36,686 bases of DNA from Anaerolineales bacterium (GTDB taxonomy: Bacteria; Chloroflexota; Anaerolineae; Anaerolineales; Villigracilaceae), in the NCBI GenBank assembly GCA_046704785.1, contig JBJKRF010000136.1, positions 1-36,686 of the forward strand. The letters run 5' to 3'. Positions 1 to 36,686 of the stretch are shown in pieces (position 1 is the first letter of the stretch; each line of letters begins with the position of its first letter). A program made the translations under genes and the position numbers. The notes beneath the pieces are model-generated. The model was not told the DNA's origin and did not search any database. It saw only the letters and a program-made list of their open reading frames with translations.

Positions 1-27
1 ACGCCGGGATGTTTGGAATTTGTCGTG

Positions 28-39
28 TTAATTAATTAA
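28..39. promoter_or_regulatory. Perfect AT-only palindrome TTAATTAATTAA upstream of the copper-gene cluster; candidate operator or UP-like element
   Basis: A 12-nt perfect palindrome made only of A and T sits in an otherwise GC-rich spacer, about 180 nt upstream of the first copper gene. No matching regulator lies in the window. Confidence 0.2.
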
Positions 40-51
40 TGTTGGGGTTGG

Positions 52-71
52 GGGGGCAGGCAACTGCCCCC
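52..71. other. GC-rich hairpin (GGGGGCAG-gcaa-CTGCCCCC)
   Basis: 8-bp perfect stem with a 4-nt loop and no following T-run. It may terminate an upstream gene that lies outside the window. Confidence 0.3.
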
Positions 72-218
72 ACATCCCCATAAATTTGCCCCATGCTTTG
101 GAATGTAAGCCTGCTCTTTTAATCCACCACAACCGGAGCAAAACGAGCCTCTAAGCAATGATTAATGCGGATGTGATACCCTTTTGCCCGGTTGACCACA
201 AACTAAGGAGAGAGTACT

Positions 219-782
219 ATGTCGAAAAGAACACTTTTTATCGGTTGCGTGGTCAGTTTAACGGCAGCCCTGTTCAGCTTCGGAATCGCCCTGGCCCACA
301 CCACGGTCCACGTCGGCAAATATGATGTGGAAGTCGGCTGGGTGCAGGAACCGCCCATCGTCGGACAGCAGAACGACGTCGTCGTCAACGTCGACAACCC
401 GTCCGACAGCAGTGAAGTGGTCGACATTTCCAAATTGGTCGTGAACGTCTCTTATGGAGGCCAGACCAAAACCCTGACGCTGCAGCCCCTGAGCGAAGAC
501 ACCACCAACCAGTACGTCGCGCCCATCCTGCCCACCGTCGCCGGGCAGTACACCGTCCAACTCCGTGGCCAGCTCGGAAGCAACGCGGCGGTCGATACCG
601 ACGTGCAGCCGGAAGAAGTCAGCCCGGACGATGTGCTGGCCTTCCCAAGCACCGCCGCGCAAACGCAAAGCCAGGGAGCAACGTTCAGCTGGAGCGACTG
701 GTTGGCAATAATCGGGGGCATCGCCGGATTGGCCGGGCTGGTGCTGGGCTTTCTGGCCTTCCAAAAGGCGCATAAGGCCTGA
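219..782 (+). CDS. Secreted, C-terminally membrane-anchored putative copper-binding protein (YcnI/DUF1775-like, N-terminal His after the signal peptide)
   Basis: ATG at 219 follows a strong AAGGAGAGAG RBS. A signal peptide ends in ALA-H, so the mature N-terminus is His (His-brace style). The product is beta-rich, with a C-terminal TM helix and a basic tail like B. subtilis YcnI. It lies directly upstream of the CopC-CopD gene. Family assignment is by eye only. Confidence 0.5.
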   Translation: MSKRTLFIGCVVSLTAALFSFGIALAHTTVHVGKYDVEVGWVQEPPIVGQQNDVVVNVDNPSDSSEVVDISKLVVNVSYGGQTKTLTLQPLSEDTTNQYVAPILPTVAGQYTVQLRGQLGSNAAVDTDVQPEEVSPDDVLAFPSTAAQTQSQGATFSWSDWLAIIGGIAGLAGLVLGFLAFQKAHKA

Positions 783-815
783 GTCGGATAAAACCGGGCT
801 CACACGAATGGATCA

Positions 816-3026
816 ATGAAAGCGATTAAACGGTTCTTCTTTTTACTGGTTATCGTTTCGCTGTATTGTGCATGGGCGGCCTCACCGGTTTCCGCCCATG
901 CACTTTTATTGCGTTCCAACCCCGCCGCCAACGCCGACCTGCCCAAAGCGCCCGCCCAAGTGGAACTCTACTTTAGCGAACCGGTGGAACCCGGCTTGAG
1001 TTCCATCGAAGTCTACGACTCGAAAGGCAGGCAGGTCGACCTGGGAGACGTGCGCGTCGACTCCAGCGACCCGACGCGTATGACCGTTTCGTTGGGCTCC
1101 CTGTCCGACGGCGTTTACACCGTCTCGTGGAAAGCCATCTCGTCCATCGACGGCCACCTGACGAGCGGATCATTCCCCTTCGCCATCGGCAACGTCAGCG
1201 CCGCCGCGCTGGCAGCCAACCCCGAGGAAAACGGCTCCCAGCTTCCGGCCAGCGCCCTGATCTCGAAGTGGCTGCTGCTGGCCGCGCTGGCGCTCATGGT
1301 CGGCGAAACAGCCTATATTACGCTGGTCTGGAAGCCCTCCCTGGCGCAAATCGAAGGCAAGCTTCCCGAAACCCTGATCCGCCCCACCATCTGGCCGCAA
1401 CTTTACCGCATCGCCCTGGTCGGACTGTTGGCCGGGCTGGCGCTCAACCTGCTCTCCCAGGCCGGGCAGGCCACCGGCAGCGAATTGGCCCTTCCCTGGG
1501 CCAGCGAAACCTACCGCGTCATGATCGAGACGCGCCTGGGCCTGATCTGGCTCGTGCGGCTGGCTCTGTCCCTGGCGTGTCTTTGGCTCGCGCTGGACCA
1601 CTTCGAAAAGGCCTGGAAGCGCTGGGCCGGTTTTGTCTGCGGCCTGGCGCTGCTCCTGACCATCAGCCTGACGGCTCACGCCGCCACCGAAGTGCATCCG
1701 GCCCTGCCGGTGTTCAGCGATTGGGTGCATTTGGTCGGCATGTGCTTTTGGCTTGGCGGGCTGGTCTACCTGCTGACCGGCCTGCGGGAAATCCGCAAAT
1801 TGGAGGGCGCGCAGGCCACCCGGCTGACTTCCCTGTCAACCGGTCACTTTTCGACCCTGGGGCTGGTCAGCGTCGGCGCGCTGGGCGTCACCGGGCTCTA
1901 TGCAGCCTACCTGCGCGTGGGCAGCCTGTCTGCGCTCTACACCACCATTTACGGGCAGGCCTTGCTGCTCAAACAAATCTTCGTGGGATTGCTCCTGGTT
2001 CTGGCCGCCATCAACCTGCTGGTCATCACGCCACGTCTCAAACAGGCGCGTTTGCAGGGCGCCAGCAACACGGAACTCGTGGCGCACTTTGGCAAGACCG
2101 TGCTGGCAGAAGTGATCCTGGCCGGATTACTGCTGGCCAGCGTCAGCCTGTTGACCTACCTACCGCCTGCCAAAGTCACGCCGCCCTCCTTCGACTTGAC
2201 CGGTTCCGCCACCGTGAACGACCTGCACATCGACTTGAAGATTTCGCCGGGCTTTGTGGGGCAGAACACCTTCAGCCTGCAACTGACATCTAACGGCCAG
2301 CCGGTACAGAGCGTCAAACAGGCCTTGCTGCGCTTTACGCCCGCGCAAGGGAGCGTGCCGCCCTCCGAGATCCAACTGCTCGGGCAAGGAAACGGCACCT
2401 ACAGCGTCAAGGGCAGCAACCTGAGCCTGCCGAGCAACTGGCAGGTCCAGGTCGTGGTACGGCGCGAGAACAAGTTCGACGCCTACGCCAATTTCAACTT
2501 CCAGGTGGGTGCGCCCGGAAGCAGCAGTGAGAGTCCTTATACGCCACGGGTGGCAGGCGCCTTACTGCTGCTAAACGGTTTGTTGCTGGGCCTGATATGG
2601 TTCCCCAAGCAACGGCGTTTCACGCTGCGCCTCGGCGGGGCCAGTCTGCTCGTGCTGGTGCTGCTGGCCGAAGGCATCTTCGTGGTCACCCGCCCCATTT
2701 CCAACATCAACAGCCAAGCCAATCCCATCCCACCCGACGCCCAATCCATCGCGGCGGGCAAAGCCATCTACGAGACTCACTGCGTGGAATGCCACGGAAA
2801 AGACGGAAAAGGCGACGGGCCGCTCGGCAAGACGTTGATCCCGCGCCCGGCAGACTTCACGGTACACGCCGTCCCCGGCGTGCACACCGACGCGCAGCTC
2901 TTCGAATGGATCACCAACGGCTTCCCCGGTTCGGCCATGCCCGCCTGGAAATCGAAGCTTTCAGACACGGACCGCTGGGACCTGGTCAACTTCCTGCGCA
3001 CATTTGCGCCACAACAATCTCCTTAA
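816..3026 (+). CDS. CopC-CopD fusion copper transporter (YcnJ-like) with extra YtkA-like and C-terminal class-I cytochrome c domains
   Basis: The N-terminal CopC domain matches the family motif (mature HALLLRSNPAANA...VELYFSEPVEP). A polytopic CopD-like TM core follows. An extracytoplasmic beta domain (DLHIDLKISPGF...TFSLQL) is followed by two more TM helices. The C-terminus carries CVECHG (CxxCH heme motif) and a GSAMPAW Met-ligand region. Confidence 0.8.
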   Translation: MKAIKRFFFLLVIVSLYCAWAASPVSAHALLLRSNPAANADLPKAPAQVELYFSEPVEPGLSSIEVYDSKGRQVDLGDVRVDSSDPTRMTVSLGSLSDGVYTVSWKAISSIDGHLTSGSFPFAIGNVSAAALAANPEENGSQLPASALISKWLLLAALALMVGETAYITLVWKPSLAQIEGKLPETLIRPTIWPQLYRIALVGLLAGLALNLLSQAGQATGSELALPWASETYRVMIETRLGLIWLVRLALSLACLWLALDHFEKAWKRWAGFVCGLALLLTISLTAHAATEVHPALPVFSDWVHLVGMCFWLGGLVYLLTGLREIRKLEGAQATRLTSLSTGHFSTLGLVSVGALGVTGLYAAYLRVGSLSALYTTIYGQALLLKQIFVGLLLVLAAINLLVITPRLKQARLQGASNTELVAHFGKTVLAEVILAGLLLASVSLLTYLPPAKVTPPSFDLTGSATVNDLHIDLKISPGFVGQNTFSLQLTSNGQPVQSVKQALLRFTPAQGSVPPSEIQLLGQGNGTYSVKGSNLSLPSNWQVQVVVRRENKFDAYANFNFQVGAPGSSSESPYTPRVAGALLLLNGLLLGLIWFPKQRRFTLRLGGASLLVLVLLAEGIFVVTRPISNINSQANPIPPDAQSIAAGKAIYETHCVECHGKDGKGDGPLGKTLIPRPADFTVHAVPGVHTDAQLFEWITNGFPGSAMPAWKSKLSDTDRWDLVNFLRTFAPQQSP

Positions 3027-3058
3027 AAAGCAGGTTCATGCTCCTCGAAAGATCCACA

Positions 3059-4228
3059 ATGAAAAAATATATGATTTTGTTCTGGCAATTGGTCTTCGTT
3101 CTCGCGCTCTTCGGCTGCTCGGTAAGCGTACCGCAAACACCGGCCGTCACACCGTCGCCGCCGAGTGTCACGCTTCCGCCGCTGGTTTCGCCCAGCCCGG
3201 CTGCAAACGCAAGCGCACAAACCAACCTGGGAAATCCTTCCCTACCTTCGACGACCCTACCGATCACCTGGAGCAACTTGAATTTAAGCGGGAAACTGGT
3301 GTACATCAGCGCAGACCAAAGCGGAAACTCGCCTTTAATGCGCATCCAGTCGCTTGACTTAAGCACTGGCACCATCACGACCATTTTCCAGGCCACCGGC
3401 GGCGCCTGGATCTACTTCGTCACCGTCTCACCGGACGAGAAACAACTGGTCATGGCCTACACACCGCCAACGGCCAACAACGCCAACAGCCAGCAGGCGC
3501 TCTATATCATGCCTACCGACGGCTCCAAGCCGCCGCAACTACTCTTCCTGCCGGCCTCCCCAGACGACGAGTACCTCCAGCCCGCCTTCTCGCCGGATGG
3601 GAAATATCTGTATTTCACGCACGTCAACTTCTCTGCGCCGCCCAAAATGCAGGGAGAACATTATCCCATCTACGAGGTCTACCGCATGGCCTTCCCCGAC
3701 GGCCAGCCGGAAAAACTGGTGGATCAGGCCTTCTGGCCGCGCCTGTCGTGGGACGGCTCGCGCCTGGCCTACGTAACCGTCAACCCCGTAGACGGCACCA
3801 ACCAACTCTATGTCGCCAACCCCGACGGCACCAACTCGACGCAGATCAACCTGACCGCCGGCGGCAGTCCACAGATTATCGACGCCCCGGCCTTCTCGCC
3901 GGACAACCAGTCGCTGCTGTACAGCGCCGTAGACCCGACAACCCAGTCAGCCCAACCCAATTGGTGGGAACGCCTGCTAGGCATCGGAATCGTCTCGGCG
4001 CACACCGTCCCTTCCGACTGGTGGTCTGTGCCGTTGGCGGGCGGCGCGCCCACACAGTTGACCCATATCGCCGCCCTGGGGCTGTTTGCCAGCGTTTCGC
4101 CCGACAAGCAGTACCTCGCCAGTTACAGCGGAAGCGGTCTGTTCGTCATGAAACCGGACGGCAGTCAATTGTCGGTGCTGGTCAGTGATCTGGGCGGCGT
4201 ACCCGGCACGGTCAACTGGTTGCCGTAA
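3059..4228 (+). CDS. Lipoprotein with TolB/PD40-like beta-propeller repeats
   Basis: Lipoprotein signal MKKYMILFWQLVFVLALFGC, then a Pro/Ser-rich linker. Repeated (F)SPDGK/SPDNQ motifs are typical of PD40/WD40-like propellers. An alternative ATG at 3038 (MLLERST...) is in frame. Only the 3' part of supplied ORF 2597-4228 is coding. Confidence 0.65.
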   Translation: MKKYMILFWQLVFVLALFGCSVSVPQTPAVTPSPPSVTLPPLVSPSPAANASAQTNLGNPSLPSTTLPITWSNLNLSGKLVYISADQSGNSPLMRIQSLDLSTGTITTIFQATGGAWIYFVTVSPDEKQLVMAYTPPTANNANSQQALYIMPTDGSKPPQLLFLPASPDDEYLQPAFSPDGKYLYFTHVNFSAPPKMQGEHYPIYEVYRMAFPDGQPEKLVDQAFWPRLSWDGSRLAYVTVNPVDGTNQLYVANPDGTNSTQINLTAGGSPQIIDAPAFSPDNQSLLYSAVDPTTQSAQPNWWERLLGIGIVSAHTVPSDWWSVPLAGGAPTQLTHIAALGLFASVSPDKQYLASYSGSGLFVMKPDGSQLSVLVSDLGGVPGTVNWLP

Positions 4229-4330
4229 GCCAACAAAGAGATTCTCACCTCGACAAACGACCCTCTCTTTTTCCCTACATTCCTACGTTCTTCTAACGTT
4301 CCACTGGTACAATCCAGCCAATATTCCATT

Positions 4331-4350
4331 GCCCTGCCGCACGGCAGGGC
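4331..4350. other. Intergenic hairpin GCCCTGCC-gcac-GGCAGGGC
   Basis: 8-bp perfect stem between the propeller lipoprotein gene and the GNAT gene, with no T-run. Confidence 0.3.
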
Positions 4351-4369
4351 AGCTTTGCGGAAAAAAGAG

Positions 4370-5389
4370 ATGGATTTCAAATTACACACAAGCTTCGAAA
4401 CCCTGGAGCCGCTCTCTGCGGCCTGGAACGACCTGCTCGACCGTAGCATCAGCAACGCGCCCTTCCTGCGCTACGAATACCTGTCCACCTGGTGGTCTAC
4501 GCTGGGCGGCGGCGAATGGGAAACGGCCCGCCTGGCGGTCGTCAGCGCGCACGAAGACGGGCAACTTATCGGCGTAGCGCCGCTCTTTTTGACGGCCAAC
4601 CGCGACGGGCAGCCCGCCCTGATGCTGTTGGGCAGCATCGAGATTTCAGACGTTCTGGACCTTATCGTCCGCCCGCAGCAGGTCGTCCCCTTCCTGGCCG
4701 GATTGCTGGACACGTTAGAGTCGAACGCCCCGGAAGCCTGGTTGCTGCTCGACTGGTACAACCTGCCCGAAACGTCTCCCACATTGTCGGCGCTGAAAGC
4801 CGAGGCAACCCAACGCGGCTGGACGTACACCCAGGAAATCTACCAACCCAGTCCCTACATTCCGCTGCCCGGCGACTTCGAGCAATACCTGGCCGGCATC
4901 GACAAGAAGCAACGCCATGAAATCCGCCGCAAAATGCGCCGCTTTGAAGAAAGTGGGCGCAACGGGCGCTGGTATATCGTGGATGAAGAGAGCGCCCTCG
5001 ATTCCGAGATGGACAGCCTGCTGACAATGATGGCTCGCGACCCCGAAAAGGAGGCTTTCCTGACGGAGGTCATGCGCTCACAGATGAAAGCCGCCGTACA
5101 CGCGGCTTTTCGGGCCGGCTGGCTGCAACTGGCCTTTCTGGAAGTCGACGGGGAAAAAGCCGCCGGGTACCTCAACTTCGACTACGCCAACCGCATCTGG
5201 GTCTACAACTCCGGCCTGGACCCGCGTTTTATGGAATTCTCGCCCGGTTGGGTGCTGACAAGCTACCTGATGCGCTGGGCCAACGAGCACAAACGCAGTG
5301 AATTCGATTTTCTGCGCGGCGACGAAGAATACAAATACAAGTTCGGCGGTGTGAACCGTCACGTCTTGCGCGTACGCGTAACCCGATGA
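4370..5389 (+). CDS. GNAT-fold acyltransferase of the BioF2/CelD/FemAB-like family
   Basis: A C-terminal EYKYKFGG motif and overall length fit BioF2-like/CelD-type acetyltransferases (Acetyltransf_6-like). The supplied ORF starts at TTG 4355. ATG 4370 (MDFKL) was chosen. Confidence 0.65.
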   Translation: MDFKLHTSFETLEPLSAAWNDLLDRSISNAPFLRYEYLSTWWSTLGGGEWETARLAVVSAHEDGQLIGVAPLFLTANRDGQPALMLLGSIEISDVLDLIVRPQQVVPFLAGLLDTLESNAPEAWLLLDWYNLPETSPTLSALKAEATQRGWTYTQEIYQPSPYIPLPGDFEQYLAGIDKKQRHEIRRKMRRFEESGRNGRWYIVDEESALDSEMDSLLTMMARDPEKEAFLTEVMRSQMKAAVHAAFRAGWLQLAFLEVDGEKAAGYLNFDYANRIWVYNSGLDPRFMEFSPGWVLTSYLMRWANEHKRSEFDFLRGDEEYKYKFGGVNRHVLRVRVTR

Positions 5390-5582
5390 AAGGCGGCCTG
5401 CGGGCCGTTTTTCGTTTATGCAAGAGGCGCATTTTTCCGTCGAGGGGGAATTTCCGAAGAGACAACCGCGCGAAATCCCTACCCGCAAATCCTAAACATG
5501 AACTCGCAAGTTTCTTGCGGGTGAAATTATTGTATACTTTTTACAGGTTGTTCTTTTGCTTTCAGTCCGGGAGGGCAAACGC

Positions 5583-6479
5583 ATGAGTACATCCAGTCAA
5601 AAAAAGCCAAAGCGTGGTTTCACGCTCAGCGCCAATCAGGTGACGATTATCACCGTCATCATCACCAGCATCCTCGCACCCGTAATCCTGATCTTTGTCA
5701 ACCGGGCAGCGCAAGCCCCACCGGCGTCCCCGACGACAACGCTCAGTCTTGCCAGCCCCACGGCTACCGACACCCCGCTTCCCCCAAGCCCTACCGTCAC
5801 AGCCACCAGCACGGCCACACCACTCCCCACCGACACTCTCACACCAACTCCTACAGCAACCGCCAGCCCCCAGCCCGGCATAGACCTGTCGGCCGGATGC
5901 GTCTACCAGGGAAACTGGCAGGCCTATCCTGCCGGCCAGAAAGTCGGCGTGGATGCCAACGGCTGTCTCCAGTTACCCTCGGCGTGGGGCATCACGCTTT
6001 CATCTGGGAGTCTAACGCTGTTCAACCCGGCTCTGGGTGAGCAACGCGGCATATTCGGAATCTATACCGACTTCCCCGACACAGGACAACTCAAATTTAC
6101 CATTACCGCCAAATCGACCGCCGGCGCCGAATTTTGGATCGGATTCTTCGACTCAGGCTCAGACCCACTGACCAACGGGACCTACTTTGCGATGACGCCC
6201 AACGGCGGATTCCGCGTTGTCAGCGTCCAGGACCAGATCGAAAACAAACAGACCACCGACAATGCCCTGGGCACGCCGCCCCAGACGTTGACCATCAGCG
6301 TCGATGCCAACCGTCTGACCAGCATCAAAGGCCAGGACTTCACAAAGGCCTCCGTCGGAATCTTCAACACGATCCAAATCCCCTACCCACACAAACTCTT
6401 CATCGGCTATTACACGTACAATGAAAATTTTATCGGGTTAGACGTGACCCTTTCCAACATCCAGATCATCACGCCCTAA
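5583..6479 (+). CDS. Membrane-anchored hypothetical protein with Pro/Thr-rich linker and C-terminal beta-rich domain
   Basis: ATG 5583 with GGGAGGG RBS. A basic N-terminus is followed by a TM helix (VTIITVIITSILAPVILIFV), then an about 60-aa PT-rich low-complexity linker, then an about 200-aa Gly/Thr/Asn-rich globular domain. I recognise no family for it. Confidence 0.6.
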   Translation: MSTSSQKKPKRGFTLSANQVTIITVIITSILAPVILIFVNRAAQAPPASPTTTLSLASPTATDTPLPPSPTVTATSTATPLPTDTLTPTPTATASPQPGIDLSAGCVYQGNWQAYPAGQKVGVDANGCLQLPSAWGITLSSGSLTLFNPALGEQRGIFGIYTDFPDTGQLKFTITAKSTAGAEFWIGFFDSGSDPLTNGTYFAMTPNGGFRVVSVQDQIENKQTTDNALGTPPQTLTISVDANRLTSIKGQDFTKASVGIFNTIQIPYPHKLFIGYYTYNENFIGLDVTLSNIQIITP

Positions 6480-6496
6480 ACCGAATTGCACATCCA

Positions 6497-6532
6497 AACG
6501 AGCCCTGTTGTTGCGACAGGGCTCGTTTTTTC
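6497..6532 (+). terminator. Rho-independent terminator after 5583-6479
   Basis: GAGCCCTGT-tgttgcg-ACAGGGCTC stem followed by TTTTTT. Confidence 0.7.
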
Positions 6533-6681
6533 ATCAAAGATTGGGGCCCGTGGGTTGACGGCTGGATATCCTTGCATCTCACGAATTCCTGGCGAGTCAA
6601 AAATCTCAAAGCCAGTTTGGCGCATCTACGTGGCAGTGGAGTATACTTTGCCCATATTCCCGCTTTGGGAGGAGCTATGTT

Positions 6682-7587
6682 ATGAAACGTGCTGTCAGCA
6701 TTAGTATTGGTTCATCCAAGCGCAATAAAGCCATAGAAGTTGACTTGTTGGGCGAGAAGGTGAGCATCGAGCGCATCGGCACCGACGGTGACATGGATGC
6801 GGCGGCCCTCAAATATAAAGAGTTGGACGGCCAGGTGGACGCCTTCGGCGTTGGCGGCGCCGACCTGGGTCTGATGGTCGATGATCGTTGGTATCCGCTC
6901 TACTCGGTGCAGCCCATGGTACGCTACATCCAGAAAACGCCCGTTGTGGATGGCGCCGGCTTGAAGAATACCCTGGAGAACCGAAGCGCGCCCTTTCTGG
7001 AGTCGAAGCTCAAAGACTACATCGAAAAGAACGGCGGGCGAAAAGTCTTCGTGGTCAGCGGCGCGGATCGTTGGGGCATGACCTCTGGCTTCCTGGATGC
7101 CGGCTACGAGGCCGCCTTCGGCGACCTGATGTTCGGACTCGACATCCCGATTGCGCTGCACACCGCCCAACAGTTGAAGACCTTGGCCAAGTTTTTGATG
7201 CCTGTCGCCGGGCGGCTGCCCTTCGAATGGGTTTACCCGACCGGGGAGAAGCAGGAACACCGCACCCCCAAATGGGAGAAATTCTATCACTGGGGAACCG
7301 TCATCGCCGGAGACTGTCACTACATCAAACACTGCATCCCCGATGGCATGGACGGCAAAATCATCGTCACCAACACCACCACGCCCGAAGATGTGGAACT
7401 CTTCCGTTCGTTGGGCGTCAAATACCTGATCACCACCACGCCGGTACTGGACGGTCGCTCGTTCGGCACCAATATGATGGAAGCCGCGTTGGTGGCCGTT
7501 TCTGGCAAAGGACGCGCCCTGACCCGAGACGAATACAATGAAATGCTGAATCAGCTCGGCTTCGAGCCTCAATTGCAGGAATTGTAG
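6682..7587 (+). CDS. Uncharacterised conserved protein, tentatively AroM-like family (relatives are often labelled quinate 5-dehydrogenase)
   Basis: ATG 6682 with GGGAGGAG RBS. The N-terminus VSISIGSSKR...IERIGTDGDMD...VDAFGVGGADL recalls proteins annotated AroM or quinate 5-dehydrogenase in Firmicutes. That assignment rests on memory only. The longer antisense ORF 6712-7647 is rejected. Confidence 0.5.
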   Translation: MKRAVSISIGSSKRNKAIEVDLLGEKVSIERIGTDGDMDAAALKYKELDGQVDAFGVGGADLGLMVDDRWYPLYSVQPMVRYIQKTPVVDGAGLKNTLENRSAPFLESKLKDYIEKNGGRKVFVVSGADRWGMTSGFLDAGYEAAFGDLMFGLDIPIALHTAQQLKTLAKFLMPVAGRLPFEWVYPTGEKQEHRTPKWEKFYHWGTVIAGDCHYIKHCIPDGMDGKIIVTNTTTPEDVELFRSLGVKYLITTTPVLDGRSFGTNMMEAALVAVSGKGRALTRDEYNEMLNQLGFEPQLQEL

Positions 7588-7717
7588 CCAGCCAAGAAAG
7601 AACAAGAAGAAATTCGACCCGCTTTTTGAAATACCAGACTTTTGCAATGGGAATGTCTTTTTATAGTCAAGTTATCACGATCAGAGAGCCGGGATGCGCC
7701 CGGCGTGAGGAGTCAGG

Positions 7718-8494
7718 ATGGACGCAATCATAACCGCCGGCGGGATTCCATTGCCAGAAGACCCGCTTTATTCATATACAAACGGCAATTCGAAAGCCAT
7801 GCTTGATGTGGCCGGGACGCCCATGATCCAGTGGATACTGAACGCTCTCTCCACAGCCAAGAAAGTGGATCGGGTCATCATCGTCGGGCTGACAGAGAAA
7901 AGCGGGGTCACCTGTGAAAAACCTTTGTTCTTCGTACAGAACCAGGGTGGCATGCTGGCAAACATCATCGCCGGCGTAAACAAAGTACTCGAACTGGAGC
8001 CGAAGACGGAATACACTTTGCTGATTTCATCCGACATTCCCGCTCTGACCGGCGAGATGGTGGACTGGCTGATCAGCAAATCCGAAAAAACGGAAGACGA
8101 CATCTACTACGGCGTCATCCCGCGCGATGTGATGGAGAACCGTTTCCCCAACTCGCGGCGCACCTGGACTCACTTGAAAGATATGGATGTCTGCGGGGCG
8201 GACTTGAGCGTCTCTCACGTACGGATGGCAACCGAGCACCTCGACCTGTGGGAGGCCCTGATTGGCAAGCGAAAATCGCCACTTCGTCAGGCAGGCCTGA
8301 TTGGTCTGGACACGCTACTGCTCCTGGCGCTGCGCCAACTCACATTGGAAGATACAGTGGAACGCGTCTGCAAACGGATCGGCATTCGGGGCAAGGCAAT
8401 CGTCTGGCCGTGGGCGGAAGCCGGCATGGATGTAGATAAACCCCACCAGTTGGAGATCGTGCGCGAAGCGTTGACAAATCCACAAACAGAATAA
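7718..8494 (+). CDS. MobA-like NTP-transferase (nucleotidyltransferase) domain protein
   Basis: N-terminal AIITAGG...G.PMIQW...RVIIVG is the classic MobA/CofC/GlmU-type sugar- or cofactor-nucleotidyltransferase motif. GAGGAG RBS precedes ATG 7718. Confidence 0.7.
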   Translation: MDAIITAGGIPLPEDPLYSYTNGNSKAMLDVAGTPMIQWILNALSTAKKVDRVIIVGLTEKSGVTCEKPLFFVQNQGGMLANIIAGVNKVLELEPKTEYTLLISSDIPALTGEMVDWLISKSEKTEDDIYYGVIPRDVMENRFPNSRRTWTHLKDMDVCGADLSVSHVRMATEHLDLWEALIGKRKSPLRQAGLIGLDTLLLLALRQLTLEDTVERVCKRIGIRGKAIVWPWAEAGMDVDKPHQLEIVREALTNPQTE

Positions 8495-8497
8495 CAA

Positions 8498-9076
8498 TTG
8501 GGAATCAATCCATTGAGCACCTTCGAAACGATCTTGCAAAGAGACCGCGACTGGTCCTACGCCCTGCGCGTGGCTGAAAAGCCAGGCTTGCGCCGTACCT
8601 GCGCGATGGTCTTCGCCCACTCTGGAGACTCGTGGTTCTGGGGCCTGGGGATGGTGATTTTGTGGCTGTTGGGGAATCCGTTCTGGAAGAAATGGGCGTT
8701 CTATGAACTATTCTGGATCTCCGTGCTGGCTGCCGTTGTCATGACGCTTAAATTCATCATTCGCCGGCGTCGGCCCGAAGGCGAGTGGGGAGCGATCTAT
8801 CGCAACACCGACCCGCATTCATTTCCATCAGGACATGCCGCACGCTCCTTCCTGATTGCCCTGCTGGCGACTTTCCTCGGTCCGAGTTGGTTGGTCGTCG
8901 TACTATGGGTTTGGGCGCCGCTGGTCTCGGTTGCGCGTGTGGCAATGGGGCTGCACTATCTGTCAGATGTGGTTGCCGGGCTGATGATCGGCCTGCTGGC
9001 CGGGTTGATCGGCTACCAGCTTTCAGGGCATTTCTTTGCCGCCCTGCAAACACTGATCAGTCTGCCCCTCTGGTAA
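8498..9076 (+). CDS. PAP2-family (type 2 phosphatidic acid phosphatase) membrane phosphatase
   Basis: The three PAP2 motifs are present: K...RRRRP, PSGHA and ARVAMGLHYLSDVVAG (SRxxxxxHxxxD). There are several TM helices. The start is an apparent TTG, 3 nt after the upstream stop, which suggests translational coupling. The exact start is uncertain. Confidence 0.7.
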   Translation: MGINPLSTFETILQRDRDWSYALRVAEKPGLRRTCAMVFAHSGDSWFWGLGMVILWLLGNPFWKKWAFYELFWISVLAAVVMTLKFIIRRRRPEGEWGAIYRNTDPHSFPSGHAARSFLIALLATFLGPSWLVVVLWVWAPLVSVARVAMGLHYLSDVVAGLMIGLLAGLIGYQLSGHFFAALQTLISLPLW

Positions 9077-9107
9077 ACTTTTTCAGTTTTTTGGATTTCT
9101 TCAAGAA

Positions 9108-9151
9108 GGGTATGGATGTAGGCGGCGCGGAGCCCGCCTACATCCATACCC
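9108..9151. repeat. Perfect 18-bp-armed palindrome (GGGTATGGATGTAGGCGG-cgcggagc-CCGCCTACATCCATACCC) between convergent genes
   Basis: The two 18-nt arms are exact reverse complements around an 8-nt loop. It sits between the PAP2 gene stop (9076) and the minus-strand hydrolase stop (9178). A T-rich stretch lies on the 5' side. It is a possible bidirectional terminator, REP-like element or protein-binding site. Confidence 0.5.
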
Positions 9152-9177
9152 ATTTGCCCCATCCGACGGTTCTCGAC

Positions 9178-9864
9178 TCAGAACGAGAAGCTTTCTCCCG
9201 GTTTCAACACATGGACTTTGGCGCTGGTCTCTTTCTCGACGCGCGCGGCCCAGGCGTTGGCATCCTGTTTCAGCAGGTCGAATGTGTTGTAATGAATGGG
9301 GACGACATGCCGGGGAGTCAACAATTTGACGGCGCGCAGCGCATCGTCGGGGCCCATAGTGAAGTTGTCTCCAATCGGAATGACGGCCAGATCGAGGCCT
9401 TCCTCGCCGATCAATTTCATATCGCCGAACAGCCCGGTGTCGGCAGCCAGGTAAATCTTCTGCCCGCCGTTCGTCGTCAGCAGGAAACCGGTTGGGTTTC
9501 CGCCGTTGGAACCGTCGGGGAGGGCCGATCCGTGCAGGGCCAGGGTCAGCTTCAAATATCCGAACGGATATCTGAAGCCGCCGCCGATGTGCTGGGCGTG
9601 GGTCTTTTCCAGGCCTTGCTTTTCCAGCCAATTGATGATCTCAAAGTTGCTGATGACGGTGGCGCCGGTGCGTGTGGCAATGCTGACCGCATCGCTGATG
9701 TGGTCGCCGTGGCCGTGGCTGACCAGGATAAAATCTGCCTTGACATTCTCGGCGCTGGTGGAAGCCGCCGGATTGCCGCTAAAGAAAGGGTCGATGATCA
9801 GGTGGGTACCGTCGGTCTCAAGGCCTAACGTGGCGTGCCCAAACCAGGTTAATGTATTTGACAT
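9178..9864 (-). CDS. UPF0173-family metal-dependent hydrolase (metallo-beta-lactamase fold)
   Basis: HGHGDH motif, N-terminal TWFGHATL and a length of about 228 aa are typical of UPF0173. AGGAGG RBS. The antisense ORF 8785-9828 is rejected. Confidence 0.85.
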   Translation of the reverse strand: MSNTLTWFGHATLGLETDGTHLIIDPFFSGNPAASTSAENVKADFILVSHGHGDHISDAVSIATRTGATVISNFEIINWLEKQGLEKTHAQHIGGGFRYPFGYLKLTLALHGSALPDGSNGGNPTGFLLTTNGGQKIYLAADTGLFGDMKLIGEEGLDLAVIPIGDNFTMGPDDALRAVKLLTPRHVVPIHYNTFDLLKQDANAWAARVEKETSAKVHVLKPGESFSF

Positions 9865-9929
9865 GTCTTCCTCCTGAGATTCGATTTCTTGCTCGCTTTA
9901 TTGGTAACATCTTAATGAACAAGGGGAAC

Positions 9930-9966
9930 GGGGGTGTGCGGGCGGCTTTACCACCCGCACACCCCC
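9930..9966. repeat. G-rich extragenic palindrome (GGGGGTGTGCGGG-11 nt-CCCGCACACCCCC)
   Basis: 13-bp perfect stem in the divergent intergenic region between 9864 and 10222. It shares a GGGGTGTG-GGCGG core with the element at 33457-33506. Confidence 0.5.
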
Positions 9967-10221
9967 ATCCTCCCCCAAGTTGTTGAGAAGATACCTTTAT
10001 TGTACATCGGGCGTAACCCAATGAGATTAAAGGTTCCCGAAGAATTGTGCCAAAGCCAGAGAGGTGGAAATGACGCCGATTTCCAAAGACCCGCCAAATT
10101 CGTCACGCCACAGGATGAAATATTATCTATAATAGTTACAATTTTCCCGTCTGTACGAGCCGGCTGCATCGCGCTGACTTCAGAAAGTCATTATCCTGCG
10201 TCCATTGATCGAGGTGTTTCC

Positions 10222-12111
10222 ATGCAAAAACCGTCCTGGCAAGAGCGCCTACGCTATCGTATCGACAACGCTTTATCGCGCGGTACGCTCATTCTGATCG
10301 GTTGGCTGGCGCTGGCAACGCTGGTCATGGTTGTGGCAATGACGGTCCTTTCGTTATTGCCCGGCGTGCGCCCCGAGAACACCGGCCTGAAAGAAATCTT
10401 CTGGGATGTCCTGTTCCAGGCCCTGACGCCGAATCCTTTCGACGTAACCGCCCCGCTGCTTTTTCTGTTGGTGATGTTGGTGGTCACACTTGGCAGCCTG
10501 TTCATGGTCAGTATCCTGATCGGTATCCTGACCACCGGCATCGAAAACCGCATCGAACTATTACGCCGGGGTCGCTCACGGGTGCTGGAAAAAGAACACA
10601 CGATTATTTTGGGCTGGTCACACCAGGTCTATACCGTCATTTCGGAGTTGGTCATCGCCAACGAAAACCGCAAACAGGGCGCTGTGATCGCCATCCTGGC
10701 AGACAAAGACAAGGTCGAGATGGAAACCGCCATCCGCGAGCGCATCCCGAACACCGAGAACACGCACGTTATCTGCCGCTCGGGCAGCCCCATCGACCCG
10801 ACCGACCTGGAAATCGTCAGCCCGCACACCGCCCGTTCGATTATCATCCTGCCACCCGAAAGCGACGATCCCGACACCTTCGTCATCAAAACGATACTGG
10901 CAATCACCAACAATCCACATCGGCGCGCTGCGCCCTATCACATCATCACCCAGATTCGTGACGAGAACGACATCGAGGTCGTGCAAATGCTCGCCACCCG
11001 AGACGATATTCATGCCATACAGGCCAGTGATGTGATCGCCCGCGTCACCGCGCAAACATCCCGCCAGTCTGGGCTCTCCATGGTCTACACCGAATTGCTG
11101 AACTTCAGCGGCGATGAGATTTATTTCAAAGAGGAACCTACGCTTTCCGGCAAGACCTTCGGCGACGCACTCTTTGCCTATGAAGACTCGGCCGTTGTCG
11201 GGTTACGCTTCGCCAACGGCACGATCAAACTCAACCCGCCCATGGACACGCGCCTCGCGCCGGGCGACAAGGTGATCGCCATCTCTGCCGACGACGATAC
11301 CGTAATCCTGTCGGGACGGACGACGTTTCCCGTGCACAGCGAGCTGATTCGTCTCAACAGCAAACCCGAAGCGCAACAACCCGAACGCGGATTGATCGTC
11401 AACTGGAACCGCGCCGCAAGCACCATCGTCAACGAACTGGACTACTATGTCGCCAAAGGCTCCTCGTTGACCGTCTTCGCAGACGACTGGTTCGAAAGCG
11501 CCGTGCACGCCTGCAACGGTCTCAAACGCCAAAAACTTAGCTTCCATGCCGGCAATACAACCGACCGCCGCACCATCGACGAACTGGACTTCGAGGAATA
11601 TGACCACGTCATCGTACTGGCAGACACAACTCGCTCCGTACAGGAGGCCGATGCGCGCGCGCTCATCACTTTGCTGCACCTGCGCGACATCGCCGACCAT
11701 CTATCTGCGCCCTTCTCCATTGTCAGTGAGATGCTCGACCTGCGCAACCGCGCACTGGCCGAGGTGGCCCGCGTGGACGATTTCATCGTCAGCGATCATC
11801 TAATCAGCTTGATGATGTCGCAGCTCTCCGAAAACGGGGAACTCTACGAGGTGTTTAACGACCTGTTCGACCCGGAAGGATCGGAAATCTACCTGAAGCC
11901 CATCAGCGATTACGCTGTGACCGGCCAACCCGTTAATTTCTACACGTTGCTCGAATCGGCCCGACGCCGTGGCGAGGTGGCTATTGGCTACCGTCTGCTG
12001 GATAACTCTCATAATTTAGAGCAATCGTATGGTGTATGCACCAACCCCAAAAAGATGAACGAAATCACTTTCAAGGAACACGATAAGATCATCGTCCTGG
12101 CAGAACAATGA
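10222..12111 (+). CDS. CASTOR/POLLUX-related putative ion channel with tandem RCK (TrkA-N-like) domains
   Basis: ATG 10222 with GAGGTG RBS. N-terminal LRYRIDNALSRG is followed by 3 TM helices and a pore-like segment, then a large cytoplasmic region of the NAD-binding/RCK fold. Supplied ORF 9934 extends upstream with an alternative start across a hairpin and is not credible. Confidence 0.6.
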   Translation: MQKPSWQERLRYRIDNALSRGTLILIGWLALATLVMVVAMTVLSLLPGVRPENTGLKEIFWDVLFQALTPNPFDVTAPLLFLLVMLVVTLGSLFMVSILIGILTTGIENRIELLRRGRSRVLEKEHTIILGWSHQVYTVISELVIANENRKQGAVIAILADKDKVEMETAIRERIPNTENTHVICRSGSPIDPTDLEIVSPHTARSIIILPPESDDPDTFVIKTILAITNNPHRRAAPYHIITQIRDENDIEVVQMLATRDDIHAIQASDVIARVTAQTSRQSGLSMVYTELLNFSGDEIYFKEEPTLSGKTFGDALFAYEDSAVVGLRFANGTIKLNPPMDTRLAPGDKVIAISADDDTVILSGRTTFPVHSELIRLNSKPEAQQPERGLIVNWNRAASTIVNELDYYVAKGSSLTVFADDWFESAVHACNGLKRQKLSFHAGNTTDRRTIDELDFEEYDHVIVLADTTRSVQEADARALITLLHLRDIADHLSAPFSIVSEMLDLRNRALAEVARVDDFIVSDHLISLMMSQLSENGELYEVFNDLFDPEGSEIYLKPISDYAVTGQPVNFYTLLESARRRGEVAIGYRLLDNSHNLEQSYGVCTNPKKMNEITFKEHDKIIVLAEQ

Positions 12112-12124
12112 CCTTTATTTAAAA

Positions 12125-12155
12125 GGCCGGAGACTTGACCTCTCCGGCCTTTTTT
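12125..12155 (+). terminator. Rho-independent terminator after the ion-channel gene
   Basis: GGCCGGAGA-cttgacc-TCTCCGGCC followed by TTTTTT. Confidence 0.75.
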
Positions 12156-12266
12156 CATCTCCTGCGCCATTCACAGCAAGCCTTTATTTCGACAAATACA
12201 ACGCATCTCATCCAGTTTACGTATATCAACAGGCGCATTTAGGCGCCCTATACTTAAGGAGGACAC

Positions 12267-14273
12267 ATGATCGCAAATCTTATTTTAAGCGGGGTTGTAC
12301 TGCTGGGCATTTTATTTCTGTTTGTCTTGCTCGGCATTCGTTACATCCCCAACAACCGAGTCGGCATTATCGAAAAGCGCTGGAGTTTTAGCAAAGGCTC
12401 CGTCAAAAGCGGCTTCATCGCGCTGAACAACGAAGCCGGCTTTCAGCCCAACGTGCTGCGCGGTGGTCTGCATTATCTTATTCCAATTCAGTATGCCGTG
12501 CACATCATGCCGCTGGTGACCATTCCACAAGGCAAGATCGGATACATCTTCGCCCGCGACGGCAAACAACTGGAACAGACACAGGTGCTCGCTGCGAATG
12601 TCACCGCCAGAGATTTTCAAGATGTGGCGGGGTTCCTCAAAAACGGCGGCCAACGCGGGCCGCAACGCATGATCCTGCGTGAAGGTACCTACGCCATCAA
12701 CCTGGTGCAGTTCATCGTCATTACCGACGAACGCATCTATTCCCTGCCTTTGAATAAACAGGAATCCGACGTCATCCGTCGTATGGCGGAAGTCATCGCC
12801 GACCGAGAGGGATTCCGTCCCGTGGTCATCAAGGATGTCGACGACACCGTTGGCATTGTGACCGTTCACGACGGCTCGTCCCTGATCCAGGGAGAGATTA
12901 TCGCGCCCATCGTCGGCGACGACCGGGAACAAGCCGAAACTTATCACAACAACTTTCAAGATGCCGACCGCTTCCTGATCGCCGGCGGCTATCGCGGACG
13001 CCAGCTACAGGTACTCGTCGAAGGCACCTATTACATCAATCGCCTGTTTGCCACCATCGAGATGATCCCAAAGACGATCATCGATGTTGGCTTCGTGGGC
13101 GTCGTCGTCTCTTACACAGGCGAGATGGGCACCGACCTGTCTGGGAAAGGCTATCGCCACGGCGAACTGGTCTCCAAAGGCAAACGCGGCGTGTGGAGCG
13201 ACTCGCTTATGCCGGGCAAATATGCCTTCAACACTTACGCTGGCAAGGTCATCCCCGTTCCAACCACCAACATCATCCTGAAATGGATCCGCTCCGAGGT
13301 CGGCGCACACCGCTACGACGAGAACCTGACCGAGGTCTCCCTCATCACAAAGGACGCCTTCGAACCGTCACTGCCGCTGTCAGTTGTGGTGCATATCGAC
13401 TACCAAAAAGCGCCGCTGGTAATCCAACGCTTCGGCGATATACGGAAACTCGTCGAGCAAACGCTCGACCCTATGGTGGCGGCTTACTTTAAGAACATCG
13501 GCCAGACGCGCACCCTGATCCAACTCCTGCAGGAGCGCAGCGAGATTCAGGATCAGGCCAGCCAGGAAATGAAAGCCAGATTCGCGCATTACAACCTGGA
13601 ACTGGAAGAAGTGCTGCTGGGCACGCCAACCTCCCCCGAAGGCGACTCGCACATCGAGGCCATTCTGACCCAGTTGCGTTCGCGTCAGATCGCCGCCGAG
13701 CAGGTGGAAACCTACGACCAGCAGGAAAAAGCAGCCGTCAAAGAACGCGAACTGCGCGAGGCGGAAGCCCGCGCTCAGATGCAGACCAACATCACTCAGT
13801 CTGAGCTGAACATCGACGTCCAAACCAACCAGGGAAAAGCCGAATACCGACGTTCCATCCAGCAGGCCTCCCAGATTCGCGCACTGGCCGAAGCCGAGGC
13901 CGAAAAGGTGGCCCGCGTTGGAATCGCCCAGGCCATGGCAACGGAGGAACAGGTGCGGGCCTATGGCGGACCGCAATTCCAGGTGACCCAACAGGTGCTC
14001 AACCGCTTTGCCGAAGCCATCCAACAATCCAGGGTGGACGTGGTTCCCCGTGTTATCGTCGGCGGCGACGGCGAAAAAGGCGGCAGCACCGGCAGCATCA
14101 TGGAAGCGCTACTGGCTATGCTGTTATCTGACCGCTTCGGAGCGTTGGCCCAGCCAATGAATAAAGGAGAACGCTCGGAAGAAATCGAAGATATGCGTAA
14201 CGAAATCCGCAAGAGCTTGAAAAACAAAATGGATGACAGCAACAACGAAGGGAATGGGAAAGAAAAAGAGTAA
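12267..14273 (+). CDS. Flotillin/SPFH (band-7) family membrane protein (YqiK-like)
   Basis: TAAGGAGGA RBS. N-terminal TM helix, then an SPFH domain, then a long EA-rich coiled-coil (AEAEAEK...) characteristic of bacterial flotillins. Confidence 0.85.
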   Translation: MIANLILSGVVLLGILFLFVLLGIRYIPNNRVGIIEKRWSFSKGSVKSGFIALNNEAGFQPNVLRGGLHYLIPIQYAVHIMPLVTIPQGKIGYIFARDGKQLEQTQVLAANVTARDFQDVAGFLKNGGQRGPQRMILREGTYAINLVQFIVITDERIYSLPLNKQESDVIRRMAEVIADREGFRPVVIKDVDDTVGIVTVHDGSSLIQGEIIAPIVGDDREQAETYHNNFQDADRFLIAGGYRGRQLQVLVEGTYYINRLFATIEMIPKTIIDVGFVGVVVSYTGEMGTDLSGKGYRHGELVSKGKRGVWSDSLMPGKYAFNTYAGKVIPVPTTNIILKWIRSEVGAHRYDENLTEVSLITKDAFEPSLPLSVVVHIDYQKAPLVIQRFGDIRKLVEQTLDPMVAAYFKNIGQTRTLIQLLQERSEIQDQASQEMKARFAHYNLELEEVLLGTPTSPEGDSHIEAILTQLRSRQIAAEQVETYDQQEKAAVKERELREAEARAQMQTNITQSELNIDVQTNQGKAEYRRSIQQASQIRALAEAEAEKVARVGIAQAMATEEQVRAYGGPQFQVTQQVLNRFAEAIQQSRVDVVPRVIVGGDGEKGGSTGSIMEALLAMLLSDRFGALAQPMNKGERSEEIEDMRNEIRKSLKNKMDDSNNEGNGKEKE

Positions 14274-14294
14274 CACATCCAAGCTTTACAAAAA

Positions 14295-14322
14295 GGACGG
14301 GAAGCAGTTCCCGTCCTTTTTT
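14295..14322 (+). terminator. Rho-independent terminator after the flotillin gene
   Basis: GGACGGGAA-gcag-TTCCCGTCC followed by TTTTTT. Confidence 0.75.
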
Positions 14323-14405
14323 ATTCATCTTTTATTCATCCCGAAACTCACAGGATTGTAAGGCAACCCATTCAGCGAACGAATAAACTTATACGAAGGG
14401 TTATG

Positions 14406-14411
14406 TATAAT
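14406..14411 (+). promoter_or_regulatory. TATAAT -10 element about 55 nt upstream of the KAP NTPase gene
   Basis: Consensus hexamer in the spacer directly downstream of a terminator. The -35 element is not clear. Confidence 0.35.
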
Positions 14412-14471
14412 GGCGTCGAAACCATTGCAGAATAGAACGGGGTTTTGAGAACCCACTTCACAGGAAAGTCT

Positions 14472-16676
14472 ATGAACAGATCAAAGACGTATCTCTTGGG
14501 GGACCTACCAACCGAACAAGATACCCTCGATTTCACCCCCTACGTCAACACCCTGGTGGACATCATCGAGTCGCCAACCACCAGTACGCCACTGACCATC
14601 GGAATTTTTGGAACATGGGGCTCAGGGAAAACATCGCTGATGCGCATGATCGAGAAAGGATTGCCCAAATCCTTCCGCACGACCTGGTTCAACGCCTGGG
14701 TCTACGATAAACAAGAGACTCTCTGGCGCGCCCTGCTGTTAAGCGCGCTGATCGCGCTCAAGGCAGCCGTCCCGGAGGAAAAAACCGAGGATATCGAAAA
14801 ACTGGGCGACCTGGAGACAGCCCTCTACCAGCCCGTCGACCTGGAGAAAGTCGGCGGTTTAACCGTCGAATGGGGAAAACTTGGGCGGGGGGCTGCCGAA
14901 AGCGCCGTCCAGGTTGGGCTGTCGTTCCTGCCCGGCGGCATGGTCATCACCGATCTGCTAAAAGAACTGCGCGACAAGGAGAAATCCGAGCAGGCTATTC
15001 TCAAAGTTCTATCGGCCATCCATCGCGAACGCGCCCAGGTTCACATCGAACAGGTCAAATTTCTGGAACAATTTCGAGATCACTTCAAAACACTGACCGA
15101 TGAATATCTCGTCCAAAGGAATTTGCGCCTGGTGGTTTTCGTCGACGACCTGGACCGTTGCCTGCCCGACAAAGCCGTGGAAGTGCTGGAGGCCATCAAG
15201 CTGTTTCTCGACACGCCCGGCTGCGTCTTCGTACTCGGCCTGGACCAGAACGTGATTGCGCGCGGGATCGAAATCAAATACCACGACATCAAAGGAAATG
15301 GTCATTCAGAGAATACCTCGGCAAGTTATCTGGTAGACGGAACACGCTACCTGGAAAAAATCATCCAGCTTCCTTTTCAGATTCCACCCATCGAACGCAG
15401 CGTAATGGCATCTTTCGTTAACTCGCTGGTCAGCGAGTGGCCGCACCCGGCCTGTCCCCAGGTATTTTCGGAAGGCCTGCGCGACAATCCGCGCCTGGTC
15501 AAGCGCACCGTCAACGTCTTTCTGCTGCTCTGGAACCTGGCACAGAAACGCGCCGACCAACTCCAGGGCGTTATCAAACCGGTACGATTGGCCAAACTGG
15601 TTACTATCCAAGCCATCTATCCGGAACTCTATGAGCTACTCAAGGAAACGCCGCGCTTCCTGCGCGACCTGGAAGATTATTACATGACCGAGTTTATGCC
15701 GCCGGTCAACAGTCTGGCCCACATGGGAAAGAAGCGTCACGTCGAACTTCCCCCGGCCTTGACCGCTTTTGCCACACATGAATCGGTACGACGTGTTTTG
15801 ACTCTCCACCCGCCTGAAATGCCGGACGCCAACTTTAGCGAACTCACCCCCGAAGAGATTCGCCGTTACTTCACGCTCACCCGCCGCACCGAGACGACAA
15901 AAACGAGCGCCAACGCCCCGCGACTCTTCTTCGAGCCCCAAATGATTCATATCCCTGCTGGAAGTTTCATCATGGGATCGACCGAAAAACAAACACAGGA
16001 ACTCGTCTCCAACGGCGTAGAGCCAGACCGGGCGCTGCGTGAATTTCCGCAACACATCGTGCATATTTCGGAATTCTACATCGGCAAATACCACGTGACG
16101 AACCGTGAATACCAGGCTTTCGTAATGGACACCGGTTACCAACCGCCAGCCGGTTGGGACGACCACAAATATCCTGAAGACAAAGGCGACCATCCGGTGG
16201 TCAACGTCTCTTGGGAGGCGGCCATCGAATATTGCCAGTGGCTCAGTGAACACACCGGCAAACATTACCGCCTGCCCACCGAAGCAGAATGGGAAAAAGC
16301 CGCACGCGGTACCGACGGGCGAATCTACCCCTGGGGAAACCACTTCGACCCGCAGCACTGCAATACGGCCGAATCCAAACTGGGTGACACGACCCCCGTC
16401 GGGCAGTACTCTCCCCAGGGCGATAGCCCTTATGGCTGCGCAGATCTGATCGGAAACGTCTGGGAATGGTGCGCCGACTGGTTCGACCCGGATGAGTACG
16501 ATTACCGTAAAGGGCACGTCGTCAAGGATCCCAAAGGCCCGGCCGAAGGACAATTCCGCGTCCTACGTGGCGGTTCATTCATTCTGGACCGCACCAGCGC
16601 GCGCTGCGCCGTTCGCTTCAGGATGAATCCGTATTACTGGTTTGATTTCGGCTTTCGGGTGGCGATGAGCACGTGA
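14472..16676 (+). CDS. KAP-family P-loop NTPase fused to a C-terminal FGE-sulfatase (SUMF1)-like domain
   Basis: Walker A GTWGSGKTS is present. The KAP hallmark FNAWVYD lies just downstream. Walker B LVVFVDDLDRC and LEAIKLFLD follow. The C-terminal about 235 aa show the FGE-domain signatures IPAGSFIMGS, VSWEAAIEYCQWL, RLPTEAEWEKAARG, YPWGN, GNVWEW, RGGSF and GFRVA. Supplied ORF 14445 starts at TTG. ATG 14472 after GGAAAG was chosen. Confidence 0.8.
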   Translation: MNRSKTYLLGDLPTEQDTLDFTPYVNTLVDIIESPTTSTPLTIGIFGTWGSGKTSLMRMIEKGLPKSFRTTWFNAWVYDKQETLWRALLLSALIALKAAVPEEKTEDIEKLGDLETALYQPVDLEKVGGLTVEWGKLGRGAAESAVQVGLSFLPGGMVITDLLKELRDKEKSEQAILKVLSAIHRERAQVHIEQVKFLEQFRDHFKTLTDEYLVQRNLRLVVFVDDLDRCLPDKAVEVLEAIKLFLDTPGCVFVLGLDQNVIARGIEIKYHDIKGNGHSENTSASYLVDGTRYLEKIIQLPFQIPPIERSVMASFVNSLVSEWPHPACPQVFSEGLRDNPRLVKRTVNVFLLLWNLAQKRADQLQGVIKPVRLAKLVTIQAIYPELYELLKETPRFLRDLEDYYMTEFMPPVNSLAHMGKKRHVELPPALTAFATHESVRRVLTLHPPEMPDANFSELTPEEIRRYFTLTRRTETTKTSANAPRLFFEPQMIHIPAGSFIMGSTEKQTQELVSNGVEPDRALREFPQHIVHISEFYIGKYHVTNREYQAFVMDTGYQPPAGWDDHKYPEDKGDHPVVNVSWEAAIEYCQWLSEHTGKHYRLPTEAEWEKAARGTDGRIYPWGNHFDPQHCNTAESKLGDTTPVGQYSPQGDSPYGCADLIGNVWEWCADWFDPDEYDYRKGHVVKDPKGPAEGQFRVLRGGSFILDRTSARCAVRFRMNPYYWFDFGFRVAMST

Positions 16677-16690
16677 GTTGTGATTCCCCA

Positions 16691-17329
16691 TCAATGCTCA
16701 TTTTTGTGCCCGGAAATCAAGCGCACGGCACGTTGCCAGGAATCCCGCTCGCCGCCAAACGGCTCGCCCGAAAACTGGTAGTCGTTCTTACGGATGAACT
16801 CTGCCAGCTCTACACGCAGGCTTTTCATACTCTCCATTTGGATCGCCAGGAGAGCGTTACGCTTGTCGGCCTGGGGCAAATGCTCCAACACCTGTCGCAA
16901 GTGGGGAATGCACAATCCCTGTGATGTCTCCAGCGCCGCTATGAATTCTTCGTCCGGCAAATGCTTGGAGAACTCGACCCAGATGCGTCTCCGCAGGCTA
17001 TCCAGATGGGCACAGGCCGGGCATACTTCACGCGGCGCAGCAACCTTTTGCTGCTGTTCCAATTGGGTAAGGGTCACACGCAACAAGTCTTCATAAAGGA
17101 TCGCCAATCCAAAAGCATTCCCAATCATCCCATCCATGGCCAGGCGCGCATGTTCAGGACAAAATCCCAGGCTGGCGCGGATATGCCGACGCAACGCGTA
17201 ATCGTTGACTTGCTCGTAAAACAAATGATCCAGGTAGCGCCGCACCGAGGCCTGTTCCATCTGGCAGACGGGACAACCGGGCTGGCGGCAGGTCTCGAGC
17301 AACGCATCATACGTGGCAGAATGGGTCAT
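16691..17329 (-). CDS. Cys-rich protein with an internally duplicated CPxC...C(P/I)xH module (putative tandem Zn-ribbon; no confident family)
   Basis: Two copies of the pattern are visible: CPVC-26 aa-FCPEH and CPAC-31 aa-LCIPH. Its ATG overlaps the TGA of the upstream methyltransferase as ATGA. It may match an uncharacterised DUF, which I cannot verify. Confidence 0.6.
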   Translation of the reverse strand: MTHSATYDALLETCRQPGCPVCQMEQASVRRYLDHLFYEQVNDYALRRHIRASLGFCPEHARLAMDGMIGNAFGLAILYEDLLRVTLTQLEQQQKVAAPREVCPACAHLDSLRRRIWVEFSKHLPDEEFIAALETSQGLCIPHLRQVLEHLPQADKRNALLAIQMESMKSLRVELAEFIRKNDYQFSGEPFGGERDSWQRAVRLISGHKNEH

Positions 17330-18564
17330 GTTGGCCTCGTAAAGAGGCTGATGCTCTCGATGTGATAGGTCTGCGGGAAAAGGTCGAACGGTGTGACTTG
17401 TTCCAATCGGTAACCGCCGTCCAGCAAGCGGCGCGCATCGCGCGCCAGGGTGGCTGGGTCGCAGGAAACGTAGACCAGGCGACCCGCCGCGAGGGTCAGG
17501 AGCGCTGCGAGGGCTTTCTTCTCCAACCCGGCGCGCGGTGGATCGACGAGCACCGCGTCTGGTCGGACGCCCAGGCTGGGCAGGACGACCTCTGCCGCTG
17601 CTTCGTAAAGCTCCACATTCTCGAATTCATCCAGGTTGACGGCAAAATCCTCGCAGGCCGACGGCGAGGCTTCCACCCCGATCAGGCGCCGATAGCGTGG
17701 GGCCAGAAAAGCCGAGAATAAACCGACTCCGCAATAGACTTCCAGAATTGTGGACGAAGGAGGCACTTCGTCGAACAGGGATAAGACGTGCTCGACCATT
17801 TTGGCCGCCATGGCAGTGTTTACCTGAAAGAAGGAGGCGGCCGAAACACAAAACCGGCGGCCTAGCACCTCAAAGAGCAGGTCGGGCTCTCCGGCCAATG
17901 TGACGGCGTCGTCGCCTGCCAAGTGCACAACCGAAATCCCGGATTCGAGTTCCAGGGCGGGTACGTCGGCGGATTGCGACTCGAGCATCAGCATCAATTC
18001 ATCGTCCACGCCGCAGCGCAACGGGACCCGTTCAAGGGGCGTTCCGGGCTCGAATTCGAGGCGCGGCCACAGGGCATCGAGTGCAGCAACAGGCAGGTGA
18101 CATTCGTCGACCGGCAGAACAGCCTGCGGGTGGCCCGCTGCGGCGAATCCTAAACGGCCAGAGTCCGTTAGATGAAATTGAACGTGGTTACGATAATTCC
18201 ATTCCACGGGCGAGGGGACGATGTCGCGCATGGGTGGTTCCGTAATGCGCCCAATGCGCGTCAACTGTTCGCGCAGAATGTCCATTTTGGCCGTCAACTG
18301 GGCTGCATACGGCAGGTGCTGGTAGTGGCATCCACCGCAGACGCCGAAATGGGCGCAACGCGGCGTAATGCGCGCCGGCGAGGGCGTGAGCACTTCCAAC
18401 AACTCGGCGCGCGCGAAACTGCGCTTCTCCTCGCGCAGGCGCACACGCACACGTTCCCCTGGCAGCGCAAAAGGCACAAAGACCGCGCGGCCATCGTCCA
18501 AGCGTCCCATGGAGTCGCCGCCGTAGGTCAGCGTGGTAGGAACAATTTCAACCGTTTTGTCCAT
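17326..18564 (-). CDS. TRAM-domain class I SAM-dependent RNA (uracil-5)-methyltransferase, RlmD/RumA-like
   Basis: N-terminal TRAM fold, then the Fe-S motif C-x5-C-x2-C (CAHFGVCGGCHYQH), then FFQVN and VLVDPPRAG methyltransferase motifs and a C-terminal DLFPQTYHIESI. The start is ambiguous. ATG 18564 (MDKTV) is preferred over GTG 18600, which would place a stable hairpin inside the coding start. Neither has a clear SD. Confidence 0.8.
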   Translation of the reverse strand: MDKTVEIVPTTLTYGGDSMGRLDDGRAVFVPFALPGERVRVRLREEKRSFARAELLEVLTPSPARITPRCAHFGVCGGCHYQHLPYAAQLTAKMDILREQLTRIGRITEPPMRDIVPSPVEWNYRNHVQFHLTDSGRLGFAAAGHPQAVLPVDECHLPVAALDALWPRLEFEPGTPLERVPLRCGVDDELMLMLESQSADVPALELESGISVVHLAGDDAVTLAGEPDLLFEVLGRRFCVSAASFFQVNTAMAAKMVEHVLSLFDEVPPSSTILEVYCGVGLFSAFLAPRYRRLIGVEASPSACEDFAVNLDEFENVELYEAAAEVVLPSLGVRPDAVLVDPPRAGLEKKALAALLTLAAGRLVYVSCDPATLARDARRLLDGGYRLEQVTPFDLFPQTYHIESISLFTRPT

Positions 18565-18574
18565 AAAAGCCAAG

Positions 18575-18598
18575 GGGGACACACGGTTGTGTGTCCCC
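18575..18598. repeat. GC-rich hairpin GGGGACACAC-ggtt-GTGTGTCCCC
   Basis: 10-bp perfect stem between the small membrane-protein gene and the methyltransferase start. It is alternating Pu/Py (AC)n/(GT)n flanked by G4/C4. Confidence 0.5.
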
Positions 18599-18664
18599 AC
18601 AATTTTCTGACGAAGGTCACTTATGATGCTCTAGGATTTCCCGTGGTGATAAAAAGAGCCCCAC

Positions 18665-18865
18665 TTATTTGATGAAGAGGGGCAGAATAAATGAGAGCGC
18701 GATCAACACGGCAAAGAACGTGGCAGCCAGCACGCCAATGCGCTTAAGGTCGTGTTTGATATAGGTATAGTCGGGGTTGAATTCCACCGATACCGCATTG
18801 CGTTGGATACCGGCAAATGTCGGGGCCGACTTGATGCTCGATCTTCTTCTGGATTTTTTTGCCAT
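18665..18865 (-). CDS. Small (66 aa) tail-anchored membrane protein, hypothetical
   Basis: Strong AGGAGAGAA RBS. The N-terminus is basic (MAKKSRRRSS) and there is a single C-terminal TM helix. It lies between the sortase and methyltransferase genes in the same orientation. Confidence 0.55.
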   Translation of the reverse strand: MAKKSRRRSSIKSAPTFAGIQRNAVSVEFNPDYTYIKHDLKRIGVLAATFFAVLIALSFILPLFIK

Positions 18866-18874
18866 ATTTCTCTC

Positions 18875-19792
18875 CTAAGGATTTTGTAACACAGCGGAAA
18901 CAACGATCCGCTGTTTATCAACGAGGTAAGGATAACACGAAATCAACGTTACGACGGCATTCGACGTGGGCGCCATCACTTCCACTTGCGTGGGCTCGAC
19001 GATCTGTGTACCGGTGACGACGTACGTATACTGACGTTGACTGGTATACAGGACGACAACATCGCCGGCTTTGAGCTTATCCAGGTCACGGAAGATCTCG
19101 CCAAAAATGTCGTTGTGAGCCGACAAGACCATGTTCCCTGACTCACCCGGATTTGGCGTCCCCACATGTTGGCCGACGCCCTTCTTGAGCTGTTCCCAGC
19201 CGTCCCCCTGCACCACGGGCGCATCCACGTTGATCGCCGGAACCTGGATACGAATGGCTTGCTGCGGGCCGGCAGTGGGTACCGGAATATTGGCAATCGA
19301 CTGCGCGATGGGCCGCAAATGCTCCGGGATTTCGGCTTCGTTGGGCTGCGCCCCTTGCGGCGAGTTCGGCGGCGTGTGTCCCGAAGGCAGCACCACGGCA
19401 GTGATGAGCGGCGTCGGCGAGGGCGTCGCCTGCTGAAAGGAGGCCACCGCATTTCGATTGAGCGTCTGCAGGATGGAAAGGCCGTTGGCGACAACGCCGA
19501 TAAGCCCAACGACCGCCAGCACTTCAACGGCCAACAGCGCCCGATCGATCCAAACACGACGCCGACTACGGGGCGTTGCGGCCTGGGCCGTCTCGGCGGC
19601 CCCGGGCGTATCCACTACGCGCCCCAGCCGAAGGTCCGACTCCACATCGGGCGAAACATCCGGAGCAACAGAGACCACGCGGCCCGTCCGGCGAAAGTGC
19701 TCCAGGCGGTCTTTGCGTGACACCCGGCGTTTATCCAGCAACAAACGGCGCAGTTCTTCTACCGAGAGATCTTCCGGACGCTTTTCAGTCAT
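18875..19792 (-). CDS. Sortase-family transpeptidase (class E-like), membrane anchored
   Basis: Cytoplasmic basic N-terminus, TM helix, Pro-rich linker, then a sortase domain with catalytic TLISCYP (TLXTC motif) and an LSAHND His region. A TATAAT lies 10 nt upstream of the ATG on the minus strand, which suggests a leaderless transcript. Confidence 0.8.
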   Translation of the reverse strand: MTEKRPEDLSVEELRRLLLDKRRVSRKDRLEHFRRTGRVVSVAPDVSPDVESDLRLGRVVDTPGAAETAQAATPRSRRRVWIDRALLAVEVLAVVGLIGVVANGLSILQTLNRNAVASFQQATPSPTPLITAVVLPSGHTPPNSPQGAQPNEAEIPEHLRPIAQSIANIPVPTAGPQQAIRIQVPAINVDAPVVQGDGWEQLKKGVGQHVGTPNPGESGNMVLSAHNDIFGEIFRDLDKLKAGDVVVLYTSQRQYTYVVTGTQIVEPTQVEVMAPTSNAVVTLISCYPYLVDKQRIVVSAVLQNP

Positions 19793-20122
19793 GCAAGGAG
19801 ATTATACCGCAAGGCCTTAAGGGTTGTCTTGCGACAAAATGTGATTCATTGGGAATCTGCGGAAAGAATTTCAAGACGCGAGTTGTGCCTTTGCCAAGGT
19901 TCTCGTCCACCATTATCCGCGCGTCTACGGTTGGTCACAATTTTTCAACTGGAAACCCATGTTACAAACCTTGAATGATTTGCTCGTCTTATGATGGGAA
20001 CTGGTCGTCAGAAAAGAACATGTACAAATCCGAAACAGTGAAGGCTAATCTCGGCGCACTCTTCAACCGATTCAATAGCCACAAGAGCCACAAAACGGTC
20101 TAGACAAGTACAAAATTACAGG

Positions 20123-20150
20123 TTGCCATTCGAAGGAATCTCTGTATAAT
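20123..20150 (+). promoter_or_regulatory. Near-consensus sigma70-type promoter TTGCCA-16 nt-TATAAT
   Basis: -35 at 20123-20128 and -10 at 20145-20150. It sits about 64 nt upstream of the 63-aa gene, in an AT-rich spacer. Confidence 0.5.
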
Positions 20151-20213
20151 GAACTTACTCTTTCGCTTCGCCGATCTGGATGGGGCGAAATACTCATAAT
20201 GAGGAGGATCGAA

Positions 20214-20405
20214 ATGGCATTCAGCTATAAAAATTCACGTGGCACAACCTACTTCCTTCACGCTAAAATAACGACGAGTAACGGAAAATCACGCACACTT
20301 TATTTTTTCGCAAAGGAGCAGAAAAGCGGTGTATTGGACGCAGTGCCATCCGGCTACAAAGTAGCAGAGACGCCAAACGGCCTGCCCGTGCTTAAAAAGG
20401 CATAA
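20214..20405 (+). CDS. Small (63 aa) basic hypothetical protein
   Basis: GAGGAGG RBS lies 6 nt before ATG 20214. A consensus promoter lies upstream and a strong terminator immediately downstream. GC content is clearly lower than that of its neighbours. I recognise no family (MAFSYKNSRGTTYFLHAKITTSNGKSRTLYFFAK...). Confidence 0.55.
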   Translation: MAFSYKNSRGTTYFLHAKITTSNGKSRTLYFFAKEQKSGVLDAVPSGYKVAETPNGLPVLKKA

Positions 20406-20414
20406 CGAATGCAA

Positions 20415-20447
20415 ACCGGTTCTCGCCACGGAGAGCCGGTTTTTTTT
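20415..20447 (+). terminator. Rho-independent terminator
   Basis: ACCGGTTCTC-gccacg-GAGAGCCGGT (10 bp with one G-U pair) followed by TTTTTTT. Confidence 0.8.
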
Positions 20448-20619
20448 CGACCCTCAAAGATTTCTCGAAAACAAGAAAGTAAGAGGGCCATACGCAGTAG
20501 AAGCGAAACTATTTTGTCATGACGATTCTCAGAAGCCTCAAATATGTTGCATTAAGCGGCAAGCCCAGGTAAGATAAATCCAGGAAATCGCAGAAACCGG
20601 CATAGCATTGGAGGCAGGT

Positions 20620-21384
20620 ATGGAAATTCTCGGCATCGATATTGGTGGGACTGGGATCAAAGGCGCGCCCGTCAACACCGACACAGGCGAGTTGCTCGCG
20701 CCCCGCCAACGCATCCTAACGCCCAACCCGGCCAAGCCCAAACCCGTCGCCAAAGTGGTGGCAGAACTTGCCAACCGTTTTAAATGGGTGGGCCCCATTG
20801 GAATCGGCTTTCCGGCTGTGGTCAAGCATGGCGTTACTTTGACAGCCGCCAACGTTCACAGGAAGTGGGTCGACTTGGGCGCAGAAGAACTGCTCGCAGA
20901 AACAACCCATTGCAGGGTGCACATGATCAACGACGCGGACGCCGCCGGGATGGCTGAGATGAAGTTCGGGGCAGGCAAGGGCCGCAAAGACCTGGTATTG
21001 ATGATCACCATCGGTACCGGCATTGGCACGGCACTTTTCTATCAAGGCATATTGGTGCCCAACACCGAGCTGGGACATATCGAGATCGAGGGCGAGGACG
21101 CGGAAAAAACGGCCTCTGAGGTGGTGCGCATCCGGGAAAAGCTCAGTTGGAAGAAATGGAGCGAACACTTCAACACATATTTACAAGAAATCGAGTCTTT
21201 GTTGTGGCCAGACCTGATCATCCTGGGGGGTGGGGCCAGCAAGGAGGCCGAGAAGTTCCTGTCGCGCCTGGATGTACGGGCGCAGGTCGTCCCGGCGGCA
21301 TTACTCAACGAGGCAGGCATCGTCGGGGCGGCGCTCGCCATGGAACAAGTCCTGCTTCGTGAGCAGAAAAAAGGCAAAAGGTAG
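20620..21384 (+). CDS. ppgK: Polyphosphate glucokinase (ROK family)
   Basis: [18 protein letters not shown]... closely resembles mycobacterial PpgK. The ROK sugar-kinase fold and a length of about 255 aa fit. GGAGG RBS. Supplied ORF 20608 starts at TTG. Confidence 0.8.
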
Positions 21385-21387
21385 GGG

Positions 21388-21888
21388 ATGGCGCACTTCC
21401 TCGTCACACAATTGCGCTTCGCGCGCAGCGAATTCGTCCGTGGATTGGAAGGCATCTCTGCGGAGGACGCCGTCAAACGTCTCATGCCGATGAACTGCAT
21501 CAGTTGGATGATCGGCCATCTTGCCGACCAGGAGCAACGCTACTGGGTGCTGCATGCGCAGGGCCATTTGGTCGTTGCCGGGCTGAATGAACGGGTGGGA
21601 AACGGCCAACCCGCCAGCACGCCACCTTTGGACGAAATGTGGAGCGTCTGGAAGGCGATCACTGCCGCCGCCGATGAATATCTCGACACATTGACCTCGG
21701 AGATTCTGGCGAACACGCATCAACTGCGCGACAGCAAGCCCATGGACGACAATCTAGGCACACTGCTTCTCCGTAATATTTACCATTATTGGGTTCACAC
21801 AGGCGAGGTCTCGGCCATCCGCCAGATGCTCAACCACCCACAGCGGCCTGAATTCGTCGGTGACATGAGCGCAGTTAATTACCAGTGA
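21388..21888 (+). CDS. DinB-family (DinB_2/YfiT-like four-helix bundle) protein
   Basis: Length about 166 aa. His-containing motifs (IGHLADQE and [11 protein letters not shown]) are typical of DinB_2. The start is 3 nt after the ppgK stop. Confidence 0.65.
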
Positions 21889-22074
21889 AAAGAGTGCCCT
21901 GCCTACAAGCTATTTTCTCTTTGATTCGTGCTAGAATGCTTGCAAAGGAGTTTTGGGTTCTTTGAGATTTCCAGTGGTACGTGAGTAGGCGCCACCCATC
22001 TGCCTTATGCTGCTGATTCCCAGAGAGCCAAGTCTTAAGCACACAGAGGTTGTACGAAGAGAGGTAAACGTATC

Positions 22075-22776
22075 ATGAACTTCCGGGTTGGAATCGAGAA
22101 TAATAACGAGGGCATCCGCTCCATTGCCTGGGCATTGGAGCATCCCGGCTGTTACGCCTACGGCAAGAACGCCGACGAGGCCTTGAACCGCTTGCCGGCT
22201 GCCATCCGCGCCTATTCGGATTGGATCAACCATCACGGACCCTCCTGGCTGCGGGCGGAGCACATCGAACTGAATGTTGAGAGCGTGTGGGACGATTACT
22301 ACGTCAACGATAAGTTGGAACGCGTCCCGGCCAGCGAGGACGCGCTGACGGTTGAGTCCTGGTTCCAGTATGACTGGAAACCGTTGACCGCAGATGAGAT
22401 CGAGCGCGGCCTGAAATTGCTCGAATGGAGCCGGGCCAGCCTGCTCAAATTGACCAGCGACTTGAGCCCGGAAAAGCTCGACCAGCGTTATCCAAACGAA
22501 CGCTGGAGCATCAGCGGTATTCTGCGTCACCTGGGCGGGGCCGAATGGTGGTACATGGACGGCATTGGCAAGGCATTCCCGAAGAGCCGCCTGCCCAAAG
22601 AGACCATGAAACGTCTGGAAAAAGTTCGTGCGGCGTTAATCGGGGTGCTGCCCAAACTGGAAGGCGTCAAACTGGTTAGCGGCAGGGATGGCGAATTCTG
22701 GAGTCCGCGTAAAATGCTGCGCCGCGCGCTGTGGCACGAACGCGACCACACCGACCACATCCGCAAATTGTTGTAG
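22075..22776 (+). CDS. Fusion protein: N-terminal HicB-like/UPF0150 domain plus C-terminal DinB_2-like domain
   Basis: N-terminal WALEHPGCYAYGKNADEALNRLPAAIRAY matches the HicB-like antitoxin-fold signature (PGC..G.T.EEA). C-terminal LRHLGGAEWWY...WHERDHTDHIRKL is DinB-like. No HicA-like ORF is adjacent. Confidence 0.6.
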   Translation: MNFRVGIENNNEGIRSIAWALEHPGCYAYGKNADEALNRLPAAIRAYSDWINHHGPSWLRAEHIELNVESVWDDYYVNDKLERVPASEDALTVESWFQYDWKPLTADEIERGLKLLEWSRASLLKLTSDLSPEKLDQRYPNERWSISGILRHLGGAEWWYMDGIGKAFPKSRLPKETMKRLEKVRAALIGVLPKLEGVKLVSGRDGEFWSPRKMLRRALWHERDHTDHIRKLL

Positions 22777-22924
22777 TTGGGCTACAATTTTCGTCTGTTC
22801 GCCGCGAACAAGAAAAGGGGAGAAACCGCACGTGACGGCGATCTTTGCAACTGGTCGTTGCTATCGCCCTGACAGCACACTCAATTGATTCCTTCCCGGA
22901 AGACCCAGGAACCTGGAGGCAAAC

Positions 22925-23908
22925 ATGGAAACTCGTGAATTGGGACACACCGGTTGGCAGGTGTCCACCATCAGTTTTGGCACATGGGCCATTGGCGGCA
23001 CCTGGGGCGAAGTGGACGACAAAATATCGCTCTCGGCCCTGCACCGCGCTCTCGACCTGGGTGTGAACTTTTTCGATACGGCAGATGTCTACGGCGACGG
23101 GCGCAGCGAACGCCTGCTGGCGCAACTTCGCAAAGAGCGCAGTGAACCTTTTTATATCGCGACGAAGGCCGGACGACGGCTGGATCCGCACACCGCCGAG
23201 GGGTACAACCGTCAGAACCTGACCGCTTTTGTAGAACGCAGCCTGAAGAACCTGGAGACGGAGGCGTTGGACCTGCTCCAACTGCATTGTCCGCCCAGCG
23301 AAGTCTATTACATGCCCGAAGTCTTTGACGTGTTGGACGATCTGGTCAAAGCTGGAAAACTACGGTATTACGGCGTCAGCGTGGAGAAGGTTGAAGAGGC
23401 GCTCAAGGCCATCGAATATCCGGGCATTCAATCGGTGCAGATTATTTTCAACATCTTCCGCCAACGTCCCAGCGAACTGTTCTTCGAGCAGGCGCAGCGC
23501 CGTCAGGTCGGCATTCTGGCCCGTGTACCGCTGGTGTCTGGGTTGTTGGCCGGCAAATTCACCTCCACGAGTCGCTTTGCAGCAGACGACCATCGCGCTT
23601 TCAACCGGAACGGCGAGGCCTTCGACCGCGGCGAAACTTTTGCCGGAATCGACTACGAAACCGGGCTGCGGGCAGTGGAGGCTTTGCGTCCCCTGGTACC
23701 GTCAGGCCAGACCATGGCCCAGTTTGCGCTACGCTGGATTTTGCACTTTCCCGCGGTGACTTGCGCCATCCCTGGCGCCAAACGCCCGGCGCAGGTGGAG
23801 GAAAACGTCACCGCCGCCGACTTGCCGCCGTTGTCAGAGTCGACGATCGAGGCCGTGCACGAAGTTTACGATCATTATGCCCGCCCGCACGTGCATCATT
23901 ACTGGTAA
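22925..23908 (+). CDS. Aldo/keto reductase family oxidoreductase
   Basis: LGHTGWQVSTISFGTW...FFDTADVYG and C-terminal IPGAKRPAQVEEN are typical AKR motifs. GGAGG RBS. Confidence 0.85.
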   Translation: METRELGHTGWQVSTISFGTWAIGGTWGEVDDKISLSALHRALDLGVNFFDTADVYGDGRSERLLAQLRKERSEPFYIATKAGRRLDPHTAEGYNRQNLTAFVERSLKNLETEALDLLQLHCPPSEVYYMPEVFDVLDDLVKAGKLRYYGVSVEKVEEALKAIEYPGIQSVQIIFNIFRQRPSELFFEQAQRRQVGILARVPLVSGLLAGKFTSTSRFAADDHRAFNRNGEAFDRGETFAGIDYETGLRAVEALRPLVPSGQTMAQFALRWILHFPAVTCAIPGAKRPAQVEENVTAADLPPLSESTIEAVHEVYDHYARPHVHHYW

Positions 23909-24009
23909 ACCAGCCGCCGGCCAGAGCTGCCAAGCACTACAAAACTGTGAGCTTCACAAACAAAGAGTCCCCCGGTTTTGATGTAAAATTTTAATCTGGA
24001 GTGCTTGCC

Positions 24010-24969
24010 ATGAACATTCTCGTTACTGGCGTCACTGGTCTGGTTGGCAACCTGGTTGCGCGTCGTCTGGCATCCCAGGGCCACAAAGTTCGCGGAATGG
24101 TACGCAATTCCCAACGTACCGGCACGCTGCGCGAGGCGTTGAACGAAGTAGTCGAGGGAGACGTCGAACGTCCCGAAACGTTCGAACACATCGCCGAGGG
24201 GATCGATTCCATCGTCCATTGCGCCGGACTGGTGGGCTCCGGGCGCGGCACCGAAGACGATTATATGCGCATCAACGCCGAGGGCACGCGCTCCCTGTTG
24301 CGCGTGGCCCGCGAGGCCGGTGTGCAGCGCTTCGTCTTTATGAGCACGGTGGGCGTATACGGCACACACGTCTTTGGCGGGAATATCAAGGAAGATACGC
24401 CCTACCAGAGCAGCACGGGCTACACCGCCAGCAAAATCGCCGCAGAACAAACCCTCCGCGCTTTCGGCGTCCCCTACGTCATCTTGCGCCCTTACTGGAT
24501 CACCGGCGGCGGCGACCGCTTTCTAATCCCGCAGGTGGCCTATCTGTTGAAGAATGGCACCTTTACCTACATTGGCAAAGGGGATCAGGAATGGTCGTTG
24601 AGCGCCGCCGAGAACGTTGGACAGGCAGCGGCGCTGGCCGCCGTCCATCCACAGGCCGCCAACCGCATCTACAACGTGGCCGACGCTACGGTCAAGGTCA
24701 AAGACACCGTCGACATCATTGCGCAGACGTTGGGCGTGCCCCAGCCGACCAGGCATTCGTCTGTGGTCGGAGCAGCCTTCCGTTCTCTGCTCAACCGCTC
24801 CCCCGATAACCCGGCGCACATGACCGTTGACCTGTTCTCACCGCTCTTTCGCAGCATCACCATCAACTCCGACCGCATCCGCACAGAGCTGGGTTGGGAA
24901 CCGGAGGTGCCCTGGCAAGACTCGCTGCGGGCCGGCACCCTGGAGTGGAAACAGAAAAACTGGAACTGA
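24010..24969 (+). CDS. NAD-dependent epimerase/dehydratase (extended SDR) family protein
   Basis: N-terminal ILVTGVTGLVGNLV Rossmann motif and an about 320-aa SDR-e architecture. Supplied ORF 24001 starts at GTG. ATG 24010 was chosen. Confidence 0.8.
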   Translation: MNILVTGVTGLVGNLVARRLASQGHKVRGMVRNSQRTGTLREALNEVVEGDVERPETFEHIAEGIDSIVHCAGLVGSGRGTEDDYMRINAEGTRSLLRVAREAGVQRFVFMSTVGVYGTHVFGGNIKEDTPYQSSTGYTASKIAAEQTLRAFGVPYVILRPYWITGGGDRFLIPQVAYLLKNGTFTYIGKGDQEWSLSAAENVGQAAALAAVHPQAANRIYNVADATVKVKDTVDIIAQTLGVPQPTRHSSVVGAAFRSLLNRSPDNPAHMTVDLFSPLFRSITINSDRIRTELGWEPEVPWQDSLRAGTLEWKQKNWN

Positions 24970-24994
24970 ACCTGGCTTATCGCCAGGTTTTTTT
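24969..24994 (+). terminator. Rho-independent terminator after the epimerase gene
   Basis: AACCTGGC-ttatc-GCCAGGTT followed by TTTTTTT. Confidence 0.8.
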
Positions 24995-25140
24995 GCTCTC
25001 CAAGGTTTTCCGTGGTAGGGATAGATATGGGGGAATGTGCGGCGCTTCATCACGCTAATTCTCCAAGACTCCCAAAGAACCGTCGCTCAAAAGGTGGATT
25101 TTTCGGTACAATCAGGCATTCTGACCGGTAGGAGAGAGCG

Positions 25141-25872
25141 ATGGCTAAAAAGAAGGAATATATCCCCAAAATTGCAATGAGCATTTATGCGCATCCTGAT
25201 GACCAGGAATTTGGCGTGGCCGGCACACTCGCCAAGTGGGCGCGCGCCGGCACCGAGATCATCTCCGTCGTCATCACCAGCGGCGACGCCGGCTCGAACG
25301 ACCCGGCCAGGGATACCGCTTACAAAGCCGAACTGACCCGTATCCGCGAGGAAGAACAACGCGCTGCCAACCAGGTGATTGGCGTCAAAGAAGGCATCTT
25401 CCTGCATTATCCCGACGGAGAGCTGGTTGCCACGATCGAACTACGCAAAGAGCTGACCAAACTCATCCGGCGCTACAAGCCCGACGTGGTCGTGACGGGC
25501 GACCCACAAGGTGTGTTCTACGGAAAAGACTACATCAACCACCCCGACCATCGCGCCGCCGCCGAAGCTGCCACGTACGCGACCTTCCCCTCGGCAGGCA
25601 GCCGTCTGTTGTTCGCCGACCTGCTCGACGAGGGGTACGAACCTCACAACGTCAAGAAGCTATATATTCACATGGCCTCACGGCCCGACACCTGGGTGGA
25701 CATCAGCAAGACCATCGACATCAAGGTGGAGGCGCTCAAGAAGCACGTCAGCCAGATTGGCGATTGGGACGTGCGCAAAGAGATGCGCGCCTGGGCCAGG
25801 GCTGCGGGCCGCAAGAAGATGCTCAAGTTCGCCGAAACGTTCAAAGTGATGCGGCTGGTAGACGAAGAATAA
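25141..25872 (+). CDS. PIG-L/LmbE-family N-acetylglucosaminyl deacetylase
   Basis: AHPDDQE zinc-binding motif near the N-terminus. HPDH. GGAGAGAG RBS. Confidence 0.8.
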   Translation: MAKKKEYIPKIAMSIYAHPDDQEFGVAGTLAKWARAGTEIISVVITSGDAGSNDPARDTAYKAELTRIREEEQRAANQVIGVKEGIFLHYPDGELVATIELRKELTKLIRRYKPDVVVTGDPQGVFYGKDYINHPDHRAAAEAATYATFPSAGSRLLFADLLDEGYEPHNVKKLYIHMASRPDTWVDISKTIDIKVEALKKHVSQIGDWDVRKEMRAWARAAGRKKMLKFAETFKVMRLVDEE

Positions 25873-25905
25873 CGGCAAAGATCAGCAGCATTGGGTGTCA
25901 ATCAA

Positions 25906-26607
25906 TCAGAACAGGAAATAGCCCAACAGCGCGGCGGCCACCGTCAGTGTCAGGTTGTCGATGTCCTTATAAGGCAGCGACTCCACCGCCGCAGCGAGCA
26001 ACGCAATCAACGTCACCGGGAGCAGGGAATACGCAAAAGGGGCAGCGAACACGCCAGCAGCCACGTAAACGCTCAGGACGAGCAGTGCCAGGCTCCAGCC
26101 GCCGAGGAAGACGCTGATCGAGCCGGCAACGCTCTTTTCACGCGACCAGGGCAAACGGGGGGAACGAACGCGCCGCCCGACGAGGTCGGCAATGCCGTCG
26201 CCGCCGCACATCAACATCAGCGCGACGATGCCTGTTGGCGAGTCCTTCCAAAAAATCAATGTAAGCAACACGAATACGATTCCGTAGTATAGCGGCCCGC
26301 GCAGAATCTCGCGCCGGTCGCCGCTGCGCGACATGGCCTGAACGGAGGCTTCGTCCTTGACCAGCCCAAAGCCAACCAGCGCGAACTGTACGGTGATGGC
26401 AAGCGGTACCAAGGCGGCCAGCCAGCGCGCGTCGGGCGTATCTTGAAAGAGCAGCCAACACAGCACATAGATTGGGCCGGTGCCGATGTGGATGATTTTG
26501 CGGCTCAAGCGGCTCTCGATCCAGCCACGCTGCGCAGCAAAGTCCAACAGGCGCAACCAGGCCAGCGCGGCAGCAAAGGTCAAGATGGTGGCAAAGATGT
26601 TATTCAT
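25906..26607 (-). CDS. CTP-dependent polyprenol/phytol/dolichol kinase-like membrane protein (CdsA superfamily)
   Basis: Polytopic membrane protein with C-terminal CGGDGIADLVGRRVR...REKSVAGSISVFLGG, as in phytol- and dolichol-kinase or CdsA-type cytidylyltransferase motifs. The supplied ORF starts at TTG. ATG at 26607 (MNNIF) has GGAG upstream. Confidence 0.55.
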   Translation of the reverse strand: MNNIFATILTFAAALAWLRLLDFAAQRGWIESRLSRKIIHIGTGPIYVLCWLLFQDTPDARWLAALVPLAITVQFALVGFGLVKDEASVQAMSRSGDRREILRGPLYYGIVFVLLTLIFWKDSPTGIVALMLMCGGDGIADLVGRRVRSPRLPWSREKSVAGSISVFLGGWSLALLVLSVYVAAGVFAAPFAYSLLPVTLIALLAAAVESLPYKDIDNLTLTVAAALLGYFLF

Positions 26608-26753
26608 GCGGTCTCCAATGGGTGGCGGGGCGGTTCGAGAGTCTTGCAAACCTTTCCAATAACAACACCACGCGATCTTGCAAGAAACGCCGCCAAACAG
26701 GCCATACGCAGGCTCTTGGGAGTATGACGAAACAGATATAATGAGCGCAATTT

Positions 26754-27443
26754 ATGGACAACCTCCCTTCGCCTGCTCAAGAATTTTGGCGCGGTGCGCG
26801 CGCCGAACTGCCAATCCTGCTAGGCGTGATACCTTTCGGTATGATCTATGGCATTCTGGCGCTCAGCGCCGGACTCAGCCCCACCGCAGCGCAAAGCATG
26901 TCGGCTATCGTCTTCGCCGGTTCGGCGCAGTTTCTGACCGCGCAATTGGCCTATGCCGGTGTACCGGCGCTGATCATCATCTTGACAGGATTCGTGGTGA
27001 ACCTGCGACACGCCCTGTACAGTGCGTCGCTCTCGCCCCACATCAAAGACCTGAATCCGCTCTGGAAAACAGTGCTTTCGTACCTACTGACCGACGAGGC
27101 TTACGCCGTGACGGTAACGCATTACAATCGCGGCGATAACCCCGTGCACAAACATTGGTTCTTTTTGGGAGCCGGTTTGGCTTTATGGACCTCGTGGCAG
27201 ATCAGTACCGGGATGGGGATTTTCGTCGGGGCGCAGATTCCCGCGAACTGGGGCCTGGATTTCACCCTGGCTTTGACATTTATTGCCCTGGCCGTCCCCG
27301 CCATTGAGGACCGGCCCAGCCTGCTGGCCGCCGTCTCCGCCGGCCTGACCACCGTCCTTGCTTCTGCCTTGCCCTACAAACTAAGCCTGCTGGCAGCGGC
27401 CTTCGTGGGAATTTCCGTCGGCCTGTGGAGCGAAAAGAAATGA
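26754..27443 (+). CDS. azlC: AzlC-family branched-chain amino acid exporter subunit
   Basis: ELPILLGVIPFGMIYGILA...AIVFAGSAQF is a typical AzlC N-terminus. Its stop overlaps the azlD start as ATGA. Confidence 0.8.
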   Translation: MDNLPSPAQEFWRGARAELPILLGVIPFGMIYGILALSAGLSPTAAQSMSAIVFAGSAQFLTAQLAYAGVPALIIILTGFVVNLRHALYSASLSPHIKDLNPLWKTVLSYLLTDEAYAVTVTHYNRGDNPVHKHWFFLGAGLALWTSWQISTGMGIFVGAQIPANWGLDFTLALTFIALAVPAIEDRPSLLAAVSAGLTTVLASALPYKLSLLAAAFVGISVGLWSEKK

Positions 27444-27763
27444 ACAACATCTGGTTTGCCATGATCGGATTGGGGATTTTGACCTTTCTGACGCGCTACT
27501 CATTCATCGTGCTCTTTCATCGCATGGACACCCCGGCACTCGTCAAACGCGGACTCCGCTTCGTACCCGTGGCCGTGCTAACGGCCATCTTCGTCCCTGA
27601 GCTGGTCATGCCAGACGGCGCCCTGGCCCTCGCCCCCAGTAATTTACGTCTGCTGGCAGGATTGGTCGCCATCCTGGTGGCTTGGCGCACCAAAAACGTG
27701 CTCTGGACCATTGTGATTGGCATGGCCGTGTTTTGGGGTTTGAAAGCAATTGGGGGAACGTAA
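27440..27763 (+). CDS. azlD: AzlD-family branched-chain amino acid transport protein
   Basis: Small (107 aa) 3-4 TM protein (MNNIWFAMIGLGILTFLTRYSFIVLF) immediately after azlC. Confidence 0.75.
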   Translation: MNNIWFAMIGLGILTFLTRYSFIVLFHRMDTPALVKRGLRFVPVAVLTAIFVPELVMPDGALALAPSNLRLLAGLVAILVAWRTKNVLWTIVIGMAVFWGLKAIGGT

Positions 27764-27799
27764 CCACAGGCACATCATGAGAAAAATGTAATTTTTGTC

Positions 27800-27828
27800 T
27801 TGCATCCCAGAAGTATTTGTGCTAGAAT
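27800..27828 (+). promoter_or_regulatory. Promoter TTGCAT-17 nt-TAGAAT for the nusA operon
   Basis: -35 at 27800-27805 and -10 at 27823-27828, about 110 nt upstream of the nusA ATG. Confidence 0.5.
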
Positions 27829-27858
27829 CCCGCACGTTCGGCCAATATCGCAAGCACC

Positions 27859-27883
27859 GAAAAGTGGGCAAGCCCCACTTTTC
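27859..27883 (+). promoter_or_regulatory. Leader hairpin GAAAAGTGGG-caagc-CCCACTTTTC in the nusA 5' UTR; candidate attenuator
   Basis: 10-bp stem whose 3' arm ends in UUUUC and is followed by UGCUUGU. It lies between the predicted TSS and the nusA start. Confidence 0.35.
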
Positions 27884-27941
27884 TGCTTGTATGGGTATTC
27901 GCTTTATCCGGCATTCGTCTCTTTGGGGAGTACGCTTCAGT

Positions 27942-29825
27942 ATGAAAAACGAGTTTAGTCTGGCTTTCAATGAAGTTCTGGAAGAAAAACAGCTTCCAAA
28001 AGAAGTCATCTTGAGCGCATTGGAATCGGCGATGGTGTCAGCTTATCGACGCGCCGTTAACGCTTCGAGCGCCCAGCACGTGGAAGCCAAGGTTGACCCT
28101 GAAACCGGCAAAGTGACCATTTACGCCGAGAAAGAGGTCGTCGAGGGTGTGCAAGATGAGCGCACCGAGGTCGAACTGGAGGACGCACACCAAGTCGATC
28201 CGACGGCGGAAGTCGGCGACATGGTCATTGTCGAGAGCACACCTGGGGATTTCGGGCGCGTGGCTGCACAGACAGCGCGTCAGGTCATTCAACAGCGCAT
28301 CCGTGAGGCCGAACGCAGCGCTCAACTGGAATACTTCGAACGCCAGACCGGTGAAATTATCAGTGGCGTGGTGCAGGCCGTCAACAACCAGACGGTGACC
28401 TTGGGCCTGGATATGAAAGCCGAAGGCGTGATGCCTGCCAACCAGAAGATCCCGGGCGAGAGATTCCGGGTGCACGACCGCGTACGCGCCATTATTATGG
28501 AAGTCAAAGACGGCGCCCGCGGGCCACAGATTATCCTATCGCGGGCCCATCGAAATTTTCTGCGTCGCTTGTTGGAGAACGAAGTTCCCGAAATCTACCA
28601 TGGCATCGTCGAGATTCGAGCTATAGCTCGCGAGCCAGGCCAACGCGCCAAAGTGGCGGTTTCGGCAACGCAGCCAGGCGTGGATCCTGTGGGAGCCTGC
28701 GTGGGCGTCAAGGGGGTGCGCATCCAGGCCATTGTCAAAGAACTGCACGATGAAAAGATCGACATCATCGAGTGGAATCAGGACTCCGTAATCTACATCT
28801 CGAAGGCTATCAGCCCTGCACGCGTCAGTGGTGTATACCTGGCCGACGGAGAAAAGACCGCCACGGTGGTTGTGATGGAAGATCAGCTTTCGCTGGCGAT
28901 TGGCCGGGATGGGCAAAATGCCCGTCTGGCCGCCAAATTGACCGGCTGGCGCATCGACATCAAATCGGTGGTGGAGGCAGCCGGCGACACGCTTCATAAG
29001 CTGCAAACCGAGGCATCTCTGGTGCAAACTGCCGAGGCAGAAGCGGAAAATATGGTGAAGGTGGATGAAATCCTGGTCAAAAAGGCAGAGGGCCGTCCAC
29101 TGACGCCAGAAGAATACCAGGTATTGGCACAATTCATCGACCGTGTCGAACGGCGCGCCTATGAACGTCAACGCGCTGTGGAACAGGCCGCCGCCGAAAA
29201 AGTGGAGGCAGTCCATGCCGAAATCGGTAAAGCGGCTTTCGAACAATCGTTGGATGTTTTGGAACTCCCCGAACATGTTTACAACATCCTGACCGAAGCC
29301 GACTACCGCACAGCGGGCGACCTGTTGCTGGCAATGAAACTCGATTCTGACAAGGTGCTTGGCCTGCCCGGCATCGGTCCAAAGGCCATGCAAGCCATCG
29401 AAAAAGCTGTCACGGAGGCAACATTTGCCGCACCAGAACCCGTTGTGGAAGAGGAAGTAGCCACCGTCGAAACGGAGACCGAAGCCCCGGTGGAGCCTGA
29501 AGCGGTTACTGAACCCGCTACCGAGGCTCCTGAAGAAACGGCTGTCGAAGTCGAAGAGGCAACGGAAGAAGTTGAAGAAGAGCCAATAACCCCTGAAGCA
29601 AAAGAGGGCGTGGCGCCGGAAGTGTCCTTCGAGGAGATGTTCAGGTTGCGACCTGAAAACATCGATGCGGATGCGGACGAAGATGAAGAATCCGGCAAAA
29701 AGGGTAAGAAATCCAAAAAAGGCAAGAAATCCGTGGAATATGAGTTCGACGAGTCCATCGGTGAGGTCGTTGGTCACAAGAAGCACAAACGCGGCGATGC
29801 CGAATGGACCGAAGAAGAATGGTAA
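27942..29825 (+). CDS. nusA: Transcription termination/antitermination factor NusA, with long acidic/Lys-rich C-terminal extension
   Basis: [37 protein letters not shown] is a canonical NusA N-terminus. S1 and KH regions follow ([20 protein letters not shown]). The 3' about 130 codons encode an E/T/A/P-rich acidic tail and a [12 protein letters not shown] stretch. Confidence 0.9.
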
Positions 29826-29831
29826 AAAACG

Positions 29832-30161
29832 ATGGCCGGGAAACCCGCCAGACCCAGGCACATCCCCCAACGGACTTGTGTGGGCTGCCGTGAAGTGTTG
29901 CCGAAGCGTACGTTGCTGCGCATCGTGCGCAGGCCAGACGGGGTTTTCGTCGACCCGACAGGCAAGATGAACGGGAGAGGTGCTTATCTGCACAATCGCA
30001 AGTCTTGCTGGGAGCGTGGTTTGAAGGGGCCGCTGGCGAATGCGCTGAAAGCGACCCTGACAAGCGAAGACCGGCAGCGGCTGGAAGAATTCCTGTCCAC
30101 GCTACCGGAAGATTCCGCCGAGACCCCGGCGGGGCAAGCGGCGGAATCGTCGAATGCCTGA
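29832..30161 (+). CDS. YlxR-family (DUF448) RNA-binding protein
   Basis: PQRTCVGCREVLPKRTLLRIVR...GRGAYLH is the conserved YlxR motif. It sits at the canonical position between nusA and infB. Confidence 0.8.
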   Translation: MAGKPARPRHIPQRTCVGCREVLPKRTLLRIVRRPDGVFVDPTGKMNGRGAYLHNRKSCWERGLKGPLANALKATLTSEDRQRLEEFLSTLPEDSAETPAGQAAESSNA

Positions 30162-30258
30162 GTGTAAACGCAATGTGAAAGTATAGAATCGCTCACACGG
30201 CACACACCAGGCATCCGCTCGCAAGGGTGGGACGCATTTCATCGCAGGAGTTGTCCTT

Positions 30259-32034
30259 ATGAGCGATAAAAAACTTGAAATTCCCGCGGGCCTGAGTGTC
30301 CGCGATCTCGCCGAGAAAATGGGCGCCAGCCCAATCGACATTATCAAGAAATTAATGGCGAACGGTGTGATGGCCTCCATCAACCAGATGGTCGATTTTG
30401 ACACTGCCGCCATCGTCGCAGCCGAATTTGGTTACGAAGCCGTCCCCGAAGCGCAGGTTGTCGAGAAAAAGGAAGAAACAGGCGAGGTACCGCTTTGGCG
30501 GCAGAAAATTGCCGACGAAAAGGAAGCTGATCTGGTCAGCCGGCCTCCGGTGGTGACCATCCTCGGTCATGTGGATCACGGCAAGACCTCGCTGTTGGAT
30601 GCCATCCGACAGACGAATGTAGCCAGCGGCGAGGCGGGTGGCATCACACAACACATTGGCGCGTATCAGGTCGAAAAAGAAGGACGCCTGATCACATTTC
30701 TCGATACGCCCGGTCACGCAGCGTTCACGGCCATGCGCGCCCGTGGCGCACAAGGCGCCGACATTGTGGTGCTGGTAGTGGCAGCCGATGATGGCGTTAT
30801 GCCACAAACGCGCGAGGCCGTTGCCCACGCAAAGGCAGCCCGCGTGCCGATTGTGGTGGCGCTGAACAAGGTTGATAAATCCAACGCCAACCCAGACCGC
30901 GTCAAAAATCAGCTTTCTGAGTTGGAATTGGTGCCGGACGATTGGGGCGGCGATACTACGGTCGTACCCGTTTCGGCCAAACAGAAGACCGGCATCAGCG
31001 ATTTGTTGGCAGCTATTTTATTGGTGGCGGATAGCACCGATATCCGCGCCAACCCGCAAGGGAAAGTCATCGGTTCGGTGATCGAGGCAGAACTGGATAA
31101 AGCCAGGGGGGTGGTCGCTACACTATTGGTGCAAAACGGAACGTTGAAAAGTGGAAACATCGTGGTCGCCGGGCGAGGGCATGGGCGCCTGCGCGCGATG
31201 TTCGACTATAAAGGCAAACCCGTCCAAAAGGCAGGGCCTTCCATGCCGGTGTCTGTGCTTGGGCTGAGTGACGTTCCCGCAGCAGGCGAACTGTTCGAAG
31301 TGGTCAAAAGCGAACACGATGCGCGTGAGATCGTTCTCGCGCATCAGAATGCCGCCAAGAAACAATCGACAACGGCGAAGATGTCGCTGGAAGACCTATT
31401 CGCCAAATACAAAGCCGGCGAGTTGAAGGAACTGCGCCTGATTCTGAAGGCCGACGTGCAAGGCTCGTTGGAACCAATCGTCAAAGAGGTCAACCAATTG
31501 GCCAAAGGCAGCACGGAAATTGCCATCAAGGTGCTCTACGCCGAAACCGGGAACATCGGTGAAAACGATGTGATGCTGGCTTCGGCCTCCAAGGCGATCA
31601 TCGTTGGATTCAACGTCCAGGCGGAAGTTGCCGCCCGGCGGTTGGCAGAGGCGGAGGGCGTGTCCATTCGCCTGTACGACGTGATCTATCGCCTGACAGA
31701 AGACATCGAGAAAGCCGTCAAAGGCATGCTCCAACCGGAATATATCGAGAAAGTGGTTGGCAAAGCGCATGTATTACAGGTCTTCCCGATCTCGAAAGTT
31801 GGCAAAGTAGCCGGATGCCGCGTAACCGATGGGGAGGTACGTCGCAACGGTAAAATCCGCCTGTACCGGGGCACAGACCTGCTCTACGACGGCGAGGTTG
31901 GCTCGCTCAAGCACGAAAAGGAAGATGTACGCGAAGTTCGCCAGGGCTATGAGTGCGGTGTCGGCCTGAAGAACTTCAATAACGTCGAAGTGGGCGATGC
32001 GCTCGAATGTTATATTCTGGAAAAAGCTGTGTAG
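30259..32034 (+). CDS. infB: Translation initiation factor IF-2 (short form, 591 aa)
   Basis: G-domain motifs [17 protein letters not shown] and NKVD, plus the C-terminal beta-barrel domains. GCAGGAG RBS. Confidence 0.95.
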
Positions 32035-32042
32035 TGTGAACC

Positions 32043-32417
32043 ATGCCATCGGATATTCGCTTGCAACGGATCGCGGACCGCATCCGCGAAGAACTATCGA
32101 GCATGTTGCTCAAAGAGATCAGCGACCCGCGCCTGCATCAAATCTACGTGACCGATGTGCGCGTCGATCGTGAATTGGCCTATGCCGACGTATACGTTTC
32201 CGCAGTAGAAGGAAAGTCGCGCGCGGCGGATGTCCTTTCAGGCCTGGAAAGCGCCAACGGTTTTTTGCGTCGAGCACTGTCTGCCCGCGTAGAACTACGC
32301 GTCTTTCCGCGCTTACGGTTTCATTGGGACCCTACACCCGAAAACGCCGACCACATCGAAGAGGTTTTGTCTCGTCTTCATCAAGAGGAAGACCAATCGT
32401 CGGCAACTAAGAAATAA
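32043..32417 (+). CDS. rbfA: Ribosome-binding factor A
   Basis: RLQRIADRIREELSSML...VTDVRVDRELAYADVY is typical RbfA. It starts 8 nt after infB. Confidence 0.9.
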   Translation: MPSDIRLQRIADRIREELSSMLLKEISDPRLHQIYVTDVRVDRELAYADVYVSAVEGKSRAADVLSGLESANGFLRRALSARVELRVFPRLRFHWDPTPENADHIEEVLSRLHQEEDQSSATKK

Positions 32418-32484
32418 GTCACCTGTACGGCCGGATAAATTTGTGGCAATATCAAAATATCAATTTGGAGGACTTCCCGCAGGC

Positions 32485-33444
32485 ATGAATCTTGATATCA
32501 ATGCTGCCATTCGAGAGCGTTTTTCTATCGCAAGAACGATCATGATCGTTTCGCACGTTCGCCCGGATGGAGACGCTGTTGGCTCATTATTGGCATTGGG
32601 GTTGGCGCTGCAACAGGCTGGAAAAACTGTCCACATGGTATTGGTCGACGGGGTTCCGGCTTCCTTTCGGCATCTACCAGGCAGTGAGCAGGTCACTACC
32701 GAGCCGGCAGGGGAAGTCGATGTCTTCGTCAGCGTCGATTGCGCTGACTTCAAACGAACTGGCAGCCCCCTGACGGGCTATCGCAAACCCGATATCAACA
32801 TCGATCACCATGTGACGAACGAGAATTTTGGAGAATTGAACCTGATCGAGCCTGAAGCGGTGGCGACTTGCGCCATCCTGGCCGACCACATCCCCCTATG
32901 GGGACTGGACATCACGCCTCCCGTAGCCGCCAATCTCGTTACCGGCATCATTACCGACACGATTGGATTCCGCACATCCAACACCAACCCGGCTGCGCTC
33001 CGTCAGGTTGCTTCCCTGATGGAGACAGGCATCAATCTTCCTGAACTTTACAATACCGCTCTCAACCGGCGTTCCTATCAGGCGGCTCGCTACTGGGGTG
33101 CGGGTCTATCCAACCTGAAAGAGACCGATGGTGTCGTTTATGCCACGTTGAGTCTCACCGACCGCAAAGAGAGTGGCTACGAGGGTAATGACGATGCAGA
33201 CTTGATCAACATTATCTCATCCATCGAAGGTCACACTGTTGGAATGGTTTTCGTCGACCAGGGCGATAGCGTCAAAATTTCATGGCGCGCACTACAACCT
33301 GGCATCGATGTCTCAAAGATCGCCAAACAGTTCGGGGGAGGCGGTCATCAGGCTGCTGCCGGCGCCGACATTGCCGGAACCATGGACGAAATCCAGCCGC
33401 GCGTACTGCAGGCAACGCGCGACATATTAGGGCGCCATCAATAA
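32485..33444 (+). CDS. nrnA: DHH-family phosphoesterase, NrnA-like (oligoribonuclease/pAp phosphatase)
   Basis: IVSHVRPDGDAVGS, DHH motif (DHHVTN) and DHHA1-like C-terminus (GGGH). Supplied ORF 32443 starts at GTG. ATG 32485 was chosen, although GGAGG lies 14 nt upstream, so the start is uncertain. Confidence 0.7.
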   Translation: MNLDINAAIRERFSIARTIMIVSHVRPDGDAVGSLLALGLALQQAGKTVHMVLVDGVPASFRHLPGSEQVTTEPAGEVDVFVSVDCADFKRTGSPLTGYRKPDINIDHHVTNENFGELNLIEPEAVATCAILADHIPLWGLDITPPVAANLVTGIITDTIGFRTSNTNPAALRQVASLMETGINLPELYNTALNRRSYQAARYWGAGLSNLKETDGVVYATLSLTDRKESGYEGNDDADLINIISSIEGHTVGMVFVDQGDSVKISWRALQPGIDVSKIAKQFGGGGHQAAAGADIAGTMDEIQPRVLQATRDILGRHQ

Positions 33445-33456
33445 AAAGGAAACAGG

Positions 33457-33506
33457 GGTGTGGGCGGTTGCGCAACAGATCCAAAGGCTGTGAAGCCGCC
33501 CACACC
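33457..33506. repeat. G-rich extragenic palindrome (GGTGTGGGCGG-28 nt-CCGCCCACACC)
   Basis: 11-bp perfect stem. The loop contains the palindrome TTGCGCAA. It lies between nrnA and truB and shares the GGGGTGTG-GGCGG core with the element at 9930. Confidence 0.5.
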
Positions 33507-33579
33507 TCCCTGATCTCCCCTAAAACATTGAGGCAGTGCCTACCAAGCTTATTGTGAGTATTTCCAGGAGGATAAGAAC

Positions 33580-34500
33580 ATGGAATCCCAGGACATCAAA
33601 AACGCAATTTCCGGCGTTCTCGTCGTAGACAAACCGGTCGGTATGACCTCGCACGACGTGGTGCAGGCAATTCGCCTGGGCACCAATATTCGCCGTGCCG
33701 GGCATACAGGCACCCTCGACCCACGCGCCTCGGGCGTGTTGGTCATCCTCGTCGGCCCGGCAGTGCGTTTGAGCGAATACGTCTCGGCCTCTGACAAACG
33801 CTATCAGGCAATCGTCCGCCTGGGCGCGTCGACAGACACCTACGATGCGGATGGCCGTTTTACCCAGCAATCGAACGTGCCCGTCAACATCACCGAGGCC
33901 CAATTCAACGAGACCTTGCAAAAGTTCGTTGGCGAGATCGAGCAGACCCCTCCGCCCTATTCGGCGGTCAAGGTGAAGGGACGTCGCGCTTACGACATGG
34001 CCCGCGAAGGCGAAGACGTGGAACTGACCCCGCGCAAGATCAACGTTTACCATCTCGAAGTGCTCGAATGGGCGCCCCCCGAAGTAGTTGTCGATGTGCA
34101 TTGCTCGTCGGGCACCTACGTCCGTTCGCTGGCAAACGACCTGGGCAACGCGCTCGGTTGTGGCGCCTACCTGGTTGGCCTGCGCCGCACCAAAAGCGGA
34201 CGCTTCAGCCTGCGTGACGCCGTGCCGCTGCGCAAATTGCAAGATGCCTTCCGCGCCGGCAACTGGTACCAATACCTGATTCCCGCTGCCGAGGCCCTGG
34301 CCGACTGGCCTGCTGTGGAACTCGATCCTGACCAGGTGGAAGCCGTCAAGCACGGCCATCGCGTTCCCGCCCGCGCCGAAGACAAACCCGGCCAGGATAA
34401 CCTGGTACGCGGCGTCAGTATGGCAGGTGAACTGGTGGCGCTAATGGAACTCGATACCGAAGCCAGCGAGTGGCAACCGAAAAAAGTTTTCTTCTCCTAA
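33580..34500 (+). CDS. truB: tRNA pseudouridine(55) synthase TruB
   Basis: GVLVVDKPVGMTSHDVV and HTGTLDP catalytic-Asp motif. CAGGAGGA RBS. Confidence 0.9.
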   Translation: MESQDIKNAISGVLVVDKPVGMTSHDVVQAIRLGTNIRRAGHTGTLDPRASGVLVILVGPAVRLSEYVSASDKRYQAIVRLGASTDTYDADGRFTQQSNVPVNITEAQFNETLQKFVGEIEQTPPPYSAVKVKGRRAYDMAREGEDVELTPRKINVYHLEVLEWAPPEVVVDVHCSSGTYVRSLANDLGNALGCGAYLVGLRRTKSGRFSLRDAVPLRKLQDAFRAGNWYQYLIPAAEALADWPAVELDPDQVEAVKHGHRVPARAEDKPGQDNLVRGVSMAGELVALMELDTEASEWQPKKVFFS

Positions 34501-34503
34501 CCT

Positions 34504-35454
34504 ATGCAGCACGCCCACTCCCTGGCAGCCGTTTCCCTGCGTGATTCCTGGCTCACCATTGGCGTGTTCGATGGAGTCCATCGCGGCCACCAGGAAATCA
34601 TTCGTGAATTAACGGCAGGCGCCCATGCAGATCGCGCGCCTGCCGTTCTGCTTACTTTTTCCCCACATCCCGCCGTCGTATTGGCTGGCAGCGACCTCAA
34701 ACACCTGACCACGTTAGAGGAGCGCGTCGAACTACTGGCAGAAATGGGTCTCGACACCGTCATCACTTACCCATTCACCCGGCAGGTTGCCGAGCGTAGC
34801 GCCGAGGACTTCATGCTTGAGCTGAAACGACACCTGGACTTGCGTCATCTCTTGATTGGCTACGACTTCGCCCTGGGGAAAAAACGCACCGGCGATTATG
34901 CGCGCCTATCCGCAATCGGCGCGGAATTGGGATATGGTGTACGCGCCTTCGAGGCTTTCCGTCTCGACGGCGAAATCGTCTCATCCACCCTCATCCGCCA
35001 ACTGATCGCAAACGGAGACGTTGCCGCCGCCGCCGTCAAATTGGGCCGCCCCTACGCTTTGACGGGAACCGTCATCCGCGGCGATGGGCGTGGACGCACC
35101 ATTGGCGTTCCGACCGCCAACCTCGATTTTCCTCTCGAAAAAGCCATCCCGGCCAACGGCGTATACGCCTGCTGGGCCATGGTCGAGGGAGCACAACACA
35201 AAGCCATGGTCAATGTTGGCGTGCGTCCTACCTTTACCAGTGGTGAAGTCCTGTCACACGTGGAGGCGCACCTGCTCAACTACGAGGCCGACTTGTACGG
35301 CAAAAAGCTCCAGCTACGCTTTGTGGAACGCCTGCGCAGCGAGCAAAAATTCTCTTCGGTGGAGGCGCTGGTGGCGCAAATTAAAGCCGACATCGCCCGG
35401 GGAGATGCCCTGTTGAACAATCCGCAATTCGGGGTAGCGGCGCGGCAAAATTAG
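34504..35454 (+). CDS. ribF: Bifunctional riboflavin kinase/FMN adenylyltransferase
   Basis: TIGVFDGVHRGHQ, the riboflavin-kinase C-terminal domain (GDGRGRTIGVPTANL) and the conserved truB-ribF order. Confidence 0.9.
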   Translation: MQHAHSLAAVSLRDSWLTIGVFDGVHRGHQEIIRELTAGAHADRAPAVLLTFSPHPAVVLAGSDLKHLTTLEERVELLAEMGLDTVITYPFTRQVAERSAEDFMLELKRHLDLRHLLIGYDFALGKKRTGDYARLSAIGAELGYGVRAFEAFRLDGEIVSSTLIRQLIANGDVAAAAVKLGRPYALTGTVIRGDGRGRTIGVPTANLDFPLEKAIPANGVYACWAMVEGAQHKAMVNVGVRPTFTSGEVLSHVEAHLLNYEADLYGKKLQLRFVERLRSEQKFSSVEALVAQIKADIARGDALLNNPQFGVAARQN

Positions 35455-35512
35455 TCGGCGGGGGAGACAGCCGAGGTTCCGCCTACCAAGCCACGGGTCG
35501 ATTGATCGGTGG

Positions 35513-35570
35513 CAACTTTTTTTAAAGGGGAACGTATACTGTGATACGGCGGGGAACCCCGCCCGTTTTG
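35513..35570 (+). terminator. Weak terminator-like signals after ribF (T7 run at 35513-35519; hairpin GGCGGGG-aa-CCCCGCC followed by CGTTTTG)
   Basis: There is a T-run and a short GC hairpin followed by T4. Neither is a textbook terminator. Confidence 0.3.
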
Positions 35571-35597
35571 ACGGAATCCACCTGGAGGTTTTTTTCG

Positions 35598-36443
35598 ATG
35601 TCCAAACGAATCTTTTTGGCGCTGTGGGTTGGCGTTCTGGCTTTGAGCGCCTGCAACATCCGCGTTCCCCCCGTGAAGACACCCGGCCCGGATGTGATCA
35701 CTAAAATCTCGATTGATTCGCCCAAAGCAGATGCCGCAAATTTGAAACTGGCATTCGGCACGGGCGAGTTGACGGTGCTCCCTGCTGCACAGAGTCAACT
35801 GGTGACCGGGACGGCAACGTACAATGTTCCCGACCTGAAACCGGTCATCACGTCTGACAGCGCAAATGTGAGCTTGAAAGAAGGCGATTATACGTTGGGC
35901 AGTGCGCCGGTCTTGAGCGGCGTCAAGAACCAATGGAATCTGAATCTGGGTAACACGCCGTTGAATTTGAGCGTGGAGGCGGGCGCGTACAAAGGCAACT
36001 TTGATTTCGGCGGACTTTCCCTGTTGAACCTATCCGTTAGCGACGGGGCAGCGCAGACGACAGTAGATTTCTCGACGCCGAACAAAACCCGTATGAGCGT
36101 GTTTTCCTACAAGACTGGCGCCTCGAACGTTACCCTGAAAGACCTGGCAAACGCCAACGCGGCCACAATCGTTTTCGAGAGTGGCGCCGGCAACTATAAG
36201 TTGGATTTCGGCGGCACGTTGCAAGACGACACCAGCGCGACCATCCGGACCGGCCTGAGCAATCTGACCTTGATCATCCCGAAAGGGTTGGCCGCTACCG
36301 TGAACGTGTCCAACGGCCTTTCCAACGTTCAGTTCCCTGATGGATGGGCCCAGAACAATGACACCTATACCCAAGAGGGAAGTGGCCCACAATTGACCAT
36401 CGTCGTCGAAATGGGCGCAGGTAATTTGCAGGTCACCCAGTAA
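35598..36443 (+). CDS. Lipoprotein, hypothetical (beta-rich, Asn/Thr/Gly-rich)
   Basis: Lipobox LALSAC after ATG 35598, with CTGGAGG RBS 9 nt upstream. A repetitive beta-strand-like sequence follows. Supplied ORF 35541 starts at GTG. Confidence 0.6.
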   Translation: MSKRIFLALWVGVLALSACNIRVPPVKTPGPDVITKISIDSPKADAANLKLAFGTGELTVLPAAQSQLVTGTATYNVPDLKPVITSDSANVSLKEGDYTLGSAPVLSGVKNQWNLNLGNTPLNLSVEAGAYKGNFDFGGLSLLNLSVSDGAAQTTVDFSTPNKTRMSVFSYKTGASNVTLKDLANANAATIVFESGAGNYKLDFGGTLQDDTSATIRTGLSNLTLIIPKGLAATVNVSNGLSNVQFPDGWAQNNDTYTQEGSGPQLTIVVEMGAGNLQVTQ

Positions 36444-36530
36444 ACTGGCAAGAACAACCACGCCGACAGAGCATTGATCATAAAAATGCCTGTCGGCGTA
36501 ACCCTAACTCGGACGAGCCGAAACCAAAAA

Positions 36531-36615
36531 GGGAAAGTCGCACAAGGGGTGACACCGCAGGGCGGTGAGAAACGGGATCAGCGCGAGGCTGTTCCAACGG
36601 CGACTTTCCCTGCGG
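36531..36615 (+). other. Candidate structured RNA element with two overlapping long-range helices
   Basis: GGGAAAGTCGC (36531-36541) pairs with GCGACTTTCCC (36600-36610). CCGCAGGG (36555-36562) pairs with CCCTGCGG (36608-36615). The two 3' arms overlap, so the helices are mutually exclusive. A small hairpin GCCGACAG...CTGTCGGC precedes at 36463-36498. Confidence 0.25.
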
Positions 36616-36647
36616 GTGATTGTAGCACGGCGAACAGGCTTTGGCAT

Positions 36648-36677
36648 TTGGAATATTCTGCGAATTGTGGTTAGATT
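36648..36677 (+). promoter_or_regulatory. Possible promoter TTGGAA-17-TTAGAT (or 18-TAGATT) reading out of the window
   Basis: -35 at 36648-36653. It would drive a downstream gene, which in this conserved block is usually rpsO. That gene is not visible here. Confidence 0.3.
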
Positions 36678-36686
36678 GCTCAACCC

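Follow-up and report, generated by a model that had tools for sequence, protein, structure and literature searches.

What does a bacterial protein do that joins a KAP-family P-loop NTPase to the fold of a formylglycine-generating enzyme (FGE)? The question is raised by one gene in a stretch of 36,686 nucleotides from an Anaerolineales genome, which we will call the window. This KAP NTPase - FGE/C-type-lectin fusion gene occupies 14472..16676 and encodes 734 amino acids followed by a stop codon; all features with coordinates given here lie on the forward (+) strand. The open reading frame extends from 14445 to 16676, and the use of the ATG at 14472 is backed by the N-termini of the homologues, with M1 at least 90% conserved in the homologue alignment. 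A Shine-Dalgarno sequence, AGGAAAG (14462-14468), is found 5' of this ATG. The best explanation overall, which is probable but well short of certain, is that the protein is a cytoplasmic ATP-driven NTPase-FGS sensor with a fixed tip, a KAP switch and an anti-invader output.

The N-terminal half of the protein is a KAP NTPase. A Pfam profile search matches KAP_NTPase (PF07693) to residues 21-323 (14532..15440) with an E of 1.9e-37 and 129.5 bits against a cutoff of 20. The translation contains the Walker A motif GTWGSGKTS (residues 47-55; 14610..14636), the WFNAWVYD motif (residues 72-79) and the Walker B motif VVFVDDLDRC (residues 221-230; 15132..15161), in agreement with the domain call of an earlier interpretation made from the DNA letters only, the sequence-only reading. 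Membership in the KAP family shows in both an intact Walker A (GxxGxGKT/S) and an intact Walker B (hhhhDD). In 36 homologues, G47, W49, G50, G52, K53, and T54 of the Walker A block are invariant (block entropy 0.25 bits), as are F223 and D225 to C230 of the Walker B block (0.24 bits).

The KAP family of P-loop NTPases was reportedly described by Aravind et al. in 2004. TM helices inserted within the P-loop domain are typical of the family, not universal. At the site of this membrane insert, between Walker A and Walker B, the window protein has a helical insert of ~135 residues (residues 80-215; 14709..15116) with two conserved, moderately hydrophobic segments, residues 83-101 and 145-163. W85, R86, L90, L93, and P154 of the insert are invariant in the homologue alignment. 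The top Kyte-Doolittle 19-residue score of the insert is 1.48, under the threshold of ~1.6, and hydropathy alone gives no clear TM helix; the structure model has a pLDDT below 50 over residues 121-188. Between the KAP core defined by Pfam and the FGE domain lie a helical region and linker (residues 324-488; 15441..15935) containing the invariant motif N339-P340-R341..K344-R345..N348 and a variable linker at residues 401-460. The KAP half, searched against PDB sequences, gave no match at E up to 0.01, and as a result the NTPase part is without a structural template.

The C-terminal half is a non-catalytic FGE-sulfatase / C-type-lectin-fold domain (residues 489-731; 15936..16664). It matches FGE-sulfatase (PF03781) over profile positions 3-254 of 255 with an E of 4.7e-57 and 194 bits against a cutoff of 23.3, and all of the FGE motifs quoted when this domain was first called (IPAGSFIMGS, RLPTEAEWE, YPWGN, GNVWEW, RGGSF, and ILDRTSARCAVRFR) are found in the translation. 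The model of the domain has a pLDDT of 80-96 and a Foldseek TM of ~0.7 to human and bacterial FGE structures. In a HMMER alignment to human FGE (2afy, a C341S mutant), L705 (codon 16584-16586) aligns with C336, A710 (codon 16599-16601) with residue 341, and C712 (codon 16605-16607) with C346. The two catalytic Cys that bind Cu(I) in the human enzyme, C336 and C341, are absent, with L705 and A710 in their place. The sequence-only reading was right that the catalytic residues are lost, and wrong that one Cys of the pair is retained: the sole Cys kept, C712, aligns with the non-catalytic C346. Across the family the L705 column is hypervariable and the A710 column holds A/V/T/S, and alignments to bacterial FGEs end right at GGSF(I/L), before the would-be catalytic segment. 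The nearest PDB sequences to the domain are ToxD (7spq), CalU17, FGEs, and TvpA. The suggestion that this module binds rather than catalyses is supported by these observations.

The architecture itself is not new and belongs to the predicted NTPase-lectin antigen-sensor systems of multicellular bacteria. Its supposed novelty does not stand, as Kaur et al. 2021 (eLife, PMC8195603, section 7, Fig. 2I) describe the KAP ATPase with FGS as a variant of the NTPase-FGS counter-invader systems, and the targets of diversity-generating retroelements (DGRs) named by Dore et al. 2024 (PNAS, PMC10907252) include a KAP NTPase. In the NTPase-FGS systems, invader molecules are the predicted ligands of the FGS (FGE-sulfatase) domain, which has a C-type-lectin fold. 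The family is found preferentially in filamentous or multicellular bacteria and is linked to DGRs, whose cassettes are adjacent or elsewhere in the genome (PMC8195603). The defining arrangement, an NTPase (STAND, KAP, or AP-GTPase) and a C-terminal FGS in one polypeptide, is present in the window protein, in which the central P-loop NTPase is KAP and not STAND. On the other hand, the window protein has no N-terminal EAD/effector and starts directly with KAP, its clade has a fixed tail and no DGR, and its gene lies among housekeeping genes and not in multi-copy conflict loci. No EAD or effector domain was found in the protein, in which KAP begins at residue 21 and residues 1-20 are disordered, or among the neighbours in the window. 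Most family members likewise begin directly with the KAP domain. Both domains are present in all of the best 120 database matches, and 553 relatives have been found in GTDB species-representative genomes. A metagenome scan with a single protein chiefly gave relatives at 62-68% or with the FGE domain only, and did not bring up the nearest ones; one relative, P0002, is 78% identical.

The KAP-FGE family is targeted by DGRs. Its C-terminal ~30 residues are a DGR variable region, a feature that the sequence-only reading missed, in which 16 hypervariable columns with an NNC/NGG residue spectrum are set inside an invariant scaffold. A template repeat has been found in the loci of 8 relatives, and its mismatches are nearly all at template adenines (12/12, 15/16, 15/15, 20/21, 14/14, 18/21, 18/18, and 13/14). 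At loci L021 and L036, the genes for the DGR reverse transcriptase (RT) and the accessory protein bAvd lie directly downstream, and L057 has an RT match, with bAvd not confirmed by Pfam there. Relatives that are more than 90% identical elsewhere show 24% identity at the 16 tail positions, and within family clusters at least 90% identical overall the tails are unrelated. The same principle is known from TvpA (2y3c) and Bordetella phage Mtd, which share the FGE/CLec fold with a C-terminal variable region forming the ligand-binding surface and have invariant residues interleaved with AAC-encoded variable ones in the scaffold; TvpA matches the FGE domain with an E of 2.8e-17 by sequence and 3.3e-12 by fold. 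TvpA and Mtd are, however, surface or tail-fibre proteins without an NTPase, while the window protein has a KAP ATPase and no signal peptide. The DGR clade 5D targets, putative antigen sensors (PMC10907252), are similar in having a single CLec with a C-terminal variable region and a central NTPase. Many of the hypervariable relatives have no template repeat within 10 kb.

Unlike the clade 5D targets, which are actively diversified, the window copy is not. Residues 699-730 (RGGSFILDRTSARCAVRFRMNPYYWFDFGFRV; 16566..16661) are a former DGR variable region and the predicted ligand-binding tip, and this tail is frozen and under purifying selection in an Anaerolineae clade. At equal divergence, tail identity is 0.50 inside the clade vs 0.13 outside, and near-identical cluster members of the clade (15 + 4 + 4) have the same tail. 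Close clade pairs differ at the 16 tail codons by 3 synonymous and 0 non-synonymous changes in one case and by 5 and 0 in another. The pN/pS at these codons is about that of the rest of the gene, a rough estimate because synonymous divergence is saturated for distant pairs. The clade tails also show synonymous third-position changes and contain codons that cannot be reached from AAC (ATG, TGG, CTG, AAG, CAG, and GAG).

A local DGR at the window gene has been rejected, as no template repeat, RT, or Avd match was found in the window. The method that found the template repeats of the 8 relatives, applied to the whole window, yielded no repeat of 16493-16756, no direct repeat of at least 40 nt touches the 3' end of the gene there, and a sensitive blastn search of the window with the variable region returned nothing. 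A tblastn search of the window with the RT and Avd of relatives found nothing (best E 0.69), and no RVT_1 or bAvd was detected among the window ORFs scanned with Pfam. Template repeat, RT, and Avd were also not found on any of 10 clade contigs, the window and 9 others, one of which was taken from an 891-kb contig. An NJ tree, which carries no support values, places the clade as a monophyletic group nested within a set of DGR-confirmed lineages. The window gene is read, with somewhat better than even confidence, as the fixed-specificity descendant of a hypervariable ATPase-coupled receptor.

We propose the following mechanism. The C-terminal FGE-fold (C-type-lectin-like) domain, with its copper-binding Cys pair lost, would serve to bind a ligand, with the last ~30 residues as the surface of contact. 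In most relatives this surface is rewritten continuously by a DGR consisting of RT, bAvd, and a template repeat. In the derived Anaerolineae clade, diversification would have stopped, the tip has become fixed (I-L-D-R-T-S ... Y-Y-W-F-D-F), and the gene would have been passed on vertically at one housekeeping chromosomal site. Since the tip is fixed and inheritance appears vertical at one site, the clade protein may recognise one constant ligand. Binding of this ligand would switch the intact KAP P-loop NTPase through a nucleotide-dependent conformational change or oligomerisation and so lead to an output. The likeliest output would be an anti-invader response, for which the TIR-fused relatives suggest NAD+ depletion.

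The conflict or immunity flavour that had been attributed to the family is borne out by profile matches of the N-terminal half to QatA, PifA, and PDC-S20 (PADLOC E of 8.6e-45 for QatA and 4.6e-26 for PifA) and by a TIR-KAP-FGE relative (P0050) with an N-terminal TIR and 59% identity. Single-gene KAP NTPases whose C-terminal regions are diverse protect against phage, and neither Walker B nor the C-terminal region is dispensable for this (PMC13552941), and an anti-invader role of NTPase-FGS proteins is a prediction of the literature (PMC8195603, PMC10907252). The window protein shares a KAP P-loop NTPase N-terminal half with PifA of the F plasmid, EF_KAP and its relatives (PMC13552941), and QatA of QatABCD. 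It also resembles them in layout, the defence proteins having a required C-terminal module that is coupled to Walker-B-dependent activity. By contrast with the single-gene KAP defence proteins, the C-terminal module in the window protein is a lectin-fold domain, and by hydropathy the protein shows no clear TM helices, unlike EF_KAP. The QatA match covers profile positions 3-295 of 628 only, with 181 bits against a cutoff of 600, and no qatBCD neighbours are found at the window gene. A Qat system or PifA orthology has been rejected because the match is confined to the N-terminal NTPase part and the partner genes are absent. The window gene is found among housekeeping genes and not in a defence island. 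Stable vertical inheritance, as in the KAP-FGE clade, is atypical for immune genes and counts against the best explanation.

The window neighbours are SPFH, DUF6062, RumA, and sortase genes, and a housekeeping synteny (Castor/Pollux channel, KAP-FGE, RumA, sortase) is kept on 7 of the 9 other clade contigs. In L001, L163, L166, L167, and L168, the channel gene precedes the KAP-FGE gene on the same strand at a distance of 29-90 nt. In L161 and L164 the channel is absent and a different gene lies upstream, and in two clade members the KAP-FGE gene follows histidine-kinase or response-regulator genes instead. Neither SPFH nor DUF6062 is retained as a system component: SPFH is not next to KAP-FGE in L001, L163, L166-L168, L161, or L164, and no DUF6062 gene lies 3' of it in L001, L083, L166, L167, or L168.

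In the window, the upstream SPFH/Band 7 gene has an intrinsic terminator (14290..14321) with a 14-bp stem including 6 GC pairs, a 4-nt loop, and a T-run, and this predicted terminator sets the KAP-FGE gene apart transcriptionally. A perfect -10 hexamer, TATAAT (14406..14411), with TG directly before it, may belong to a promoter of its own. This promoter is only suggestive, because the consensus scan called no full sigma-70 promoter in this region, and no -35 match was reported for the hexamer. The gene located 3' is in convergent orientation in the ORF map, and an Rfam scan of the window gave zero matches. The -10 element, the terminator, and the convergent downstream gene are thus all present as the sequence-only reading had described them. 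Its view of the gene as a stand-alone module holds for the window, but not always elsewhere, because most orthologues with readable flanks sit directly behind the channel gene at the distances given above.

This neighbourhood raises a second explanation, which is possible but has perhaps one chance in a few: after losing diversification, the protein became a domesticated regulatory or housekeeping sensor of a constant cellular or environmental ligand and does not serve anti-phage immunity. One possible partner is the Castor/Pollux-type RCK cation channel, whose gene immediately precedes that of the sensor in most orthologues. The fixed tail under purifying selection, the core-gene position that does not change among proteins with 60-78% identity to the query, the same-strand proximity of the channel gene, and the two clade members that follow signalling genes are all in its favour. 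However, the channel adjacency may be inherited synteny within one lineage. Beyond the clade and its sister, no linkage of the channel to KAP-FGE was found. The channel is missing from L161 and L164, in the window the SPFH gene and strong terminator part it from KAP-FGE, and a close relative carries TIR. An improbable extension combines the two ideas: a DGR-diversified immune-type receptor would have been hard-wired in one Anaerolineae lineage, with its tip frozen on a single optimal specificity, and would now be a core-genome resident, kept immediately behind the gene for the RCK channel, with this channel as its output and ligand-triggered ATPase switching gating the ion flux. If true, this would offer a natural example of how an adaptive-like receptor can become an innate sensor fixed in the germline, and of a KAP NTPase that exerts its effect via a partner channel.

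Quite unlikely is a third explanation, in which a DGR continues to act on the gene and the template repeat and RT lie elsewhere in the genome, beyond the 36.7-kb contig. Kaur et al. (PMC8195603) note that DGR components may sit elsewhere in the genome, the search of the source genome covers this one contig, and hypervariable relatives often have no nearby template repeat either. This explanation is contradicted by the conservation of the tail in orthologues and also between near-identical cluster members that come from different samples, by the largely synonymous changes in the 16 codons between close pairs, and by several codons that cannot be derived from AAC or AGG template codons. The 10 clade contigs without RT, Avd, or template repeat, with L166-L168 read for 10 kb on each side, also argue against it.

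The preferred explanation, that of a fixed-tip NTPase-FGS sensor, has consequences for experimental work. The window copy is a naturally fixed version of the receptor, with one constant tip across many metagenomic relatives (60-78% identical to the query). One constant, conserved tip makes ligand identification tractable, unlike with the hypervariable relatives, and such a copy could help to test both receptor ligands and signal transmission by the KAP ATPase. The clade documents a shift from retroelement-driven diversification to germline-fixed specificity. This idea has been raised earlier for cyanobacteria (PMC7517822), and such a shift has rarely been shown with sequence-level controls.

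That the protein is a genuine FGE/EgtB/PvdO superfamily enzyme fused to a regulatory ATPase is scarcely credible and has been rejected because both catalytic Cys are missing. Its source is the strong Pfam FGE-sulfatase match, partial NCBIfam matches to EgtB, OvoA, SenA, and PvdO, and the name "SUMF1/EgtB/PvdO family nonheme iron enzyme" in source annotations, which is misleading for the KAP-FGE family. The EgtB, OvoA, and SenA matches reach 84-90 bits against cutoffs of 360-420, and their best stretches are confined to the C-terminal lectin-fold part of the profiles. The iron site of EgtB/OvoA/SenA-type enzymes belongs to a DinB-like domain at the N-terminus, and the KAP-FGE protein contains no equivalent of this domain. 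The columns of the two copper-binding Cys are non-Cys or hypervariable across the family, the would-be active-site segment is the DGR variable region in relatives, and no sulfatase genes lie nearby in the window. The likeness to SUMF1 and bacterial FGE is one of fold (31-33% identity at the TM given above) and of core motifs (RLPTEAEWE, GNVWEW, and RGGS), in contrast to the replaced Cys pair and the lack of a sulfatase context. The closest solved sequences, ToxD (7spq; E 4.5e-45) and CalU17 (7ml6, 6vqp; E 3.4e-32), are stand-alone FGE-fold proteins of toxoflavin and calicheamicin biosynthesis, with no NTPase and no DGR link, and have an ...ARCA.R... tail scaffold in common with the window protein.

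The KAP-FGE gene lies in a single long ORF (14445-16676, + strand). Its coding start is the ATG at 14472 (+), which matches the homologue N-termini (M1 is at least 90% conserved in the homologue alignment) and gives a product of 734 aa. Pfam places KAP_NTPase (PF07693, E 1.9e-37) at aa 21-323 and FGE-sulfatase (PF03781, E 4.7e-57, profile positions 3-254 of 255) at aa 489-731. This confirms the fusion of the two domains proposed in a sequence-only reading, and the translation contains every motif quoted there. Among 36 homologues, the Walker A and Walker B residues do not vary, and their blocks have the lowest entropy in a 120-sequence alignment; the P-loop switch is intact and conserved. The N-terminal half matches QatA, PifA, and PDC-S20 (NCBIfam, PADLOC), but these matches are limited to the NTPase part, and the QatA match, at 181 bits against a cutoff of 600, is far under threshold. 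An AlphaFold model made from the family alignment has a mean pLDDT of 73.8, with 80-96 in the C-terminal domain. No convincing TM helix is seen in the protein, in which the insert between Walker A and Walker B (aa 121-188) is modelled at pLDDT <50. Like most of the family, the protein begins with the KAP domain and has no effector domain. Composition most likely accounts for an antisense ORF of 305 aa (15636-16553, - strand) that lies within the sequence coding for the FGE domain.

In Foldseek searches, the C-terminal domain resembles human and bacterial FGE, ToxD, CalU17, PvdO, and TvpA, the last a target of a diversity-generating retroelement (DGR), with TM ~0.7. The tail of the query, GGSFILDRTSA---RCAVRFR, was aligned with HMMER to human FGE (PDB 2afy, the C341S mutant). 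L705 aligns with the catalytic C336, A710 with the catalytic residue 341, and C712 with C346, which is not catalytic. Both copper-binding Cys are thus gone, and the single Cys that had been taken for a surviving catalytic residue is not one. Bacterial FGE alignments to the query end exactly at GGSF(I/L), and family-wide, column 705 is hypervariable while column 710 is A, V, T, or S (120-sequence alignment). Judged from these alignments, the domain is not a formylglycine-generating enzyme. The earlier description of a degenerate FGE stands as regards Cys loss, and the predicted binding role that it assigned to the domain is supported. Six relatives (P0017, P0097, P0099, P0123, P0131, and P0132) are named 'SUMF1/EgtB/PvdO family nonheme iron enzyme' by NCBI and 'formylglycine-generating enzyme required for sulfatase activity' by JGI; both names are misleading, since the family lacks the catalytic Cys pair and has a DGR variable region in its place.

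The architecture had been thought undescribed, a claim that fails because it is both catalogued and common. Kaur et al. 2021 (PMC8195603, section 7, Fig. 2I) cover KAP-FGE among the 'NTPase-FGS' counter-invader systems, and in Dore et al. 2024 (PMC10907252), KAP NTPase is one of the NTPases given for DGR clade 5D targets; that paper stresses that the antigen-sensor role of these targets is a hypothesis only. The best 120 database matches are all full-length KAP + FGE proteins, 52-78% identical to the query, from Anaerolineales and Chloroflexota MAGs, and their source annotations read 'formylglycine-generating enzyme...' or 'SUMF1/EgtB/PvdO family nonheme iron enzyme'. Scanning the species-representative genomes of GTDB gives 553 relatives, with full-length fusions in Anaerolineae, Chloroflexia, Caldilineaceae, Desulfobacteraceae, Brocadia, Latescibacterota, Cytophagia, Aminicenantes, SAR202, and other groups. 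The query is a further example of a receptor kind described computationally, with a predicted function. What sets it apart is its membership of a syntenic clade of the core genome in which the former variable region has frozen.

DGR targeting is genuine in the wider family. Over the last ~32 residues, the 120-sequence alignment shows an invariant scaffold (R699 G700 G701 S702 F703 ... A710 R711 C712 A713. R715 ... P720 ... G727 F728 R729 V730) that alternates with 16 columns of 3.0-3.7 bits entropy. The residues in these columns (N, D, Y, S, F, L, I, V, G, R, H, C, T, and A) are those obtainable from AAC codons. Column 717 is R, W, or G, which fits an AGG origin, and the same three residues are also the most frequent in column 708. 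When 45 full-length loci were searched for a second copy of the KAP-FGE 3' end, eight showed a repeat of 82-136 nt whose mismatches fall nearly all at adenines of the second copy (the template repeat), in which AAC codons are abundant. The fractions at template adenines are 12/12 (L004), 15/16 (L014), 15/15 (L021), 20/21 (L032), 14/14 (L036), 18/21 (L057), 18/18 (L045), and 13/14 (L053). Pfam-confirmed RVT_1 and bAvd genes lie directly 3' of KAP-FGE in L021 and L036; in L057, Pfam gives an RVT_1 match but confirms no bAvd. Diversification is ongoing: unrelated tails occur within each of two clusters formed at 90% identity (P0045 and P0109), and pairs >90% identical over the rest of the protein share just 24% identity at the 16 positions. 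The lectin-fold domain is non-catalytic, and its C-terminal tip is the diversified surface in the relatives.

Two further features were observed at loci of the family. Six (L006, L010, L022, L032, L045, and L053) contain a second copy of the 3' region, ~240-250 nt long and 71-92% identical. These look like two target genes sharing one DGR, as in reports on clade 5D; in the L032 copy at 16004-16159, the differences from the variable region are at mixed bases and not at adenines. In L057 (4714-5765), the reverse transcriptase 3' of KAP-FGE is apparently split over two ORFs (242 and 147 aa) and has only a partial RVT_1 match, while 18 of 21 mismatches still fall at template adenines; recent decay of the DGR or a frameshift introduced in assembly may explain this.

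In the Anaerolineae clade of the query, the tip is fixed and under purifying selection. Proteins P0001-P0008 and P0010, 60-78% identical to the query, keep the tail F[IVL][LM]....ARC[AST].R[FY]R[ML].P.[YF]W[FSY]DFGFRV. In-clade identity at the 16 positions is 50%, against 67% over the rest of the protein, whereas pairs of equal divergence outside the clade share 11-15%. In three clade clusters, the 15, 4, and 4 near-identical members, which come from different samples, have the same tail but for N/S, A/S, and Y/F swaps. The 16 codons include ATG, TGG, CTG, AAG, CAG, and GAG and show synonymous third-position C/T changes, so that mutagenesis of AAC adenines cannot explain them. Over these codons, L001 and L166 differ by 3 synonymous and 0 non-synonymous changes, and L163 and L167 by 5 and 0. 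The pN/pS of the 16 codons resembles that of the rest of the gene, a rough comparison because distant pairs have reached saturation at synonymous sites. Neither the window nor nine further contigs of the clade showed a template repeat, RT, or Avd (10 kb on each side of the gene for L166-L168; one of the nine is taken from an 891-kb contig). On an NJ tree made with the tail left out and carrying no support values, the clade is monophyletic and nested, and its successive outgroups include DGR-confirmed members. The simplest reading of these sequences is a derived loss of diversification that probably fixed one specificity. The possibility of fixation after lost diversification had been raised before for DGR targets of cyanobacteria (PMC7517822).

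By its ORF annotation, the window belongs to the core chromosome, with copCD-cytochrome c, a GNAT/FemAB-like gene, an aldo-keto reductase, an epimerase, azlCD, and the row nusA-ylxR-infB-rbfA-DHH-truB-ribF. No mobile-element or defence-island genes are among the window ORFs scanned, and an Rfam scan of the window gave no match. In the clade relatives, a conserved gene order runs LOG - DnaJ - HtrA - Mo-oxidoreductase - Castor/Pollux RCK channel - KAP-FGE - RumA-type methyltransferase - sortase - SpoIIE - DUF981 - ThrRS. In L001, L163, L166, L167, and L168, the Castor/Pollux-type RCK cation channel gene directly precedes KAP-FGE on the same strand, at a distance of 29-90 nt, an adjacency that may be inherited synteny or functional pairing; in two other clade members, histidine-kinase or response-regulator genes precede KAP-FGE. 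In the window, the channel gene (9934-12111, +) is separated from KAP-FGE by an SPFH/Band 7 gene (12267-14273, +; 668 aa, with a long, charged, coiled-coil-like C-terminus) and its strong terminator (14290-14321). This gene seems to be inserted into the conserved synteny, since it is absent from the junction in the same five relatives, those whose junction can be read. A TATAAT at 14406-14411 suggests that KAP-FGE has its own promoter here. The earlier proposal of an own -10 element and an upstream terminator is borne out to this extent, but a stand-alone module does not hold for all the relatives, given their channel spacing. On the 3' side, a DUF6062 gene with CxxC pairs (16691-17329, -) overlaps by 4 nt the start of the RumA-type gene (17326-18600); none is 3' of KAP-FGE in L001, L083, L166, L167, and L168. 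In one clade relative, a PemK/RHH toxin-antitoxin pair lies between RumA and sortase (L168 13432-14017, -); the region around KAP-FGE tolerates small insertions.

A fixed-specificity KAP-lectin sensor is, in our judgement, the somewhat more probable reading of the query. The tip of the clade proteins would bind a constant ligand, binding would make the KAP domain oligomerise or switch in a nucleotide-dependent way, and switching would give an output. The context of the family suggests anti-invader signalling, in line with the conflict-type family proposed before: the NTPase is similar to QatA, PifA, and PDC-S20, and a TIR-KAP-FGE relative (P0050, 888 aa, L165 10001-12667), with no RT within 10 kb, shares 59% identity with the query over their common part. 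Its N-terminal TIR is a canonical immune effector. Single-gene KAP NTPases whose C-terminal regions are diverse defend Enterococcus against phage, and this protection depends on Walker B as well as on the C-terminal region (PMC13552941). Given its location among housekeeping genes and its vertical inheritance, the query could instead have been domesticated for a regulatory role, perhaps together with the channel next to it. A fixed-specificity sensor would gain in interest if it acts through the neighbouring channel, or if it gives the first tractable ligand for its receptor class.

Elsewhere in the window, one 736-aa protein (816-3026, +) joins CopC, CopD, a YtkA-like domain, and a C-terminal cytochrome c in a multi-domain copper-handling fusion, and two adjacent DinB/MST-superfamily genes (21388-21888 and 22075-22776, +) lie beside a ROK-family gene.
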